Source of the DNA: an uncultured Porphyromonadaceae bacterium
Lineage (GTDB): Bacteria; Bacteroidota; Bacteroidia; Bacteroidales; Muribaculaceae
Reading direction: 5' to 3'
DNA: 64,000 nucleotides
NCBI GenBank assembly: GCA_947174915.1
Contig: CAMWKV010000001.1
Location: forward strand, 408 to 64,407
Shown here: in pieces, positions 1 through 64,000 of the stretch
Position numbering within the stretch: the stretch's first letter is position 1
Layout: each line of letters opens with the position of its first letter
Made by a program: the position numbers and the translations under genes
Notes under the pieces: model-generated
The model's input: only the letters and a program-made list of their open reading frames with translations
The model's database searches: none
Told to the model about the DNA's origin: nothing

Positions 1-453
1 GCAACCGACCGCGACAATAATGATGCCAACATCCGATTCTCGCTAATCAATACTCCTCGTAAGCTTGACGAATCTGACGACATATCGCCGGTTGACGTAG
101 ATCTCACAGGCAATAAACTGACCGTCACGCCAAAAGCCGCCGGAAAGCATACCATCGGTCTCGCTGTCGAGTCCAACGGCAAGGTGGTAAACCGTGCTGT
201 TAATGTGACAGTTAAAGTAATCACAGGTGTTGAATCGCCCGAGGGCGCCTATCGTCGGATGGGATGTGACGGACAAGCTGTCTTTGTTTCCGGATATAAA
301 GGCTCGGCTTTTGAAATCGTCAACATGCAAGGCGTTGTCATTGACAGATTTACTGCCGAGGCAGACAGCTTCGTGCATGCTCTTGCCGTCACTCCGGGCG
401 TATATATTCTGATCCCCGACAGTGGCGAATCCAAGAAAATAATTGTAAAATGA
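1..453 (+). CDS. 3' end of a secreted protein with an Ig/cadherin-like segment and a T9SS-type C-terminal sorting domain (5'-truncated by the window)
   Basis: Frame 1 is open from base 1 (ATDRDNNDANIRFSL...) to the stop at 451-453. It ends TGVES...FEIVNMQG...PGVYIL...KKIIVK, typical of a T9SS CTD. The stop overlaps the next ATG (ATGA). Confidence 0.7.
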   Translation, partial: ATDRDNNDANIRFSLINTPRKLDESDDISPVDVDLTGNKLTVTPKAAGKHTIGLAVESNGKVVNRAVNVTVKVITGVESPEGAYRRMGCDGQAVFVSGYKGSAFEIVNMQGVVIDRFTAEADSFVHALAVTPGVYILIPDSGESKKIIVK

Positions 454-1898
454 CACGCAGACTGTTACTGACCCTGATTCTGTCACTCGCAACGGCAATC
501 AATGCCGTTGCGGGCGACATTGATTACTCCAAAGGGGTGATCTTTATAAACGAGGACTGGTATGGCCATCAGAACTCAACCGTCAATTATCTGCTGCCGG
601 ATGACCCCGATGGCAACTACTGGTATTACCGTATTATTCAAACGGAAAATCCGGGCATGGAACTCGGATGCACCAACCAGTACGGCGCGATATGGAACGG
701 GCGCCTGTATATGATTGCCAAGCAGGAGAAAGATCCCGGGGCATCAATAACCGGCGGCCGCATATCGGTTGCCGATGCCTCGACGATGAAACTAATCAAA
801 CAACTCGTATTGATCGACCCCTCCGGACATCAATGCGACGGACGAGCCTTCTGTGGTGTAACCGAAAATAAAGGCTACGTATCATCCAGCAACGGAATCT
901 GGATTCTCAATCTTAATACTCTTGAAATCGAAGGACAGGTGGAGGGCTCGGACAATCCCAACGCCGGCGGCGACAACGACAAGCCCAACTCCGATCCTAC
1001 AAGCTCGTTGTATTATGGTCAGACCGGCACTATGGTACTCGCATGCGGCAAAGTCTTTGCCGTACATCAGCAATACGGGATGTTGGTGATCGACCCGGCG
1101 ACGGACAAGGTTATTCAAGTTCTCGATATGGAAATTGTCGATGATGCCATCGAGCGCGACACAGGCACACGACCGCGCCGTATGTCCGGTATAGGCTCCA
1201 CAGTAGTAAAGTCCAAAGACGGTAACCTCTGGTACTCGGCAGCCAAGAATGTACAGGGTACCGGCGCTACCGTTCCTTACATCATCCGATTGGACCCCGC
1301 TACACTTCAGCGTGAAGTTATAAAAATTGACGGTGTCGATATGTTCCCTCCGGCAAACTCCTGGTATGCCTGGACTCCGGACCCATTCTGCGCGTCGTCT
1401 GTCACAAACCGTCTTTACTGGTGTGGTGGCCCGAACAGCTGGTTTACGAATGATCGCATTTTCAGGTATGATATCGATTCCGGGGAAGTGGAAAAACTCC
1501 TTGATTTCTCACAAGAGCCCGGCGACTGGCATGTATATGGCTGTTCGCTGGGGATTCATCCTGTCACCGACGAGATATATACATCGATGTTCCATAAATT
1601 TGTCGACCCCACATACGTCACGCGCCGTTTTGATGCCGACGGAAATCTACTCAAGGAGTATCCGATGATATCCAACTACTGGTTCCCGTCTCTCCCGGTG
1701 TTCCCGCAATACAATCCCGGATCAGCTGTCGAGAATACTGAGGCTGATCAAAACGACCTTATCGGCAACCTCTATTCGTTGAACGGATTACCGGTAAAAA
1801 CCGGTATCAGATATGGCGATTGGGCGGACGTCTCACAAGGAATATATGTATGGAAATCCGGAACGGGCTCATATACTCGTAAAATAAATATACGATAA
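450..1898 (+). CDS. DUF5074/YncE-like beta-propeller protein (BtuG-like family) with signal peptide and short T9SS-type C-terminal tail
   Basis: Signal peptide ending AVA. INEDWYGHQNSTVNY and repeated propeller-type strands (GRLYMIAKQ, KGYVSSSNGIWILNL, GKVFAV, GNLWYS). Tail: LYSLNG...QGIYVWK...TRKINIR. Confidence 0.65.
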   Translation: MTRRLLLTLILSLATAINAVAGDIDYSKGVIFINEDWYGHQNSTVNYLLPDDPDGNYWYYRIIQTENPGMELGCTNQYGAIWNGRLYMIAKQEKDPGASITGGRISVADASTMKLIKQLVLIDPSGHQCDGRAFCGVTENKGYVSSSNGIWILNLNTLEIEGQVEGSDNPNAGGDNDKPNSDPTSSLYYGQTGTMVLACGKVFAVHQQYGMLVIDPATDKVIQVLDMEIVDDAIERDTGTRPRRMSGIGSTVVKSKDGNLWYSAAKNVQGTGATVPYIIRLDPATLQREVIKIDGVDMFPPANSWYAWTPDPFCASSVTNRLYWCGGPNSWFTNDRIFRYDIDSGEVEKLLDFSQEPGDWHVYGCSLGIHPVTDEIYTSMFHKFVDPTYVTRRFDADGNLLKEYPMISNYWFPSLPVFPQYNPGSAVENTEADQNDLIGNLYSLNGLPVKTGIRYGDWADVSQGIYVWKSGTGSYTRKINIR

Positions 1899-1983
1899 GG
1901 GCCGTACGCCACCGCCACGCCGCTTCGACTAACAAAGAATCCTAAAATTTCGCGCAACATGTACGAATCTGAAAAAAAAGGCT

Positions 1984-1991
1984 TATCTTTG
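1984..1991 (+). promoter_or_regulatory. Bacteroidota -7 promoter element (TAnnTTTG) upstream of glucokinase
   Basis: TATCTTTG, 44 bp upstream of the ATG at 2036. Confidence 0.6.
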
Positions 1992-2035
1992 AGACAAAAA
2001 TTTATTCAAGTATAACTAACACAAGATTCGACACT

Positions 2036-2992
2036 ATGAAACCGTACGTAATGGGCATTGACATAGGCGGCACCAATACCGTCTTCGGCATTGTTGATGC
2101 ACGTGGCAATGTTATTGCAAGCTCCTCCATAAAGACCGCCAAGCACGCCAACTTCGACGACTATCTCAACGAACTCTACACCGAAGCTCACCGCCTCATC
2201 GAAATCAATGACGCTGAAGGCAAGATTCAGGGCATCGGCATAGGCGCACCGAACGCCAACTACTACACCGGCATCATCGACAACGCCGTCAACCTCCCCT
2301 GGCCCTCTCCCCTGCCCCTGGCCGAACTCGTCAGCAAGAAATTCGGCATCCCCGTGGCCGTCACTAACGACGCCAACGCCGCCGCACTCGGCGAGATGAC
2401 CTACGGCGCAGCCCGTGGCCTCAAAGATTTCATCATGATTACCCTCGGCACAGGTGTAGGCTCCGGCATCGTCATCAACGGCCAGGTAGTTTACGGCCAC
2501 GATGGTCTCGCCGGCGAGCTCGGACATGTCATCGTCAAGCGCAACAACGGCCGTCTCTGCGGTTGCGGTCGTACGGGTTGCCTCGAAGCATACTGCTCCG
2601 CCACCGGTGTTGCACGCTCCGCTCGCGAATTCCTCGAGAGCCGCACCGAACCCTCGCTCCTGCGCAACATCCCCATCGAAGACATCACCTCCAAGGACGT
2701 CTACGATGCTGCCATGAAGGGCGACAAGATAGCACAGGACATCTTCACCTACACCGGCACTCTCCTCGGCGAAGCCATGGCCGACATGACAGTTTTCTCC
2801 TCTCCCGAAGCCTTCATCCTCTTCGGCGGCCTCGCCAAGAGCGGCGACCTGCTCCTCAAACCCATCCGCGAAGCCATGGACAAAAACATGCTCTCGATGT
2901 TCAAGGGCAAGCCCAAGGTAATCCTGAGCGAACTCAAGGAAGCCGACGCAGCAGTCCTCGGCGCCTCAGCCCTCGGCTGGGAAGCAAAGTAA
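2036..2992 (+). CDS. glcK: ROK-family glucokinase
   Basis: GIDIGGT ATP motif, NDANAAALGE, TLGTGVGSG, GELGH and CGCGRTGCLE ROK zinc motif. Confidence 0.92.
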   Translation: MKPYVMGIDIGGTNTVFGIVDARGNVIASSSIKTAKHANFDDYLNELYTEAHRLIEINDAEGKIQGIGIGAPNANYYTGIIDNAVNLPWPSPLPLAELVSKKFGIPVAVTNDANAAALGEMTYGAARGLKDFIMITLGTGVGSGIVINGQVVYGHDGLAGELGHVIVKRNNGRLCGCGRTGCLEAYCSATGVARSAREFLESRTEPSLLRNIPIEDITSKDVYDAAMKGDKIAQDIFTYTGTLLGEAMADMTVFSSPEAFILFGGLAKSGDLLLKPIREAMDKNMLSMFKGKPKVILSELKEADAAVLGASALGWEAK

Positions 2993-3011
2993 TACACGAT
3001 CCACATAACCA

Positions 3012-3049
3012 CAGCGGCAGCCCGTCATGCGAGCTGCCGCTGAGTTTTT
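3012..3049 (+). terminator. Rho-independent terminator
   Basis: Stem CAGCGGCAGC (3012-3021) / GCTGCCGCTG (3033-3042) followed by a T-run, just after the glucokinase stop. Confidence 0.8.
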
Positions 3050-3064
3050 ATAAATATGTATTGC

Positions 3065-4045
3065 TTAGGAGTGGTATTTTACGAGCCAGTAACCGGTCTT
3101 GTTCGACCCGACACGCTCCAGCCATCCGGCAGATTTCAGCTTGCTGATGATTTTCTTGATGCTGCCCTCAGATATGCCGGACTGTTCTGAAAGTTCAATT
3201 TTTGTCAGCCGCGGATTGTCCGTCAGAAGCTTAAGCACCGCCAGCTCCGATTTATCGGGCACTTTATCGGATACTTTATCGGATACTTTATCGGATACTT
3301 TGCCCCGCAAGGTATTCAATATTTCCCTGAGCATAAAATCAATAAACGGCCCGGACTGACCTTCCCTGGTCGATGCTGCGATAGCATCATAGTACTCTTG
3401 CTGATTAGAGTACACCATATTTTCTATCGGCAAATGTTCAAAAATCGGACTCAACCGCCCGAGAATCAATGACTGCCACAGGCGGCCTGTGCGACCGTTC
3501 CCATCAGAAAACGGATGAATAAATTCGAACTCATAATGGAACACACAAGATCGAATGAGTAGATGGTCATCGGCGTCCTTTAGCCATTTAAAAAGATCCG
3601 CCATCAATTCGGGAATACGAGATGCCGGCGGTGCCATGTGTACGAGACCTCTTTCGCCGAACACCCCTACACCACCTCTGCGATAACATCCGGCATCGTC
3701 AGCCAATGCCTCCATCATAATGCCATGCGCCCTCAGCAAATCTTTCTCTGAGAACGGATTGAGTTCTGAATAAATATCATAAACCCGTATTGCATTTTTT
3801 ACCTCATGGATTTGACGCAAGGGAGCCACTATATGTTTACCGTCAATAATATCCCTTACCTCATCTTCTGTGAGAGTATTACCTTCAATAGCAAGCGAAG
3901 AATGAATCGTCTTGATACGATTAGCTTTGCGCAACTTCAGACCGTCCTCTCCTTCCACACGAATACTGTGTCGCTCTAAAAGCGCAGAAATCTCAGCTAT
4001 ATAGTTGATAGCTTTAGCGGAGATTTTGAAAGGAGGGCTTGGCAT
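3065..4045 (-). CDS. fic: Fic-family protein (intramolecularly inhibited type) with C-terminal HTH
   Basis: Catalytic HPFSDGNGRTGR, N-terminal inhibitory-type SLAIEG (S/TxxxEG/N) and a C-terminal wHTH-like segment (LTKIELSEQSGISEGSIKKIISKLK...GYW). Confidence 0.9.
   Translation of the reverse strand: MPSPPFKISAKAINYIAEISALLERHSIRVEGEDGLKLRKANRIKTIHSSLAIEGNTLTEDEVRDIIDGKHIVAPLRQIHEVKNAIRVYDIYSELNPFSEKDLLRAHGIMMEALADDAGCYRRGGVGVFGERGLVHMAPPASRIPELMADLFKWLKDADDHLLIRSCVFHYEFEFIHPFSDGNGRTGRLWQSLILGRLSPIFEHLPIENMVYSNQQEYYDAIAASTREGQSGPFIDFMLREILNTLRGKVSDKVSDKVSDKVPDKSELAVLKLLTDNPRLTKIELSEQSGISEGSIKKIISKLKSAGWLERVGSNKTGYWLVKYHS
3251..3301. repeat. 12-bp in-frame tandem repeat (about 4 copies) inside fic
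   Basis: TTTATCGGGCAC followed by 3x TTTATCGGATAC. Encodes VSDK-VSDK-VSDK-VPDK. Confidence 0.9.
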
Positions 4046-4072
4046 ATTAATGAAGATATTTCGAAATAAGGA

Positions 4073-4627
4073 TTACTTGCGGCGGGGGCGGATGAGGGGG
4101 CGGTGGTCGGCGATGACGTAGTCGACGGGGATGTCGAAATCCTCGGCGTCAATTTCGTCGTAGAGCTGGAAGTCGTAGCAGACACCTATGGTGATGGCGC
4201 GACTGCGGCTCAACAGACGGTCGTAGTAGCCTTTGCCACGCCCCACACGATTGCCGTCGCGGTCGTAGGCCACGGCAGGCACAATGACGAGGTCTATGTC
4301 ATCAATATCTACGGTGTCGTCGCCGTCCGGTTCCTCGATGCGGAATGATCCGAGGTGAGTGCGCGTGCGTTCGTAGGGCAGTATCTCGAGGTCGAGACCA
4401 TTGACACGAGGCAGATAGTAGGTCTTGCCCTCAGCGCCGCGGGCGAGGAATTCGTGGGTGGATAGTTCGTCCGGCAGAGAGTGATATAGCAGTACTCGCT
4501 CGGCCATCACGTAGGCCGCCATGCGGCGCAGACGGGCGAATACACGACGGGCGGCGGCGATGCGCTCGGCATCGTCGAGCATGGCCTTGCGGGCCCGTAC
4601 CTGGCGGCGGATGTCTTCTTTATTCAT
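4073..4627 (-). CDS. ygfA: 5-formyltetrahydrofolate cyclo-ligase
   Basis: YYLPRV, FRIEEP, DLVIVPAVAYDRDGNRVGRGKGYYDRLL. Confidence 0.92.
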   Translation of the reverse strand: MNKEDIRRQVRARKAMLDDAERIAAARRVFARLRRMAAYVMAERVLLYHSLPDELSTHEFLARGAEGKTYYLPRVNGLDLEILPYERTRTHLGSFRIEEPDGDDTVDIDDIDLVIVPAVAYDRDGNRVGRGKGYYDRLLSRSRAITIGVCYDFQLYDEIDAEDFDIPVDYVIADHRPLIRPRRK

Positions 4628-6278
4628 TGTCGGTTTGCTTGTTAAGGTCTTCCGCCCCGTCGCGCAAAGGATGGTCGGCGCCTCCGGACTGCAACTGCCG
4701 GAGAGCCTCCTGAACGACAGGGTCGGTATTGTTGACTACCTCGAAGTAGCCATCCATGCCGACAATGTCGCGCGCGATGAGGGCTTTGATTTGATTAACA
4801 ATCAATTTACCCGAAATGTTGATATAATACCAGCGGGGTGATACCTTGCCAATGTTGTAGGCATAGTTGACAAAGGACTGAAGGAGGACATTGTCTGACG
4901 GCAACTGTGCCAGCAGCTCGCCCGTGTCGCGGCTCTCGTTGAGGCTCTCGCGGTTGAGGTCGGCGTACTCGTAGGCGAACTTGCGGATAAGGCCCTCATT
5001 GGCCACCTTGAGATAGTAGGAGGTGACACCGGTGGTGTCGGAGGGCACGAAGACATCGGGTATGATACCGCCGCCGCCATAGACTGCACGGCCAGTAGTA
5101 GTGTGGAAGATGAGCGTGCTGTCGACACGTACGCTGTCGGCGGTGAATATCTCGCCGCGGTCGTAGCGGTCGAGGATTTCGGTCTCATACTCGCGGCTGT
5201 GCCCGGGGCTGTAGGTCTTCTGTATGCAACGTCCCGAGGGGGTGTAGTAGCGCTGCACCGTGAGGCGGAAGGCGCTGTTATCGGGCAGCTCGAAAGGACT
5301 CTGCACCAGACCTTTGCCGAAGCTGCGGCGACCTATGATGAGTGCGCGGTCGTTGTCCTGCAGCGCACCGGCCACAATCTCGCTGGAGCTGGCTGTGAAC
5401 TCGTCGATAAGCACCACTACGGGCTCCTCGACAAAGGAGCCCAAGCCGTCGCTCACCATGATGTTGCCCTCGGACTGATTGCGTCCCTTGGTGCTGACTA
5501 CTATGCGGCCGGGCTCGAGGAACTCGTTGGCAATGAGTACGGCAGGATTCATGAAGCCGCCGCCGTTGCCGCGGAGGTCGAGGACGAAACGCTTGGCACC
5601 GTCGTAGCGGAGCTGTCCGAGGGTGGTGAAGAGCTCTGTGTAGGCATTGTCGGAGAACTTGCCCAGGCGTATATATCCCGTGCTGTCGTTGAGCATATAC
5701 GAGGCATCGATGGGCGACACGGGCACTTCGCCGCGCACAATCTCCATGCTCAGAGGCGTGGGCGAACTGTGGCGAAGCACCGTCACGGTGACGCGTGTAT
5801 CCTTGTCGCCGCGCAGGAGGCCGTATAGATGCTCCGTCTCGGCCTTGACGCCCGCGATATTCTCGCCGTCGACGGCAATAATCTTGTCGCCGGGTAGCAT
5901 CCCGGCCTCGTCGGCACCGGCACCGCTGATTACTTCGAGCACGCATAGAGTGTCGTTAATCATCTGGAACTGAATACCCACGCCATAGAAGGAGCCTTCG
6001 AGGTCGCGATCGACGGCCACACGGTCTTCGGCCGGGATATAGGCCGAGTGCGGGTCGAGATTGCGCAGCAATTCGGGAAGGGTCAGCTCCACAAGGCTGT
6101 CCATATCCACATCGTCCACATAGCGGGTGGCAATGATATCGAGGACGTCATTGAGCTTCTGCCGGGAGGGTGAGAGCGGCGATGTGGTACTCAGTGCACG
6201 ACCCATCCATAAGCCGGCTATGAGAAAAAGTGCTGCCACCACGGGCAGCCACAGCATGTATTTTCTATTCTGATTCAT
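4620..6278 (-). CDS. S41 family C-terminal processing protease with PDZ domain
   Basis: LDPHSAY, GVGIQF PDZ, LDLRGNGGG, ASSSEIVAGALQD, GRRSFGKGLVQ. Start moved to MNQNRKY (6278), which is followed by a TM/signal segment. Confidence 0.9.
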   Translation of the reverse strand: MNQNRKYMLWLPVVAALFLIAGLWMGRALSTTSPLSPSRQKLNDVLDIIATRYVDDVDMDSLVELTLPELLRNLDPHSAYIPAEDRVAVDRDLEGSFYGVGIQFQMINDTLCVLEVISGAGADEAGMLPGDKIIAVDGENIAGVKAETEHLYGLLRGDKDTRVTVTVLRHSSPTPLSMEIVRGEVPVSPIDASYMLNDSTGYIRLGKFSDNAYTELFTTLGQLRYDGAKRFVLDLRGNGGGFMNPAVLIANEFLEPGRIVVSTKGRNQSEGNIMVSDGLGSFVEEPVVVLIDEFTASSSEIVAGALQDNDRALIIGRRSFGKGLVQSPFELPDNSAFRLTVQRYYTPSGRCIQKTYSPGHSREYETEILDRYDRGEIFTADSVRVDSTLIFHTTTGRAVYGGGGIIPDVFVPSDTTGVTSYYLKVANEGLIRKFAYEYADLNRESLNESRDTGELLAQLPSDNVLLQSFVNYAYNIGKVSPRWYYINISGKLIVNQIKALIARDIVGMDGYFEVVNNTDPVVQEALRQLQSGGADHPLRDGAEDLNKQTDNE

Positions 6279-6286
6279 GATTTCGG

Positions 6287-6709
6287 TCAATCGAGAGAAG
6301 ATATATGCACGCACTCCACGCCGGCACGTCGCAGCAGGTCTACGCCGTCGGTGAGACGGTAGAGATCGTTGAACACTACCCTCCTCACTCCCGCCTGGAT
6401 TATCAACTTGGCACATTCGAGGCAGGGCGAGGCCGTGACATACAGTGTCGAGCCCTCGGACGAATTGTTGCTCCGAGCCACCTTGGTGATGGCATTGGCC
6501 TCGGCATGAAGCACATAGGGCTTGGTGGCGCCGCTATCGTCCTCACACACATTCTCGAACCCGGCCGGTGTACCGTTGTAGCCGTCGGAGATTATCATCT
6601 GGTCGCGCACGAGGATAGCACCCACTTTGCGGCGTTCGCAGTAGGAATTTTCGGCCCAGATAGTGGCCATACGCAGATAGCGGCGATCCAAGAGTATTTG
6701 CTTGTCCAT
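6287..6709 (-). CDS. comEB: dCMP deaminase (ComEB family)
   Basis: SDGYNGTP, HAEANAI and SPCLECAK zinc-deaminase motifs. Confidence 0.9.
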   Translation of the reverse strand: MDKQILLDRRYLRMATIWAENSYCERRKVGAILVRDQMIISDGYNGTPAGFENVCEDDSGATKPYVLHAEANAITKVARSNNSSEGSTLYVTASPCLECAKLIIQAGVRRVVFNDLYRLTDGVDLLRRAGVECVHISSLD

Positions 6710-6754
6710 GTATATTGGCAGTTGCGCCGGCCGCCCGGCCGACTATTCAATCCG

Positions 6755-6762
6755 CAAAGATA
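6755..6762 (-). promoter_or_regulatory. Bacteroidota -7 promoter element for the dCMP deaminase-S41-5FCL operon
   Basis: TATCTTTG on the minus strand, 45 bp upstream of the ATG at 6709. Confidence 0.6.
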
Positions 6763-6881
6763 CTCATTTTCAACATCCCCGCCAATCCATATAACAAAAT
6801 TTATCTTACCGCCTGCCCCCGAAGAACACCATCTGTCTCATTCGCCTGACATTTCATGCGAAACTCTCTCTGCGAGGATTA

Positions 6882-7859
6882 TTACTCGCTTGAGGTAAAT
6901 GGCTCGAGCAGCTTGTAGGGGTCGTTGCGGAAGTCGGCACGCAGTTGCTTGATTGTGTCAATGTTATCTATTGAATCAACCCAATGTTCAAATTCATTAA
7001 ACTTAATAATATCCAAGTGTTTACGCGCGGCCCAAGTATCAAGATAGAAATAAATTGCCCCATTTAGATGCATAATCATATGCTCCTGCTGCGACGGAGT
7101 AACACTGTCGTATAAGCCCATGATTTGCTCATAGAACTTATCATTAATCATAAAAGCCTCTCCAAAATCATCTGAAATACCTTCAGAGGAATCCTCGTTG
7201 GAACAGTTGAAAAGATATTCGCGTATTATATTCATCCGGTCACTATCCATATGCCTAAATTTAGCTTTACCAAACTTCAACATGCTGTCAATAAGACACC
7301 AGTCATGATATGATTTACCCCTATTGTCTATCTCTCGCACCAATATCTTTATAACTCGCTCTCTCTTATCTTCACTCATGGGGAAATAGCGGGGAATGCT
7401 GAGCTTTAAATCATGAAGGTCTTTGACATGCATACTATCAATCCCGGCAAATATATAATCCACAATCATAGATACAGACTCCACAGAAACGATCTCCTTA
7501 GATTCACCTTCTGAATAATAGACTGTTTCTTTAACCGAAGGCGCAATTTTGCCCATCAGTTCACTGATTAGCCTTACTCTATCAGAGTCTGCATCATTTG
7601 ATAAAAGATAATATCTAATCGAATCCATCCGCTCAATATCTGTGATATCGAAGCGCTCAGAAATACGTACCAATGCACTGTCCAAGACTTCGGAGGCCGG
7701 CATAGACGTATTGTGTAATGAAGCACCATCATTAAAAACGGCCATTGTAGTGGAGTCTTCAGTCGACTCATTATTAGCCATGCGACAACTGCCAAGACAC
7801 ACAATTACCACCGTCAATATAATAGACACACAGCGGATGCCTCTCATCAATATATACAT
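6882..7859 (-). CDS. Hypothetical lipoprotein; candidate immunity protein for the upstream RHS toxin
   Basis: AT-rich 325-aa ORF with a lipoprotein-type signal (IILTVVIVCLGS-C), directly downstream of and co-oriented with the RHS gene. No recognisable family. Confidence 0.6.
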   Translation of the reverse strand: MYILMRGIRCVSIILTVVIVCLGSCRMANNESTEDSTTMAVFNDGASLHNTSMPASEVLDSALVRISERFDITDIERMDSIRYYLLSNDADSDRVRLISELMGKIAPSVKETVYYSEGESKEIVSVESVSMIVDYIFAGIDSMHVKDLHDLKLSIPRYFPMSEDKRERVIKILVREIDNRGKSYHDWCLIDSMLKFGKAKFRHMDSDRMNIIREYLFNCSNEDSSEGISDDFGEAFMINDKFYEQIMGLYDSVTPSQQEHMIMHLNGAIYFYLDTWAARKHLDIIKFNEFEHWVDSIDNIDTIKQLRADFRNDPYKLLEPFTSSE

Positions 7860-7926
7860 CTTAATTTATAAATGTTATTAACGTAAAATGGTATTCTCTC
7901 GTTACGAAGCGCTATATATTTACACC

Positions 7927-10900
7927 TCAGAAAGGCTTGTCCTCGGGCTTCTTCCCACATACAAATAATTCCTTTAAGTAATAATGAGCATATGTGACAT
8001 TATACCTATCCTCTAAGGTAACTGGCGTCAAGAGATCATCTGTTACGACCAAGGTCTTTTGCTTTTCTCCAGGAATATATTCCAAATCAGCTTCTGAAGG
8101 ATCGTAACCGACAAGACCTTCAATAACTTCCTTTAGGGTAGCTATATCAACATCCATAATCCTAATACATCCGCGCGTACTAGTTAATTTTGGCCATTGT
8201 GTCTTTCCTCCACCATGTAAGTGCATGCCATTTCTTCCAGCACCTTCTGTACCCTTATAATCTAAAGCAAGTAAATCATTCGGACCAAAAGATCCTGGAT
8301 CATAATTCCAAGGAGGGGTATTTGTTGGCCGCCATCCGGATATCTTATATTCACCTTGCGGAGTGTCACCATATTCAATATCACGCTCTCTATGCTTACC
8401 TGTAACTTTTACCACTGTTCGAAATACCAACTCATCGTGCTGAGAAAAGACAGAAAGAACGGCGTAGGGATTTGCTCCTCTGTCGGAGCTTGCATGGACT
8501 TCTGCATACCACTTCCCGGTGGGGTCTACAAAATTTAGCGGATTGGCGGCGCAGTGGGACCAGGGGGACACGCCGGGATAATCGGCGTAGAGAGGGTCAA
8601 CGGTGTGGAAGCGGGCAAGCAGGGGATCGTGCATACGCGCAATATTATCGTACAAGGCCATACCTTTGTGGTCGATCCATCGGTTGCCGATATGAAGTTG
8701 ATCAGTAGCAGCATCAACTTCGGTGGCAAGGGCTTCGATGGGTAACTGATACGGAGTGCCCGAGGGGTAATACCCTGTAGTCTGTCGAAGATTACCCGCA
8801 GCATCAACTACTGCTACAGTAGAGCCGAGCCGGTCGCGCACGTACCAGTAGTGGGCTTTGCCTTTGAGGTCGTAATGACCCGTGGCTGTATGATAGAGCC
8901 AGCCCTGTGGCGTGCGTTCGAAATTGCCGTGGTAGCGGTAATTCGAGTTTGTTGTCCGCACACGCTCGGTATAAGTCGTATCACCCTTTGAGTCTACTTT
9001 CGTCACCGTCTCAATAGTACGGGTAGAAAATAAGCGGCTATACAGACTACCGTCGGGAAAGTAGGTCGATTGGGTGTACGAACCGTCGGAGGTCTGTATC
9101 CTCTGAGGCAGGTTGCCGAAGGGATGATAGGTGATAGAGGCAATATCACGGGTGGTGTCCTTGATGAGACGTCCGTCTGCATCGTAGACAAGATTGTAGT
9201 AGCCGTTGGTAATATTCGCCACTGCTTCCGATAGAATGGGGGTAGAAGCCACATTCACAGTACCTATCTTACAGCCGTCCATCACGATAGCGGCATCCTG
9301 CACTACATCGCCTCTGTACTTACGAATGATATTGACCACATCGGCATTGCGGTTGGCGGCCATAGTCTCGGACACCTTGTCGTTGTCGGTGCTCATGGCA
9401 CGGAAATGGCCGAATCCATCGTAGCTATAGCTCTCGGTATGGGTGTATTTATTGCTCTTGCCCCATGTCAGAGTTGAGGCATTGGCATAGATATAGCTTG
9501 GTGTACTGTCGGATACAGGCGTGCTGCCGTACAAGGTGGTCTGTGAAAATACCGGTGTGCTTATCTCGGCTACGTTGGAGCGTATATCATAGCCGTACTT
9601 CACGCCGGCTCCCGCCGTATCTTCGCTCAAACGGCCTATTTCATCGTACTTAACATTCTGTACTGCTATAGGTGTCGCTCCGTCGATGGAGACGGTCGAT
9701 GTAAGCAGACGGCCGTTGATATCGAATGTATTCTGTGTCACGGCGGTGTGATGCTCAGTCACATCGCCTCCGTCAAGCAACTCTTCGTATTTTTCCGTGT
9801 GCTTGACCAGATTGCCGACAAAGTCATACTCCATATCTGAGGTAAGACGTAGTGCCTGGTGATTCAAGTCCCAAAGGCATGTGCGCGTCGGATTGCCGCG
9901 GTGGTCGTACTTAAATGCCTTGACGAACACTTCGCCGGTGAGAGACTGCTTCATCAGTGTACCGGTACACAGTCCTTGCTGTGTGTAGGACTCGTTATTA
10001 TAGGCGAACAAGTCCTTTTCTGTAGTGTTTGCCTCGATGATAAAGTCATAGTTGTCGTACATCCAGGCTATATACGGCTGAAAGCCTGCCGGGCCTGAGG
10101 TACCGGGATAGCCCAACTGTGACTCATAGCCGGGTGCCGTATAGTCGGGATCTTCGACGATAACTGAATCGCCGTATTCTGCTTGCAGTGCTTCTCGCGT
10201 CTTGCCGGACAGCGTTACAATGCCTTTCACTGCCGGGCGGAAGCGGCTGTCGTACTTGGTAAGTGTCCACTGGCCGGATTCTCTCTGAGTAGCCGTCGAT
10301 TCGAAGATAACTCGGTTGAGTTTGTCGTAGACATAATGCGTAGCTCCGCAGCCGGGGACTTCTGACGACACACATCGGTGCAATACATCATAGGTGTAGT
10401 GCTGCGCATAGTCGCTCAGCAACGCACCTGGAATATTACCTGAAATCGGCAGTTGCGATGAGCCTTCCGGACTTATCGCATATATCATATCACCGACATT
10501 ATTATATACGAAATAAGTGTCGGCGTAGCTCGATGTACCCTCTGTAGAAATGAGTCGCTGGAGTATCACTCGGTCAAGACGGTCTTTAAAAGTAAGAAGT
10601 TTCTTACCGTCTTCATCCTCTACACATTCCACTCTCAACGACCCGGCCGGGTAATAGCCTTTTACACCTATTAGTGAAAATCGGCCACCGGATGAGCCTT
10701 CATCGGGTCCTATTAAATCGCGAGATTGGACACTACCTCCGGCTGTAAATTGCAAGCAGGCTCTTTCGCCCTTTGTATCATTTTTGTGATGAGATACCTT
10801 TTTACCGTGGTTTTTCCACAAGATGCCCGGTCCTGTCTCAGATTCAAGTCTGTTCAGTCCGCTGCCCTCATAAGTATAGTGGATATATGGCCGTTCGGAT

Positions 10901-11238
10901 TCGCCATAATAAGCTGACGCAACTGCTGTGTATCTTTTATTGCCAAGCAACTCAGCACCACCGGACACCGGTAGCCACTTCTTTCCTACATTACCGCGAC
11001 GGTCATAGTCCGTGCGCACGCCTACTGGATTATTGTTTCCGCCACCATTATCAATCACAGTAAGTCGTTCTCGACCAAGTCCGTCATAATAGACGGATGA
11101 TGTACGTGTCTGTGTCCCTGAGGCATTACAGTACGCCGTAGTCTTGATATAGTTCTGCTGTGCTGATGATATAAAAGCGGTCAGCAGTGCCGTAAGCATT
11201 GTACATCCGACCCGATATGATTTTTTGCTACCTTTCAT
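7927..11238 (-). CDS. DUF6443/RHS repeat-associated core protein with C-terminal YkuD/Tlde1-like L,D-transpeptidase toxin domain
   Basis: Sec signal, then NYIK...YYDGLGR...DYDRRG...WLPVS (DUF6443-like). YD repeats (YTYD..HR, YVYDKLNR, YDHRGN, YDFVGN, YDEIGR, YDADGR). RHS core RMHDPLLARFHTVDP...NPLNFVDPTG. Tip has HGG-x13-C (HLHGGGKTQWPKLTSTRGCIRI). Confidence 0.88.
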   Translation of the reverse strand: MKGSKKSYRVGCTMLTALLTAFISSAQQNYIKTTAYCNASGTQTRTSSVYYDGLGRERLTVIDNGGGNNNPVGVRTDYDRRGNVGKKWLPVSGGAELLGNKRYTAVASAYYGESERPYIHYTYEGSGLNRLESETGPGILWKNHGKKVSHHKNDTKGERACLQFTAGGSVQSRDLIGPDEGSSGGRFSLIGVKGYYPAGSLRVECVEDEDGKKLLTFKDRLDRVILQRLISTEGTSSYADTYFVYNNVGDMIYAISPEGSSQLPISGNIPGALLSDYAQHYTYDVLHRCVSSEVPGCGATHYVYDKLNRVIFESTATQRESGQWTLTKYDSRFRPAVKGIVTLSGKTREALQAEYGDSVIVEDPDYTAPGYESQLGYPGTSGPAGFQPYIAWMYDNYDFIIEANTTEKDLFAYNNESYTQQGLCTGTLMKQSLTGEVFVKAFKYDHRGNPTRTCLWDLNHQALRLTSDMEYDFVGNLVKHTEKYEELLDGGDVTEHHTAVTQNTFDINGRLLTSTVSIDGATPIAVQNVKYDEIGRLSEDTAGAGVKYGYDIRSNVAEISTPVFSQTTLYGSTPVSDSTPSYIYANASTLTWGKSNKYTHTESYSYDGFGHFRAMSTDNDKVSETMAANRNADVVNIIRKYRGDVVQDAAIVMDGCKIGTVNVASTPILSEAVANITNGYYNLVYDADGRLIKDTTRDIASITYHPFGNLPQRIQTSDGSYTQSTYFPDGSLYSRLFSTRTIETVTKVDSKGDTTYTERVRTTNSNYRYHGNFERTPQGWLYHTATGHYDLKGKAHYWYVRDRLGSTVAVVDAAGNLRQTTGYYPSGTPYQLPIEALATEVDAATDQLHIGNRWIDHKGMALYDNIARMHDPLLARFHTVDPLYADYPGVSPWSHCAANPLNFVDPTGKWYAEVHASSDRGANPYAVLSVFSQHDELVFRTVVKVTGKHRERDIEYGDTPQGEYKISGWRPTNTPPWNYDPGSFGPNDLLALDYKGTEGAGRNGMHLHGGGKTQWPKLTSTRGCIRIMDVDIATLKEVIEGLVGYDPSEADLEYIPGEKQKTLVVTDDLLTPVTLEDRYNVTYAHYYLKELFVCGKKPEDKPF

Positions 11239-12320
11239 CGCTTCGTGATTTTTATCGTGTGCAAGCCTTGATCGTTGTAGAGTGCGAATACATATACTCC
11301 ACGAGGGAAGTCTACTAAAGACAATTCAAATGGCACGTTAGATGAAAGACTTCCCGTTCGAAATACTCTGCCGTAGGCATCGCAAAGAATATAGTCCACA
11401 GGCTCGTCCGAGGTATTGAATGTTGGTAAGACTGTGAGAGTTTTTGTCTTTGCGTCCCACTCGATATTTCCTTTTCTGAAAGAACCATCGCCCGGCACCT
11501 CTGTATGATTCACATACTTATTAGTAAAGAAACTCTTTTTCAGTATATCCCGGAGACATTCATTCACCTGATCGACTTTAATCTTTTCTTCCTGCTGCTT
11601 GAGATCAATAGCTTCCCAATGACTGACATAGTCTATTGTATCGCCGGCATGAGATATCATGATATCGGCGGTATATGTTAGCGCAGGGTACCTGTAACCC
11701 GGCACGTACCACTTATTCTCCTCTCCTATATGACGGACTGTGTCGCCGTATTCATACATGAATTCTTCATCTATAGATGTCCTCACGCACTCAACATTCG
11801 TAAGCGTATCACCATCGAAGGTAATCAACTTTGTATCACGGGTCATGCAGGAACTTTCCAGGCCTTTGGAGGTGAACTGTCCTATGCGAGCTATAAGTCC
11901 GCTTGTCTTTAACTCGTGAACAGTAAGCGTGTCCATATATGTATTATATGGAATAGCCGACAGATAGATTCTTCTCTGGCCGGGTTGAAAACTGCGATTT
12001 TTATACAGTTGATTATCCACTGTTGCCAGACCAATATTTCTGCGCCCCACAGCAATAATCATAGTTGTAAGAGTATCTTCCTTCGCCGGCTTGCAAACTC
12101 GGAACTCCGACTCTGACGTCATTGTAGCGTTGGAGAGATCTATACACTCATCAACCGAGGGCTGTGACACAACAACATTGCTCAATTCCAGCAGCGTCAA
12201 CTCATCACCTATACGCGGAGAGTTCAATTCGGGACTCACACCAAATGCCGCCAGAATGGACGCACTCAGCACTGACACCAAGCTGCAAAAGTTAATCATT
12301 ATAATTTTCATCCGTCGCAT
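11235..12320 (-). CDS. T9SS type A sorting-domain protein within the RHS operon
   Basis: Signal peptide; GDTLTNVECV...WYVPGYRYP core; C-terminal LCDAYGRV...LVDFPRGVYVFAL...TIKITKR CTD. Overlaps both neighbouring genes. Confidence 0.75.
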   Translation of the reverse strand: MRRMKIIMINFCSLVSVLSASILAAFGVSPELNSPRIGDELTLLELSNVVVSQPSVDECIDLSNATMTSESEFRVCKPAKEDTLTTMIIAVGRRNIGLATVDNQLYKNRSFQPGQRRIYLSAIPYNTYMDTLTVHELKTSGLIARIGQFTSKGLESSCMTRDTKLITFDGDTLTNVECVRTSIDEEFMYEYGDTVRHIGEENKWYVPGYRYPALTYTADIMISHAGDTIDYVSHWEAIDLKQQEEKIKVDQVNECLRDILKKSFFTNKYVNHTEVPGDGSFRKGNIEWDAKTKTLTVLPTFNTSDEPVDYILCDAYGRVFRTGSLSSNVPFELSLVDFPRGVYVFALYNDQGLHTIKITKR

Positions 12321-15300
12321 AGTGATATTCGTATTTAGAAATGAGATAGTTGTTGAAATCTCTTATCGAGGTGAGACGTCCCTGATCATCGTAACCATTA
12401 GTGGTATGCACACCACGTCCATCGGTGAGGCGAAGAATACCATTGAACCAATCATAACTGATCGCCGTAATAGTATTATTCGGGAAATAATCACGCATAC
12501 GACCGGCAATTGCTGATATTCGTGCGTCGCTTGCAATTCCTTGCGCATTAATCTCGGCTCCAAGCAGACCATACTTGGCAGTAGCTGCCGTAAGTGTGTT
12601 AAAATCTATTCCAGTTGCTTCAAGCACGGGGTAAAGTCCATTGTAACCCCAAATATATGACGCCAATACAACATCTTTGTAGGATATTTGTATAAGATTA
12701 CCTTTGGCGTTATATCGATAAGAAAATGTCGGATTATTGATTTTACTTTTCTGAGTGCTTGTCGTGATTCCGTTGGACGATATCAAGTCGCTCAGAGCGC
12801 ACGAGCCGGACAGAGTATACTTCCTCAGAGGTAACATAGCCGCGGCATCATACTCTATGCGTTCAGCGGATATTACATGACTGCCGGCCCCCGTTACTAC
12901 TGTCTCGGGATAGGGTAAGCGTAAACCATTTTTTGATAAATAGGTATAGTAAGTTGTGATTTCAAGACCGCTTGCATCAGTCTCTGTCACAGATTTCACC
13001 AAGCCATAGTCAGTATTCTCGGTATATGAGTCATAGAAATACTCGAAAGTCTTGTATGAATTTATTCCATCTTCTTCAATTGAATGTACGCAACTTACGG
13101 TCTTATTATATGGAATTAGAGTATATTGCCCAATTCCATAGTCATATCCGCCTGTCTGTACATCTCGTGTATAGTCACAATATGCAAATGCATCCGTTGT
13201 AAGAAATGGTAACTCTGAGGATTCGTTGATATTGTAATAATACTCCGTGGTATGAATAGGTGTCGTGCCATTATATATATGATGTTTCTCCAAATTGCCG
13301 CGCCTATGCGCCATTGAAGTGTACATCCGAGAACCTACCGGCTGGAACATCCAGAACGGATTATTAATGTAATCGCAATTTCCTTCAGTCATTGCACTGG
13401 AATACGTGAATACTTCCGACATTGAACTTAAATAAGAATCCGTATTTTCTCTAATCTCACCACCCATACACACTCTAACTTTGGGGTATTCAATTGAGGA
13501 AAACGTACCTATTACTGTATTCGGGAAAGCAGCACTACTGGCACAATATACTGTACAGAATGTATTACCTATCTCCACCGGACTCGGATATGATATATAA
13601 TACTTGTAGCCATACTCAGGCAACAATTGTACCGTTCCGGTAGTTGCTGTAGGATGACGGTCTGTATTATAATAATAGTCCTTTCTCAACGGCTCATCTT
13701 CCGGATCACCTGTTGCGGATTTTATTCGCTTGATTCGCATACCACACCAGTAATCACGCCCATCGCCAACATTGGTATCTAATGTTGATTTACTGACATA
13801 TATATAACCGGATTCACTATTTTGATAATAGCAATTTCTATCTATAAAATCTTCTTCTCCTTGAATCGCATTTGGATACTTAAGTTCAAAGTCATAAGTC
13901 CCAGGCTCAAGGGAGAGATTTATGGGTTGTGTACGACCTTCAATAGTCTCTTTGTCCAAGAAATATACTTTTTCTATTTTTCTTTCACCATTCGTCTGAT
14001 GGTGACGAATAACTACATGGGGGTAATATGGAGGAAATACTTCGTTATATCCTATCTCCCCATGTCGATCAACATATGATGTATTATATAAATAACCTTT
14101 TTCAAACTTGAAATATTCAGAAAAATCTATTGTAGGTCTTTGTCCATATTCAATCTTCCAATTTGTGAGTTCGCACTTTGAGTACCCTTTTTCCACACAA
14201 TATCGTAGTGTATCTGTAACGACTTTCAATACATAATCATCTGAATTTATCGTTCCGTGATATTCTGCAGACTTTACATGGCTGAATGTATTGTTCTCCC
14301 ACTCAAATTCTGTATATCCACCGGTCGGATAGGTAATTTTTGTCAACTCAAGTGTATGCGCATAATCAAGGGAAACGCTACGGTCCGCGCCGCGACCCAC
14401 GACCTTACTATCTATGAAAACATCGGGTATAATCGAACCGATATTCTCATTGCAATAACCTCCAAAATCCTGAGATTCAGCGTAGAGTTCCTCTCCCCAC
14501 TCCTTATTGTATTCAAACGAGTACACCTTTTGCTCGCCATCTTGTATAGACACAAGCAAATTTCGGTCATAATTAAAGGTATAGATACGATGCTTACCGT
14601 CGGGAGCGGAAATATCAATTGAACCTATAAGAGCATCAGCCTTGGAGGCATTACCCTCATTGAGGTAATTGAATTTAACCTTGATTCCATTGGCTTCTAT
14701 CTCATCCAATAACTGAGGATGATAGATAATACCCCTTAGGGAACTTACTTCTTTAGGGCAGAACGTACCAACCACATCAGTTCCAAAATCTCTAACTACT
14801 GTATTCCCTACATTTATTATATCGCGCTGACTTCTTTCCTTATATTTAAAGTTAACCGTGTTGCCGGATAAGTCAGTTATTTTATCCAAATGCCATGCCG
14901 AAGCATAATATACACTATCCGCGGATCTATCAATAAGCGGATTACCATAATAATAATCATATCGCGTCCTGTCTTGAGTAAGGAATTCATATTGTATACC
15001 TTTATCATCCGTCACAAGAAATCCCCAACCATCGCAACCTCCGTCAGTTATCTTTGGAATATCATTAGTCTTGGATATTTTCAAAGGAGCGTCAGAGGAT
15101 ATTGTCACCTTGCCATTTTTATCCCTGACAAACGTTGCCGACATATTATAACCCATAAGATTGAATATGTCGTTAGCTATATCGGTTTGACCTTTATAAT
15201 AACTATCGCCTAACGTCGTCTGCCAATATCTATCTCTCTTATACCCCACAGGATCCTGTGGATCAGAGAATTGCTTTTCGGTTAATTTTTTACGAAATTC

Positions 15301-15696
15301 AAGTTCATCGGACGTTAGGTGATAAAATCCACGCAATTTAACACTTTCATTTGCATCATCAGGAGCACCGTAGACAGTATGCGAAATCGTTGCACCACAC
15401 ATTACACTCCAACTTAGGCCTGCATTACCTATCTTTTGATCGGCTCGCACGCCACCGCCATGATAAGATATAGTAATTGGCATTTCAATTGCGCCACTCT
15501 TTATCGTATATATAGGGAACGTAATCGAAGGTATTCCATGGTAATAATCAACAGGATAGTCCTTGAAATCCATCAGTGAAGCCACTTCGGGAGATGGAGG
15601 CACGATAGAGTAATCGCGCGGAGCTATACCATCATCGGCATAGCTTGATACCGTTGCTATCAGAAGTAGCAATCCTGCTAACTTTTTGCTTTTCAT
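12292..15696 (-). CDS. Large YD-repeat protein with SpvB/TcB-like N-terminus (RHS partner)
   Basis: Signal peptide, then PPSPEVASL...PVDYYHGIPSITFPIY...ISYHGGG...GLSWSV (SpvB-like). WHLDKITDLSGNTVNFKY, LTKITYPTGGYTEFEWE, and C-terminal YNAKGN, SYIWGYNG, YDDQGRLTSIRD. No RHS core or DPxG. Confidence 0.8.
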   Translation of the reverse strand: MKSKKLAGLLLLIATVSSYADDGIAPRDYSIVPPSPEVASLMDFKDYPVDYYHGIPSITFPIYTIKSGAIEMPITISYHGGGVRADQKIGNAGLSWSVMCGATISHTVYGAPDDANESVKLRGFYHLTSDELEFRKKLTEKQFSDPQDPVGYKRDRYWQTTLGDSYYKGQTDIANDIFNLMGYNMSATFVRDKNGKVTISSDAPLKISKTNDIPKITDGGCDGWGFLVTDDKGIQYEFLTQDRTRYDYYYGNPLIDRSADSVYYASAWHLDKITDLSGNTVNFKYKERSQRDIINVGNTVVRDFGTDVVGTFCPKEVSSLRGIIYHPQLLDEIEANGIKVKFNYLNEGNASKADALIGSIDISAPDGKHRIYTFNYDRNLLVSIQDGEQKVYSFEYNKEWGEELYAESQDFGGYCNENIGSIIPDVFIDSKVVGRGADRSVSLDYAHTLELTKITYPTGGYTEFEWENNTFSHVKSAEYHGTINSDDYVLKVVTDTLRYCVEKGYSKCELTNWKIEYGQRPTIDFSEYFKFEKGYLYNTSYVDRHGEIGYNEVFPPYYPHVVIRHHQTNGERKIEKVYFLDKETIEGRTQPINLSLEPGTYDFELKYPNAIQGEEDFIDRNCYYQNSESGYIYVSKSTLDTNVGDGRDYWCGMRIKRIKSATGDPEDEPLRKDYYYNTDRHPTATTGTVQLLPEYGYKYYISYPSPVEIGNTFCTVYCASSAAFPNTVIGTFSSIEYPKVRVCMGGEIRENTDSYLSSMSEVFTYSSAMTEGNCDYINNPFWMFQPVGSRMYTSMAHRRGNLEKHHIYNGTTPIHTTEYYYNINESSELPFLTTDAFAYCDYTRDVQTGGYDYGIGQYTLIPYNKTVSCVHSIEEDGINSYKTFEYFYDSYTENTDYGLVKSVTETDASGLEITTYYTYLSKNGLRLPYPETVVTGAGSHVISAERIEYDAAAMLPLRKYTLSGSCALSDLISSNGITTSTQKSKINNPTFSYRYNAKGNLIQISYKDVVLASYIWGYNGLYPVLEATGIDFNTLTAATAKYGLLGAEINAQGIASDARISAIAGRMRDYFPNNTITAISYDWFNGILRLTDGRGVHTTNGYDDQGRLTSIRDFNNYLISKYEYHYATDENYND

Positions 15697-15800
15697 GGGG
15701 CGTTTTTAGCTTTGTGTGATTAGATTCGCCCCTAAATTAGTGTTTTCAAACAACTTTTACAATATATACATCAGCAATTCTCGCTATTTTAACATTATTT

Positions 15801-15823
15801 AATATTGTATTCCCTACAATATT
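15801..15823. promoter_or_regulatory. AT-rich perfect 9-bp inverted repeat (possible operator) upstream of the RHS operon
   Basis: AATATTGTA-ttccc-TACAATATT, about 105 bp upstream of the ATG at 15696. Confidence 0.35.
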
Positions 15824-15837
15824 GCCATCACCCTTTA

Positions 15838-16491
15838 TTATTTCTCGGCGAGGGTGCGGATTTGGTCGGGGGTGGAGACGATGTGGTCGGCGTAGGCGGC
15901 GCGGAGTTCGTCGATGGGACGGAAGCCCCATGTGACGCCGCAGGACTCTACGCAAGCGCGGCGGGCCGTCTCCATGTCCACGCCGGAGTCGCCAACATAG
16001 AGCACTTCGGCCTTGGGAGTGGGGCACATGGTGAGGGCCTTGAACACGATGGAGGGGTCAGGCTTGCGGGGCATGCCGTCGATGTTGCCGAGGATGGCGC
16101 GAAAGTTGGCCGTAGGGAAGTAATGAGCTATAATTTTGGTGACGGCTTCCTCGTATTTGTTGCTTGTCACGGCCAGGTTGATGCCGCGGGCGGTAAAGTC
16201 TTCGAGGAGTTCGGGGATGCCGGGATAGGGCTGCGTGGCATCGCAGCAGTGTTCGTCGTAGTACTCTTTGAAAGCTGCGAGGGCGTCGTTGATATTCTTC
16301 TCGGAGCGTGCATCATCGGGGAGGGCGCGTTCGATGAGTTTACGCACGCCGTTGCCCACCATATTGGGGTAGACCCACATGCCATGAACGGGGAAGCCGA
16401 GCTTCTTCATGGCGTAGTTGGTGGCGGTGGCGAGGTCGTCGATAGTATTGAGCAGTGTGCCGTCGAGGTCGAAGATGACGTAGCTTTTCAT
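15838..16491 (-). CDS. HAD-superfamily phosphatase (phosphoglycolate phosphatase-like)
   Basis: IFDLDGTLLNT motif I, VTSNK, RKPDP, YVGDSGVD. Start set at MKSYV. Confidence 0.9.
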   Translation of the reverse strand: MKSYVIFDLDGTLLNTIDDLATATNYAMKKLGFPVHGMWVYPNMVGNGVRKLIERALPDDARSEKNINDALAAFKEYYDEHCCDATQPYPGIPELLEDFTARGINLAVTSNKYEEAVTKIIAHYFPTANFRAILGNIDGMPRKPDPSIVFKALTMCPTPKAEVLYVGDSGVDMETARRACVESCGVTWGFRPIDELRAAYADHIVSTPDQIRTLAEK

Positions 16492-16532
16492 AGAGGTAGA
16501 ACGTTTATTATTAATACGATAGCAGCCGGATA

Positions 16533-18866
16533 TCAGAAGGGGTAACCGACAGAGAAGTGGAAGTTGGCGTCGCGGCTCCACTTGAAGTGTGCCACGGGCC
16601 AGCGCACCTGGTCCTGCGCGGGGTTGTAAGCCTTGAAACCGAGGTCGAGGCGCAGGAGGAAGTATGTGAAGTCGAGGCGGATACCGGTGCCGTAGGCAGC
16701 GGCTATCTGCTTGTAGAACTTATCGAACTTGAACTCGCCGCCGGGCTGATTCTCGTAGTTCTTTATCGTCCAGATATTTCCGGCGTCGACGAAGAGTGCA
16801 CCTTCGAGCACCCAGAACAGCTTGGCGCGGTACTCGAGGCTCAATTCGAGGCTGATGTCGCCGCACTGGTTGATGAAGTCGGTGACCGAGTTGCGGGCAT
16901 TGTACGAGCCGGGGCCGAGTGTGCGTACACCCCAGCCGCGGACACCGTTGGCGCCACCGGCGTAGAAGCGTTTTTCGAAAGGCACCATGGTGGAGTTGCC
17001 GTAGGGGTAGGCTATGCCTACGCCGCCGTGCATTGCCAGTGCCGAGCGGGAGTTGAAATTGCGGGTGTATGAGTAGTCGAACTCACCCTTGACATACTGG
17101 GCATATTGTATGCCGAATATTTTGTAGACGCCGTCGTGGCGCTTCATCTGTACGAGATTAGAGATGCCGTAGAGGAGGTTGCCGGCAATCTCGGCGCTGA
17201 AGCGAAGGCTTGTCACAGAGGGTTGTACGGCGAAGGCATTGACATTCGGCGCGGGCATGCGGCGATTGGTGCGACTGAAGGTATAGCCCATGCGCATGAT
17301 GAAGTGGTCCTCGTAGCTGTAGCGCAGCAGAGGATTGTCGGGTGCTATCTCGTCGATAAAGTCGATAGTAGAACGCGGCAGGCGTACATAGTTGATATCG
17401 AGCAAGTCGTAGGTATGCCGGCGCACATCGGTAGCGCGCTGGTGCTGCCACTTCCACTTCCAAGCCGTGCCGAGGATGATGCGGGTGTACTCGGGACGTT
17501 CCTGGTAGTTAGCCGAAAAGGAGAATTCTGTTGACGCCAGTTGTCTCTGCTTGAAAGACTTGGTGAGAAAGGGACACTCGAACTTAGGGAAGGTAATGCC
17601 TACCTCGCCGGCATACTCGGTGTATCGGTTGTTGACGAGGCCGTCGACATTGCCGCTGAGGCTCTCGTAGGAGGCTCGGAGCTTGGCGGTGAGCAGTTCG
17701 GAGCCGCGGGCAAGGTTGCGATGCTGGTAGGTGAGACCGACGCCGAACCCGAGGTCACCCTCGGAGTTGGTACCTTCGAGCTCGACGGAGCCGCTCATCT
17801 TCTTGTTACGCGACAGGGTGATGACTGCATCGAGAAGACCGATGTCTCCCACCTGTCCGACAGGCTGCATGTCGATATTGATGAAGCGCACGATGCTCAG
17901 GCGTCCGAGAGCCTCGTAGGTGCGCTCGACAGCCGCGGCACTGTAGGGCCTGCCGGGCACGATGTAGCACATCTCGTCGAGAATCTTCGGCCTCAGATAG
18001 CGGTCGCGGCCATATACGATGCTGATGTCGCCGGGCATCGACACCGTATCAGCCGGCGCGGCTCCATCGTTGAGCACATAGCGGACAGAGCGCACGACGT
18101 ATGTCAGGTGACGATCGAGCAGAGCGGCTCCGGCCACACCGCCATTGGCGGCGCCGGGAGCCTGCGCCGGCGTGTGCAGATTGAGGATAAGTCCGGCGAG
18201 TTTGCTGCCGGCGATGGTGTCGGCAGTATAGTTGATATACTCGCGGTTGAAACCGTAGTAGCCGTGGTTGCGCAGGAGAGTGGTGATACGTCCGCGCTCC
18301 TCGTCGAGGAGATTACGGTCGAGCAGCATACCCGGCTGTACCACACGCGCTGCCGTATCGGCCATGACGAGGCGGCTGATGGCACTGTCGGGAATATTGT
18401 AGGCGATGGAGGCTATACGGTGGGGCTCGCCGGCGTTGATGTGGTAGTGTACATTCATACGCTTGTCATGACCTGTGGTATCGGCATAGACAGTGGCGTC
18501 GAGGTAGCCGTTGTTGATGAGCGCCAGACGCAGCTGACGGCTCGATGCCTCGGTGAGCTCGCTGTCGTATATCACCGGGGGCTGACCGATGCGTTGTAGC
18601 CAGCGGTTGTACCAGTGGGTGGTGTCGCGGCCGGAGAGGTTATAGGTGGAGAGCTGCAGCTTGGCGAAGCCGAGTACCTTGTGATTCGGCGTCTGGCGGA
18701 GGAAATTGTAGAGCTCAGCCGAACTCACATCGCCGCGGTCGTCGACGGAGACCTCCACCTTGTCGAGCAGATACTCGCCGTCAGGCACATGCTTCGTCGC
18801 CGAGCATGCGCCAAGAAGCCACAGCGCGACAGCAACGAGTACTATGCGGAGATACTTGAAAGCCAT
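16533..18866 (-). CDS. tamL: Omp85/BamA-TamA family outer-membrane protein (TamL-type lipoprotein)
   Basis: Lipobox LLGA-C, POTRA-like N-half, YAGGANGVRGW (VRG motif), GALFVDAGNIW, C-terminal FHFSVGYPF. Confidence 0.85.
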   Translation of the reverse strand: MAFKYLRIVLVAVALWLLGACSATKHVPDGEYLLDKVEVSVDDRGDVSSAELYNFLRQTPNHKVLGFAKLQLSTYNLSGRDTTHWYNRWLQRIGQPPVIYDSELTEASSRQLRLALINNGYLDATVYADTTGHDKRMNVHYHINAGEPHRIASIAYNIPDSAISRLVMADTAARVVQPGMLLDRNLLDEERGRITTLLRNHGYYGFNREYINYTADTIAGSKLAGLILNLHTPAQAPGAANGGVAGAALLDRHLTYVVRSVRYVLNDGAAPADTVSMPGDISIVYGRDRYLRPKILDEMCYIVPGRPYSAAAVERTYEALGRLSIVRFINIDMQPVGQVGDIGLLDAVITLSRNKKMSGSVELEGTNSEGDLGFGVGLTYQHRNLARGSELLTAKLRASYESLSGNVDGLVNNRYTEYAGEVGITFPKFECPFLTKSFKQRQLASTEFSFSANYQERPEYTRIILGTAWKWKWQHQRATDVRRHTYDLLDINYVRLPRSTIDFIDEIAPDNPLLRYSYEDHFIMRMGYTFSRTNRRMPAPNVNAFAVQPSVTSLRFSAEIAGNLLYGISNLVQMKRHDGVYKIFGIQYAQYVKGEFDYSYTRNFNSRSALAMHGGVGIAYPYGNSTMVPFEKRFYAGGANGVRGWGVRTLGPGSYNARNSVTDFINQCGDISLELSLEYRAKLFWVLEGALFVDAGNIWTIKNYENQPGGEFKFDKFYKQIAAAYGTGIRLDFTYFLLRLDLGFKAYNPAQDQVRWPVAHFKWSRDANFHFSVGYPF

Positions 18867-18918
18867 GATGACAGACAGTTCGGGAGAGCGATGGCTCAGG
18901 AACATTTCCGACAATACC

Positions 18919-21018
18919 TCACACGGGGATGGAGAAGATGAAGCGCGAGCCGCCGTGGTACTCCATGTCGAAGGAGAGGGAGCCGTCGAGGAGGTCGCTT
19001 ATGAGGCGCGAGATGTACAGACCCAGGCCGGCGCCGGGACGCGTGCGGTCGAGCTTGAAGAAGCGGTCGAAAATCTCGCCTACCTTGGACTTGGGAAAAC
19101 CTATGCCGGTGTCGGACACAGCGAAGGTAAGTCGACGGGCTGCTTCATCGTACTCGTAGGTCAGACGCACTTCGCCGCTGTCTGTGAATTTGACACCGTT
19201 GGATAGCAGATTGACGAGCACCTGCACCACGCGCTGGCCGTCGGTGTTGACGCTGATATCCGGACCGGGTTGATATACTAACTTCACATCGGGCTTGGGC
19301 TGCGAATTTTCGGAAATGGTATCGATGGCGAGTCGACACAGCTCATCGACGGACGTGAGGGTCTTGCTGATACTCATGTTGTCATTTTCGAGGGCGGCCA
19401 CATCAAGCACATCGTTGACCAGGCGGGTGACCATGCGGGCATTCAGCTCAACAACGTTGGCGAATCGGTCGAGATATTTGCTCTGGCTCTCGGGGATACA
19501 GTCTACTATGAGTTTGCTGTACTCCACAACTGTGGCCAGGGGCTGGCGCACTTCGTGGCTGATGTTGTTGACGAAGTCGGTCATCTTTCTGTCGGCGGCC
19601 TTGGCCTGGTCGCGGGCTTCGATTAGTTCGTCGCGGGCAGTACGCAGTTCGTTGCGCTCCAGAGTGAGACGTTCGTTGGCCTGCATTCTCTGAGCCACCA
19701 GGCGGCGCACCTTGCTGTTCTGATAGAGCATGAACATGACCATAATCACCAGCAGCACGACAGCCACCGCCAGGACAATAGCGCGTATACGCTCTATGCG
19801 GTGCTCCTCGTCACTATTATCATCATCACCCTGCTGTATGTATGTATCATACAGCACCTGAAACTCGCGTACACGCTCATCGCTACGGCGGTTCAGCTCG
19901 TCGCGGAACATCTCGTTGAGTTCGATCGAGGCTTCCAAGAGAGCATGACGGTCGTTGGTATGGTTGGCGGCATCAATGAGAGCATCGACGTAGTAACGCC
20001 GGTACACGGTATCGTTTGAATGTATTTTTGCGAGCAGCAGCGGTATAGCTTCGCTCCACTTATCCTGAGCAAGAGCTCTGAAAATACGGGTACGCCCCTC
20101 TGCTGCATCAATTTCAGCGATGCGTGGATCCTCCGTCAGCTCGTCCATTATATTGAAGATAGCCTCTTGTTCACGCTCGGACAGGGCTTCATAGTTGGCG
20201 AGCAGACGCTGGCGGTTGTAGTAGCGCATCAAGTCGAAGTCGCGGTAGATACGTCCGTGCGAATATTCGACAAGCCGGATAGAGTCAATAAGGTTGAGGA
20301 GCTTTTTATCGATGCGTACAGCCCGCTCGGACAAGCCATAGTTGGTATAGTAGGGCGAAATGTGCTCGAAGATAAGGCGACGGGCGGTGCCGGTGTGCAG
20401 CGGCAGACGAAGCACGGCGGATTCGAGACTGTCCAGATACTGGGTAAGGAGCAGTCCCTGCGTGCTTCGGCTCAGAGCGAGGGAGAGCTCGAAAAGAAGA
20501 GACACGCGTTTGTAAGGATCGCGGACACTATTACGGTCGTAGCGGCGCACCATGTTGCTGAGTGAATCAACGCCAAGAGTATTGTGGCGTACTCGGTTGC
20601 TGGCACGAAGCAAATCTACAATCAGGGTTGCCTCGCGCTGGTAGGGCGTCTCGGTATATGACTTGAGTACAACCGCAATACTGTCGAGTAGCTGAGCGTT
20701 ATGTTGCTCATTCTGAGCAACATTCATCAGTATCTCGAGCTCCGCGTCCGAGCTGTGCATGTGAGTCGTAGCGAGCTTGTAAAGGCGTTCGAGGACATTG
20801 CGTCGCTGAAGCGAGTCGGTCGAAAGGTCGTAGATATTGTAGAGAGCCTTGAAACGCTCCTCGTGACTGGTAAGAACGGGATATTTGCGGACGATACTGT
20901 CCAACAGCGCACGGCGCTCTGCCGCCGACAGACTTGCCGCAGAGGCTACTCCGCTGACTATAAGCAATAAGAGCGCAACTACACAGCGCCGCAATGAATG
21001 GATATTGAATGAGTTCAT
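18919..21018 (-). CDS. Sensor histidine kinase (HisKA + HATPase), no receiver domain
   Basis: H-box ISHEVRQPL, N-box VLVNLLSNGVKFT, DTGIG, IFDRFF, GAGLGL; TM helix before a coiled coil. Start uncertain (21018, 21036 or 21054). Confidence 0.88.
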   Translation of the reverse strand: MNSFNIHSLRRCVVALLLLIVSGVASAASLSAAERRALLDSIVRKYPVLTSHEERFKALYNIYDLSTDSLQRRNVLERLYKLATTHMHSSDAELEILMNVAQNEQHNAQLLDSIAVVLKSYTETPYQREATLIVDLLRASNRVRHNTLGVDSLSNMVRRYDRNSVRDPYKRVSLLFELSLALSRSTQGLLLTQYLDSLESAVLRLPLHTGTARRLIFEHISPYYTNYGLSERAVRIDKKLLNLIDSIRLVEYSHGRIYRDFDLMRYYNRQRLLANYEALSEREQEAIFNIMDELTEDPRIAEIDAAEGRTRIFRALAQDKWSEAIPLLLAKIHSNDTVYRRYYVDALIDAANHTNDRHALLEASIELNEMFRDELNRRSDERVREFQVLYDTYIQQGDDDNSDEEHRIERIRAIVLAVAVVLLVIMVMFMLYQNSKVRRLVAQRMQANERLTLERNELRTARDELIEARDQAKAADRKMTDFVNNISHEVRQPLATVVEYSKLIVDCIPESQSKYLDRFANVVELNARMVTRLVNDVLDVAALENDNMSISKTLTSVDELCRLAIDTISENSQPKPDVKLVYQPGPDISVNTDGQRVVQVLVNLLSNGVKFTDSGEVRLTYEYDEAARRLTFAVSDTGIGFPKSKVGEIFDRFFKLDRTRPGAGLGLYISRLISDLLDGSLSFDMEYHGGSRFIFSIPV

Positions 21019-21129
21019 CAGAGCTGATCTAAACATATAAAGTGCCGACGGCACTTAGCCCACAAAATTACCCATTTTTTTCCTCACCACAAAAATTTTT
21101 CCACCGCTATTTTCCCTGCATCTGTTGAG

Positions 21130-22797
21130 TTAGTTGGGGCGGAGGAGGGAGTTGTAGCGAGCGGGGTCGAGGAGGATGGCGCGGGCGGCGTGGTATGTGC
21201 TGTCGGTGCCCAAGGCGAGACGCACAGCCTCGGCATTGCTGTAGTAGCGTGCGGCGAGCTCGGTGCGGAGAAGCTCGGTGATAGCCTCGCGGTTGAAGTC
21301 GAGGTCGTGGTTGAGGTCGTGCTTCATCAGCCCGGCGAGGATATCAATCTGCGCCGACACGCTGTCCGACTCATAGCCTTCGATTCGAGCCGCCTTGCGG
21401 AGCAGCTCGATAGCGGCCTCACTCTGACGGTCGTACTGCAGCCGCGACGGGTCGATAAAGGCTTTGAAATCAGCAAAGATACTATCGGTGACAAGGCTGT
21501 CGCCAGGGGCGGGAGCCTGCGGATGACGCGCCACATGACGTGTAGCATAGTCGTAGACCCACATATCAGCCATGAGATTGTAGAGCAGACGGTTAGACTC
21601 GCGCGGAGCTACGCTGACATCGGGAGTGATGCCGCCGCCATCGCGCACAGTACGGCCATGGACAGTCTTGTAGACGTTGGTGAGGCTGTCAGGGGTGCGC
21701 ATGGGGCGTCCATCAGCATCGCGGTGACTGTAGTCAAGAGCCTGGATTAGACGGCCGGAGGGTATGTAATAGCGGGCAGTCGTAATCTTGAGAATGTCGC
21801 CGAAAGGCAGCGGACGGGGCGTCTGCACGAGACCTTTGCCGAAGGAACGTTCGCCCACGATGACGGCGCGGTCGAGGTCCTGGAGCGAACCGGCGACAAT
21901 CTCCGAGGCCGAAGCCGTACCACCGTCGGTAAGGATAGCCAGGGGCACACGCGTATCAAGCGGTGCAGCAGTGGTGCGGTAGCTCTTCTCGTCGGAAGCT
22001 ATACGGCCGCGGGTGTGTACAATCTCGGTACCCTTGGGCACGAATAGTCCGGCTATCTGCACGGCACCTTCGAGGAGACCGCCGCCGTTGGAGCGGAGGT
22101 CCAGAACAATGCCTTTGAGCTCGGGGTCCTTCAGCATCTCCTCCACGGCGTGGCGTACGCTGCGGGCGGAGCTCTCATTGAATGTGGTGAGAAGGATATA
22201 TCCCACGCCGGTACTGTCCACTCCGAAGTAAGGCAGCGGATTGACCTTGATGGATGCGCGCTTGAAGGCGAAAGTGAGTATAGAGTCGGCACCGACATAG
22301 GGGCGACGCACTGTGACGGTGATATCCGTACCGGCTTGGCCGCGCAGTCGCTTCGACACCTGCGTCACGTCCATGGCGGGAGTGACTGAGTCGCCGTCGA
22401 TGACGAGTATCACGTCGCCTCGGCGCAGCCCGGCCTTGGCGGCAGGGGCATCCTCTTGAGGCTCGTTGATGATGACCTCGCTGCCCTTTTTGGTGATGAC
22501 GGCGCCGATACCGGCATAGCGACCTTCGGAAATCTGCTGAAGCTCATCCTGGTCGCCGGCAGGATAGTACTCCGTGTAGGGGTCGATCTGATAGAGCAGC
22601 ATGTCTATTGTCTCGTCCATTATCTTGTCGGCATTGAGGGTGTCGACATAGTTCGTCTCGAGCTCTTTGACGATGGCGTTGAGAGAGCGGAGTTTCGAGG
22701 CGAATCTGTCCTTGCGTGCGGCGGCAGGTGTCGTCTGCGACCCTACGGCCACCACGAGAACAATCAGAAGGCTGAGTATGGAGATGATGCGTTTCAT
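21130..22797 (-). CDS. S41 family C-terminal processing protease with PDZ domain (second paralog)
   Basis: IDPYTEY, AGIGAVI, LDLRSNGGGLL, ASASEIVAGSLQD, GERSFGKGLVQ. Start set at MKRIISIL. Confidence 0.9.
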   Translation of the reverse strand: MKRIISILSLLIVLVVAVGSQTTPAAARKDRFASKLRSLNAIVKELETNYVDTLNADKIMDETIDMLLYQIDPYTEYYPAGDQDELQQISEGRYAGIGAVITKKGSEVIINEPQEDAPAAKAGLRRGDVILVIDGDSVTPAMDVTQVSKRLRGQAGTDITVTVRRPYVGADSILTFAFKRASIKVNPLPYFGVDSTGVGYILLTTFNESSARSVRHAVEEMLKDPELKGIVLDLRSNGGGLLEGAVQIAGLFVPKGTEIVHTRGRIASDEKSYRTTAAPLDTRVPLAILTDGGTASASEIVAGSLQDLDRAVIVGERSFGKGLVQTPRPLPFGDILKITTARYYIPSGRLIQALDYSHRDADGRPMRTPDSLTNVYKTVHGRTVRDGGGITPDVSVAPRESNRLLYNLMADMWVYDYATRHVARHPQAPAPGDSLVTDSIFADFKAFIDPSRLQYDRQSEAAIELLRKAARIEGYESDSVSAQIDILAGLMKHDLNHDLDFNREAITELLRTELAARYYSNAEAVRLALGTDSTYHAARAILLDPARYNSLLRPN

Positions 22798-22806
22798 AAT
22801 AATTGA

Positions 22807-22836
22807 CTTGAATGTGCAAAGCTTGAATGTGCAAAG
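22807..22836. repeat. Perfect 15-bp tandem duplication overlapping the S41 promoter
   Basis: CTTGAATGTGCAAAG x2 (22807-22821, 22822-22836). The second copy overlaps a minus-strand TACCTTTG (22832-22839); another TAACTTTG lies at 22866-22873. Confidence 0.8.
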
Positions 22837-23019
22837 GTACGAATAAACTTCCGCTCTGCGCAAGTGCAAAGTTAGTAACTTATTCAAACATCAGACGAAA
22901 GAATGAAACAATAATGAACTACTAAACCTTTGTTAACACTTGAGTTTATATTTAAAAAGATTTGTTAACCACACGTCATTTTAAGTGCCTGAATTGTTAA
23001 CAGTAAGACCTCAAAGAGT

Positions 23020-23027
23020 TACCTTTG
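23020..23027 (+). promoter_or_regulatory. Bacteroidota -7 promoter element for fadD-hflX
   Basis: TACCTTTG, 20 bp upstream of the ATG at 23048. Confidence 0.6.
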
Positions 23028-23047
23028 CGGGATAAAACACCTCTTAT

Positions 23048-24859
23048 ATGTCAAATGTACTGACAAATCTCATCAAGCAACAGCTTGAACGCTACGGCAA
23101 TGAGCGCGAAGCTTTCAGCACTATCGATGTCGCCGGCAAGCGACTTGTGCCCACCACATGGGCGCAGCTGTCGTCGGATGTCGACAATGTTGCGGCCGCC
23201 CTTGCCGTACTCGGTGTCGAACCCGGCAACATGATAGCATCTTTCACCGGCAACTGCGCTGAGTTCATCATCACCGACTTCGCCTGCTACCGCAACCGCG
23301 CCGTTCCCGTGGCCATATACGCCACCAGCAGTCCCGAGCAGGTGAGCTACATCGTGCGCGATGCAGGTGCCAAGCTCATCTTCGTGGGCGATGCCGGACA
23401 CTACCGCATAGCTCGCGACATCATCAGCGAATGCCCTACCCTCTCGAAGATAATAATCATCAATCAGTATGTAGAACTTGATGCCGACGACACCGACTCA
23501 CTGCGATTCAGCGAACTCGTGGAGCTCGGTAGCCGCGCAGACGCCTCCGTCCATGCCACCGTGGCACTGCGTACTGCCGAGGCCATGCCGGACGATATAG
23601 CCACCCTCATCTACACCTCCGGTACCACCGGCGAGCCAAAGGGCGCTATCCTCACGCAGGACAACTTCTCAGCAGCCTTGGCCATACACCATCAGCGACT
23701 CGATACAATATCCGACGAAGACACCAGCGTATGCTTCCTGCCGCTGTGCCATATCTTCGAACGTGCATGGACATACTTCTGTCTCTCCAAGGGCATCCGC
23801 GTAGCCATCAACAACAACCCCAGAGAGATACAGACAGCCCTCCCCATAGCGTGCCCCAGCTGTATGTGCAGCGTACCCCGATTCTGGGAGAAGGCCTATA
23901 CCGCCATCATGGAGAAGCTCGCGGGGATGAAGGGCATGATGAAGAAACTCGTCGACCGCGCACTCAAGGTAGGCGCACGCCGCAATCTTGAGTACGTCCG
24001 TCTCGGTCTGCGCGTACCTCGCACCCTCGAGATGGAGTACAAACTCTACGACCGCCTGGTCTTCAGCAAAGTACGTCGCACAATAGGTATCCAGGACCGC
24101 AACTTCTTCCCCACCGCCGGCGCTCCCCTGTCGTCGGCCATCGTGGAGTTCCTCCACACCATAGGTATCAACATCGTGATAGGCTACGGCCTGAGCGAGA
24201 CTACAGCCACGGTGAGCTGCTTCCCCTCTATAGGCTACGAGATAGGCTCCGTGGGCACTCCAATGCCCGAAGTGCAGGTGAAAATCGGCCCTAACAACGA
24301 GATTCTCGTCAAAGGCCCGACAGTGATGCACGGCTACTACGGCCGTCCCGAAGAGAATGCCAAGGTATTCACAGAGGACGGTTGGTTCCGCACAGGCGAC
24401 GCCGGACTCTTCGACCACACGGGCGCACTCGTGCTCACAGAGCGTATCAAAGACCTCTTCAAGACCTCCAACGGCAAGTACATAGCACCGCAGGCTATCG
24501 AGAGCCGTCTCGGCCAGGACAGATACATCGAGCAGGTGGCCGTAATAGGCGACCAGCGCAAGTATGTCACCGCAATCATCATTCCAGCTTTCGATGCCCT
24601 CAAGGCCTACGCTCACGAACACGGTATAGACTTCGCCAACCTCGAAGAACTCGTCAAGAACAGCGAAATACGCCGCTTCATTGGCGAACGCATAGAAACA
24701 CTGCAGAAAGGGCTGGCCGGATTTGAGAAAATCAAGCGCTTCACCCTCCTCCCCAAGGAGTTCACCATCGAGAACGGCGAACTCACCAACACTCTGAAAA
24801 TCCGTCGTCGCGCCATCAACGAACGCTATGCCAATGAAATAGAAGCAATGTACGGCTGA
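23048..24859 (+). CDS. fadD: Long-chain-fatty-acid--CoA ligase (AMP-binding)
   Basis: IYTSGTTGEPKG, GYGLSET, WFRTGDAG, RIKDLFKTSNGKYIAPQ, TNTLKIRR. Confidence 0.92.
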   Translation: MSNVLTNLIKQQLERYGNEREAFSTIDVAGKRLVPTTWAQLSSDVDNVAAALAVLGVEPGNMIASFTGNCAEFIITDFACYRNRAVPVAIYATSSPEQVSYIVRDAGAKLIFVGDAGHYRIARDIISECPTLSKIIIINQYVELDADDTDSLRFSELVELGSRADASVHATVALRTAEAMPDDIATLIYTSGTTGEPKGAILTQDNFSAALAIHHQRLDTISDEDTSVCFLPLCHIFERAWTYFCLSKGIRVAINNNPREIQTALPIACPSCMCSVPRFWEKAYTAIMEKLAGMKGMMKKLVDRALKVGARRNLEYVRLGLRVPRTLEMEYKLYDRLVFSKVRRTIGIQDRNFFPTAGAPLSSAIVEFLHTIGINIVIGYGLSETTATVSCFPSIGYEIGSVGTPMPEVQVKIGPNNEILVKGPTVMHGYYGRPEENAKVFTEDGWFRTGDAGLFDHTGALVLTERIKDLFKTSNGKYIAPQAIESRLGQDRYIEQVAVIGDQRKYVTAIIIPAFDALKAYAHEHGIDFANLEELVKNSEIRRFIGERIETLQKGLAGFEKIKRFTLLPKEFTIENGELTNTLKIRRRAINERYANEIEAMYG

Positions 24860-24938
24860 TCGCCACTCCCCCGACAGGCAGATGCCATGACTCAGCAACG
24901 ATTCAGCGACGACACATAACTAATAAGGAAACACGACA

Positions 24939-26171
24939 ATGAAAATCAATAATCCCATGCCGACGGCCGAGCCCGAAAAGGCCATCCTCGTTGGCCTTAT
25001 CACCCCCTCGCAGGACGAGGCTCGCTCGGCGGAATACCTCGCCGAACTCGCTTTCCTTGCCGACACCGCCGGCGCGGAAGCCGTGGCAACCTTCACCCAG
25101 AAAGTAGACTACCCCAACCCGCGAACATTCGTAGGCAAAGGCAAGCTCGAAGAAATCAAGAAATACATCGAAGACCGCGGAGACATTTCCGTCGTCATCT
25201 TCGACGATGACCTGTCCACTAAGCAGGTGCTCAACATCGAGCGCGAACTTGGTGTGAAGATTCTGGACCGCACGTCGCTCATCCTCGACATCTTCGCCAA
25301 CCGCGCACAGACTGCGACGGCGAAGACGCAGGTCGAACTCGCTCAATATCAGTATCTCCTGCCGCGACTCACCCGCATGTGGACACACCTCGAACGACAG
25401 CGCGGCGGTATCGGTATGCGTGGCCCGGGTGAAACTCAGATAGAGACCGACCGACGTATCATCCTCGGTAAAATATCGCAACTCAAGGAAGAGCTCCGCG
25501 CCATCGACCGACAGAAGGCCGTACAACGCAAGAACCGCGGCAAACTCACCCGCGTGGCGCTCGTAGGATACACCAACGTGGGCAAGTCAACGCTGATGAA
25601 CCTCCTTAGCAAGTCCGAAGTATTCGCGGAGAATAAGCTATTCGCCACCCTCGATACCACTGTGCGCAAGGTCGTTATCGACAACCTGCCATTCCTCCTC
25701 ACCGATACCGTAGGCTTCATCCGCAAACTGCCTACACACCTGGTGGACTCATTCAAGTCGACTCTCGACGAGGTGCGCGAGGCCGATATCCTCGTGCATG
25801 TAGTGGATATCTCGCACCCGAATTTCGAAGAACAGATAGAAGTCGTTGACAAGACCCTCCGCGAAGTATGCGACGGAGCCGACAAGCCCATGCTGCTTGT
25901 ATTCAACAAAGTAGATGCCTTCACCTGCAAACCAAAGGACGATGACGACCTAACTCCCAAGGAACGCTGCAATACCACACTCGAAGAACTTGAAAAGACA
26001 TGGATGGCCAAGATGAACGACAACTGCGTCTTCATCAGCGCCCGCAAAGGCACCAACATCGACGAACTCAAGCAGAAGCTCTACACCATGGCGAGAGAGA
26101 TACACCTCGCCCGCTTCCCCTACAACGACCTGCTCTACCAGGACTACTCCGACGAACTCACCACAGAATAA
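24939..26171 (+). CDS. hflX: GTPase HflX
   Basis: GPGETQIETDRR, GYTNVGKST, LFATLDTT, DTVGFI, NKVD. Confidence 0.96.
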   Translation: MKINNPMPTAEPEKAILVGLITPSQDEARSAEYLAELAFLADTAGAEAVATFTQKVDYPNPRTFVGKGKLEEIKKYIEDRGDISVVIFDDDLSTKQVLNIERELGVKILDRTSLILDIFANRAQTATAKTQVELAQYQYLLPRLTRMWTHLERQRGGIGMRGPGETQIETDRRIILGKISQLKEELRAIDRQKAVQRKNRGKLTRVALVGYTNVGKSTLMNLLSKSEVFAENKLFATLDTTVRKVVIDNLPFLLTDTVGFIRKLPTHLVDSFKSTLDEVREADILVHVVDISHPNFEEQIEVVDKTLREVCDGADKPMLLVFNKVDAFTCKPKDDDDLTPKERCNTTLEELEKTWMAKMNDNCVFISARKGTNIDELKQKLYTMAREIHLARFPYNDLLYQDYSDELTTE

Positions 26172-26208
26172 TCCTACAGACCGAAAATAAGACCTATAGG
26201 TATCTAAC

Positions 26209-26313
26209 GACGTAGGGTCGCTCCATGGAGCGACCGCTGACTATACCATGTGCCGCCGGAAAGTCAACCGGATGCAGCCCGGAAGCGGTCGCTCCATGGA
26301 GCGACCCTACGTC
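26209..26313. repeat. REP-like doublet: 30-bp perfect inverted repeats, each with GTAG plus a 20-bp perfect palindrome
   Basis: GACGTAGGGTCGCTCCATGGAGCGACCGCT (26209-26238) and its exact reverse complement (26284-26313), with a 45-bp spacer. Confidence 0.85.
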
Positions 26314-26356
26314 CGAGAAGCTATTTTGAACACAGCCTCGATTTTACGATGAGATA

Positions 26357-27760
26357 TCAGAGTGTAGAGGTGTTGTAGAATTCGAGGATGCGGGCGCGGA
26401 GGATGCGCTCGTATCTGGCCTGCACGGACTGAGCGAGGGAGGAGATATAGTTCTGACGGGCCGTCTCAAGTTCGGTGGAATTGGCACGACCGTTGTCGTA
26501 CTTCACTTGCATGGCCTCGAAGGCTGCCTGTGTGCTCTCCACTGCCACGGCGGCGGATTTCTCTTTCTCCATAGCTCCTACAGCCTGCGTATGAGCCTGC
26601 ACGATGGCCTTGTAGAGATTGTTGCGCGAATCATCGAGCTGCAGACGCGCCGACTCCTGACGGAGACGTGCACGGCGCACATTATTGCGCGTACTGAAGG
26701 CGTCGAAGATGGGCACACTGAGCGAGAAACCTATGCTCTGACCGAAGTTGTGACGCATCTGAGCGCCAAAACCTTCGTTGGCGAAGCCTGAAGTCTTATA
26801 GTAGTTGGTACTCAGGCCTGCATTGAAACTCAGCGTAGGTATGTAGCCGCTCTGTGCGAGCTTGACATTCCTCTCGGCAGCCTCCACCTGCAGTTGTCCC
26901 GCGCGCAGGGTGTGGTTGTAGGCCAGTGCATTGGCGAATACCGTGCCCGGGTCAGGGATGAGAATAGCAGCATCCTCCAGTGGCATGATATCGAAGCCTG
27001 AGTTGTCCGGTAGATTGAGGAGCTGAGCAAGATCAAGAATAGCCATGACCGAATCATTGAGAGCATTGGTGAGCGACAGCTCATCGCGTGCCACCTGCGA
27101 GCGTGCCTCGTGGATATCGAGCTCCGGCAGACGGCCGGCCTCTATCATGGCCTGGCGTCGCTCCAGTTCGGTGCGGCTGATATTTAGATTGGTTCGGGCC
27201 ACCTCCACCATCTCGCGGGCGTACAGCGCCTGGAGGTACTGGCCTATGACATTGAGAGTAACATCATCCTTGGCGGCCTCTACCTGCTCCAGCATCGCCG
27301 CAAGTGACGTGCGACTGTAGCTAAGCTGACGCATGGCTCGAAGTCCCTGGAAAATAGGCATCTGCAACTGTGCGCCGACGGCGAAGGAAGATGTATTACG
27401 GTTGGCATAGGTATTGTCCGACGTGAGGCCGCGGCCGAAGCTGAAGGACTGCGAGCCGTAGCCGTTGAGCTGCGGGAGGAACTGATTCTTGGCCGAATTG
27501 ACATCGAGTTCGCCCAGCTCGGCATTGACGCGCTGACTGGCTACATTGATATTGTGGTCGATGGCATATCCTATGCAACGGCCGAGGGTCCAGGGCATAG
27601 TGGTGAAAGGAGCCTGTTCCTGACCGACAGCTGTCTGCGCCATATAGGCTACCTGTGCCTGACTTGTGGCTGCCTGTGCCGTATCTGTTGTCTGTGCCTG
27701 AGCAGTAGAGAATACTGCTAATGATGCAGCACAGAGAAGGATGGTCGTGATTTTCTTCAT
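26357..27760 (-). CDS. tolC: TolC-family outer-membrane efflux protein
   Basis: Signal peptide, LGRCIGYAIDHN, FLPQLNG, QMPIFQG, SVPIFDAF and two OEP repeats. Confidence 0.9.
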   Translation of the reverse strand: MKKITTILLCAASLAVFSTAQAQTTDTAQAATSQAQVAYMAQTAVGQEQAPFTTMPWTLGRCIGYAIDHNINVASQRVNAELGELDVNSAKNQFLPQLNGYGSQSFSFGRGLTSDNTYANRNTSSFAVGAQLQMPIFQGLRAMRQLSYSRTSLAAMLEQVEAAKDDVTLNVIGQYLQALYAREMVEVARTNLNISRTELERRQAMIEAGRLPELDIHEARSQVARDELSLTNALNDSVMAILDLAQLLNLPDNSGFDIMPLEDAAILIPDPGTVFANALAYNHTLRAGQLQVEAAERNVKLAQSGYIPTLSFNAGLSTNYYKTSGFANEGFGAQMRHNFGQSIGFSLSVPIFDAFSTRNNVRRARLRQESARLQLDDSRNNLYKAIVQAHTQAVGAMEKEKSAAVAVESTQAAFEAMQVKYDNGRANSTELETARQNYISSLAQSVQARYERILRARILEFYNTSTL

Positions 27761-27799
27761 AGCGTCCGGGATTTGCTTGAATATAAGACTGATATACCC

Positions 27800-28891
27800 T
27801 TAGAGTTTGGCTCCGCGGAGCACTACGGTGGAGTCGATACCCGTCTTGACTTCGATGTTGATACCGTCGCTCAGACCGGGAGTGAAAGAACGCTGCTCAA
27901 AGACGGGCTTGGGTACACTGTCGGTCCGCACATATACGTATGCGCTGTCGCCGGTGAAGGTAACGACGGACTCGGGAACGGTGAGGACATCGGCCGCCTG
28001 CTCAAGAATCACGGTGGCGTTGGCGGAATATCCCGAGCGGAGGCCCGCCACATCATCGAGGGTGAGAGCCGCCTTGAGTTCGAAGGTATTGGCTCCGGAG
28101 GTCTCGTCGCCCTTGGGCGAGATGTACTCTATCACTGCCGAGGGATGGAGCGAGGGCATGGCGCCGATTGAAATCTCCATAGGCATGCCCACATGCAGCA
28201 TACCCACCTCGGTCTCGTCCACCTTGCCTATGAAGATGAGCTTGTTCATATCAGCCACAGTGGCGATGGTGGTGCCGTCGTTCATGGTGTTGGCCTGGAT
28301 GACGCTTGAGCCTACCTTGACGGGGACATTGAGCACCAGACCGGTAATGGTGGCACGGACGAGGGTGTTGCTCTCGGAGGCATTGAGGCGCGACACGCCT
28401 TCGCGGACGATATTGTAGGCGTCGCGTGCAGCCTCCACTTCCTCGCGGGCCCTGGCGAGAACTTTTTCGGAGTCCTCATAGTCCTGGCGCGAGATGACGC
28501 CCTTGCCGAAAAGTTCCTTGTCGCGGTTGAAGCGCGAGGTGGCATCGCGCAGCTCTATCTCTGCCACGCTCACGCGACTCTGAGCCGACGACAACTGCGA
28601 GGCATCGGGGATGACTTTGATATGCGCTATCACATCGCCCTGCTGCACCACCTGACCGGCCTCGACATTAATCTCCGAGATGATACCGGATACCTGGGGC
28701 TTGATTTCGATTTCATCGCGAGGTTCAATCTTGCCGGTGAGTACGGTACTGCGCTCGATGGTAGTGCGTGTGGGCTGTACGGTGGCATATACATCCTCCT
28801 TGGTACGACTGTTGAGGTAGAGGAACACAAAGGTGCCCACGAAGGCAGCAGTGATGAGCACCCACAGCAGAATACGGAATATCTTTTTCAT
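27800..28891 (-). CDS. Efflux periplasmic adaptor subunit (MacA-like)
   Basis: N-terminal TM, TGKIEPRDEIEIKPQVSGII, GQVVQQGD lipoyl halves, VRATITGLV, VDETEVG. Confidence 0.9.
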   Translation of the reverse strand: MKKIFRILLWVLITAAFVGTFVFLYLNSRTKEDVYATVQPTRTTIERSTVLTGKIEPRDEIEIKPQVSGIISEINVEAGQVVQQGDVIAHIKVIPDASQLSSAQSRVSVAEIELRDATSRFNRDKELFGKGVISRQDYEDSEKVLARAREEVEAARDAYNIVREGVSRLNASESNTLVRATITGLVLNVPVKVGSSVIQANTMNDGTTIATVADMNKLIFIGKVDETEVGMLHVGMPMEISIGAMPSLHPSAVIEYISPKGDETSGANTFELKAALTLDDVAGLRSGYSANATVILEQAADVLTVPESVVTFTGDSAYVYVRTDSVPKPVFEQRSFTPGLSDGINIEVKTGIDSTVVLRGAKL

Positions 28892-28928
28892 TGTTGACGT
28901 GTATTTACTTGTTATGTATGATTGTAGA

Positions 28929-30176
28929 TTATTTATCTCTAAGAGCTTCTATAGGTTTGATACGCATTGCTTTGAGGGCAGGGAGCGTGCCGGCGGCAGT
29001 ACCGAGGACGAAGAAGATGAGCAACACCGCCAAGGCATGTCCGAAACTAATCTCGAAACCTGCCATGCCGAGAAGCGGGTCCGCGGTGACGTGGTCGATG
29101 ATGCCGAGTACGATGGCGGCGAAGCACACACCCGCCGTACCGGCGATGAGCGTAAGGGTGATACTCTCGAGGAGCACCTGCACGGTGATGTCAGCGGGTT
29201 TGGCTCCGATGGCGCGGCGTACGCCGAACTCGTGCGTACGTTCCTTGACGACTATCCACATGATATTTCCCACTCCTATGACACCTGCCATCAGCGAGCC
29301 GATACCAACGAAGAATGCCAACAGGGTGAGACCCAGGAAAAGGCCGTCGATTACACTGAACATCTCCGAGAGATCCATCATCCACATGGCGTTCTTGTCG
29401 TCCGGGTGGATGGCATGGCGGCGCGAGATATATCGCCGTATGGCTTCCTCATTCTCTGAAGGGCTATGACCGGCAGGGGCGGTGAAGGCGAAGAAATGCA
29501 CTTGATTGCCGATATTAAATGAGCGTTGTGCCGTGCTGTAGGGCAGAAGGATACTGTCGTCGATACGGCTGGAAATACTGGCTTCGCCCAGCTGCCCTGC
29601 CACTCCCACCACAGTGAAATGCACGCCGCGGAGGGATATGCGCTTGCCTATAGGGTCGTCGGCGCCGAAGATTTCGGCAGCAAGATTCTTACCCACCACG
29701 AGCACCTTGCGGGCTTGCGCCTGATCGGCATCGTTGAGGAAGCGGCCACTATATATCACCGGCTCTATGATACGGCCGTAGTCCGGGTGTATGGCGTTGT
29801 AATTCACCGTTTTGTTAGTGGAGCCATACAGCACCACGCCGCTGCCGTAATACACCGGCGAGCCTTTGTCAATGGCGGGGGACACGCGGAGGATATTGTC
29901 GCAGTCGTCCACGGTGAGGTACCACGGCGTGCCTTTATTGAAGCCCTTGTACGACATAGTACGAGAGCCGGAGCTGATGGCTCCTAAATTCGTGGAGAGG
30001 CCGGCAAAATTGCGGCTCATCATGCCCTTGAAACCGGTGGCGCCTCCCAGGAGGAGCGCAAGCATCGCCGTACCCCAGAAGATACCGAAGGCCGTGAGGA
30101 AGGTGCGGGTCTTGTTGCGGGCGAGGGTGGCACTGATTTCGCGCCAGTTCTCGCGCTGAAAAATTGTCAGTCTCAT
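28929..30176 (-). CDS. ABC transporter permease (MacB/FtsX type)
   Basis: RTFLTAFGIFWG, GRFLN, GVGNIMWIVVKERTHEFGVRRAIGA, PALKAMRIKPIEALR. Confidence 0.9.
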   Translation of the reverse strand: MRLTIFQRENWREISATLARNKTRTFLTAFGIFWGTAMLALLLGGATGFKGMMSRNFAGLSTNLGAISSGSRTMSYKGFNKGTPWYLTVDDCDNILRVSPAIDKGSPVYYGSGVVLYGSTNKTVNYNAIHPDYGRIIEPVIYSGRFLNDADQAQARKVLVVGKNLAAEIFGADDPIGKRISLRGVHFTVVGVAGQLGEASISSRIDDSILLPYSTAQRSFNIGNQVHFFAFTAPAGHSPSENEEAIRRYISRRHAIHPDDKNAMWMMDLSEMFSVIDGLFLGLTLLAFFVGIGSLMAGVIGVGNIMWIVVKERTHEFGVRRAIGAKPADITVQVLLESITLTLIAGTAGVCFAAIVLGIIDHVTADPLLGMAGFEISFGHALAVLLIFFVLGTAAGTLPALKAMRIKPIEALRDK

Positions 30177-30178
30177 GG

Positions 30179-31399
30179 CTATTCGTCGCGGAGGGCTTCT
30201 ACGGGTTTGACTTTGATTGCTTTAAGAGCCGGGAACAATCCTGCCAGCGCTCCGGCGACGATAAGAGCCAGCGTCACCTGAATGGCTATAGAGAGGTCCA
30301 CGGTGCCGTTGACGAAGCCGTCCGCCTCGCCCACCACGGCGTTGATTACCTGTAGCACCACCATACCCATGAATATACCTATATAGCCGAATATGGATGT
30401 AAGAGCCACGCTCTCAGTGATGATCTGAAAGAGGATGTTGCGAGGCTTGGCACCTATGGCGCGGCGTATGCCTATCTCGTGGACGCGCTCGCGCACGCTG
30501 ACAAACATGATGTTGCTCACTCCCACAATACCTGTCAGGAGGGTTAGGATGCCTATCACCCACACCACCACGGCGAGCATACCGCTTGCTTTGCTGTTGG
30601 CGAGATAGGATGTGAAGCGGTTCCATGTCCACAAGGCGCCCTTGTCGTCCGGAGCGAAAGAGTGAGTGCGAGCGAGGGTACCACGGATATTGCGCTCGGC
30701 CTCCTCGCCATCGGCCTCAGTGGTGAGGCCTTCTACGAAAACGTCCAGCTGATAAGCCCTGTCGTCGTTGCCGGTGATACGCTTGTAGGTGCTGTACGGT
30801 ATGTACTTGCTGCGCGCGTAGGGATTGCTGTACACCCCCACTACCGTCCATCCCAGCCCCATGCTGCGCACGGTGCGTCCTATGGCATCGTCAGCGTTGC
30901 CGAACAGCTGCTCGGCATGCGACTCGCTCAGTACCATCACCCGTCGCCCATGTTGCATATCAAGCTCATTGATGAATCGGCCGTGAGTGATAGGGATCTT
31001 CTTATTCAATATTGCTGTAGGCGACACTGCCGTCAATCCGCCGGAGATTACTTCGCGATCCGAAGCTACAGTGGCATTATCTACAGATGCTTCTGCAGCC
31101 ACGTAGCTCACCAGGTGTGGATGGTCTTCCTTCAAGGCGTCGCCATCGCCATTGCGTAGACCTATCCAACGGCCGTCGCGGTAGCCTTTGTAGGCCTTGG
31201 TGGTGCGGCCGCCCCAGATGGAGATTACATTGTGGGCTTCGCTGGAGCTTTGCTTGTCGAAACTGTTGGCAACCCCTCGCGCGGCACCCAGCAGGATGAT
31301 GAGCATAAAGATACCCCACGCCACGGAGATACCCGTCAGGATGGTGCGCAGCTTGTTGTTGCGCAGCGTCTGGCCTATTTCGTGCAGGAGATCGAACAT
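30179..31399 (-). CDS. ABC transporter permease (MacB/FtsX type)
   Basis: RTILTGISVAWG, GVSNIMFVSVRERVHEIGIRRAIGA, PALKAIKVKPVEALR. Confidence 0.9.
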   Translation of the reverse strand: MFDLLHEIGQTLRNNKLRTILTGISVAWGIFMLIILLGAARGVANSFDKQSSSEAHNVISIWGGRTTKAYKGYRDGRWIGLRNGDGDALKEDHPHLVSYVAAEASVDNATVASDREVISGGLTAVSPTAILNKKIPITHGRFINELDMQHGRRVMVLSESHAEQLFGNADDAIGRTVRSMGLGWTVVGVYSNPYARSKYIPYSTYKRITGNDDRAYQLDVFVEGLTTEADGEEAERNIRGTLARTHSFAPDDKGALWTWNRFTSYLANSKASGMLAVVVWVIGILTLLTGIVGVSNIMFVSVRERVHEIGIRRAIGAKPRNILFQIITESVALTSIFGYIGIFMGMVVLQVINAVVGEADGFVNGTVDLSIAIQVTLALIVAGALAGLFPALKAIKVKPVEALRDE

Positions 31400-31417
31400 G
31401 ACGGTAATGTGTAACAG

Positions 31418-32086
31418 TTATACATTGCCGCCGTCGATACGTCCGTCGACGATGCGGATGATGCGGTCTGTAGCCTCGCCCACAGCGGGGTCGTGGGTGA
31501 CGATGAGTGTAGTCATGCCTTCGTTGTTGAGCTCGCGGAAGAGCTGCATCACCTCGCGTGAGGTGTGTGAGTCGAGGGCGCCGGTGGGCTCGTCGGCGAG
31601 GATGATGGACGGCTTGGTCACGAGAGCGCGGGCGATGGCTACGCGCTGTTTCTGACCGCCTGAGAGCTCGCCGGGATGATGTGTGGCACGGTCGGCGAGA
31701 CCCATGCGCTCAAGTTGCTCCATGGCGAGGGCATTGCGCTTGCGACGGCTCACTCCTTGATAGAACAGCGGAAGCGCCACATTCTCGAGGGCGGTCTTGT
31801 AGCCTATGAGGTTGAAGGACTGGAACACGAAACCTATGAGGCGGTTTCGCAGCTCGGCGGCGCGGTTCTCGCTCAGGTTCTTTATCTCTATACCGTCAAG
31901 GATATACTCGCCGCTATCATAGCTGTCGAGTATGCCGAGGATATTGAGGAGTGTGGACTTACCCGAACCGGAAGCGCCCATAATCGACACGAACTCGCCG
32001 CGGTCGATGTGCATGTTGATGTCCTTGAGTACATGCAAGGGCACCGCGCCGGGGTAGGTCTTGTTGATGTCGTGTAGTGAAATCAT
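31418..32086 (-). CDS. ABC transporter ATP-binding protein (MacB/LolD type)
   Basis: GASGSGKST, FVFQSFNL, LSGGQKQR, ILADEPTGALD, VTHD. Confidence 0.95.
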   Translation of the reverse strand: MISLHDINKTYPGAVPLHVLKDINMHIDRGEFVSIMGASGSGKSTLLNILGILDSYDSGEYILDGIEIKNLSENRAAELRNRLIGFVFQSFNLIGYKTALENVALPLFYQGVSRRKRNALAMEQLERMGLADRATHHPGELSGGQKQRVAIARALVTKPSIILADEPTGALDSHTSREVMQLFRELNNEGMTTLIVTHDPAVGEATDRIIRIVDGRIDGGNV

Positions 32087-32237
32087 TACAGATTGTAGTA
32101 TGTAGAAATGTGGATGAATTTCAAGTTACATATATAAGACGCAAGTAGGCTGTCAATAATTACACCGGCAGCAATTTTTTTTTGCAGCTCGGATAGACAT
32201 GGCTCATGACGGCTGGTATAGCGGGGCAGGGATAAAC

Positions 32238-32271
32238 AAAAGCTGCCACACCTTGCGGCGCGGCAGCTTTT
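32238..32271 (-). terminator. Rho-independent terminator of the receptor-lipoprotein operon
   Basis: AAAAGCTGCC...GGCAGCTTTT hairpin with A/T tracts on both sides, 18 bp past the stop at 32290. Confidence 0.75.
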
Positions 32272-32289
32272 ATAATTGTAAGAAGGATA

Positions 32290-35200
32290 TTACTTGATAG
32301 TAATGGTCTTGAAGCGGAATTGACCGGGCTTGGTGCGGTTCGACTCGTTGGTGGCGAAGTCGGCAGTATCGCCTACGGTGAAGGTAACTTCGGTGGCATT
32401 GCCCTTCCATGTGACGGAGGTATCGCCTACGGCCTGTGCGGGGTCGAGCTTACCTGTCGACGGTGTGAAGGGACCGTACTGGGCTGTCTCTACCATCTCG
32501 AATACAATCTCGGTGGCTGTGGGGCCGGTGATGGTGAGGGTGTTGCCCTTGTAGAGACGCATACCGTTGGAGTAGTATTTGGGCTTGGTGGTGCCTGTGC
32601 CGGTAGCTACGCTGACGGTGTACTGACCTACGGTGATGGTGGCGGGACCGTCAACACCTTCAAAGTCGCTGAGGTTGATGACATTGCCGTCGCCCACAGG
32701 AGGTGTGGGAGGTGTCACCTGACCGCCTGTGCCGTAGACCTTCAGATTCTGAATCTCCCATGTATCGGCGCCGGAGGTGGTAGAACCGTAGTGGAAGGCA
32801 ATCTGAATCTTCTTGCCGGCATAGGCCGAGAGGTCGATGGAGCCGGAGTTGACGAAAGTCCAACTGTCGGCAGCGGGCCATGTGGGGATGGCGAGGGAAA
32901 TCCACTGGCTTGCGCCCTCAAGGCGGACAGCTACACCGCAGAGGCTGCGGAGAGTGGTCTGGAACTTGGCGGCGTGGTCGAAGGACATCGTGGGAGCGGC
33001 AACGGCGGTGAGGTCGATGACGGGCGACACAGCGTATGCGTCGGCAGCCTGGGCTGCATTGTTGACGAATGCACTGCCGTTGAGGTAGTTATTGCCATTG
33101 TAGCTGCGCCACGACCAGGGGTTGTCGCCGGACACTGCATCGAAGGTCCAGCCGGTGGTAAGGGCTGCTTCGGAGGCACCGAGGGCGCTGTACACTACAT
33201 CGCCGTCGGGAGGAGTGACGGGCTGGTCAGGGGTAGTGCTGCCACTGCCGTCGAAGACATTCTCGGTGAGGTTCTTCACGCCGGGACCGCCGCAGTACTT
33301 CATGATGTCGCCCTTGATGGCAAGTACTTTGCCGAGGTTTTCGGGCTTGTTGGCCAGGGCGAGGGCATCACGCATAGAGGCGGGGAGCTGCACGCCGATA
33401 CACTGCGAAGCATCGGTACAGGTAGCTGTGGGGCCGAGCACGAGGTTGGTGGTGGCGGCGTCGGCGGTGCTGAAGTTGGTGTTGGACAGGAGTGTGGACG
33501 AACCACCGGTGGGCATGGAGCCTACGATGTAACCCTTGACCCATACACCGCTCTGTACGGCATCAGTGGTGCTCGAGGGATTGAAGGCGATGATTTGAGC
33601 TACATTGTAGGGAGTGTCCTTCTGGCCGTCGCCGTCGGGGAAGTCGCCGGCAGGAGGAGTGACGGGCTGGTCGGGAGTGCCACCGGCATCATCAAGACGG
33701 TTGGCGGTGAGATTCTTCACGCCGGGACCGCCGCAGTACTTCATGATGTCGCCCTTGACGGCGAGTTTCTTGCCGAGGTTGCCGGGCTTATTGGCCAGGG
33801 CGAGGTCGGCGCGCATGTTGGTGGGGAGCTGAACGCCTACGCACTTGGAGGCGTCGGTGCAGTCGGGAGTAGGACCGAGCACGAGGTTGGTGGTAGCGGC
33901 ATCTTCAGTGCTGAAATTAGTACCGGAGAGGGTTGTGGACGAGCCGCCGGTGGGCATAGAACCTACGATGTAGCCTTCTACCCATACGCCGGTCTCTACT
34001 GCAGCGGTGGTGCTGGAGGGGTTCATTGCCACAATCTGTGCGGTGTTGAAGGGCTTGTCTTCGGAGCCGTCACCTTCGGGGATTTCCTCGCCGGAGTCGA
34101 CACCTTCGATAGCGAACTCATCACTCTTGCCGCTGTTGCCTGTCATGCCATAGGAGCCAAGGTAGTTGCCGAGTTTGCCCATCACACGGATTTCCTTACC
34201 GAGATTGTCGGGGTTGTCGCGGAGGTTGCCCACCTGCTGGAAGAGGCTCTCGGAGGGGAGCGCTACGATAATACATTCCTTATAGTTCTTCACCGAGGGG
34301 TCGGCGGCTACTACAAGTGTCGACGAAGTGACAGTGGGTGCGGTCCATTCGATGTCGTCGTTCGATGCCACTACTTCGACAGCGGGAGCTACGGCACCTA
34401 CGATATAACCCTTGAGCCAGCCGGTAGCGTCGACACCTGCTTCGATATCAGCGATGGCACCGGGCACGTCGTAGGGATCTTCCTTAGAGCCGGGGACATT
34501 ACCTACAGCAATGACGCCTTCGCGGTCGTTGAGGATAATCTGCCATGCAGAGTTGTAATAGCTGAGGATACCTACAACGTCGACATTGCCCGTGGGAAGC
34601 TTGTCTTCGGCGAAGGAGGCATAGCCACTGGTGCGGACAATCATAGTGCCGCCGTTGCGGTCAACGATGGTACGGTTCTGATCGTCGTTGGAGCTGGAGT
34701 GATAGACGGAGAAATTCTTCTGACCACCGTCGGCGAAGTAGACGTTCTTGAACCGCACGAGCTGGCTCTGCCACTTGCGTAGACCTTCGGGGGTGGCACT
34801 GATCTCACTGAAGGAGTTGACGGTGAGGGTGTCGATGTCGGCGGCAACGGGGATACCGTTGAGCTCGGCATGCTGAGTGAAATACTCGAGCGACATGAAC
34901 GATACCTGCCAGGACTTACCGTTGGCGTACCACGAAGGACGTCCCATCTGCTGGAGGCCGGCGTACTTGCCTATGAACATGTCAGTGACATCGAGCACAA
35001 TCTCCTGACCGATACGATAGTTGAGGTAGAGATTGTAGGCATCGATGGAGAAAGCCATAGCCGCCGTCTCGTCCTGGATGATGAGGGACTTGAAGACGTT
35101 GCTCTGCTCGTCGGAGGAAATCACGCGGCCGTGGATGACGTAGCGGTGGGCCGGATCCTCCTTGTCACGGATGGTGTCGGCGTAGTTCGTCTCATCGGAC

Positions 35201-35367
35201 CAGAAGAGTTCCTTGAGCTCGGCGATGGTGGTGTTGGGCGTAGATGTCGCCTGAGGGAAGTCCACGCCGGGAGCATCGACGTCATCCTGACAGGCGGCGA
35301 AGGTGCCGGCGAGGAGGGCCGCTGCGCCCAGGGTCTTGATATATGTTGCTATCTTATTGAAATACAT
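32290..35367 (-). CDS. DUF5689-family surface lipoprotein with repeated OB-like (DUF6359-like) modules and a cleaved-adhesin-like domain
   Basis: Lipobox FAA-C-QDD; GRVISSDEQSNVFKSLIIQD and QSQLVRFKNV (DUF5689-like); three PY/FxV...W(L/V)xGYIVG modules; SPVIDL...KIQIAFHY...TWEI adhesin-like domain. Confidence 0.75.
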   Translation of the reverse strand: MYFNKIATYIKTLGAAALLAGTFAACQDDVDAPGVDFPQATSTPNTTIAELKELFWSDETNYADTIRDKEDPAHRYVIHGRVISSDEQSNVFKSLIIQDETAAMAFSIDAYNLYLNYRIGQEIVLDVTDMFIGKYAGLQQMGRPSWYANGKSWQVSFMSLEYFTQHAELNGIPVAADIDTLTVNSFSEISATPEGLRKWQSQLVRFKNVYFADGGQKNFSVYHSSSNDDQNRTIVDRNGGTMIVRTSGYASFAEDKLPTGNVDVVGILSYYNSAWQIILNDREGVIAVGNVPGSKEDPYDVPGAIADIEAGVDATGWLKGYIVGAVAPAVEVVASNDDIEWTAPTVTSSTLVVAADPSVKNYKECIIVALPSESLFQQVGNLRDNPDNLGKEIRVMGKLGNYLGSYGMTGNSGKSDEFAIEGVDSGEEIPEGDGSEDKPFNTAQIVAMNPSSTTAAVETGVWVEGYIVGSMPTGGSSTTLSGTNFSTEDAATTNLVLGPTPDCTDASKCVGVQLPTNMRADLALANKPGNLGKKLAVKGDIMKYCGGPGVKNLTANRLDDAGGTPDQPVTPPAGDFPDGDGQKDTPYNVAQIIAFNPSSTTDAVQSGVWVKGYIVGSMPTGGSSTLLSNTNFSTADAATTNLVLGPTATCTDASQCIGVQLPASMRDALALANKPENLGKVLAIKGDIMKYCGGPGVKNLTENVFDGSGSTTPDQPVTPPDGDVVYSALGASEAALTTGWTFDAVSGDNPWSWRSYNGNNYLNGSAFVNNAAQAADAYAVSPVIDLTAVAAPTMSFDHAAKFQTTLRSLCGVAVRLEGASQWISLAIPTWPAADSWTFVNSGSIDLSAYAGKKIQIAFHYGSTTSGADTWEIQNLKVYGTGGQVTPPTPPVGDGNVINLSDFEGVDGPATITVGQYTVSVATGTGTTKPKYYSNGMRLYKGNTLTITGPTATEIVFEMVETAQYGPFTPSTGKLDPAQAVGDTSVTWKGNATEVTFTVGDTADFATNESNRTKPGQFRFKTITIK
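33196..34080 (-). repeat. Intragenic tandem duplication of an about 147-aa (441-bp) module
   Basis: Copies start at PEGDGSEDKPF (34080) and PDGDGQKDTPY (33639). An identical 46-nt block TTCTTCACGCCGGGACCGCCGCAGTACTTCATGATGTCGCCCTTGA occurs at 33272 and 33713. Confidence 0.85.
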
Positions 35368-35375
35368 ATCCTTGA

Positions 35376-37124
35376 TTATTTATTGCCGTAAACAGCAAGG
35401 TTCTTGATTTCCCAGGTGTCGGCACCTGCGGAGGAGGATTTGTAGAGGAACGCTATCTGCACCTTCTTGCCGTCGAAGGCAGCGATGTCGACGTTGCCGG
35501 ACTCGGCGAAGGTCCATGAGCCGGCTTCGGGCCATACGGGGATGGTGAGCTTGGTCCATGCTGTAGCGCCTTCTTCGCGTATGCACACGCCGCAGAGGTC
35601 GCGGAGGGTGGTCTGGAACTTGGCGGCGTGGGCGAAGGTGAAGTAGCAACCGGTAACGCCGGTGAGGTCGATGACGGGCGATACGGTGTAGGCTTCAGTG
35701 GTAAGGGCGGTGTTGTTGACGAAGGCGCTGCCGTTGAGGTAGTGCTTGCCGTTATATTCCTTCCACTGCCATACATACTCTGCTCCACCGAGCTCTACGT
35801 TCTCGATGGTCCAACCGGTGGTGAGAGCTGCTTCATCCTCGCCGAGGGCGCTGTAGAGGCTGCCTTCAACAGGAGCGGGCTCGGAGCCCTGGCCGCCTTC
35901 GCCGTTGTAGGTCACGATATGGCTGCCGGTGGTGAACTGGGGTGTGTTGCCCATATAGTTGACGAGGGTACCGGACACTACTACCTTGGCACCTACGGTG
36001 AGCTGGTCGGCGGAGGTGAACTTGTCGCCGTTGAGCCAGTAGCCGCGGTAAACGCCGAGAGTGGCGCCGCCTGTAGCGTCGGCGATAGCGTAGGTAGCGT
36101 TGCCGAAGTCGGTGCTGATGTCAGAGATGGAGGTGATGATACCTTCAACGTAGGCAGCCTGCTGGTCGGAGGAGCTCATGGCGGTGGTGACCTGGAGAGC
36201 CTTGGCTACGTTGTAGGGGCTGGCGGCTGTACCGTCGCCGGCGGGTTCTACTTCGGGTGTGGGCTCGGGAGCTTCGCCGTCGAAACCGATGCAGGATGTA
36301 GTGTCGATGAGGAGGAGCTGCCAGTCGTTGTTGAAGTAGCTCAGGATACCCACCACGGTACCTGTGCCGTAGGGCAGGAGCTCCTCGGAGAAGTCAGCAT
36401 AGGAACTGTTGCGTACCACGAGGCGGTTGCCGTCGGCGTCCATGATGTAGCGGTTGGTGGTCTGCGCACCGGCGTAGGGCTGGCCCGCTTCTACCCACGA
36501 TACATTCTCGAACTTGACAAGACGGCTCTGCCACAGGAGCTTGGCGGCGTTGTCGGAGTTGGCGGCCACTACCTCGGGGATTGTGGCAAGGGTGGTGTCG
36601 ACCTTGGCGGGCTCGGGGAGAGCGCTGCCGTTGCGCACTACATGAGCGACGAAGTCAGACTCATCCATGAATGTCATCTGGGTGCCGCTGATGGCGCCGA
36701 ACTGGAGCAGATTGGCGTAGCCGCCGATGTTGAGGCCCGTGGCAAATACTGCTACTTCCTGACCGAAGGGGAAGAGCTCGTAGATGTCGTAGCGGTTGAC
36801 GGAGAAGGTCATTGCCACCTGCTCGCCGGCCTCGTTCTTGCCTTGTATTACAATATTCTTATATATATTGCCGGAGGCGTCGGAGGAGCATACGCGGCCG
36901 GTGAAGATGATGCTGTCGCCGTCCTCGTTGAATCCTATCTGCTGAGGACCTGTGGTGAGGCTGTTCCATGCCACGTTCTTGAAGTCGGAGAGAGTGGTAG
37001 AGCTCTCGACATTGGTGACGGGAGGGAGAATCACCGGGGGATGAGTGAAATTGTCCTCGCAGCCCGAGATTAAGGCCGATGCTGCCAGAGCGGCAGCGCA
37101 TATGAATTTCGTTGCAGTTTTCAT
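35376..37124 (-). CDS. DUF5689-family surface lipoprotein with OB-fold and cleaved-adhesin-like C-terminal domain
   Basis: Lipobox ISG-C-EDN; GRVCSSDASGNIYKNIVIQ; QSRLVKFENV; OB-like YVEGIIT...VGAKVVVSGTLVNYMG; C-domain close to that of the downstream paralog. Confidence 0.75.
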   Translation of the reverse strand: MKTATKFICAAALAASALISGCEDNFTHPPVILPPVTNVESSTTLSDFKNVAWNSLTTGPQQIGFNEDGDSIIFTGRVCSSDASGNIYKNIVIQGKNEAGEQVAMTFSVNRYDIYELFPFGQEVAVFATGLNIGGYANLLQFGAISGTQMTFMDESDFVAHVVRNGSALPEPAKVDTTLATIPEVVAANSDNAAKLLWQSRLVKFENVSWVEAGQPYAGAQTTNRYIMDADGNRLVVRNSSYADFSEELLPYGTGTVVGILSYFNNDWQLLLIDTTSCIGFDGEAPEPTPEVEPAGDGTAASPYNVAKALQVTTAMSSSDQQAAYVEGIITSISDISTDFGNATYAIADATGGATLGVYRGYWLNGDKFTSADQLTVGAKVVVSGTLVNYMGNTPQFTTGSHIVTYNGEGGQGSEPAPVEGSLYSALGEDEAALTTGWTIENVELGGAEYVWQWKEYNGKHYLNGSAFVNNTALTTEAYTVSPVIDLTGVTGCYFTFAHAAKFQTTLRDLCGVCIREEGATAWTKLTIPVWPEAGSWTFAESGNVDIAAFDGKKVQIAFLYKSSSAGADTWEIKNLAVYGNK

Positions 37125-37142
37125 AGTGTGATAATCTGGGGA

Positions 37143-39911
37143 TTAGAAGCGGACACCGACATTGAAGTACACGCGTATACCCTGTGCGTAGTTGTAACGG
37201 TTGGGGTACTTGAGGCGGTCGAATTCCTTGGTATCGAGTCGACCCTGCTGGTAGGCGTATGTGACGATATCCTTATTGTTGAGGATGTTGTTGACGTTGA
37301 GGTTCAGGTTGAGGCTCACGTTACGGTTGATGTAGATGAGCTTGCCGATAGAAGCATTGAGGGTGAATGCGTTCTTGAGCTTGTCCTGAGTGGAGAGCTC
37401 GGCCACCTTCGCTGCAAGTTCTTCCTCAGAGTAGCCGGGATAGTTCTCCCACAGCGTGGGGAGAGCTTCATGGTAGCGGGGAGCGAGGTTCACGTATGCG
37501 TCGCCCTGCCATGTGGCGTTGACGTTGAAGAACCACTGCTTGGGAGCAGCCCAGTCGATACCGATGTTTGCGGCATACTGGGGGGTGGAGCCCACATAGT
37601 AGTTCTTGAGGTAGACGGTGGTGGTGGAATCGGGGTACATACCGTTCTCTACGGTGTATGTGCCCTTAGGATTGTTCTTGTACTGGAAACGGGAGTACAT
37701 ACCGGCAAAGGTGGCTGTCACGCTGGGTGTAATCTTGTAGGCCATGCCGAGTTCTACGCCTTTGTAGACGCGGCGCACGCCGGAGAGAATGTAGTTGATG
37801 GAGGTTTGGTACTCTTCGTCATAGAACATTGAGCGCTCGATGGCGTTGTCGACGTCGGTGTAGAAGCCGGTCACCGAACCGCGGAAACGGCGATAGTTCC
37901 AGATATAGGAGAGGTCGCCGGCGAAGTCGCGTTCGTTCTCAACACCTGCCACTACGGCGTTGCTGATGCGGGGCGAGAGGAACACCTGGTCGAAAAGAGG
38001 TGCACGGGTGCCGTATTCGGCATGAACGGCGAACTGGTTGTGGCCGTCAAGCTTGTAGATGGCGCCGAGCTTGAGGTTGGCGTTGTCGAAGCGAAGGGTC
38101 TCGCTCTTGCCCAAAGAGTTCTCGGGAGCGCGGCCGTTGCGCATCTTACCGTCGCGGTCGTACTGGGTGTAGCTCAGCTGGAGACCGTAGTTGATATCCC
38201 ACTTGGGCAGGTTGATAACATTCTGGAGCCATGCTTCGGCACGGATGGCGTTGATGTCGTAGTCATATCCGAATCGCTCGCCCTTGGCTACATGACGGTT
38301 GGGGTTGTCGAGGTCGTTCTGAAGCTTTTCGGGAGCGAGGGCTATGGTGCGGTCGCTGAAGGGGTCGATATCGAGCCAGAATTCGCCGCCCATGAGGTCG
38401 CGGACGGTCTTGTAGTTGCTGCTGCGGGTATAGTTGAACGACACACCACCCTGGAGTGACAGCCACGGGTTCAGACGGGTGTTCACATAGGAGTTGAACA
38501 TCAGGTTGATCTGGTGGTTGATGCGGTTCTCCATGATGTAGGACGAGCCCTTCTTCTGGTCGGAGGGAAGTTCCTCATTCTGGATGTTGTTGAGGTAGTT
38601 GATCTGGTACATATCGTCCCACTTGATCTGACGGAATGCCTCGTCGGTCTCCCAGAGCTCACGGTAGAGCTCGGCGCCTTCGGGGTCGTCGCGACCCTCG
38701 AAATATGAGGGAAGGTACTTATAGTAAGCGGGATTCGGGTCGGTGGCTTTGTAGTAGTTGAGGGCGGTACGGTTGTAGTACATCGAGCGGAAAGCCGCGG
38801 CAGTGTTCACGATGGTATTGTCCTTCTTGAAGATCCAGCTGAGGATTGCAGTGGGGTCAAAAGTCTCGGTGATGCGGCTTGAGCGCTTCTTACCTTCCTG
38901 GTAGCCCCAGTCGGGGTTGTAGAGGTTGGAGCCGGCGAGGTCGTAGGCTTCCTGAGTGACGGCACGGCCGGTGGCACGCTGTGTGGGGCCGCCGAAAGCT
39001 GTAAGAGTGAGCGAGTTGGCGTCATTGAGCTTCTTCTCGATGGAGAGGAAGAGACCGCCGGAGTTGTAGAAAGTACCCTTCATGACACCTTCCTTGGCAT
39101 ATCGTCCGATGGCGCTGACAGTGAAAGCCCAGCCCTGACGGTTCAGACCGGAGGCGTAGGTAGCCATCGCACGGAGCATATAGTTGGAGTTGGTGTAGGC
39201 CACGGAGCCGTTGAAGCCGGGGGCGTAGAGGTCGGTGGTGGTGTTGTAGTTCACGCTGCCGCCGATATCGCCGAAGGCATAGTTGCTGGCGTCAAGACCG
39301 ATAGTGGTGGTCTTGTTGCGGAATGCTCGGCTGGTCATGCCCAGAAGGTTCGAGAAGGAGAACGAACCGCGCACGAGGTCGTTCATGCGGATACCGTTGA
39401 TGTACACGCTCTGGTATTGATTGTCCAGGCCGCGGTAGCGGAAGTACATTGGGCCGAAGTTGTAGGAGGCCGTGTTGTAGTAGATGTTGTCGTTGGCACC
39501 GGTGAGGGCAGCTACGGACTGAGAAGTGCCTTCATCGTTCTCGAGGGCTGTCTCATCGAAGATAATGTCCTGTGTGTCACCGTAGTAGTCGAGACCTACG
39601 TTGGCGGGAGCAAGACGAATCTCGCCGGCATTGACGGTGGCACCGGCTACGCGGATGTCCATGGCATAGCTCTCGAAGCCATCGCATACCACTACCAGGA
39701 CATCATCGCTGCCATCGGGAGCATCGATGCGGAACTGGCCGTTGAAATTAGTTAATACCTGGGAGTCCTGGCCGCGGAGTAGTACTGAGGCACCACTCAC
39801 GGGGCTGCCCGTGTTGCCGTTGACGACAACGCCGAGCACTGTCGAGGCCGCCGCTCCGAAAGCCGGTAACAGCGCCAGCAGGCACAGCAAAATGTACTGT
39901 CGTGATTTCAT
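37143..39911 (-). CDS. TonB-dependent-receptor-like outer-membrane beta-barrel (non-SusC) with N-terminal carboxypeptidase-regulatory-like domain
   Basis: Signal peptide; GVVVNGNTGSPVSGASV...TNFNGQF N-domain; plug-like YRGLDN...YINGIRMN; many amphipathic strands; C-terminal YFNVGVRF. Confidence 0.8.
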   Translation of the reverse strand: MKSRQYILLCLLALLPAFGAAASTVLGVVVNGNTGSPVSGASVLLRGQDSQVLTNFNGQFRIDAPDGSDDVLVVVCDGFESYAMDIRVAGATVNAGEIRLAPANVGLDYYGDTQDIIFDETALENDEGTSQSVAALTGANDNIYYNTASYNFGPMYFRYRGLDNQYQSVYINGIRMNDLVRGSFSFSNLLGMTSRAFRNKTTTIGLDASNYAFGDIGGSVNYNTTTDLYAPGFNGSVAYTNSNYMLRAMATYASGLNRQGWAFTVSAIGRYAKEGVMKGTFYNSGGLFLSIEKKLNDANSLTLTAFGGPTQRATGRAVTQEAYDLAGSNLYNPDWGYQEGKKRSSRITETFDPTAILSWIFKKDNTIVNTAAAFRSMYYNRTALNYYKATDPNPAYYKYLPSYFEGRDDPEGAELYRELWETDEAFRQIKWDDMYQINYLNNIQNEELPSDQKKGSSYIMENRINHQINLMFNSYVNTRLNPWLSLQGGVSFNYTRSSNYKTVRDLMGGEFWLDIDPFSDRTIALAPEKLQNDLDNPNRHVAKGERFGYDYDINAIRAEAWLQNVINLPKWDINYGLQLSYTQYDRDGKMRNGRAPENSLGKSETLRFDNANLKLGAIYKLDGHNQFAVHAEYGTRAPLFDQVFLSPRISNAVVAGVENERDFAGDLSYIWNYRRFRGSVTGFYTDVDNAIERSMFYDEEYQTSINYILSGVRRVYKGVELGMAYKITPSVTATFAGMYSRFQYKNNPKGTYTVENGMYPDSTTTVYLKNYYVGSTPQYAANIGIDWAAPKQWFFNVNATWQGDAYVNLAPRYHEALPTLWENYPGYSEEELAAKVAELSTQDKLKNAFTLNASIGKLIYINRNVSLNLNLNVNNILNNKDIVTYAYQQGRLDTKEFDRLKYPNRYNYAQGIRVYFNVGVRF

Positions 39912-39961
39912 CTGTGGAGGTTTATTATTTTGGATTTTTCGTTTTTTTCGGGATTAACCGT

Positions 39962-39969
39962 CAAAATTA
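39962..39969 (-). promoter_or_regulatory. Bacteroidota -7 promoter element for the receptor operon
   Basis: TAATTTTG on the minus strand, 50 bp upstream of the ATG at 39911. Confidence 0.5.
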
Positions 39970-40112
39970 ATGAAAATATTCCAAACGATGCAAATCCACA
40001 GACCTTTTTCGTTGAAATTTAATACTCCGCAGGCGAATTTTTAACACTTACCCCACGGCAACTCTCGCGCTACCGCAGAGGGAAGCGTCGCGAGGGAAGC
40101 CCGGGGCGTCAG

Positions 40113-40177
40113 CACTCGGCGAGGAGCATCACTCGGCGAGGAGCATCACTCGGCAAGGAGCGTCACTCGGCGAGGAG
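40113..40177. repeat. 17-bp tandem repeat (about 3.8 copies) spanning the fprA stop codon
   Basis: CACTCGGCGAGGAGCAT x2, CACTCGGCAAGGAGCGT, then CACTCGGCGAGGAG. Confidence 0.85.
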
Positions 40178-41338
40178 GGCGGCGGCGAGGGTACGGAGAG
40201 TGGCGGTGTCGGCGTCGGTCATGGCGCTGTGGAGTGTCACCGCGGGCTCTACGACTTTCATGTCGGTCATTGTCACCAGTTTATCGGCCATCTTGCGTGC
40301 CGCTACGGGTGCCCACGAACCGTTCTCCACCAAGCCTACTGTGCGTCCGCGCAGATTGCGGTGTGCTATATGGTCCAGGAAAACAGCCATCGGAGCGAAG
40401 ACAGTCGCGTCGACGGTGGCGGCACAGAGTGCCATACGCGACAGGCGGAAGGCTTCGCTCACGGCATACGACACATCGTGGCGGCAGAGGTCGAGGAGCA
40501 CCACATTCTCGCAACCCAGGCTCTCGAGGGTGGAAGCGAGATAGCGCGCAGCTGTCGCGGTGTGGCCGTAGATGGACGCATAGGCCACAAGTACTCCGTC
40601 CTCCTCGGGTTCGTAGCGGCTCCACTTGTCATAGAGGCCGAGCGGATAGGCCAAATTGCCGGAGAGGACAGGACCGTGAAGCGGCGCTATTATATTGATG
40701 TCAAGCCCTTTGATCTTGCCGAGCACTTTCTGCACGCTTACGCCGTAGCGACCTACGATATTGGTGTAGTAGCGTCGTGCCTCGACTGCCCAAGCCTCGG
40801 AGGTGGCGCCAGGCGATGAGGTCATAGCGAAACTACCGAAGGCGTCTGCTGAGAAGAGTACGCCGTCGCGACTCTCGTGGGTGACGATAACTTCGGGCCA
40901 GTGTACCATGGGGGCGGCGTAGAATGTGAGTACGGTGCCTCCGAGGTCGAGGGTACTACCCTCACTCACCTTCATCACACGGTCGTGGTAGCGGAAAGAA
41001 GGGAAAAATTCGCCGAGCATCTTGGCGCCTATAGCGCTGATTACCACTGTAGTATCAGGATAGATATCCATGAAGGCCTCGAGGGAGGCTGAGTGGTCAG
41101 GCTCCATGTGCTGGACGATGATATAGTCCGGCTTGCGATCGGCGAGGACAACGCGGAGCGACGACAGCCAGTCCTGACAACGGCGGATGTCGACAGAATC
41201 CACGACGGCGATTTTATCGCCCTTCACTATATATGAATTGTACGAAATACCTTGAGTGAGCGGATATTGACCCTCGAAGAGGTCGATATCATCGTCCTGT
41301 GCGCCCACATACGTGATATGGTCAGATATGGCGAACAT
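40163..41338 (-). CDS. fprA: Flavodiiron protein (FprA/A-type flavoprotein)
   Basis: QHMEPDHS, HWPE, FSADAFGSF, APLHGPV diiron motifs; flavodoxin domain AYASIYGHT...ENGSWAP. Confidence 0.92.
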   Translation of the reverse strand: MFAISDHITYVGAQDDDIDLFEGQYPLTQGISYNSYIVKGDKIAVVDSVDIRRCQDWLSSLRVVLADRKPDYIIVQHMEPDHSASLEAFMDIYPDTTVVISAIGAKMLGEFFPSFRYHDRVMKVSEGSTLDLGGTVLTFYAAPMVHWPEVIVTHESRDGVLFSADAFGSFAMTSSPGATSEAWAVEARRYYTNIVGRYGVSVQKVLGKIKGLDINIIAPLHGPVLSGNLAYPLGLYDKWSRYEPEEDGVLVAYASIYGHTATAARYLASTLESLGCENVVLLDLCRHDVSYAVSEAFRLSRMALCAATVDATVFAPMAVFLDHIAHRNLRGRTVGLVENGSWAPVAARKMADKLVTMTDMKVVEPAVTLHSAMTDADTATLRTLAAALLAE

Positions 41339-41380
41339 TTTATCTCTGATTTTCCGATTATATTGCTGATACGTCTACTG

Positions 41381-42964
41381 TTACTTTTCGCTGTATGCTG
41401 CGGCTATTGCACGGGCTGACATTATGCCATCGATGGCAGCCGACACTATGCCGCCGGCGTATCCCGCACCCTCGCCTACGGGATAGAGTCCCGGCAAGTC
41501 AATATGTGCCAGTGTCTCTGTGCTGCGCGGTATGCGGACAGGGGCCGAGGTACGCGTCTCATCGCCCACCAAGACGGCCTCGGAGGTGAGGAAGCCGCGC
41601 TGCTTGGAGTCGAACACCTTGAAGGCTTCGCGGAGGCGGCGCGACACCGGAGGGGGGAGAAGTTTGTCGACGCGCTCGCTGCGCAGACCCGGAGGATAGG
41701 ACGAGCGGGGCAGGTCGGCCGACTGTCGGCCGGCTACAAAGTCGGTCATGCGCTGCGCGGGAGCCTGCTGGGTACCCTCGGCAGCCTCGAAGAATCGCTG
41801 TTCGATAGCCTCCTGGAAGCGCATCATCTTGAGGACATCCTCGCCACCATCCTGCTGCTCCTCGTCGGGGATATCGTCGGGGAGGATTTCAACAACCATG
41901 GCTGAATTGGCCCAGCGCGTGCCGCGGTTGGCCGGCGACATACCGTTGACCACGAGCTGTCCCGGCGCACTGGCAGCGGGGATGATGTAACCGCCGGGGC
42001 ACATGCAGAAAGAGTACACAGCCCGGTCGTCGACACGGGTGAGCATACTGTACTCTGCCGCCGGCAGATATTTGCCTCGACCTTGCGGCGAGTGATACTG
42101 AAGCTGATCTATGAGAGCCTGCGGATGTTCAAGACGCACGCCTACGGCTATGCCTTTGGGCTGAAGGGTGACGCCGTCGGTATGCAGGCGGCGGTAGACA
42201 TCGCGTGCGGAATGACCCGTAGCGAGTAGCACGGGGCCGTACCACCGGCGCCCTAAAGCATCGGCCACACCAGTCACGGCGCTATGGTCGGCATTGAAGA
42301 GCAGATGCTCTACGCGGGTGCCGAAGTGCACCTCGCCGCCGGAGGCGATGATGGTCTCACGCATGGCTTTGATTACCTTGGGCAGACGGTCGGTGCCGAT
42401 ATGCGGATGGGCATCTACGAGGATATCGTGCTGAGCGCCATGCTGATGGAAGATGCGAAGCACTTTCTCGACGGGGCCGCGTTTGCGCGAGCGGGTGTAG
42501 AGTTTGCCGTCGGAGTAGGCTCCTGCGCCACCTTCGCCGAAGCAGTAGTTCGAGTCGGGATTGACGATGCCCTCGCGGTTGATGGCCACCATATCGGCAC
42601 GACGGCTGTCGACGTCCTTGCCGCGCTCGAGCACCACGGGACGCAGACCGAGCTCTATGAGTTCGAGGGCGGCGAAAAGTCCGGCAGGCCCGGCTCCCAC
42701 CACAATCACCTGCGGTGCACCGTGCACATCGGGGTATTCGACGGGAACGAAGGCATTCGCCTGCTCGTCGACCTCATCCACATGGACAGCCACGGAGAGG
42801 TTGACAGCCACGCGCCGCTGACGGGCGTCGATGGAACGGCGGAGGATATCCGTCTTCACAATGCGTGCCTGAGCGATGCCGAGGCGTCGCGCACACTCGC
42901 GGGCGAGGAGCGCCGGGGTATAGGCCGTAGCCGGGTCGACGCGAAGTTCTATGGCCTGTGTCAT
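41381..42964 (-). CDS. FAD-dependent oxidoreductase (uncharacterised COG2509-like)
   Basis: VVGAGPAGLFAA, FGEGGAGAYSDGKL, HPHIGTD, YSFCMCPGG, ETRTSAPVRI, GEGAGYAGGIVSAAIDG. Confidence 0.88.
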   Translation of the reverse strand: MTQAIELRVDPATAYTPALLARECARRLGIAQARIVKTDILRRSIDARQRRVAVNLSVAVHVDEVDEQANAFVPVEYPDVHGAPQVIVVGAGPAGLFAALELIELGLRPVVLERGKDVDSRRADMVAINREGIVNPDSNYCFGEGGAGAYSDGKLYTRSRKRGPVEKVLRIFHQHGAQHDILVDAHPHIGTDRLPKVIKAMRETIIASGGEVHFGTRVEHLLFNADHSAVTGVADALGRRWYGPVLLATGHSARDVYRRLHTDGVTLQPKGIAVGVRLEHPQALIDQLQYHSPQGRGKYLPAAEYSMLTRVDDRAVYSFCMCPGGYIIPAASAPGQLVVNGMSPANRGTRWANSAMVVEILPDDIPDEEQQDGGEDVLKMMRFQEAIEQRFFEAAEGTQQAPAQRMTDFVAGRQSADLPRSSYPPGLRSERVDKLLPPPVSRRLREAFKVFDSKQRGFLTSEAVLVGDETRTSAPVRIPRSTETLAHIDLPGLYPVGEGAGYAGGIVSAAIDGIMSARAIAAAYSEK

Positions 42965-42971
42965 GGGAGGG

Positions 42972-44369
42972 TCAGGAATGTTTGGCAGTGAGCGACTTGC
43001 TCAGACGGCGGTTCATTATCAGCACGGTAGCCAGGGCGAGAGTGAAGGCGATGAAGTCGCTCGTACACATGGATGTCCACACGCCGTCGACACCGTAGCG
43101 CTTGGGGAGTATGAGCAGCAGTGGCACAAGGAAGATAAGCTGGCGCGTAAGCGACAGGAAGATAGACAGTTGTGGCTTGCCGATAGACTGGAAATAATTC
43201 TGAATCACTATCTGGGCGCCCACCAGAGGATAGAACATGAAGAAGATACGGAAGCCGTCGCGGGCGATGGCTATCATGCCTTCGTCAATTGTGAAAAGTC
43301 GGCTGATAGTGTCCGGGAGCACCTCCGTGAGGATGAAACCTACCGTAGCCACACCCGTGGCGAGCCATATGCCGCGCATGAGGGTGGCCTTGACACGCAG
43401 CCAGTTGCCGGCGCCGAAGTTATAGCCAAGGATAGGCTGCATACCCTGGGTGATGCCGAATATTATCATCACGAAGAACATTGACGTGCGGTTAATGATG
43501 CCGTAAGCTCCCACGGCGAGGTTGCCGTCGGCGCCGGCGCTGTCAAGCAGAGCCTTATTGATGAATACCACCACCAGACAGGCACAGCAGTTCATCAGGA
43601 AGGGCGAGAGACCGATGGCGTATATCTTACGTATCAGGCGCCACGACAGGCGCCAGCCGTGGCGGGTGAAGCGGATGGAACTCTTGCGCGAGCAGAAGTG
43701 GAACAGCACCCAGACGAAAGCCACCGACTGACCGCAGACTGTAGCCGAGGCAGCGCCGGCTATACCCCAGTCGAGTACGAAGATGAAGATGGGGGCAGCG
43801 ATGACGTTGACAAGCACCGAAAGCAGGGCCGACACCATGGCCTTGCGGGGATAGCCCGTAGCGCGCATGAGGTTGTTGAGACCGAGGAAGACATAAGTAA
43901 TGGGCGTGGCGGCCACTATTATATACATGAACTCACGCGCGTAGGAGATAGTCTCCGGCGTGGCACCGAAGAAGGTGAGGATTTCGTCGATAAAGGTGAG
44001 AGTAAGGCTCATTATCACCAAGGCGTGGATGATACAGAGGATGGTGACATTGCCGACGACGTCGGAGGCTTTGGCGGTGTCGCGCTGGCCGAGGAAGATG
44101 GACGATATTGTAGCGCCGCCAACGGCAACGAGCACACAGAATGCCACCACGAGGTTCATCAGCGGGAAGGTGATGGCGAGACCTGTGATAGCCATCGCTC
44201 CCACACCGCGACCGATGAACATACTGTCGACGATATTGTAGAGCGATGTGGCAAGACTGGCGATGATGGCCGGCAGGGAGTAACGCAGGAGCAATTCGCC
44301 TATGGTCTTCGTACCAAGGTCCGCAGTACTTGCTCCGGCATTAGTGGTCGTGGATGGTGTAGCGCTCAT
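42972..44369 (-). CDS. MATE-family efflux transporter
   Basis: YSLPAII, YNIVDSMFIGRGVG, about 12 TM segments, GITQGMQPILGYNFGAG. Confidence 0.92.
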   Translation of the reverse strand: MSATPSTTTNAGASTADLGTKTIGELLLRYSLPAIIASLATSLYNIVDSMFIGRGVGAMAITGLAITFPLMNLVVAFCVLVAVGGATISSIFLGQRDTAKASDVVGNVTILCIIHALVIMSLTLTFIDEILTFFGATPETISYAREFMYIIVAATPITYVFLGLNNLMRATGYPRKAMVSALLSVLVNVIAAPIFIFVLDWGIAGAASATVCGQSVAFVWVLFHFCSRKSSIRFTRHGWRLSWRLIRKIYAIGLSPFLMNCCACLVVVFINKALLDSAGADGNLAVGAYGIINRTSMFFVMIIFGITQGMQPILGYNFGAGNWLRVKATLMRGIWLATGVATVGFILTEVLPDTISRLFTIDEGMIAIARDGFRIFFMFYPLVGAQIVIQNYFQSIGKPQLSIFLSLTRQLIFLVPLLLILPKRYGVDGVWTSMCTSDFIAFTLALATVLIMNRRLSKSLTAKHS

Positions 44370-44463
44370 GAGGATAGATGTGTGTGTTCGGTTCGTTAGA
44401 AAGGCAGAGAAAGCCTTTAAATAAATTAAGCCGCTCGAAGTACTCGACCGGCTTAATCTGTAG

Positions 44464-44535
<72 letters not shown>

Positions 44536-44549
44536 ATGTTTTTGTACTG

Positions 44550-44557
44550 CAAAGTTA
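44550..44557 (-). promoter_or_regulatory. Bacteroidota -7 promoter element of tRNA-fMet
   Basis: TAACTTTG on the minus strand, 14 bp upstream of the tRNA 5' end. Confidence 0.6.
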
Positions 44558-44624
44558 GTATCTTTTTCCGAACTGCGCAAATCTTTAACCTCCATTAACC
44601 TTTCGCGCCATTCTGAATATATAC

Positions 44625-44662
44625 AACAATCGGGGGAGCTCCTGTGAGCCCTCCCGATTGTT
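44625..44662 (-). terminator. Terminator of the Omp28 operon
   Basis: AACAATCGGG...CCCGATTGTT hairpin, 18 bp beyond the stop at 44681. Confidence 0.7.
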
Positions 44663-44680
44663 ATTTGCGAATAGAGGGAA

Positions 44681-46579
44681 TCAGTTGAGGTAGACCTTAG
44701 TGACGGTCTTGCCCTGACGACGGATGTAGAGACCGTTCTCGGGGTTCTGGACCTTCACACCCTGGAGGTTGAAGTATTCAACGGGGGCGTTGAGGTCGCT
44801 GTCGGAGAGTACTTCGTCGACACCGGCGATGGTCTTGACGACGGCGGCGTTCTCGATGACGCCGGTCTTGGTGTCGAGGAGGTAGACGATAGCGTGCACG
44901 TCGTTGATGGATACGGTGGAAGAAATCTGAAGGTCGCGCTCGTAGGTGTATTCAGTACCTCCGGTGACGCTCGCGGGGATGCTGCCTGCGATACCGGCGA
45001 AGGTGGTGAGGGTGAGAGCCACGTCATTGTAGGTGGTCTCCACGCTGGAGGGCTTCTTCTCCCAGCCGCCTACGCTGACATTCTGGCCGGCGTAGTAGTT
45101 GGTCTGCTTGTAGGGACCTACATTGTCGCGGGTGAGGGCGAAGCTGAGGCGGTAGCGGTCGGATGCGTCGGCCATGTCGAAGAGGAAGCTGGTGGTGGCC
45201 TTCACATGAATCTTGTTGGTAGCGCCTTCGGCGGGTTCGGCAGTAAGCTCTACCTTGCCCAGTGCGGGGATAGCCTTGAGAGCCTCGTAGCCCGCGAGAA
45301 CTTCGGAGTAGTCGCCGGGGTAGACTTCCATCTGACGGTTGAGGTAAGCGGAGGGCACGCCGTTGGCCATAGCAGCAACGTTGACCCAGCTTGTAGCTGT
45401 CATTTCGTCGTCAACATGAACGCATACGGGGATGAGGCCGCCGTTGGGGAAGTCTTCGCGGATAGCTTCCATGGTGACAATACCGGCGGGGCAGTAGCCA
45501 CACCATGTGCCTGTCATTTCCTCGATTACGACCTGCTTCTCGTAGCCTGTGCCGGGAGTGATGCAGATGATAGATGTAGAAGCGCTCGCATATTCGGTTT
45601 CGGTATTGGCGGCGCCGTTGACCTTGGTGATTTCGAAGGTCACGGGAACGGGATTGGCAGATGCTACGTCGTACTGGAGTTCGCCATTGAGCTGGGCGTA
45701 CTGGTTGTAGGGCACACCGGTACCGTTGAAAGTAAAGGTCTCTTCCTGAGGTTCGTTGTCACCTACGGAGAGCTTGATGCCGAGGGTCTTGACATTCTCG
45801 GCGCCGCGGTTGAGGAGAGCTACTTCGAATGCGAAGGGCTTGCCGGCTTCTACCACGGGCTGAGCGCTGAGACCAGCCACGGCTACCTTGTTGTTGGGGA
45901 GCTGGTCGCCGGTGATGACGCAGCCCAGACAGAGGAAGCCCACCTGGTCGGCGAGGTTGTCCCACATGAGCTTGCCACCGGACACCATGCCGATCCAGCA
46001 ACCGCTGTAGTCATTGCCGTGGTTCACGTAGTCGACAACGATAGAGAGGTCGTTGGGGCTTGTGAGAGCGTAGCGCATACCCATGTACAGGGGCTTGCCG
46101 GCTTCGATTTTCACAGGCTTGTCGAGGTTGACGGTATTGAAAGTGAATTTGCCGCTCTGAGTGACAGTATATGCCTGAGTGTAGAAGGGCTCCTCCTCGA
46201 GGTCGTAGGTGAGGAAGATGGTGTAGTTCTTGATCTGGTTCTGACCGGAAGTGTTGTTGGTGCCGGTCCAGAAGGTGAAAGCAGTGATTTCATTGCCGGC
46301 GAACTGTGTGGCAACATCGCCGGTGAATTCAAATGCCTGAGCGTACTCTGCGCCTACGGCAGCATTCTGGAAACCCATAGCCTGATAGGGCTCTGCCGCG
46401 GGGCTATAGTTCATACTGATTGATGCACGCGAGAGGGAGCTTGCAGGGGTAGTGGCGCCTTCGATAGTCTCGGTAGTGAAGCCGAGGGGGGCGTTCTTGA
46501 TGTAGCTCTTACCGGGAACAGCGGCGAAGGCTGTCAGGCCGAGGGCTACAGCAAGGAAGGAAGCGAACAGTTTCTTCAT
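44681..46579 (-). CDS. Omp28-related thioredoxin-fold protein with T9SS-type C-terminal domain
   Basis: Start set at MKKLFASF (signal peptide). EEMTGTWCGYCP CxxC, VHVDD, GVPSAYLNR, AIVYLLD...IENA. Tail VEYFNLQGVKV...GLYIRRQGKTVTKVYLN. Confidence 0.82.
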   Translation of the reverse strand: MKKLFASFLAVALGLTAFAAVPGKSYIKNAPLGFTTETIEGATTPASSLSRASISMNYSPAAEPYQAMGFQNAAVGAEYAQAFEFTGDVATQFAGNEITAFTFWTGTNNTSGQNQIKNYTIFLTYDLEEEPFYTQAYTVTQSGKFTFNTVNLDKPVKIEAGKPLYMGMRYALTSPNDLSIVVDYVNHGNDYSGCWIGMVSGGKLMWDNLADQVGFLCLGCVITGDQLPNNKVAVAGLSAQPVVEAGKPFAFEVALLNRGAENVKTLGIKLSVGDNEPQEETFTFNGTGVPYNQYAQLNGELQYDVASANPVPVTFEITKVNGAANTETEYASASTSIICITPGTGYEKQVVIEEMTGTWCGYCPAGIVTMEAIREDFPNGGLIPVCVHVDDEMTATSWVNVAAMANGVPSAYLNRQMEVYPGDYSEVLAGYEALKAIPALGKVELTAEPAEGATNKIHVKATTSFLFDMADASDRYRLSFALTRDNVGPYKQTNYYAGQNVSVGGWEKKPSSVETTYNDVALTLTTFAGIAGSIPASVTGGTEYTYERDLQISSTVSINDVHAIVYLLDTKTGVIENAAVVKTIAGVDEVLSDSDLNAPVEYFNLQGVKVQNPENGLYIRRQGKTVTKVYLN

Positions 46580-46620
46580 TCTTTCTATATTAAATTGTTG
46601 TTTCGGATAATACGATGCTG

Positions 46621-47304
46621 TTACTTTACGATGAACTTGCCGGTGTGCTTGCCTGCGCGGTACACATATACACCCTTGGCAAGTGAGGTCGTAGGCACGA
46701 TACCGGTGCCGAGGAGTTCGCTGTTGTACACACATAGGCCGGTGATATTGTACATGGTGAAGTGCTGAGGGCTGTCGAGATTGTAGACGATACCTGCGGG
46801 GGTGAGAGTGAAGGCAGTCTTGTTCTCAACTACGGTCACGCCGGCAACGTCGGTGAGGGTGATGGTGAAGCTCTTAGCGGTTTCGGGGTACTTGGTGTCG
46901 ACGGCCTCGATGAGCGAGGTGACGGTGGGAACGAGTTCGTCGGCATCGAGTTCGGCTACATAGTCGTATTGGAGCGGGAGCTTCTGACCGGTGGAAATTT
47001 TCACGTTGGTCTTGGTGATTTCAGAGCCCTTCATGCAGTTGCCGCCGGCGCAGAGCTGTACGGCCTGACCGGTGAGGCAGGTCACCTTGATCTGCACATC
47101 GGAGGTGAAGATGTCGGAGGAGATATAGAGGTCGGGGTCCATCTTAATCTCCTTGAAATCGCCATAGTCTTCCATCTCGAGAGCATGGGAGTGTACGGTG
47201 GCACCGTTGGCGATAGGGGTGTCGCCCATGTAGAATGTGAGCTCGCGGGCGCTTGCACCGAAGGTGAGCAGGGCGCCCAGAAGTGTCAGGTAAAGTTTCT
47301 TCAT
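46621..47304 (-). CDS. Small T9SS-sorted protein of the Omp28 operon
   Basis: Signal peptide (GASA); LCAGGNCM cysteine pair; CTD MYNITG...LAKGVYVYR...GKFIVK. Confidence 0.75.
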   Translation of the reverse strand: MKKLYLTLLGALLTFGASARELTFYMGDTPIANGATVHSHALEMEDYGDFKEIKMDPDLYISSDIFTSDVQIKVTCLTGQAVQLCAGGNCMKGSEITKTNVKISTGQKLPLQYDYVAELDADELVPTVTSLIEAVDTKYPETAKSFTITLTDVAGVTVVENKTAFTLTPAGIVYNLDSPQHFTMYNITGLCVYNSELLGTGIVPTTSLAKGVYVYRAGKHTGKFIVK

Positions 47305-47380
47305 ATTTCGTTAGTTTTTGTGTTCGTTGAGTATACAGTGGACGCTCCGGGGAGCGTCCGTGCTGTCGGGGATGGTTGGC

Positions 47381-48175
47381 TTATTCTACCGTCACGTGGC
47401 AGCGGGTAGCCTGGAGGACGCCGTCGCTGTTGTAGACGAAAGCTACGACGCTGAGGTTCTCGGGCACCCAGGTCTCGGTGGTCTCGCGGCGGACGGGGAT
47501 GCTCATGGTGGTGGAGCTGTGGATATTGCTCTCAAGGGCTATAGCTTCACCGCCTACGCCGTTGACAGAGGCGCGGTACACATGGTTGTGGACGTAGTCG
47601 TTGATGCGGCCAAGGTCCACATCCTCCTGACGTGCCACGATGCCGTCCTCGAGAATCCACACCTGGAGCATGGCGTCGATGTCGGCGGCAGGGCGGAATT
47701 CGAGAGATATCTCTATGACATCATCGACGCAAGCTGCCTCGGCGGAGATGGTGAGTGAGGCGGGACGGGCGATGGCTTCACGCACGATGGCAGGCCATTC
47801 GGAAGGAGCTACGGCGCCACTATTGCGATCAACAACACCCATAGGCCATTCAGAGATGTTCCACATATTATTATATGTATCGCCCTCGGGCTGCATGAGG
47901 CCGGTGTAGCGGGTGTTCGACACAGGTATACCGAAGCCGCCGGCATGGATAGCCACGGGGATGACGGCATCGCCGTATTGCTCCACGAGGGCGGTAAGAG
48001 TGCGATGGGCGGCAGGACAGTTAACACAATTCTGGCCGGTGAAGTCCTCGATGAGGACGGTACGGGCGGCATCGACACTATCGGTCTCGATGTAGCGCTC
48101 GTTTTCGTTGATGTCATTGCAAGCCACCGTGAAGAGGCCGGCAAAGAGGATGAGGGAGAGAAGAGTTTTTTTCAT
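47381..48175 (-). CDS. Omp28-family outer-membrane lipoprotein (thioredoxin fold)
   Basis: Lipobox TVA-C; LIEDFTGQNCVNCP; VAIHAG; WPMGVVDR; NHVYRASVNG; VVAFVYN. Confidence 0.85.
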   Translation of the reverse strand: MKKTLLSLILFAGLFTVACNDINENERYIETDSVDAARTVLIEDFTGQNCVNCPAAHRTLTALVEQYGDAVIPVAIHAGGFGIPVSNTRYTGLMQPEGDTYNNMWNISEWPMGVVDRNSGAVAPSEWPAIVREAIARPASLTISAEAACVDDVIEISLEFRPAADIDAMLQVWILEDGIVARQEDVDLGRINDYVHNHVYRASVNGVGGEAIALESNIHSSTTMSIPVRRETTETWVPENLSVVAFVYNSDGVLQATRCHVTVE

Positions 48176-48196
48176 CTGTATGATAGTTGTTTATTG

Positions 48197-49870
48197 TCAG
48201 AAAGTGTAAGAATACGAAATTTGGAAACCGCGGGTGGCGGGCACATATCGGCATACGCCGCCGGAGCAGTTGAAGCCGGCGCGGGTGCGGCCGTAGCTGA
48301 GCATGAGGCGGTTGGCACAGTAGTTACCGGTGATGCCGAAGTTGTAGTAGTGTGTCTTGGTGTCGCCGACGTTCCACATGTCGGAGGCTGTCACCATGAC
48401 GTAGGGAGCCACTGAGAGTTCGAGCAGTCCGAAGAGCCAGTCTTTCTGGTCCTGACGTGTCTGAAGGTACTGGAGCTCGTTGCGGAGGGTGAAGCGCTTG
48501 TCGATACGCCACTTGGTGTCGAGCACGAAGATATTGGCATGAACGCGTCCGCCATGACCTTCGACGACGGTCTTATTGTACATCTGATTCATGTACATGA
48601 AGGTCTGGTTGACGGAGGCGCTCCACTTCTTGTCTATCTGTATGTTGACATCGTGGTAGTATGCCTCGCCCATGCCGAAGAATGAGGTGGAGGTGCCGTT
48701 GGTGCCTGCTATCACGCCGGGGAATGTCGTATCGGGCTGCTTGTGGTCGAGGCCTCGTATGTAGCTGGCGTTGACCTTCAACTTGGTGCCATAGCGACCG
48801 CCCAGGGGTGTGCGGCGCTTGAACTGATAGGCGAACGAACCCTGGAAGGCCCACTCGCCGGGAGCTGCCTGCGTAGCGTAGGGGTAAAGTGCCGGCAGGG
48901 CGTAGGTGTGGAGATAGGCGAAGGCGGGCATGTTGTTGAGCATAGCGGAGGTACCGTTCATCATGCGCTGGCTGCGGAAGGCCATGTTCTCGCTGCGCTT
49001 GGCCTGGAGAAGTGCCGAGAGGCCGGAACGGGAGTAGGATGCGCTGAGCATGACGGCAGTGCCTTTGCCGTAGGTGTAGTCATTGTCGAAGGACGGGTCC
49101 TGACCCTTCCAGGCGAATTCGCCGAGGACGCTCACATTGCCCTTGCGGAACTGCGATCGCAGGTCGAAGGCGCTCACGGAGCCGGGGAGGTTGAGGCGGT
49201 AGTCGGTGCCGGGGATGAAGATGTCCTGGTCGTCCTCGTGCTTGAGGACGTAGGAGGCACCGAAGTTCCAGGTGACGCCGCGCTCGCCGAGACTCTTGAT
49301 GAACTGCTGGAAGTCAATCTCGGCATCGCCGCCGTAGACCTGAGAGTGCTTCGACCAGTCCCAGTAGCGGCGCTGGAGACCACCGAGGACGGTGAAACGC
49401 AGGCCGGGGACAGAGGTCACTTTCAGTCGTCCGCCGCGGATGGAGTTGTCGATACCGAGCGACCGCTCCTGATAGGTGCGGAGGATGAAGCCGCTGCCGA
49501 ACTGCTCGTAGAAGTCGCCGGCAGTAAGTTCGAGGCCTTTGTAGCGACCCTTGACGTAGATATTGGGTACGCCCCAGCCTTTGAAATCGTTCTCATAGCC
49601 GGGGAGGGGCCACTTCATGAATTCAAGTCGCACGCCGGCATCGACGTAGCGGCTTATCATGTTGAGGTCGGCGTAGGTGTTGAAGAGTATCTTCTTGTCG
49701 TATGTGCCGGTGTTGATGGCGTCGTCTTCTTCGGGGAATAGGACATCGGCCTGCACGCTGCCGTGGAGCGCCACGCCGTTGTCGCCGCCGATGTTGATGG
49801 CAGCGGCAGCGGGAGCGGCGAGAATAGACGCGGCAAGGGCAGCCGCCGGCACTATATTACTTATTTTCAT
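48197..49870 (-). CDS. DUF6029-like outer-membrane beta-barrel protein
   Basis: Signal peptide; AGDFYEQFGSGFILR; alternating strands; C-terminal GRTRAGFNCSGGVCRYVPATRGFQISYSYTF ending in Phe. Confidence 0.75.
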   Translation of the reverse strand: MKISNIVPAAALAASILAAPAAAAINIGGDNGVALHGSVQADVLFPEEDDAINTGTYDKKILFNTYADLNMISRYVDAGVRLEFMKWPLPGYENDFKGWGVPNIYVKGRYKGLELTAGDFYEQFGSGFILRTYQERSLGIDNSIRGGRLKVTSVPGLRFTVLGGLQRRYWDWSKHSQVYGGDAEIDFQQFIKSLGERGVTWNFGASYVLKHEDDQDIFIPGTDYRLNLPGSVSAFDLRSQFRKGNVSVLGEFAWKGQDPSFDNDYTYGKGTAVMLSASYSRSGLSALLQAKRSENMAFRSQRMMNGTSAMLNNMPAFAYLHTYALPALYPYATQAAPGEWAFQGSFAYQFKRRTPLGGRYGTKLKVNASYIRGLDHKQPDTTFPGVIAGTNGTSTSFFGMGEAYYHDVNIQIDKKWSASVNQTFMYMNQMYNKTVVEGHGGRVHANIFVLDTKWRIDKRFTLRNELQYLQTRQDQKDWLFGLLELSVAPYVMVTASDMWNVGDTKTHYYNFGITGNYCANRLMLSYGRTRAGFNCSGGVCRYVPATRGFQISYSYTF

Positions 49871-49896
49871 TGCGTTTCGCTTAGTTGTTCACACTC

Positions 49897-50457
49897 TCAC
49901 TTGCGGGCTTTGCGAGCGCCTGTCTTAGTGCCTTTGCCGGCCTTGGCGCCTGTGTTAGTGCCTTTGCTGGCCTTGGCACTCGCCGCTTTACGGACAGCCT
50001 CGATGAGCTCGTTCTCGGAGCCGTCGGTGTAGCCGCTGTGGGTGTAGACAATCTTGCCGTTGCCGTCCACTACGATAGCGTGGGGCACGGCCTGCAGACC
50101 GAGGGCGCGGTAGAAGTCGCTGTTGGCGTCCAGGAGCACGTCGTACTCCCAGCCCTCACCGTCGACGAGAGGCTTGACCTTGTTGGTGTTCTGGGCGTCG
50201 TCGATGGATACGATGTACATCTTCATACCTGTCTCGTCCTGCCAGTCGGGGTACACTTCGGCTATGGCACGGAGCTCACGCATACAGGGCTTGCACCAGG
50301 TGGCGAAGAAACTGATGACGAAGGGCTTGCCGCCGTTGCTGAGTTCGGCGGAGTTGACAGTACGTCCTTTGGTGTCCTTGAGTTGTACGGAGGGCAGTTG
50401 TGCGGCTGCACAAACGGCAATCATGAGGCCGAGGAATGTTATAAAAAACTTACGCAT
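49897..50457 (-). CDS. TlpA-family periplasmic thiol-disulfide oxidoreductase
   Basis: Signal peptide; VISFFATWCKPC; VSID; AVPHAIVVDGNG (cis-Pro loop); Lys/Ala-rich tail. Confidence 0.9.
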   Translation of the reverse strand: MRKFFITFLGLMIAVCAAAQLPSVQLKDTKGRTVNSAELSNGGKPFVISFFATWCKPCMRELRAIAEVYPDWQDETGMKMYIVSIDDAQNTNKVKPLVDGEGWEYDVLLDANSDFYRALGLQAVPHAIVVDGNGKIVYTHSGYTDGSENELIEAVRKAASAKASKGTNTGAKAGKGTKTGARKARK

Positions 50458-50497
50458 TGTAGTGATAGATGATTGAGGTTCTCTATTAGACGTTGGC

Positions 50498-50529
50498 GGC
50501 AGGAATCCCCCTCAGAGGGGACTCCTGCC
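50498..50529 (-). terminator. Terminator-like hairpin
   Basis: GGCAGGAATCCCC-ctcaga-GGGGACTCCTGCC, 22 bp past the stop at 50552. Confidence 0.6.
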
Positions 50530-50551
50530 TGTATATTAGCTTGATAACGGC

Positions 50552-52240
50552 TTACTTGCGCACCTTGGCGGAGATGGTGCTGCCATCGGTACGCAGAGCG
50601 CGTACGAGGTAGATACCATTGCTGAGGCGGCTGCCGTCGGTACCGTCGAGGACGAGGCGGCCCGCGAGGTCGTAGACGTTGACGCTCTGTATGTCGTCGC
50701 CTACGTGGAGGGTGCCGGCGGCGTCAAAGCCGATATTGTTCCCGGAGGCTTCTACCTGCGATATACCGGCGTATTCCGAGAGATCGAAGAGATAGCCCCA
50801 GGTAAAATAGTTGTAGTCCCAGTCGGAGAGTACCCACATGGACATCAAACTCATATCCTCGGAGGCAAAAGTCGCGCCGGTGAAGACGTATTTGTCGTAG
50901 GTGGTCTCCTCTGTCTCCCAGTCGTAGCTCTCAACTTCATGTACGAGGTTGGCCTCACACCAGCTCTTCATATTGGGGTCGAGAGCGCAGAGGTAATCGT
51001 ATGTATCCTGACACTCGCCGTCTTTGATGATGTAGCTCACGGAGGGAGTGCTATTGCCATTGTAGGCGAAGCAGGTGCCATCGTTGAACAACTGATTGAC
51101 GCTCATAGACTTGCCGAAGGACAACTTCTCTACATTACCGTTGGCTGTATCGATGAGCCAGGGGGTGTTGATGTAGGTTGGGAACCAAGACATAGAATCG
51201 CTGTCATCTTCAACATTGTCTGTCATGACGAACTTCTTGCCGTCGGGAGACATGCACAGGGCGTTGAAAGTGAACCGAGGTACTTTATCGAAGAGAGTTT
51301 CGAAGAAGGCCTGGAATACCTCGAACTTGGCATACCACTCGTCGTAGACCTTCTGATAGTCGGTCACGGCTTCATCGAAAGCAGCCTTCTCGGCCTCGGT
51401 GAGGTAATCGTTTACATCGGGATAGAGTGAAAAGTCGTAGCCCGATTCGACCCATGCTTCCATAGCGGCGTTGTAGGCAGCAAGGCCTTCCTCGCTCATG
51501 AACTGCATTACATCAGGGTGGGAAGGACCTTCGCCCGGATCGACAGGAATTTCACCCTCGAGGGTGAAATAGCGCTCCAGGGGGAGATTGTACTGCCATT
51601 TGCCGGCGGCATCCTGGGTGTAGACGATAGGCTGGATGAACATACCGGAGAAGTCCCTTATCTGACCGAGTACGACGCTGCCGTCGGCGCTGATGCAGGT
51701 AGCGGTGACATACTGAGGCACTCGACCGAGGAAGTCCTTATCGGGATAGGGAAGTTCTGTGAGGGTGTAAGAGCCGTCGGCATTGCGGTCCCACACGGCG
51801 GGGAGCTGCATGATGGCGTCGGCATCAAGGCCGATTTCGGCGCCGCCGAGGTTGCCGGCAATGCGCGAGCCGTCGGGTGTGACGGCGTTGAGACTGTTGG
51901 TGAGTTCGGGATTCTTGACGATCACTTCTTTCCACTGACCGTCTTCCCAGTAGGACGCGTTGAAGTGCGCACTGTTGGAGCAAAGGACGATACCTGTATT
52001 GCTCACGGAGTTACCGATACCTACACTATAGGATTCCATACCATCCTCAGCATAGCGGTACTCTGTGCCTGTAGCACGGTCGTAGATAAGGAGTGAACCG
52101 TAGAGAGAAGAGACGACGTATTGGCCATTGGGCGACATGCCATGCCACGATACATCTACGTCAACTTTGGGAGCTTCGAAGGCCAGTGACGACATCGAGA
52201 CCATCCCGCAAAGACCGGCTAAAAGTAAAGATTTCTTCAT
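50552..52240 (-). CDS. T9SS-sorted beta-propeller-like hypothetical protein
   Basis: Signal peptide; repeats MSPNGQYVV, VTPDGSRIAG, ISADGSVVLG, MSPDGKKFV; CTD VYDLAGRLV...GIYLVRA...AKVRK. Confidence 0.7.
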   Translation of the reverse strand: MKKSLLLAGLCGMVSMSSLAFEAPKVDVDVSWHGMSPNGQYVVSSLYGSLLIYDRATGTEYRYAEDGMESYSVGIGNSVSNTGIVLCSNSAHFNASYWEDGQWKEVIVKNPELTNSLNAVTPDGSRIAGNLGGAEIGLDADAIMQLPAVWDRNADGSYTLTELPYPDKDFLGRVPQYVTATCISADGSVVLGQIRDFSGMFIQPIVYTQDAAGKWQYNLPLERYFTLEGEIPVDPGEGPSHPDVMQFMSEEGLAAYNAAMEAWVESGYDFSLYPDVNDYLTEAEKAAFDEAVTDYQKVYDEWYAKFEVFQAFFETLFDKVPRFTFNALCMSPDGKKFVMTDNVEDDSDSMSWFPTYINTPWLIDTANGNVEKLSFGKSMSVNQLFNDGTCFAYNGNSTPSVSYIIKDGECQDTYDYLCALDPNMKSWCEANLVHEVESYDWETEETTYDKYVFTGATFASEDMSLMSMWVLSDWDYNYFTWGYLFDLSEYAGISQVEASGNNIGFDAAGTLHVGDDIQSVNVYDLAGRLVLDGTDGSRLSNGIYLVRALRTDGSTISAKVRK

Positions 52241-52500
52241 ACGCGTGATAATTTTGATTGCTTTCGCGTTAAATTTATGTCCGCAAAGTAATACTAAATA
52301 TTTAATATATCAAAATTTTTAGGAACAAAAAAATGAAAATCACACGATTTTTTGTCAATTCGTAGCATTACGTCACATAAAAATCTCGACTAAACATGTT
52401 TTTAGAGAGCAGCCGTGTAATTTTTTCTTCTTTTTCGCGTCTAACTATCAGAGTCTGTTGACAATTTCCATCAAAACCGGCTCATAAACCATCATTAATT

Positions 52501-53442
52501 ATGGATAATATACTCGTAGCAGAACACATCACAAAAGACTTCTCGAAGCATCGCGCCCTCGACGACGTATCCATCGCCGTGCCACGCGGCAAGGTATACG
52601 GCCTGCTGGGGCCCAACGGCGCCGGCAAGACCACCCTTATACGCATCATCAATCACATCACGGCACCGGACAGCGGCTCGGTGATATTCGACGGACATCC
52701 GCTCACTGCCGAGGACGTAATGTCCATCGGCTATCTGCCCGAAGAGCGCGGCCTCTATAAGAAGATGAAAGTGGGCGACCAGGCTCTCTTCTTCGCTCGA
52801 CTCAAAGGCTTGAAGCGCGCCGAGGCCGAGAAAGCTCTCCGAGAATGGTTCGAGCGTCTCGACATCATGAGCTGGTGGGACAAGAAGGTGGAGGAACTCT
52901 CCAAAGGTATGGCACAGAAGGTGCAGTTCATCGTCACAGTGCTGCATCAGCCCAAGCTGCTCATCTTCGACGAACCTTTCTCGGGCTTCGACCCCATCAA
53001 CGCCGGCATCCTCAAACGCGAGATTCTGCGTCTGCGCGACCAGGGCGCCACTGTCATCTTCTCCACTCACAACATGGCCTCCGTCGAGGAGCTATGCGAT
53101 GAAATCACGCTCATCAACCGCTCGCACAACATCCTCAGCGGCAATGTACGCGCCATCCGCGAGCAGTTCTCCGACAACCGCTACGAGCTGTCGTATATCG
53201 GTGCGCCCGACGCGGTGCAGAACCTCGGCTTCGACGCACAGCTTGCCGGCATCAACGCCGACGGCTACGCCACCGCCACAGTGACACTCCCCGGCCCCGA
53301 CGCCGTTCGTCCCTTCCTCGCTGCCGCCAACGCCGCCGTCGACATCACAGCCTTCCGCCGCATCCTACCGTCGATGGACGATATTTTCGTTTCTGCCGTA
53401 CAGGCCTCCAATCAGTACTCACTTCAAAATCAAGAACAATGA
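52501..53442 (+). CDS. ABC transporter ATP-binding protein (NatA-like)
   Basis: GPNGAGKTT, GYLPEERGLY, LSKGMAQK, IFDEPFSGFDP, STH, C-terminal PSMDDIF. Confidence 0.92.
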   Translation: MDNILVAEHITKDFSKHRALDDVSIAVPRGKVYGLLGPNGAGKTTLIRIINHITAPDSGSVIFDGHPLTAEDVMSIGYLPEERGLYKKMKVGDQALFFARLKGLKRAEAEKALREWFERLDIMSWWDKKVEELSKGMAQKVQFIVTVLHQPKLLIFDEPFSGFDPINAGILKREILRLRDQGATVIFSTHNMASVEELCDEITLINRSHNILSGNVRAIREQFSDNRYELSYIGAPDAVQNLGFDAQLAGINADGYATATVTLPGPDAVRPFLAAANAAVDITAFRRILPSMDDIFVSAVQASNQYSLQNQEQ

Positions 53443-54701
53443 ACTCCGGTCTCGGCATAGTAATCGCCCGCGAATACCTCGAGCGCGTCAAGCGCAAAAG
53501 CTTCATCATCAGCACCATCCTTGTACCTATATTAATGGTAGCCCTCATGGTGGCACCCGCTCTCATCATGGCCTTCAGCGAACCGGAGAGCAAGACCATC
53601 GCCGTCATCGATGATACCGGCCGCATCCTGCCACGCCTGGAGAACAGCAGCGAAATATCCTTCGTCGACGCCAACATGCCCCTCGAAGCAGCACGCGAAG
53701 ACGGGCAGTTCGACGCCATCCTCGTGCTCGGCAATGCCTCCGTGGAACGTCCCGGCGAGAGTGTCAAGCTGTTCTCCCACGGCCCTCTCACAATGTCCAC
53801 GGACTCCTACGTCACCTCGCAGGTGGAGGACGCCATCGAATCAATACGCCTCGAAGCGTACAATATCTCCGACCTCGACAAAATCCTCGAAGAGGTGCAT
53901 GTGGACCTGTCGCTCACCGTCCTCGACATCGACAAGGAGGAGGACTCGGCCACTTCATCGGCGCTCTCGTATATGCTCGGCCTCATCATGGATATGATGC
54001 TCTATATGTTCATCCTCATCTACGGCCAGATGGTGATGACGTCCATCATCGAGGAGAAATCCAACCGCGTGCTCGAGCTCGTGGTATCGTCGGTGAAACC
54101 GTCGTCGCTCATGCTCGGCAAAATCATCGGCGTAGGCCTCGTGGCCATGACGCAGATAGTGATATGGCTCGGCATCATCGCCATAGCCTCGGCCTGGCTC
54201 GTGCCCTTCCTCGCAGCCATGCCCGCAGCAAGCAGCGAACCGGCACTGATGGGCGTCCTCGCGCAGCTATCCGACACGGGCTACATGGTATCATTAGTGA
54301 TCTACATGCTGCTCTTCTTCATCGGCGGCTACTTCTTCTACTCGGCTATCTTCGCCGCCATCGGTTCTGCCGTGGACAATATCCAGGACGCGTCGCAGCT
54401 CACCTCCGTAGCCACCGTGCCTGTCATCCTCGGCATCGTGGCGTCAATGGCTGCCATCAACAACCCCTCGTCGTCGATGGCCTTCTGGCTCTCCATCGTG
54501 CCCTTCACATCGCCCATGACCATGATGGCCCGACTCCCCTTCGGCGTACCTACTTGGGAGATACTGACCTCACTGGCAGTGCTCTACGCCTCCTTCCTGC
54601 TGCTCATATGGCTCTGCGCCAAGATCTACCGCGTAGGCATCTTCATGTACGGCAAGAAACCCACCCTGGCCGAACTCATCCGCTGGGCAAAGTACAAATA
54701 A
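53439..54701 (+). CDS. ABC-2 type permease (NatB-like)
   Basis: REYLERVK, IIEEKSNRVLELVVSSV...LMLGKI, PFTSPMTMMAR, IYRVGIFMYGKKP. Confidence 0.9.
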   Translation: MNSGLGIVIAREYLERVKRKSFIISTILVPILMVALMVAPALIMAFSEPESKTIAVIDDTGRILPRLENSSEISFVDANMPLEAAREDGQFDAILVLGNASVERPGESVKLFSHGPLTMSTDSYVTSQVEDAIESIRLEAYNISDLDKILEEVHVDLSLTVLDIDKEEDSATSSALSYMLGLIMDMMLYMFILIYGQMVMTSIIEEKSNRVLELVVSSVKPSSLMLGKIIGVGLVAMTQIVIWLGIIAIASAWLVPFLAAMPAASSEPALMGVLAQLSDTGYMVSLVIYMLLFFIGGYFFYSAIFAAIGSAVDNIQDASQLTSVATVPVILGIVASMAAINNPSSSMAFWLSIVPFTSPMTMMARLPFGVPTWEILTSLAVLYASFLLLIWLCAKIYRVGIFMYGKKPTLAELIRWAKYK

Positions 54702-54786
54702 AAGCCCTGTCTCCGGCCGCAGCATTCGATGAATTCTGCACCGAGACCGTCGTCCGAGGCGCAGCCCTCCGCTACGATTAGGTTAA

Positions 54787-54839
54787 ATAACGCTAAATCG
54801 CGCTGTCAACATATCTTTTTGCAGGCGATTTAGCGTTAT
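54787..54839. repeat. Perfect 15-bp inverted repeat with 23-bp spacer in the natB-rpoD intergenic region
   Basis: ATAACGCTAAATCGC (54787-54801) / GCGATTTAGCGTTAT (54825-54839). Confidence 0.75.
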
Positions 54840-54960
54840 CTCTCCCGGGCGGAGCTTTCTTCTCCCCTACCGGCGTCGCCGGTTTCTCTCCATCTGTGCA
54901 AATTTACAGGCTTTTTCGGCCTAAAATTTCCTGAAATTTTCGTATGTCAGAAAATTGTAG

Positions 54961-54968
54961 TACCTTTG
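54961..54968 (+). promoter_or_regulatory. Bacteroidota -7 promoter element of rpoD
   Basis: TACCTTTG, 37 bp upstream of the ATG at 55006. Confidence 0.6.
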
Positions 54969-55005
54969 CACGCTTAATGCACTTCATAACGGTTCCAAAA
55001 TACAT

Positions 55006-55866
55006 ATGAGACAACTAAAAATTACCAAATCGATTACCAACCGCGAAAGCGCATCCCTCGACAAATACCTTCAGGAGATAGGCCGTGAGGAACTCATCTC
55101 CGTAGAAGAAGAGGTCGAACTTGCCCAGCGTATCCGTCAGGGCGATCAGGTAGCGCTTGAGAAACTTACCCGCGCCAATCTTCGATTCGTAGTCTCCGTA
55201 GCAAAGCAGTATCAGAACCAAGGTCTCTCCCTCCCCGACCTTATCAACGAAGGCAACTTCGGCCTCATCAAGGCGGCACGAAAATTCGACGAGACCCGTG
55301 GTTTCAAATTCATTTCATACGCAGTGTGGTGGATTCGTCAGAGCATTCTGCAGGCTCTCGCCGAGCAGAGCCGTATCGTGCGTCTGCCCCTCAACCAGGT
55401 GGGCTCGCTCAACAAAATCGGCAAGGCTCTGAGTAAATTCGAGCAGGAGAACGAGCGTCGTCCCTCGCCTGAAGAACTCGCCGAAGCCCTCGACCTCCCT
55501 GTCGACAAAGTGGCTGACTCCCTCAAGGTGTCGGGCCGTCACATCTCCGTAGACGCGCCCTTCGTCGAAGGCGAGGACAACAGCCTCCTCGACGTACTCA
55601 CCAACGACGACAGCCCCATGGCCGACGCTTCCCTCAACCAGGAGTCACTCTCCAATGAGGTAGAACGCGCCCTGCGCCAGCTCAACGACCGCGAACGCGA
55701 GATTCTCAAGATGTTCTTCGGCATCGGTTGCCAGGAGATGACTCTCGAGGAAATCGGCGCCAAGTTCGACCTCACCCGCGAACGTGTACGACAGATTAAG
55801 GAGAAGGCTATCCGCCGCCTCAAAGGCCAAAAGAGCAAGCTCCTCAAGAGCTACCTCGGCAACTAA
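55006..55866 (+). CDS. rpoD: Primary RNA polymerase sigma factor (Bacteroidota RpoD/SigA, no region 1.1)
   Basis: [47 protein letters not shown]...[12 protein letters not shown]. Confidence 0.95.
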
Positions 55867-55884
55867 CACATCTCCCTCATACCG

Positions 55885-55919
55885 GCAACGCAGGCACCCA
55901 CATCGGGTGCCTGCGTTGC
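55885..55919. terminator. Strong hairpin between convergent rpoD and DUF4292 genes
   Basis: 15-bp perfect stem GCAACGCAGGCACCC / GGGTGCCTGCGTTGC with a 5-nt loop. Confidence 0.7.
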
Positions 55920-56006
55920 TATATCCACCAACCCCGATATCTGTTAACGCCGGGGCGAGGCGAAGGTAATTTCTCCCACGAACAGTTGAGAATAAGCCCC
56001 CTCCAA

Positions 56007-56708
56007 TCAGAGGGAGCTGAGGAGAGCGAGGACTTTGTCGAGGGTAACACGGGTCATGCCTCGACCTATGGCGGGACGCGTGATAGTCATAGGGCCGTTC
56101 CAGGCTGCGCGATCGAGAGTGTTGCTGATGGTCAGCGCCATAGTCTTGTTCTTGACCTTGGCCTCGACATCTACCGACGGCGACACGGGGCCCACCTCCG
56201 TATCCTTCGGTGCAGCGAAGGTGATGCTAATGGGTGAACCACTACCGCTGAACCGGTCAGGGAGCGCCTTGCGACCGAGCAGTATGTCCTGCATGTCAGC
56301 GAAGCTCATGCCGGAGCGCTTCTGCAACTCAGCCACCGACTCCGAAAAATACAAATCCAGCATCTTCGACACTATCAGCACAGAATCCTTGTCGGCGTAG
56401 AGCGTACCTACTTCCATCAGACCGAGATAGCGGAGCGACATGCTTACAGACTCACCGGCTACCATCTTGAGTGTACCTGAAAGCGAGATATTCTTCGGCG
56501 CTGTCACCTTGACCTTGACGGGCATCTGCACGGAAGTCCATGCGGCATAGGTATCTGCACCCGTCTGACTTGCGACGGCGGAATTATCAACAGGGGCCGT
56601 CATACCGGGCACATAGGTATCGGCTGCCACGGCTTTCTTGCGGCTATGGCATGACGAAAGCATCACCGTGGCAGCTATTGTAGCGTATATCAGATAGTTG
56701 TATTTCAT
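56007..56708 (-). CDS. DUF4292-like lipoprotein
   Basis: Lipobox LSS-C; ISLSGTLKM...SMSLRYLGLMEVG...LQ...MQDILLG; follows dut and the TPR gene. Confidence 0.7.
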   Translation of the reverse strand: MKYNYLIYATIAATVMLSSCHSRKKAVAADTYVPGMTAPVDNSAVASQTGADTYAAWTSVQMPVKVKVTAPKNISLSGTLKMVAGESVSMSLRYLGLMEVGTLYADKDSVLIVSKMLDLYFSESVAELQKRSGMSFADMQDILLGRKALPDRFSGSGSPISITFAAPKDTEVGPVSPSVDVEAKVKNKTMALTISNTLDRAAWNGPMTITRPAIGRGMTRVTLDKVLALLSSL

Positions 56709-56723
56709 TGTCGTTAATTGATG

Positions 56724-58562
56724 TCACTCGAAGAAGTAAGTCTTGTGGAGGATTTTCTTCTTGATTTTTTCGTCGTCGGGAGCAAGAGCAGCAGCCTGCT
56801 TCCAGAATTCGAGTGCCTCGTCGGGTTCGCCATTCATGAAATATATGTCACCGGCGTGATCGTAAATCTCAGCTGTCGGCGTCGGCACATCCACGTCGTC
56901 GGCATCGGGAGCATCCTCTACCACAACGTCTTCGTCGCTCATAATAGTATCTTTTGCTATCACGACATACGCATCGAGGGCGCGGTCGATAAGCTCACGG
57001 GCTTTCTTGTAGTCCTTCTTCTTGAATTCCACCCAGGCGTATGTGTCGAGGAATATCGGATTCTTCGAATCGGCCACGCAGGCTACCATAGCATACATCT
57101 CGGCCTCGTCGAGGTCCACCCCATCAACAGCATTGAAGTAGGCCAGATTGTTCATTGCCATATAGTTCTCGGAGTTGGCCTTGAGGGCGGCACGATAGGC
57201 GACGCGCGCAGAGTCGCCCATACCAAGTTTCCACAACATATCCCCTCGCGATGTATATACCGCCGAGACTGCAACGGGGTTAGGGATGGCGTCGACATTA
57301 ATACTGTTGAGGACGTCGAGTGCTTCGTGGATACTGTCGCGAGTGAATAGTATCTGACCTCGCAGGAAGGCGAATTCAACGGCGTCGGGGAAGCGCGTCA
57401 TGGCTTCGCTGAGAGTGGCATCGCGGCGTAGGCTGTCGCCGACGATGGTGTAGAGGTCGACAAGATTGCTCCAACGGCTGCGGTTCGAGGGGTCGAGTGA
57501 GATGGCATAACTCATCTGCTCGGCGGCAGCTTCGTTGCGGCCTATGGTGTTGAGGTACCCGGCATAGAATTCGTGCAGGCGACTCTCGCCGGGATTAAGT
57601 TCCTCCATGACAGTGAATACGCTGTCGATGCGATGCCACTGCAGGCTGTCCTTATAGAGATTGACAACATAGTCCGAAACGAGGTGGAACTTCTGGTCGA
57701 AGTCGAGGTTGCGGGCTTCGAGGGCTCGGAAGATTTCGGCGTCGTAGGCCGCGCTGTCACCTCGTTCGGCGAAGTATCCGGCTCGGGCGAGGTATGTCAT
57801 GCCGTAGTCCGGGTCGATGTCACGCGCCATGTCGAAGTAGACAAGAGCCGAGTCCGAATGAAGGAATTCCTCGTAGACGGAACCGACGAGCAATAGAGCG
57901 CCGGCATCGGCCGGTGCACCTCGACGGAGCGAATCGGCCTCGGCAATAATACCCAGCGTGTCACCTGCACGGTGAAGGAGGTTGATTTTCTTATAGGTGA
58001 TATTGGCCGAAGTGCCGAGAGAGCGCACAATGTCGGAGTAGAGTGCGAGGGCTCGGACGCGGTCGAGCGAATCACGACTGCGTGCGTAGCGCATGGCGAG
58101 GGCGTCGGCGAGATTCATCTTGATGTCATTACGCCCCGGTACGAGTGAGTGCACCGTCTCCCACACGTTCACCTCATCATCGATACGTGAGTTTTCGCGT
58201 GCCACGGCTGCCATGGTCATGGCGTTCTTGTCGTCGAGGGGATTCGCTTCGAAGCGACGTCGGAGAGCATCGTAGGCCTCCTCGGTGCGCGCCGAGTCGA
58301 TGGTAGGCAGGTAGAGCTCTATCTCGGCCACACGTCCGGCTATGAAGGGGTCGGAGGGATTGAGAGCCTGAGCGTGGCGCAGGAGCATGTAATAGTTGCC
58401 CAGAGCACTGTCGTTGAGCGAGGCAGCTTCGAGGAAGATATACTCCGCCTTGCGTTCGGCAGCCTCCGTGTCGGCTGCAGGACGTCGGGCGACTGCCGTG
58501 AGGCAGATAGCCGCGAGGACCACGAGGAGGGGGAAGAATCGGAGAGAGAACTTTTTCAACAT
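56724..58562 (-). CDS. Tetratricopeptide-repeat protein
   Basis: Signal peptide, multiple TPRs, AMNNLAYF, FLDTYAWVEFK, IYDHAGDIYF...ALEFWKQA. Confidence 0.85.
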   Translation of the reverse strand: MLKKFSLRFFPLLVVLAAICLTAVARRPAADTEAAERKAEYIFLEAASLNDSALGNYYMLLRHAQALNPSDPFIAGRVAEIELYLPTIDSARTEEAYDALRRRFEANPLDDKNAMTMAAVARENSRIDDEVNVWETVHSLVPGRNDIKMNLADALAMRYARSRDSLDRVRALALYSDIVRSLGTSANITYKKINLLHRAGDTLGIIAEADSLRRGAPADAGALLLVGSVYEEFLHSDSALVYFDMARDIDPDYGMTYLARAGYFAERGDSAAYDAEIFRALEARNLDFDQKFHLVSDYVVNLYKDSLQWHRIDSVFTVMEELNPGESRLHEFYAGYLNTIGRNEAAAEQMSYAISLDPSNRSRWSNLVDLYTIVGDSLRRDATLSEAMTRFPDAVEFAFLRGQILFTRDSIHEALDVLNSINVDAIPNPVAVSAVYTSRGDMLWKLGMGDSARVAYRAALKANSENYMAMNNLAYFNAVDGVDLDEAEMYAMVACVADSKNPIFLDTYAWVEFKKKDYKKARELIDRALDAYVVIAKDTIMSDEDVVVEDAPDADDVDVPTPTAEIYDHAGDIYFMNGEPDEALEFWKQAAALAPDDEKIKKKILHKTYFFE

Positions 58563-58563
58563 A

Positions 58564-58603
58564 ATATACTGTTAGAGTGCGCGATATACTGTTAGAGTGC
58601 GCG
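58564..58603. repeat. Perfect 20-bp tandem duplication filling the dut-TPR intergenic space
   Basis: ATATACTGTTAGAGTGCGCG x2 (58564-58583, 58584-58603). Confidence 0.85.
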
Positions 58604-58606
58604 CCG

Positions 58607-59047
58607 TCACACGCCGGTGTGTCCGAAGCCGCCTTCACCGCGCTCGGTATCATCGAGACTGTCGACGGCAAGCCATTCTATCTGCGGCACCTCCATGGGT
58701 ACCATCTGACAGATACGGTCGCCGGGGGCGATGGTGAAGGGTTCGGAAGAATGGTTGATAAGTATCACGCCTATCTCGCCGCGATAGTCGGCATCGATGG
58801 TGCCGGGCGAATTGAGCAGAGTGATGCCGCTGCGCAGTGCGAGACCGCTGCGGGGACGCATCTGAAGCTCGTAGCCGTCGGGGAGCGCCACACGGAGACC
58901 GGTGGGCACGAGCATGCGTTCTCCCGGCGCGAGGATGACGGGGGCTTCGAGGGCGGCTCGCACGTCGAGGCCGGCAGAACTCGGGGTGGCATACGCCGGC
59001 AGGGGATTGGAGGAGGTATTGGTGATTCTTACAGCAATCTTTTTCAT
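58607..59047 (-). CDS. dut: dUTP diphosphatase
   Basis: [40 protein letters not shown]. Confidence 0.96.
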
Positions 59048-59103
59048 GATGTGTCGGCGCAAATATATCTGTTTCAGCCCGGTATGATGCAGCTGCGGGA
59101 GTA

Positions 59104-59454
59104 TTACACGCTGATGCGTCGGGTGACGCCTCCGGCCTTGAGGATGTAGACGCCGTGGCGCCCGAGGGTGAGGCGCACGGTACCGTGCTCTACACGGCGG
59201 GAGGTGACGAGCTGACCCAGGATGGAGTAGACTTGCACTGTAATGGGCTTGTCGACAGTGATGAACACCACACCGTCGCGGACATTTACTTCGACAGCCT
59301 CGCGGCGCATCTCTACAGCGGCGGTGCCGGATTCATCGGCATCGTTGCTCTGAGCTACATACTCCCACACGGGCGGCTCGGGCGCGGCGGCGTGAATGTG
59401 TGCCGTGCCTGCAAGGGCGAGGAGGATGGCCAGTGCTGTGAGTATGCGTTTCAT
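59104..59454 (-). CDS. Small exported protein consisting mostly of a T9SS-CTD-like domain
   Basis: Signal peptide, short acidic linker, then [11 protein letters not shown]...[16 protein letters not shown]. Confidence 0.65.
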
Positions 59455-59469
59455 ATCAGTGATGAGTGA

Positions 59470-59526
59470 TAGTGAGTCTGCTATGTGATGATGAGTGAGC
59501 TATATAATGATGAGTCAGCTATGTGG
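59470..59526. repeat. Degenerate 19-bp tandem repeat x3 overlapping the ansA stop
   Basis: TAGTGAGTCTGCTATGTGA / TGATGAGTGAGCTATATAA / TGATGAGTCAGCTATGTGG. Confidence 0.65.
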
Positions 59527-60576
59527 CGGACAGGTGTGGGGATTCAGGGTGAGTTCGCCGGCGAGCGGCAGCGGCAGACGTCGTGCCACCTCTGCGGCAT
59601 CGAGACCGAGACCGAAGAGGAACATCATCTTGGTGATGGCAGCCTCGAAGGTCATGTCGTGGCCGGACACAACACCTATACCGGCTAATAGGTCACCGCC
59701 CATGTAGCGGTTAGCATGCACGCCACCGTTGACGCACTGGGTGACATTGAGCACCACCACGCCGCGTTTCACAGTCTCGCGAATGGCATCGATGAACCAC
59801 TTCCATGTGGGGCCGTTGCCGGCACCGTAGGTGCGGAGCACTATACCCTTGACGTGCGGGGTATTGAGCATGTGGCGCAGTACCTCATGATTCAGACCGG
59901 GGAAGAGGTCGATGGCCATCACGTTGGTATCCAGGTCGTAGCGCGGCTCAAGAGGAGCCTTATGGTGCAGAGGATAGAGAGCGTCGTGATAGAAATGAAT
60001 ACCCAGACCGATCTTGGCCAGCTCGGGGTAATTGTTGCTCTTGAAAGCATTGAAGTTGTCGGCCGAGCGCTTAGTGGAGCGGTTGCCGCGCCAGAGATAG
60101 TTCTCGAAGAGGATTGCCACCTCGCGTACTGTGGGCGTACCGTCGCTATTGCGTGCGGCGGCAATCTGGAGGGCGGTAATGAGGTTTTCCTCGCCGTCGG
60201 TACGCACCTCGCCGATAGGTAGTTGCGAACCGGTGATGATGACGGGCTTGCTCAGATTGCACAGCATAAAGGAGAGCGCCGAGGCGGTGTAGGCCATGGT
60301 GTCGGTGCCGTGCAGTACTACGAATCCATCGTAGTCGTCGTAGTTCTCGGCAATGCTGCGTGCTATCTGCTGCCAGTGCGAGGGGTCCATGTCCGATGAG
60401 TCGATGGGCGGGTCGAACTGGATGTTGTCTATCTCATAGTCAAGCATTTTCACCTTCGGCACATTCTCCATCAAGTGGGAGAAGTCGAACGGCTTGAGGG
60501 CTTTCGTCTCCGAGTCCTCTATCATGCCGATGGTACCACCGGTGTAAATTATGAGTATTCGCGGGCGTTGATTCAT
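59515..60576 (-). CDS. ansA: Type I (cytoplasmic) L-asparaginase
   Basis: IYTGGTIGM, DSSDM, HGTDTMAYTAS, ITGSQLP, NRSTK. Confidence 0.93.
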   Translation of the reverse strand: MNQRPRILIIYTGGTIGMIEDSETKALKPFDFSHLMENVPKVKMLDYEIDNIQFDPPIDSSDMDPSHWQQIARSIAENYDDYDGFVVLHGTDTMAYTASALSFMLCNLSKPVIITGSQLPIGEVRTDGEENLITALQIAAARNSDGTPTVREVAILFENYLWRGNRSTKRSADNFNAFKSNNYPELAKIGLGIHFYHDALYPLHHKAPLEPRYDLDTNVMAIDLFPGLNHEVLRHMLNTPHVKGIVLRTYGAGNGPTWKWFIDAIRETVKRGVVVLNVTQCVNGGVHANRYMGGDLLAGIGVVSGHDMTFEAAITKMMFLFGLGLDAAEVARRLPLPLAGELTLNPHTCPPHS

Positions 60577-60627
60577 TTTATCTATATACTCATGACAAAC
60601 TCTCTCGTGGGGTTGGGTGGGATTGTC

Positions 60628-62676
60628 CTATAAAACTTGTGCACCGGGAGTGGCCTTGGCCGAAGGTGCCGAAACGATGAGGCTGCCGTCGGCATTCAGC
60701 GCCGATAGAATCATGCCTTGCGATTCTATGCCGCGGATTTTTGCCGGAGCAAGGTTGGCGATGAAGATTACTTGCTTGCCCACAAGCTGCTCGGGGCGGT
60801 AGTGCTCGGCGATACCGCTCACGATGGTGCGGGGCTTGCCGGTGCCGTCGTCGATCTTGAATACGAGGAGCTTGTTGGCTTTCTTGACGCGCTCGCACTC
60901 AAGAACGGTGCCTACGCGGAGATCGAGCTTCTCGAAGGCCTCCATCTCTATGGTGGGCTTGACGGGAGCAGGCTGCCAGGCGTTGACGGCATTGAGGCGC
61001 TTGATTTCCTCAAGGCGATCGGTCTGCGCCTTGATGGCCTCGTCGTCGATTTTTTCGAAGAGGATCTCAAGCTTCTCTATGTGGCGTCCGGCGGGTATGA
61101 TGTCGGCAGATGCGAGGTCATTCCAGGTCATATCCTTGATACCGAGAGCCGCGGCGAGCTTCGCGCTACTGAAGGGCATGAAGGGTTCGGTGGCGATGGC
61201 GATGGAGGCGCATATCTGGAGGCAGATATTGAGCACGGTGGCTACTCGCTCACTGTCGCCGGCTTTCCAGAGCTTCCAGGGCTCACATTCCTGGAGGTAT
61301 TTGTTGCCGAGACGGGCATAGCCCATGGCGTCTTTGAGGGCTTCGCGGAAATGGAAGGTCTCGATATTCTCGGTGAGACTTACCTTGAGGCGCACCATCT
61401 CGTCGAGGGTCTCACGGTCGAGGTCGGTGAGAGCGCCGGCTGCGGGGACGTCGCCGCCGAAGTAGTTGCCGGTGAGGACGAATACACGGTTGACGAAGTT
61501 GCCGAGGATGGCGGCGAGCTCGTTGTTGTTGCGTGCCTGGAAATCAGCCCAGGTGAAGTCGTTGTCCTTGGTCTCGGGGGCGTTGGCAGTGAGGACGTAG
61601 CGGAGGGTGTCCTGCTTGCCGGGGAAGTCATTGAGATACTCGTGGAGCCATACAGCCCAGTTGCGCGAGGTAGATATTTTATCGCCTTCGAGGTTGAGGA
61701 ATTCATTGGCGGGGACATTGTCGGGCAACTGGAAGTTGTCGCCGTAGGCCATGAGCATGGCGGGGAACACGATGCAGTGGAATACGATGTTGTCCTTACC
61801 GATGAAGTTGATGATACGGGTATCGTCGGATTTCCACCACTGCTCCCATGTGTCGGGGAGGAGCTCCTTTGTGTTCGATATATAACCGATGGGAGCGTCG
61901 AACCATACATAGAGCACCTTGCCTTCCGCACCTTCTACGGGCACGGGGACGCCCCATGAGAGGTCGCGGGATACGGCGCGGGGCTGGAGGCCCATGTCGA
62001 GCCAACTCTTGCACTGACCGTAGACGTTGGTCTTCCATTCTTTATGTCCTTCGAGAATCCACTCACGCAGACGGGGCTCCCAGCGGTCGAGGGGGAGATA
62101 CCAGTGGCGTGTGGGACGGAGCTCGGGGGTAGCGCCGCTAATGGTGCTCTTGGGGTTGATGAGGTCGGTGGCGTTGAGGGAGGTCCCGCAGGCTTCGCAC
62201 TGGTCGCCATAAGCCTTGGGGTTGTGGCAGTGGGGACATTCGCCGGTGACGTAGCGGTCGGCGAGGAACTGCTTGGCTTCGGGGTCGTAGAGCTGCTCGC
62301 TGCTCTGCTCGATGAATTGGTCATTGTCGTAGAGGCGACGGAAGAATTCGGACGCCGTGGCACCGTGGATATCCGATGTAGTGCGGGAATATATATCGAA
62401 GGATATGCCCAGACCTTCGAAGGAATCCTTGATGATTTTGTGATAACGGTCGACGATATCCTGAGGAGTAACACCTTCAGCACGAGCCTTCAAGGTGATA
62501 GGCACACCATGTTCGTCGCTACCGCCGATGAGTACTACATCGCGGCCGGCGAGGCGGAGGTATCGAGCATAGATGTCTGCCGGTACATAGACGCCGGCGA
62601 GGTGGCCGATATGAACAGGGCCATTGGTATACGGGAGGGCTGTAGTGATAAGCGTACGCTTATAATCTTTCTTCAT
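60628..62676 (-). CDS. metG: Methionine--tRNA ligase with C-terminal tRNA-binding domain
   Basis: [13 protein letters not shown] (HIGH), CPHC...CEAC zinc knuckle, YVWFDA, KISTS, C-terminal DLRVG...SQGMIL. Confidence 0.97.
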
Positions 62677-62723
62677 TCCTGGCTGTATTTTTCGAGTAAA
62701 ATATGCCCGAAGGCTTTATCCGA

Positions 62724-62731
62724 CAAAGTTA
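62724..62731 (-). promoter_or_regulatory. Bacteroidota -7 promoter element of metG
   Basis: TAACTTTG on the minus strand, 47 bp upstream of the ATG at 62676. Confidence 0.55.
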
Positions 62732-62808
62732 GCGAAAATTCTCGGAATTCAGCCCTAATATACCGAAAAAATATCTTGAGCAATGAAGCTTCTTATAAAT
62801 CCACCTTT

Positions 62809-63345
62809 TTAGATATGAAAAAGTGCCTGAATCTCATTATTGTTCGCGGCATAAGTTTCCGCTACAAGATAGGCCAGCACTAACTGCAACAAGCGCATCT
62901 CTCCGGTTCCTGCCAATGCTCGAAAAAGACTTTTAAAACGGCTGTCTTTATTGGACATTACATCCTTGGAAACAGAGGTAAACTGCTTCAACTCAACAGG
63001 CAGGCCATAGTCGGCCGGGCTGACACCCGCCGAAGCCGCACACGACAATATAAACCCATCAATCGCAGGATGCACTAAAATAAGATAATGATGACGGGCA
63101 GGATGACGATATATTCCGAGATGCTCGCTATATGCTATTTCATTAAATTCCGCCAGATAGCCCGGACGTCTCTTATCGGCATCAATCATCCCGACAGCAA
63201 AACGGTCGGAGAATTTTTCCTGCATCACTTTTGCCACTTGATTGCAGCCTTTCTGATGATTGCAGCCGCCGAGGCACACCAACGTTTCAACTAAATTGGT
63301 ATCAACGTAGCATTCGGGGATTACAAAGTCCGTGCGTCCTTTCAT
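62809..63345 (-). CDS. Hypothetical protein with TOPRIM-like motifs, partner of the upstream ATPase
   Basis: VIPECYVD (E-x3-D after the first strand), KGC glycine loop, GMIDAD (DxD), HPAIDGFIL. ATG overlaps the ATPase stop (ATGA). Confidence 0.55.
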   Translation of the reverse strand: MKGRTDFVIPECYVDTNLVETLVCLGGCNHQKGCNQVAKVMQEKFSDRFAVGMIDADKRRPGYLAEFNEIAYSEHLGIYRHPARHHYLILVHPAIDGFILSCAASAGVSPADYGLPVELKQFTSVSKDVMSNKDSRFKSLFRALAGTGEMRLLQLVLAYLVAETYAANNNEIQALFHI

Positions 63346-64000
63346 TTGCAGATATATGCTTCGATATTGTAGAACATATCCATGCCATGGTCGTAGGCCG
63401 CCTGAATCTGTTCTTCGGCAAGGCGTCTTACGACAGTTTCATTATCCTCCATATCCACCACATATACAGCCAGTTCGGTTCCGGCGCGCTCAAGCAGCGC
63501 GCTCATTACATAGGGGCTATGCGTTGTAATAAAGAATTGATTAGTATCGGCGTCAAGTATATCGTTGACGACATTTGAGATATACGGCGGAAAGGTATGG
63601 GCCTCGGGCTCTTCGAAGCATAACACTTTATCGTGATTGCTCTCAATAGCCGCTTTATAGAAAATGAGTCGCTGCAAGGAGTCGGCGATGGAACAGAAGG
63701 GCACAAGGAACATGTCCATACCATTCTCTCTCATTGCTTTAATTTCTTGAGAGCCGGTGTCGAACATCATCTTCAATCCATATCCATGAAAAAGCCCGGC
63801 GAGCTTTGTTTTAAGCTCAGGCAGATTCGCCACGGTCTCCATAAGATTCGCGCCGGTCGGTGGCAGGAGATACGGTATATTCGATGATTCGGGCACCCAT
63901 TGCTTAGGAAAAAAATATGTCAGTATCGGTGGATAGAAGGATGGTTCTTTCTTGGTTGTCAGGGTCAAAGAAGAGGAAAACACATATTTTGTCAGCTCTT
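63342..64000 (-). CDS. AAA_15/AAA_21-type ABC ATPase (5'-truncated by the window end)
   Basis: Frame stays open to base 64000. Degenerate signature SIADSLQR, Walker B/D-loop VLCFEEPEAHTFP, H-loop FFITTHSP. Confidence 0.8.
   Translation of the reverse strand, partial: ELTKYVFSSSLTLTTKKEPSFYPPILTYFFPKQWVPESSNIPYLLPPTGANLMETVANLPELKTKLAGLFHGYGLKMMFDTGSQEIKAMRENGMDMFLVPFCSIADSLQRLIFYKAAIESNHDKVLCFEEPEAHTFPPYISNVVNDILDADTNQFFITTHSPYVMSALLERAGTELAVYVVDMEDNETVVRRLAEEQIQAAYDHGMDMFYNIEAYICK

Follow-up and report, generated by a model that had tools for sequence, protein, structure and literature searches.

Introduction

RHS toxins with an L,D-peptidase tip were already predicted in 2012 by Zhang, de Souza, Anantharaman, Iyer and Aravind (Biol Direct 7:18; PMC3482391), and the example described here does not represent a new class. 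The Tox-LD-peptidase domain of that study is a computational prediction for which cell-wall damage by hydrolysis of cross-links was proposed, and its listing includes a linked immunity gene, an occurrence in Bacteroidetes and carriers with a signal peptide ('T2SS') (PMC3482391). A second point of reference is Tlde1a/Tae5 (DUF2778, PF10908), a Salmonella T6SS effector with an L,D-transpeptidase-derived fold, Cys/His-dependent toxicity, a periplasmic site of action and a periplasmic immunity protein, while some DUF2778 members are fused to Rhs (PMC9638812; bioRxiv 10.1101/2020.02.18.954545). Csd6 of H. pylori (PDB 4XZZ) is a YkuD-fold cell-shape L,D-carboxypeptidase that trims tetrapeptides and does not cross-link (bioRxiv 10.1101/2020.02.18.954545).

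Here we analysed a stretch of 64,000 nucleotides (hereafter the window) from a Bacteroidota-like gut bacterium that encodes a 1103-aa RHS protein with a C-terminal tip, which an initial annotation had described as a predicted peptidoglycan toxin. The sequence features collected below indicate that the tip is most likely a cell-wall toxin directed against rival bacteria. The features of the locus are listed in Table 1.

Table 1 Features of the RHS locus with their positions in the window
Feature	Position	Strand	Basis
Whole predicted RHS toxin gene, 1103 aa	7927..11238	minus	Sec-type signal peptide, DUF6443, RHS/YD shell, core, tip
DUF6443 domain (residues 32-151) following the signal peptide	10786..11145	minus	PF20041, E 1.1e-15
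RHS repeat-associated core (residues 854-908) with NFVDPTG at its end	8515..8679	minus	TIGR03696, core-end profile matches
Predicted toxin tip, residues 909-1103, 195 aa, YkuD-fold Cys/His, 'Tox-LD-peptidase' type	7930..8514	minus	Pfam PF03734, AlphaFold, Foldseek, family position
Catalytic motif H1008-GGGKTQWPKLTS-T1021-R-G1023-C1024-I-R1026, His-x15-Cys, TxGCxR	8161..8217	minus	Family invariance
Candidate cognate immunity gene (325-aa lipoprotein whose signal ends in VCLGSC)	6882..7859	minus	Lipobox, shared C-terminal domain, GC 0.40
361-aa secreted protein, weak T9SS type-A C-terminal sorting domain	11235..12320	minus	TIGR04183
1134-aa Sec-signal protein, YD repeats at C-terminal end only	12292..15696	minus	Conserved partner of DUF6443-RHS genes

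Carrier gene and core junction

The 1103-aa protein can be aligned from end to end with L013_rhs as well as with the C-terminal half of P0043 and of P0055. DUF6443, for which a literature search returned no publication, was present in nine of the 12 long carriers of the tip family that were scanned (above the Pfam cut-off in eight), and by sequence it is the typical N-terminal module among these carriers. The Pfam profile RHS_repeat (PF05593) scored 16.6 bits on the protein versus a cut-off of 22; relatives that align to it over the full length bear RHS repeats, and a faint TEN_YD-shell match was obtained in relatives. A single-sequence phmmer search of the RHS body against PDB sequences gave no match.

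The core, which reads ...RMHDPLLARFHTVD881P...NFVD905PTG, exceeded the TIGR03696 cut-off (35.7 versus 32.5 bits), and in this region the family profile matches the core ends of TcC, Rhs and teneurin proteins among PDB sequences. Core and DPxG junction resemble those of the Tc-toxin component TcC and of T6SS Rhs shells, with matches to TccC3, YenC2, Tse5 and other Rhs proteins. D881 (HTVDP) and D905 (FVDPTG) are predicted to be the aspartyl autoprotease residues of the RHS core, and the cleavage or recombination junction is predicted to lie just before K909-W910. The initial annotation had placed the Asp codon of NFVDPTG at 8524-8526, followed by about 195 residues; this codon corresponds to D905 within NFVDPTG (residues 902-908), and between NFVDPTG and the stop lie exactly 195 residues (909-1103, window 7930-8514). 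The three motifs it had read in this region are all present, namely GDTPQGEY (residues 957-964, 8347-8370), GRNGMHLHGGG (residues 1001-1011, 8206-8238) and TSTRGCIRI (residues 1019-1027, 8158-8184).

At the DPxG junction the GC content falls from 0.54 to 0.42, and the downstream lipoprotein gene has a GC content of 0.40. Tip and lipoprotein gene form one low-GC cassette, as would be expected of a swapped toxin-immunity cassette.

Active-site motif and predicted fold

The His-x15-Cys arrangement of the YkuD type that had been proposed for the tip is borne out by counting, with 15 residues between H1008 and C1024, and the motif fits the published definition HXX14-17-[S/T]HGCh (PMC9638812). By itself, such a motif is within chance: the window, translated in six frames, contains a single instance of the bare pattern H-x14-17-[ST]xGC-hydrophobic, the one at the tip, and about 1.0 occurrences are expected per shuffled window. 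What raises the tip motif above chance is the Pfam match, its recurrence in relatives, the invariance of its residues and the fold match. Pfam YkuD (PF03734) scored 29.0 bits on the tip versus a gathering score of 23.4 (E 1.8e-6), aligning tip residues 26-129 to profile positions 19-136 of 146, and 80 of 91 tip-family members matched YkuD independently (best E 5.7e-13). Among 142-145 family representatives, H1008, T1021, G1023, C1024, R1026, P960 and G962 are invariant, the family's own invariant residues being D958, P960, G962 and R1002. The residue ahead of Gly-Cys is Arg in the tip (TRGC) and His in most relatives (THGC), and the gap between His and Cys varies between about 13 and about 27 residues across the family.

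The tip gave no match in a single-sequence phmmer search against PDB sequences, and the tip-family profile matched PDB sequences in the RHS-core portion only, B. subtilis YkuD being reached at an E value of about 1.7 over the GCxR motif. A first AlphaFold model of the tip, built from a 5-sequence alignment, had a pLDDT of 60; the rerun with 91 sequences reached a pLDDT of 89.8 and a pTM of 0.83. In a Foldseek search against the PDB, Csd6 (4xzz_A; E 2.3e-4, probability 1.00, TMq 0.54) was the only significant match of this model among the best 50, and it was the top match of the shallow-alignment model as well. The superposition covers 177 aligned columns at 16% identity with an RMSD of 6.8 Å, and as Csd6 was the one YkuD-type structure recovered, the fold of the tip appears divergent. 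Csd6 is dimeric and has an extra NTF2-like domain. In the Foldseek comparison that had been suggested for the tip, a YkuD-fold enzyme was found in the form of Csd6; YkuD, LdtMt2 and Tlde1a (7UMA), the last with a capping subdomain and a dual-pocket active site, were absent from the best 50 matches. The proposal of a YkuD fold is supported by PF03734, by family-wide conservation of the motif and by a confident model matching Csd6, and on sequence grounds the tip is assigned to the YkuD superfamily, with an intact His1008/Cys1024/Arg1026 active-site motif.

The frequency of the bare motif in shuffled windows and the empty single-sequence PDB search would also suit a decayed or inactive remnant, or a chance motif in a tip of unrelated function. 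However, every family-invariant residue is intact, the open reading frame runs unbroken to a stop codon common to relatives, the Pfam YkuD score lies above the cut-off and the confident model matches a YkuD-fold enzyme, and we consider such an explanation highly improbable.

Comparison with Tlde1a and other L,D-peptidases

The initial annotation had likened the tip to T6SS effectors of the Tlde1 type. As a description of an analogue this holds, the tip sharing with Tlde1a an L,D-transpeptidase-type fold with His and Cys, but it is not a member of the Tlde1/DUF2778 family: PF10908 scored 14.6 bits versus a cut-off of 30.1 (E 0.045), and the His-Cys spacing is 15 in the tip versus 9 in Tlde1a (H121, C131), which is less than in YkuD. 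Weak matches to PF10908 (Tlde1_dom) were found in only 6 of 91 tip relatives (best E 8e-4). The two also differ in their setting, Tlde1a being delivered by a T6SS, whereas the tip carrier bears a Sec signal and no T6SS genes were found around it in the window.

With the canonical enzymes B. subtilis YkuD, E. faecium Ldtfm and M. tuberculosis LdtMt2 the tip shares the PF03734 match and the motif HXX14-17-[S/T]xGC-h-R, which in the tip has a spacing of 15. Similarity to the solved canonical L,D-transpeptidases is detectable at the motif only (E about 1.7), and unlike them the tip lacks a LysM or PG-binding/Ig-like accessory domain and lies in a toxin cassette. Csd6, its best structural match, is a housekeeping enzyme and not a toxin, without an immunity partner.

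With the predicted Tox-LD-peptidase toxins the tip shares a thiol L,D-peptidase fold at the extreme C-terminus of an RHS protein, conserved His, Ser/Thr and Cys residues, and a candidate immunity gene immediately downstream. In contrast to that class, the listed immunity families Imm16/DUF2750 and Imm57 were undetected here, although they are a listed association and not a strict criterion. Zhang et al. 2012 describe neither a DUF6443 N-terminus nor a shell encoded by two genes, nor the families of lipoprotein immunity proteins found here.

Tip family and candidate immunity genes

The tip family comprises about 430 sequence clusters. In nearly all of 153 representatives the domain lies at the C-terminal end of the carrier after a DPxG-[KR]-W junction, and the carriers are RHS-type proteins from Bacteroidota and the neighbouring Ignavibacteria group. 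Short orphan-style RHS-tip genes and immunity arrays were seen in three loci (L002, L011 and L017), and on carriers of this kind the domain can be swapped for an HExxH tip.

The lipoprotein gene at 7859..6882 begins 67 bp downstream of the toxin gene. Its 325-aa product, whose mature form would span residues 25-325, matched no Pfam family, and its lipobox is kept in the ortholog P0155. A counterpart of the C-terminal domain (about residues 182-318) is encoded directly behind P0015, the closest tip, and also behind P0023, and the downstream protein of locus L010 is 37.6% identical to the lipoprotein (E 3.6e-28, BLAST over 10 sequences). An internal duplication, in which the N-terminal half would be a copy of the C-terminal domain, was unsupported (4.1 bits). 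In every related locus an exported, fast-evolving downstream gene is tightly linked to the tip, and every one of the approximately 17 downstream proteins starts with a signal peptide or lipobox.

No Pfam match at E <= 0.1, to Imm16 and Imm57 or otherwise, was obtained with the window lipoprotein and 10 downstream proteins of related loci. A single family for all downstream immunity-like proteins was rejected (hhalign E 0.02, probability 2.4%), an HMM of the window-type domain scoring the others no better than shuffled controls. The immunity proteins beside related tips belong to several families with no detectable mutual similarity. In L008 and L011 the window's immunity-type domain also adjoins a tip of the unrelated HExxH type, so that the cognate status of the lipoprotein encoded at 7859..6882, judged from sequence and position, is likely rather than proven. 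A lipoprotein as candidate immunity protein and exported downstream products support an action of the tip outside the cytoplasm, in line with the periplasmic site of action that had been postulated.

Canonical YkuD enzymes are housekeeping wall enzymes and the carrier is Sec-exported to the producer's own periplasm, which would be consistent with an L,D-transpeptidase in a housekeeping or anchoring role, fixing the RHS protein or shell to the producer's peptidoglycan or remodelling its wall, and hence with a protein that is not a weapon. Against this, the tip lies past the RHS-core autoproteolysis junction, the usual toxin position in RHS proteins, and belongs to a low-GC cassette bounded at the DPxG junction. 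Moreover, the linked, exported and fast-evolving gene downstream in every related locus, the short orphan-style RHS-tip genes and immunity arrays, and the exchange with an HExxH tip on the same carrier type all argue for a toxin, and a role in the producer's own wall seems very unlikely.

Shell genes and delivery

The 1134-aa partner gene is fused to DUF6443-RHS genes in some genomes. Its YD-repeat match is confined to the last 40-60 residues, no SpvB or TcB domains were detected, and a single-sequence phmmer search against PDB sequences gave no match. The division of the shell between two genes, which some genomes have as one, recalls TcB/TcC, a likeness by gene logic alone; unlike for Tc toxins and T6SS Rhs shells, no TcA-like gene, PAAR or VgrG was found in the window. 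The 361-aa gene sits between the two shell genes (11238..7927 and 15696..12292), and its product scored 17.5 bits with TIGR04183, under the cut-off of 23, and had no match to PDB sequences in a single-sequence phmmer search. In L014 the gene directly upstream of a fused 2045-aa homologue encodes 350 aa and matches Por_Secre_tail weakly, and the 361-aa protein is possibly an accessory protein.

Among roughly 45 genes scanned in the 64-kb window, Pfam detected no PAAR, VgrG, Hcp or other T6SS genes, and the 12 long carriers scanned contained no PAAR, VgrG or T6SS domains. The view that this is a non-T6SS system fits these results together with the Sec signal and the DUF6443 N-terminus, and export and entry of the tip carrier very probably follow a route other than the T6SS. 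A literature search for Bacteroidota RHS proteins with T9SS-dependent or T6SS-independent delivery found nothing specific.

As a tentative and rather doubtful extension, the tip might serve as payload in a contact weapon of Bacteroidota that is independent of the T6SS and so far undescribed, in which the 1134-aa and DUF6443-RHS proteins would form a Sec-exported two-protein YD shell. In some genomes these two proteins are a single chain of about 2045 aa, and a small T9SS-sorted surface protein might assist the shell. With a peptidoglycan-acting payload and lipoprotein antidotes, a device of this kind would need to move an enzyme, folded or refolding, across the target outer membrane only.

Discussion

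Taken together, the tip is probably a cell-wall-targeting polymorphic-toxin L,D-peptidase (YkuD) domain on a Sec-exported DUF6443-RHS protein with lipoprotein immunity, where we infer both that it acts on peptidoglycan and how it is delivered. Enclosed in the YD shell, the tip would be released by the aspartyl protease of the core (D881, D905) and would reach the periplasm of a rival Gram-negative cell. In that compartment, Cys1024 would attack the bond between residue 3 (the diamino acid) and D-Ala4 of tetrapeptide stems, which might result in trimming by L,D-carboxypeptidase action, in exchange of D-amino acids or in aberrant 3-3 cross-links, as shown for Tlde1a and Csd6. Wall synthesis would consequently be starved or distorted, while the periplasm-facing lipoprotein encoded at 7859..6882 would protect the producer.

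The substrate assumed in this scheme deserves separate consideration. E. coli LdtF/DpaA and LdtA-C cleave or make the links that join Lpp to peptidoglycan, and a YkuD-fold periplasmic toxin could similarly act on links between peptidoglycan and outer-membrane proteins, or as an endopeptidase on 3-3 cross-links. Fold and motif fix the chemistry only, that is, a thiol acyl-enzyme on an L,D peptide bond, the family diverges from every solved L,D-transpeptidase and has its own invariants (D958, P960, G962, R1002), and cross-link hydrolysis rather than carboxypeptidase activity was proposed by Zhang et al. 2012 (PMC3482391). However, Tlde1a and Csd6, the only two characterised relatives of a toxin-like or trimming kind, act on the bond between residue 3 and D-Ala4, and we regard a substrate other than the tetrapeptide stem as unlikely.

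With an L,D-peptidase acting on the cell wall as the preferred reading, the locus offers a concrete and well-bounded example of a toxin with this fold outside the T6SS world, supplying the predicted catalytic residues H1008, C1024 and R1026, the predicted cleavage junction, a lipoprotein gene as candidate for immunity and about 430 clusters of relatives for a class known since 2012 purely as a computational prediction. Tlde1, the one analogue characterised so far, falls into another Pfam family and relies on another delivery machine. If the payload acts in the periplasm, the demands on the DUF6443-RHS delivery route, which appears widespread in gut and environmental Bacteroidota, would narrow to crossing the target outer membrane only; if the contact weapon outlined above were real, it would provide a tractable model of outer-membrane translocation by RHS shells. 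Finally, the immunity proteins, which belong to uncharacterised families, could mark acquired defence islands in gut Bacteroidales.

Carrier, junction and position of the tip

Mapping of the RHS locus by script (see the feature list) bore out all sequence statements of the initial annotation, namely the junction, the tip length, the motifs and the His-x15-Cys arrangement, with a spacing of 15 residues between H1008 and C1024. The six-frame translation of the window holds a single match to the bare motif H-x14-17-[ST]xGC-h, and about one is expected per shuffled window, so that the motif proves nothing by itself and the case for a YkuD tip rests on other evidence.

Features of the RHS locus and its partner genes
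Feature	Position	Strand	Remarks
RHS protein ORF, 1103 aa	11238..7927	minus	
DUF6443 in RHS protein	residues 32-151		Pfam, E 1.1e-15
RHS repeat-associated core	residues 854-908		TIGR03696, 35.7 bits vs cut-off 32.5
NFVDPTG	residues 902-908; D905 = codon 8524-8526	minus	script mapping
Tip, exactly 195 aa	residues 909-1103; window 7930-8514	minus	script mapping
Tip motifs	GDTPQGEY 957-964; GRNGMHLHGGG 1001-1011; TSTRGCIRI 1019-1027	minus	script mapping
Candidate immunity ORF, 325 aa	7859..6882	minus	start 67 bp downstream of RHS gene
Secreted 361-aa protein	11235-12320	minus	upstream of RHS gene; weak T9SS type-A sorting domain
1134-aa Sec-signal protein	12292-15696	minus	upstream of RHS gene

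As read from the sequence, the carrier starts with a Sec-type signal, MKGSKKSYRVGCTMLTALLTAFISSA, ending before QQ. Its YD shell, which follows DUF6443, aligns over the full length with relatives, including 29% identity over ~1100 residues to L013_rhs, the RHS protein of a related locus. In Tc and Rhs toxins, two aspartates perform C-terminal autoproteolysis. The core end of the window protein (...RMHDPLLARFHTVD881P...NFVD905PTG) aligns with those of TccC3, YenC2, Tse5 and further Rhs proteins of the PDB, and its D881 and D905 are the predicted autoproteolysis aspartates. GC content is ~0.54 at the core end, drops to 0.42 in the tip, reaches 0.40 in the gene downstream and is back at ~0.55 beyond 6850; the break at ~8500 coincides with the core/tip junction, a pattern characteristic of a toxin-immunity cassette swapped by recombination at a conserved core.

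The four-gene block 6882-15696 as a whole is low in GC (0.40 in the 1134-aa gene, 0.44 in the 361-aa gene, ~0.50-0.54 in the RHS core, 0.40-0.42 in tip and immunity gene) compared with the genes on either side, for an S41 peptidase and a HAD hydrolase (0.58-0.60); this suggests that the block is an acquired island whose history is mosaic. The RHS block lies, together with genes for a histidine kinase and an Omp85/POTRA protein, between two peptidase genes of the PDZ-S41 (C-terminal processing) type, which are paralogues (4620-6416 and 21130-22797, both minus). A dCMP-deaminase-like ORF (6287-6709, minus; ...HAEANAI...TASPC...) separates the immunity gene from that of the S41 peptidase; since the 598-aa S41 ORF from 6416 overlaps it, a Met further downstream is the probable start of the peptidase. 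About 3 kb from the RHS cassette, the gene 3065-4045 (minus) encodes a Fic/DOC family protein that ends in a winged-helix domain.

Fold and family of the tip

The tip has a divergent YkuD-type fold, an assignment that we regard as near certain. The L,D-transpeptidase catalytic domain model PF03734 (YkuD, Pfam) matches tip residues 26-129 with 29 bits (E 1.8e-6; gathering score 23.4). A word-indexed homology search returned four relatives, 46-52% identical, all four with a precomputed YkuD annotation and preceded by an RHS tail where the N-terminus is present, while an exhaustive profile search extended the family to 430 clusters at E <= 1e-3, 110 of them at E <= 1e-30. Nearly all of the 153 representatives listed, proteins of up to ~2500 aa, end in this domain, with a DPxG-[KR]-W junction immediately before it. 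Residues H1008, T1021, G1023, C1024, R1026, P960 and G962 are invariant in 142-145 family representatives, D958 is kept in 144 of 145, and YkuD was matched by 80 of the 91 members scanned singly (best E 5.7e-13). The closest tips come from Prevotella, Porphyromonadaceae and other Bacteroidales. For the region 6882-9500, at most 14% of the sampled 31-mers were found in one public run, a gut metagenome, and as a single run holds even this share, the host is poorly represented in public data.

An AlphaFold2 model built from a 91-sequence alignment was confident (pLDDT 89.8, pTM 0.83), and its single significant Foldseek match in the PDB was Helicobacter pylori Csd6 (4xzz_A; E 2.3e-4, probability 1.00, TMq 0.54 over 177 columns), likewise the top match of an earlier low-confidence model. 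Although its catalytic domain is L,D-transpeptidase-like, Csd6 works as an L,D-carboxypeptidase (bioRxiv 10.1101/2020.02.18.954545). No other YkuD-type structure appeared in the top 50 PDB matches, and in a profile search of PDB sequences Bacillus subtilis YkuD came up only at the GCxR motif and with E about 1.7. The YkuD fold proposed from sequence reading thus stands on the Pfam score above gathering level, the family-wide match and the Csd6 match.

The initial annotation had further pointed to T6SS effectors of the Tlde1 type as users of this fold. In the T6SS effector Tlde1a the L,D-transpeptidase fold is altered, and H121 and C131 are catalytic. The protein acts as an L,D-carboxypeptidase, also exchanges D-amino acids and has periplasmic toxicity (PMC9638812); its authors noted that the His-Cys distance of DUF2778 is shorter than that of YkuD (bioRxiv 10.1101/2020.02.18.954545). 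The Tlde1 model PF10908 gave 14.6 bits on the tip, below the Pfam cut-off of 30.1, Tlde1_dom was matched weakly by six of 91 family members, and Tlde1a entries were absent from the top 50 Foldseek PDB matches. Membership in Tlde1/DUF2778 is rejected on this model score, on the YkuD-type spacing of 15 against 9 in Tlde1a, and on the lack of T6SS context in the window, whereas the likeness in fold and probable target holds.

Partner genes and delivery

None of the ~45 window genes scanned contained PAAR, VgrG, Hcp or other T6SS domains, and no T6SS adaptor was found in 12 long carriers of the tip family, nine of which have DUF6443 (eight above the Pfam cut-off). The earlier proposal of a non-T6SS system is therefore well supported, as a statement about the locus and not the whole genome.

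The 361-aa protein has a signal peptide and a C-terminal TIGR04183 match of 17.5 bits, below the cut-off of 23. A 350-aa gene in the related locus L014 (523-1575), likewise with a signal peptide and a weak Por_Secre_tail match, lies directly upstream of a fused homologue; similarity between the two proteins is marginal (E about 0.04). The sole recognisable feature of the 1134-aa protein is a C-terminal YD repeat, its first ~1000 residues matching nothing in Pfam or PDB sequences. In L012, L013 (two pairs), L015 and L016, the gene just upstream of the DUF6443-RHS gene codes for a homologue of ~1030-1660 aa. In the single-chain proteins P0043 and P0055 (2045 and 2046 aa), the N-terminal halves are likewise homologous to the 1134-aa protein, and the C-terminal halves align with the whole window RHS protein. 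As such Rosetta-stone fusion indicates that both proteins act together, the gene arrangement suggests a two-part YD shell. This gene logic recalls TcB-TcC, but no TcB-specific domain was detected in the 1134-aa protein.

Candidate immunity gene and target

The 325-aa protein carries an N-terminal lipoprotein signal (...IILTVVIVCLGSC). The public gene call (P0154, 287 aa) starts at Met39, without this signal (region 7745-7859, minus); because an ortholog (P0155, 60% identical) retains the lipobox VCLGGC, the upstream start at 7859 is the better reading. The protein matched no Pfam or NCBIfam family. Its C-terminal domain (~182-318) shares 37.6% identity with the lipoprotein encoded immediately downstream of the closest relative of the tip, P0015 (BLAST against 10 sequences, E 3.6e-28), and matches more weakly the protein after a further relative, P0023 (E 0.007).

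Downstream of the other related tips, the small proteins (160-230 aa) are different and belong to several families; comparison with the window type gave an hhalign probability of 2.4% and HMM scores no better than shuffled controls, and no downstream protein scanned matched Imm16 or Imm57. Common to the downstream proteins of the related loci is an N-terminal signal peptide, mostly with a lipobox (L001 VTSC, L003 NIAC, L004 IVSC, L005 AVSC, L010 LSGC, L011 FYGC, L012 VLSC, L014 VSGC, L016 MISC, L017 SFAC). Exported immunity proteins imply a toxin acting outside the cytoplasm and are the strongest of the indirect arguments that its target is the cell envelope. We consider it very likely that the tip acts as a toxin, and probable that its action is periplasmic and peptidoglycan-directed.

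The window-type domain also follows an unrelated HExxH-type tip, as a separate third gene in L008 and L009 and fused to the tip's immediate downstream protein in L011, which looks like orphan immunity left after tip replacement. Pairing in the window is for this reason likely, not proven, and the 325-aa lipoprotein is the likely cognate immunity protein of the tip. The HExxH-like tips (HEIFGHG/HELIGHG; L008 1-2071, L009, L011 3-3901) are each followed by their own small secreted protein, and in L011 this block precedes a 393-aa RHS-YkuD gene of orphan style, which has an immunity gene of its own. A 308-aa gene of RHS tail and YkuD tip in L017 (3001-6927) lacks a full-length carrier in its vicinity and precedes genes for at least five small secreted proteins; it may represent an orphan toxin, and these a poly-immunity array.

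Relation to the Tox-LD-peptidase class

The tip is a member of the Tox-LD-peptidase class, itself a prediction. Zhang et al. (2012) described this class as domains of L,D-peptidase fold (PDB 1ZAT) that conserve H, S and C, occur on RHS-repeat carriers in a phyletic range that takes in Bacteroidetes and are predicted to damage the cell wall, with trafficking listed as 'T2SS, T6SS, TcdB/TcaC' and Imm16 and Imm57 as immunity families (PMC3482391). Particular to the present locus are the DUF6443 carrier with its split shell, the uncharacterised lipoprotein immunity families, and a nearest structural relative that is a carboxypeptidase and not a cross-linking enzyme. A literature search for 'DUF6443' returned no paper and related searches nothing specific, so that the Bacteroidota tip family appears to have no experimentally studied member in the literature searched. 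The locus is a clean, testable case of the 2012 prediction, and its probably periplasmic payload sets useful limits on an unstudied delivery system.
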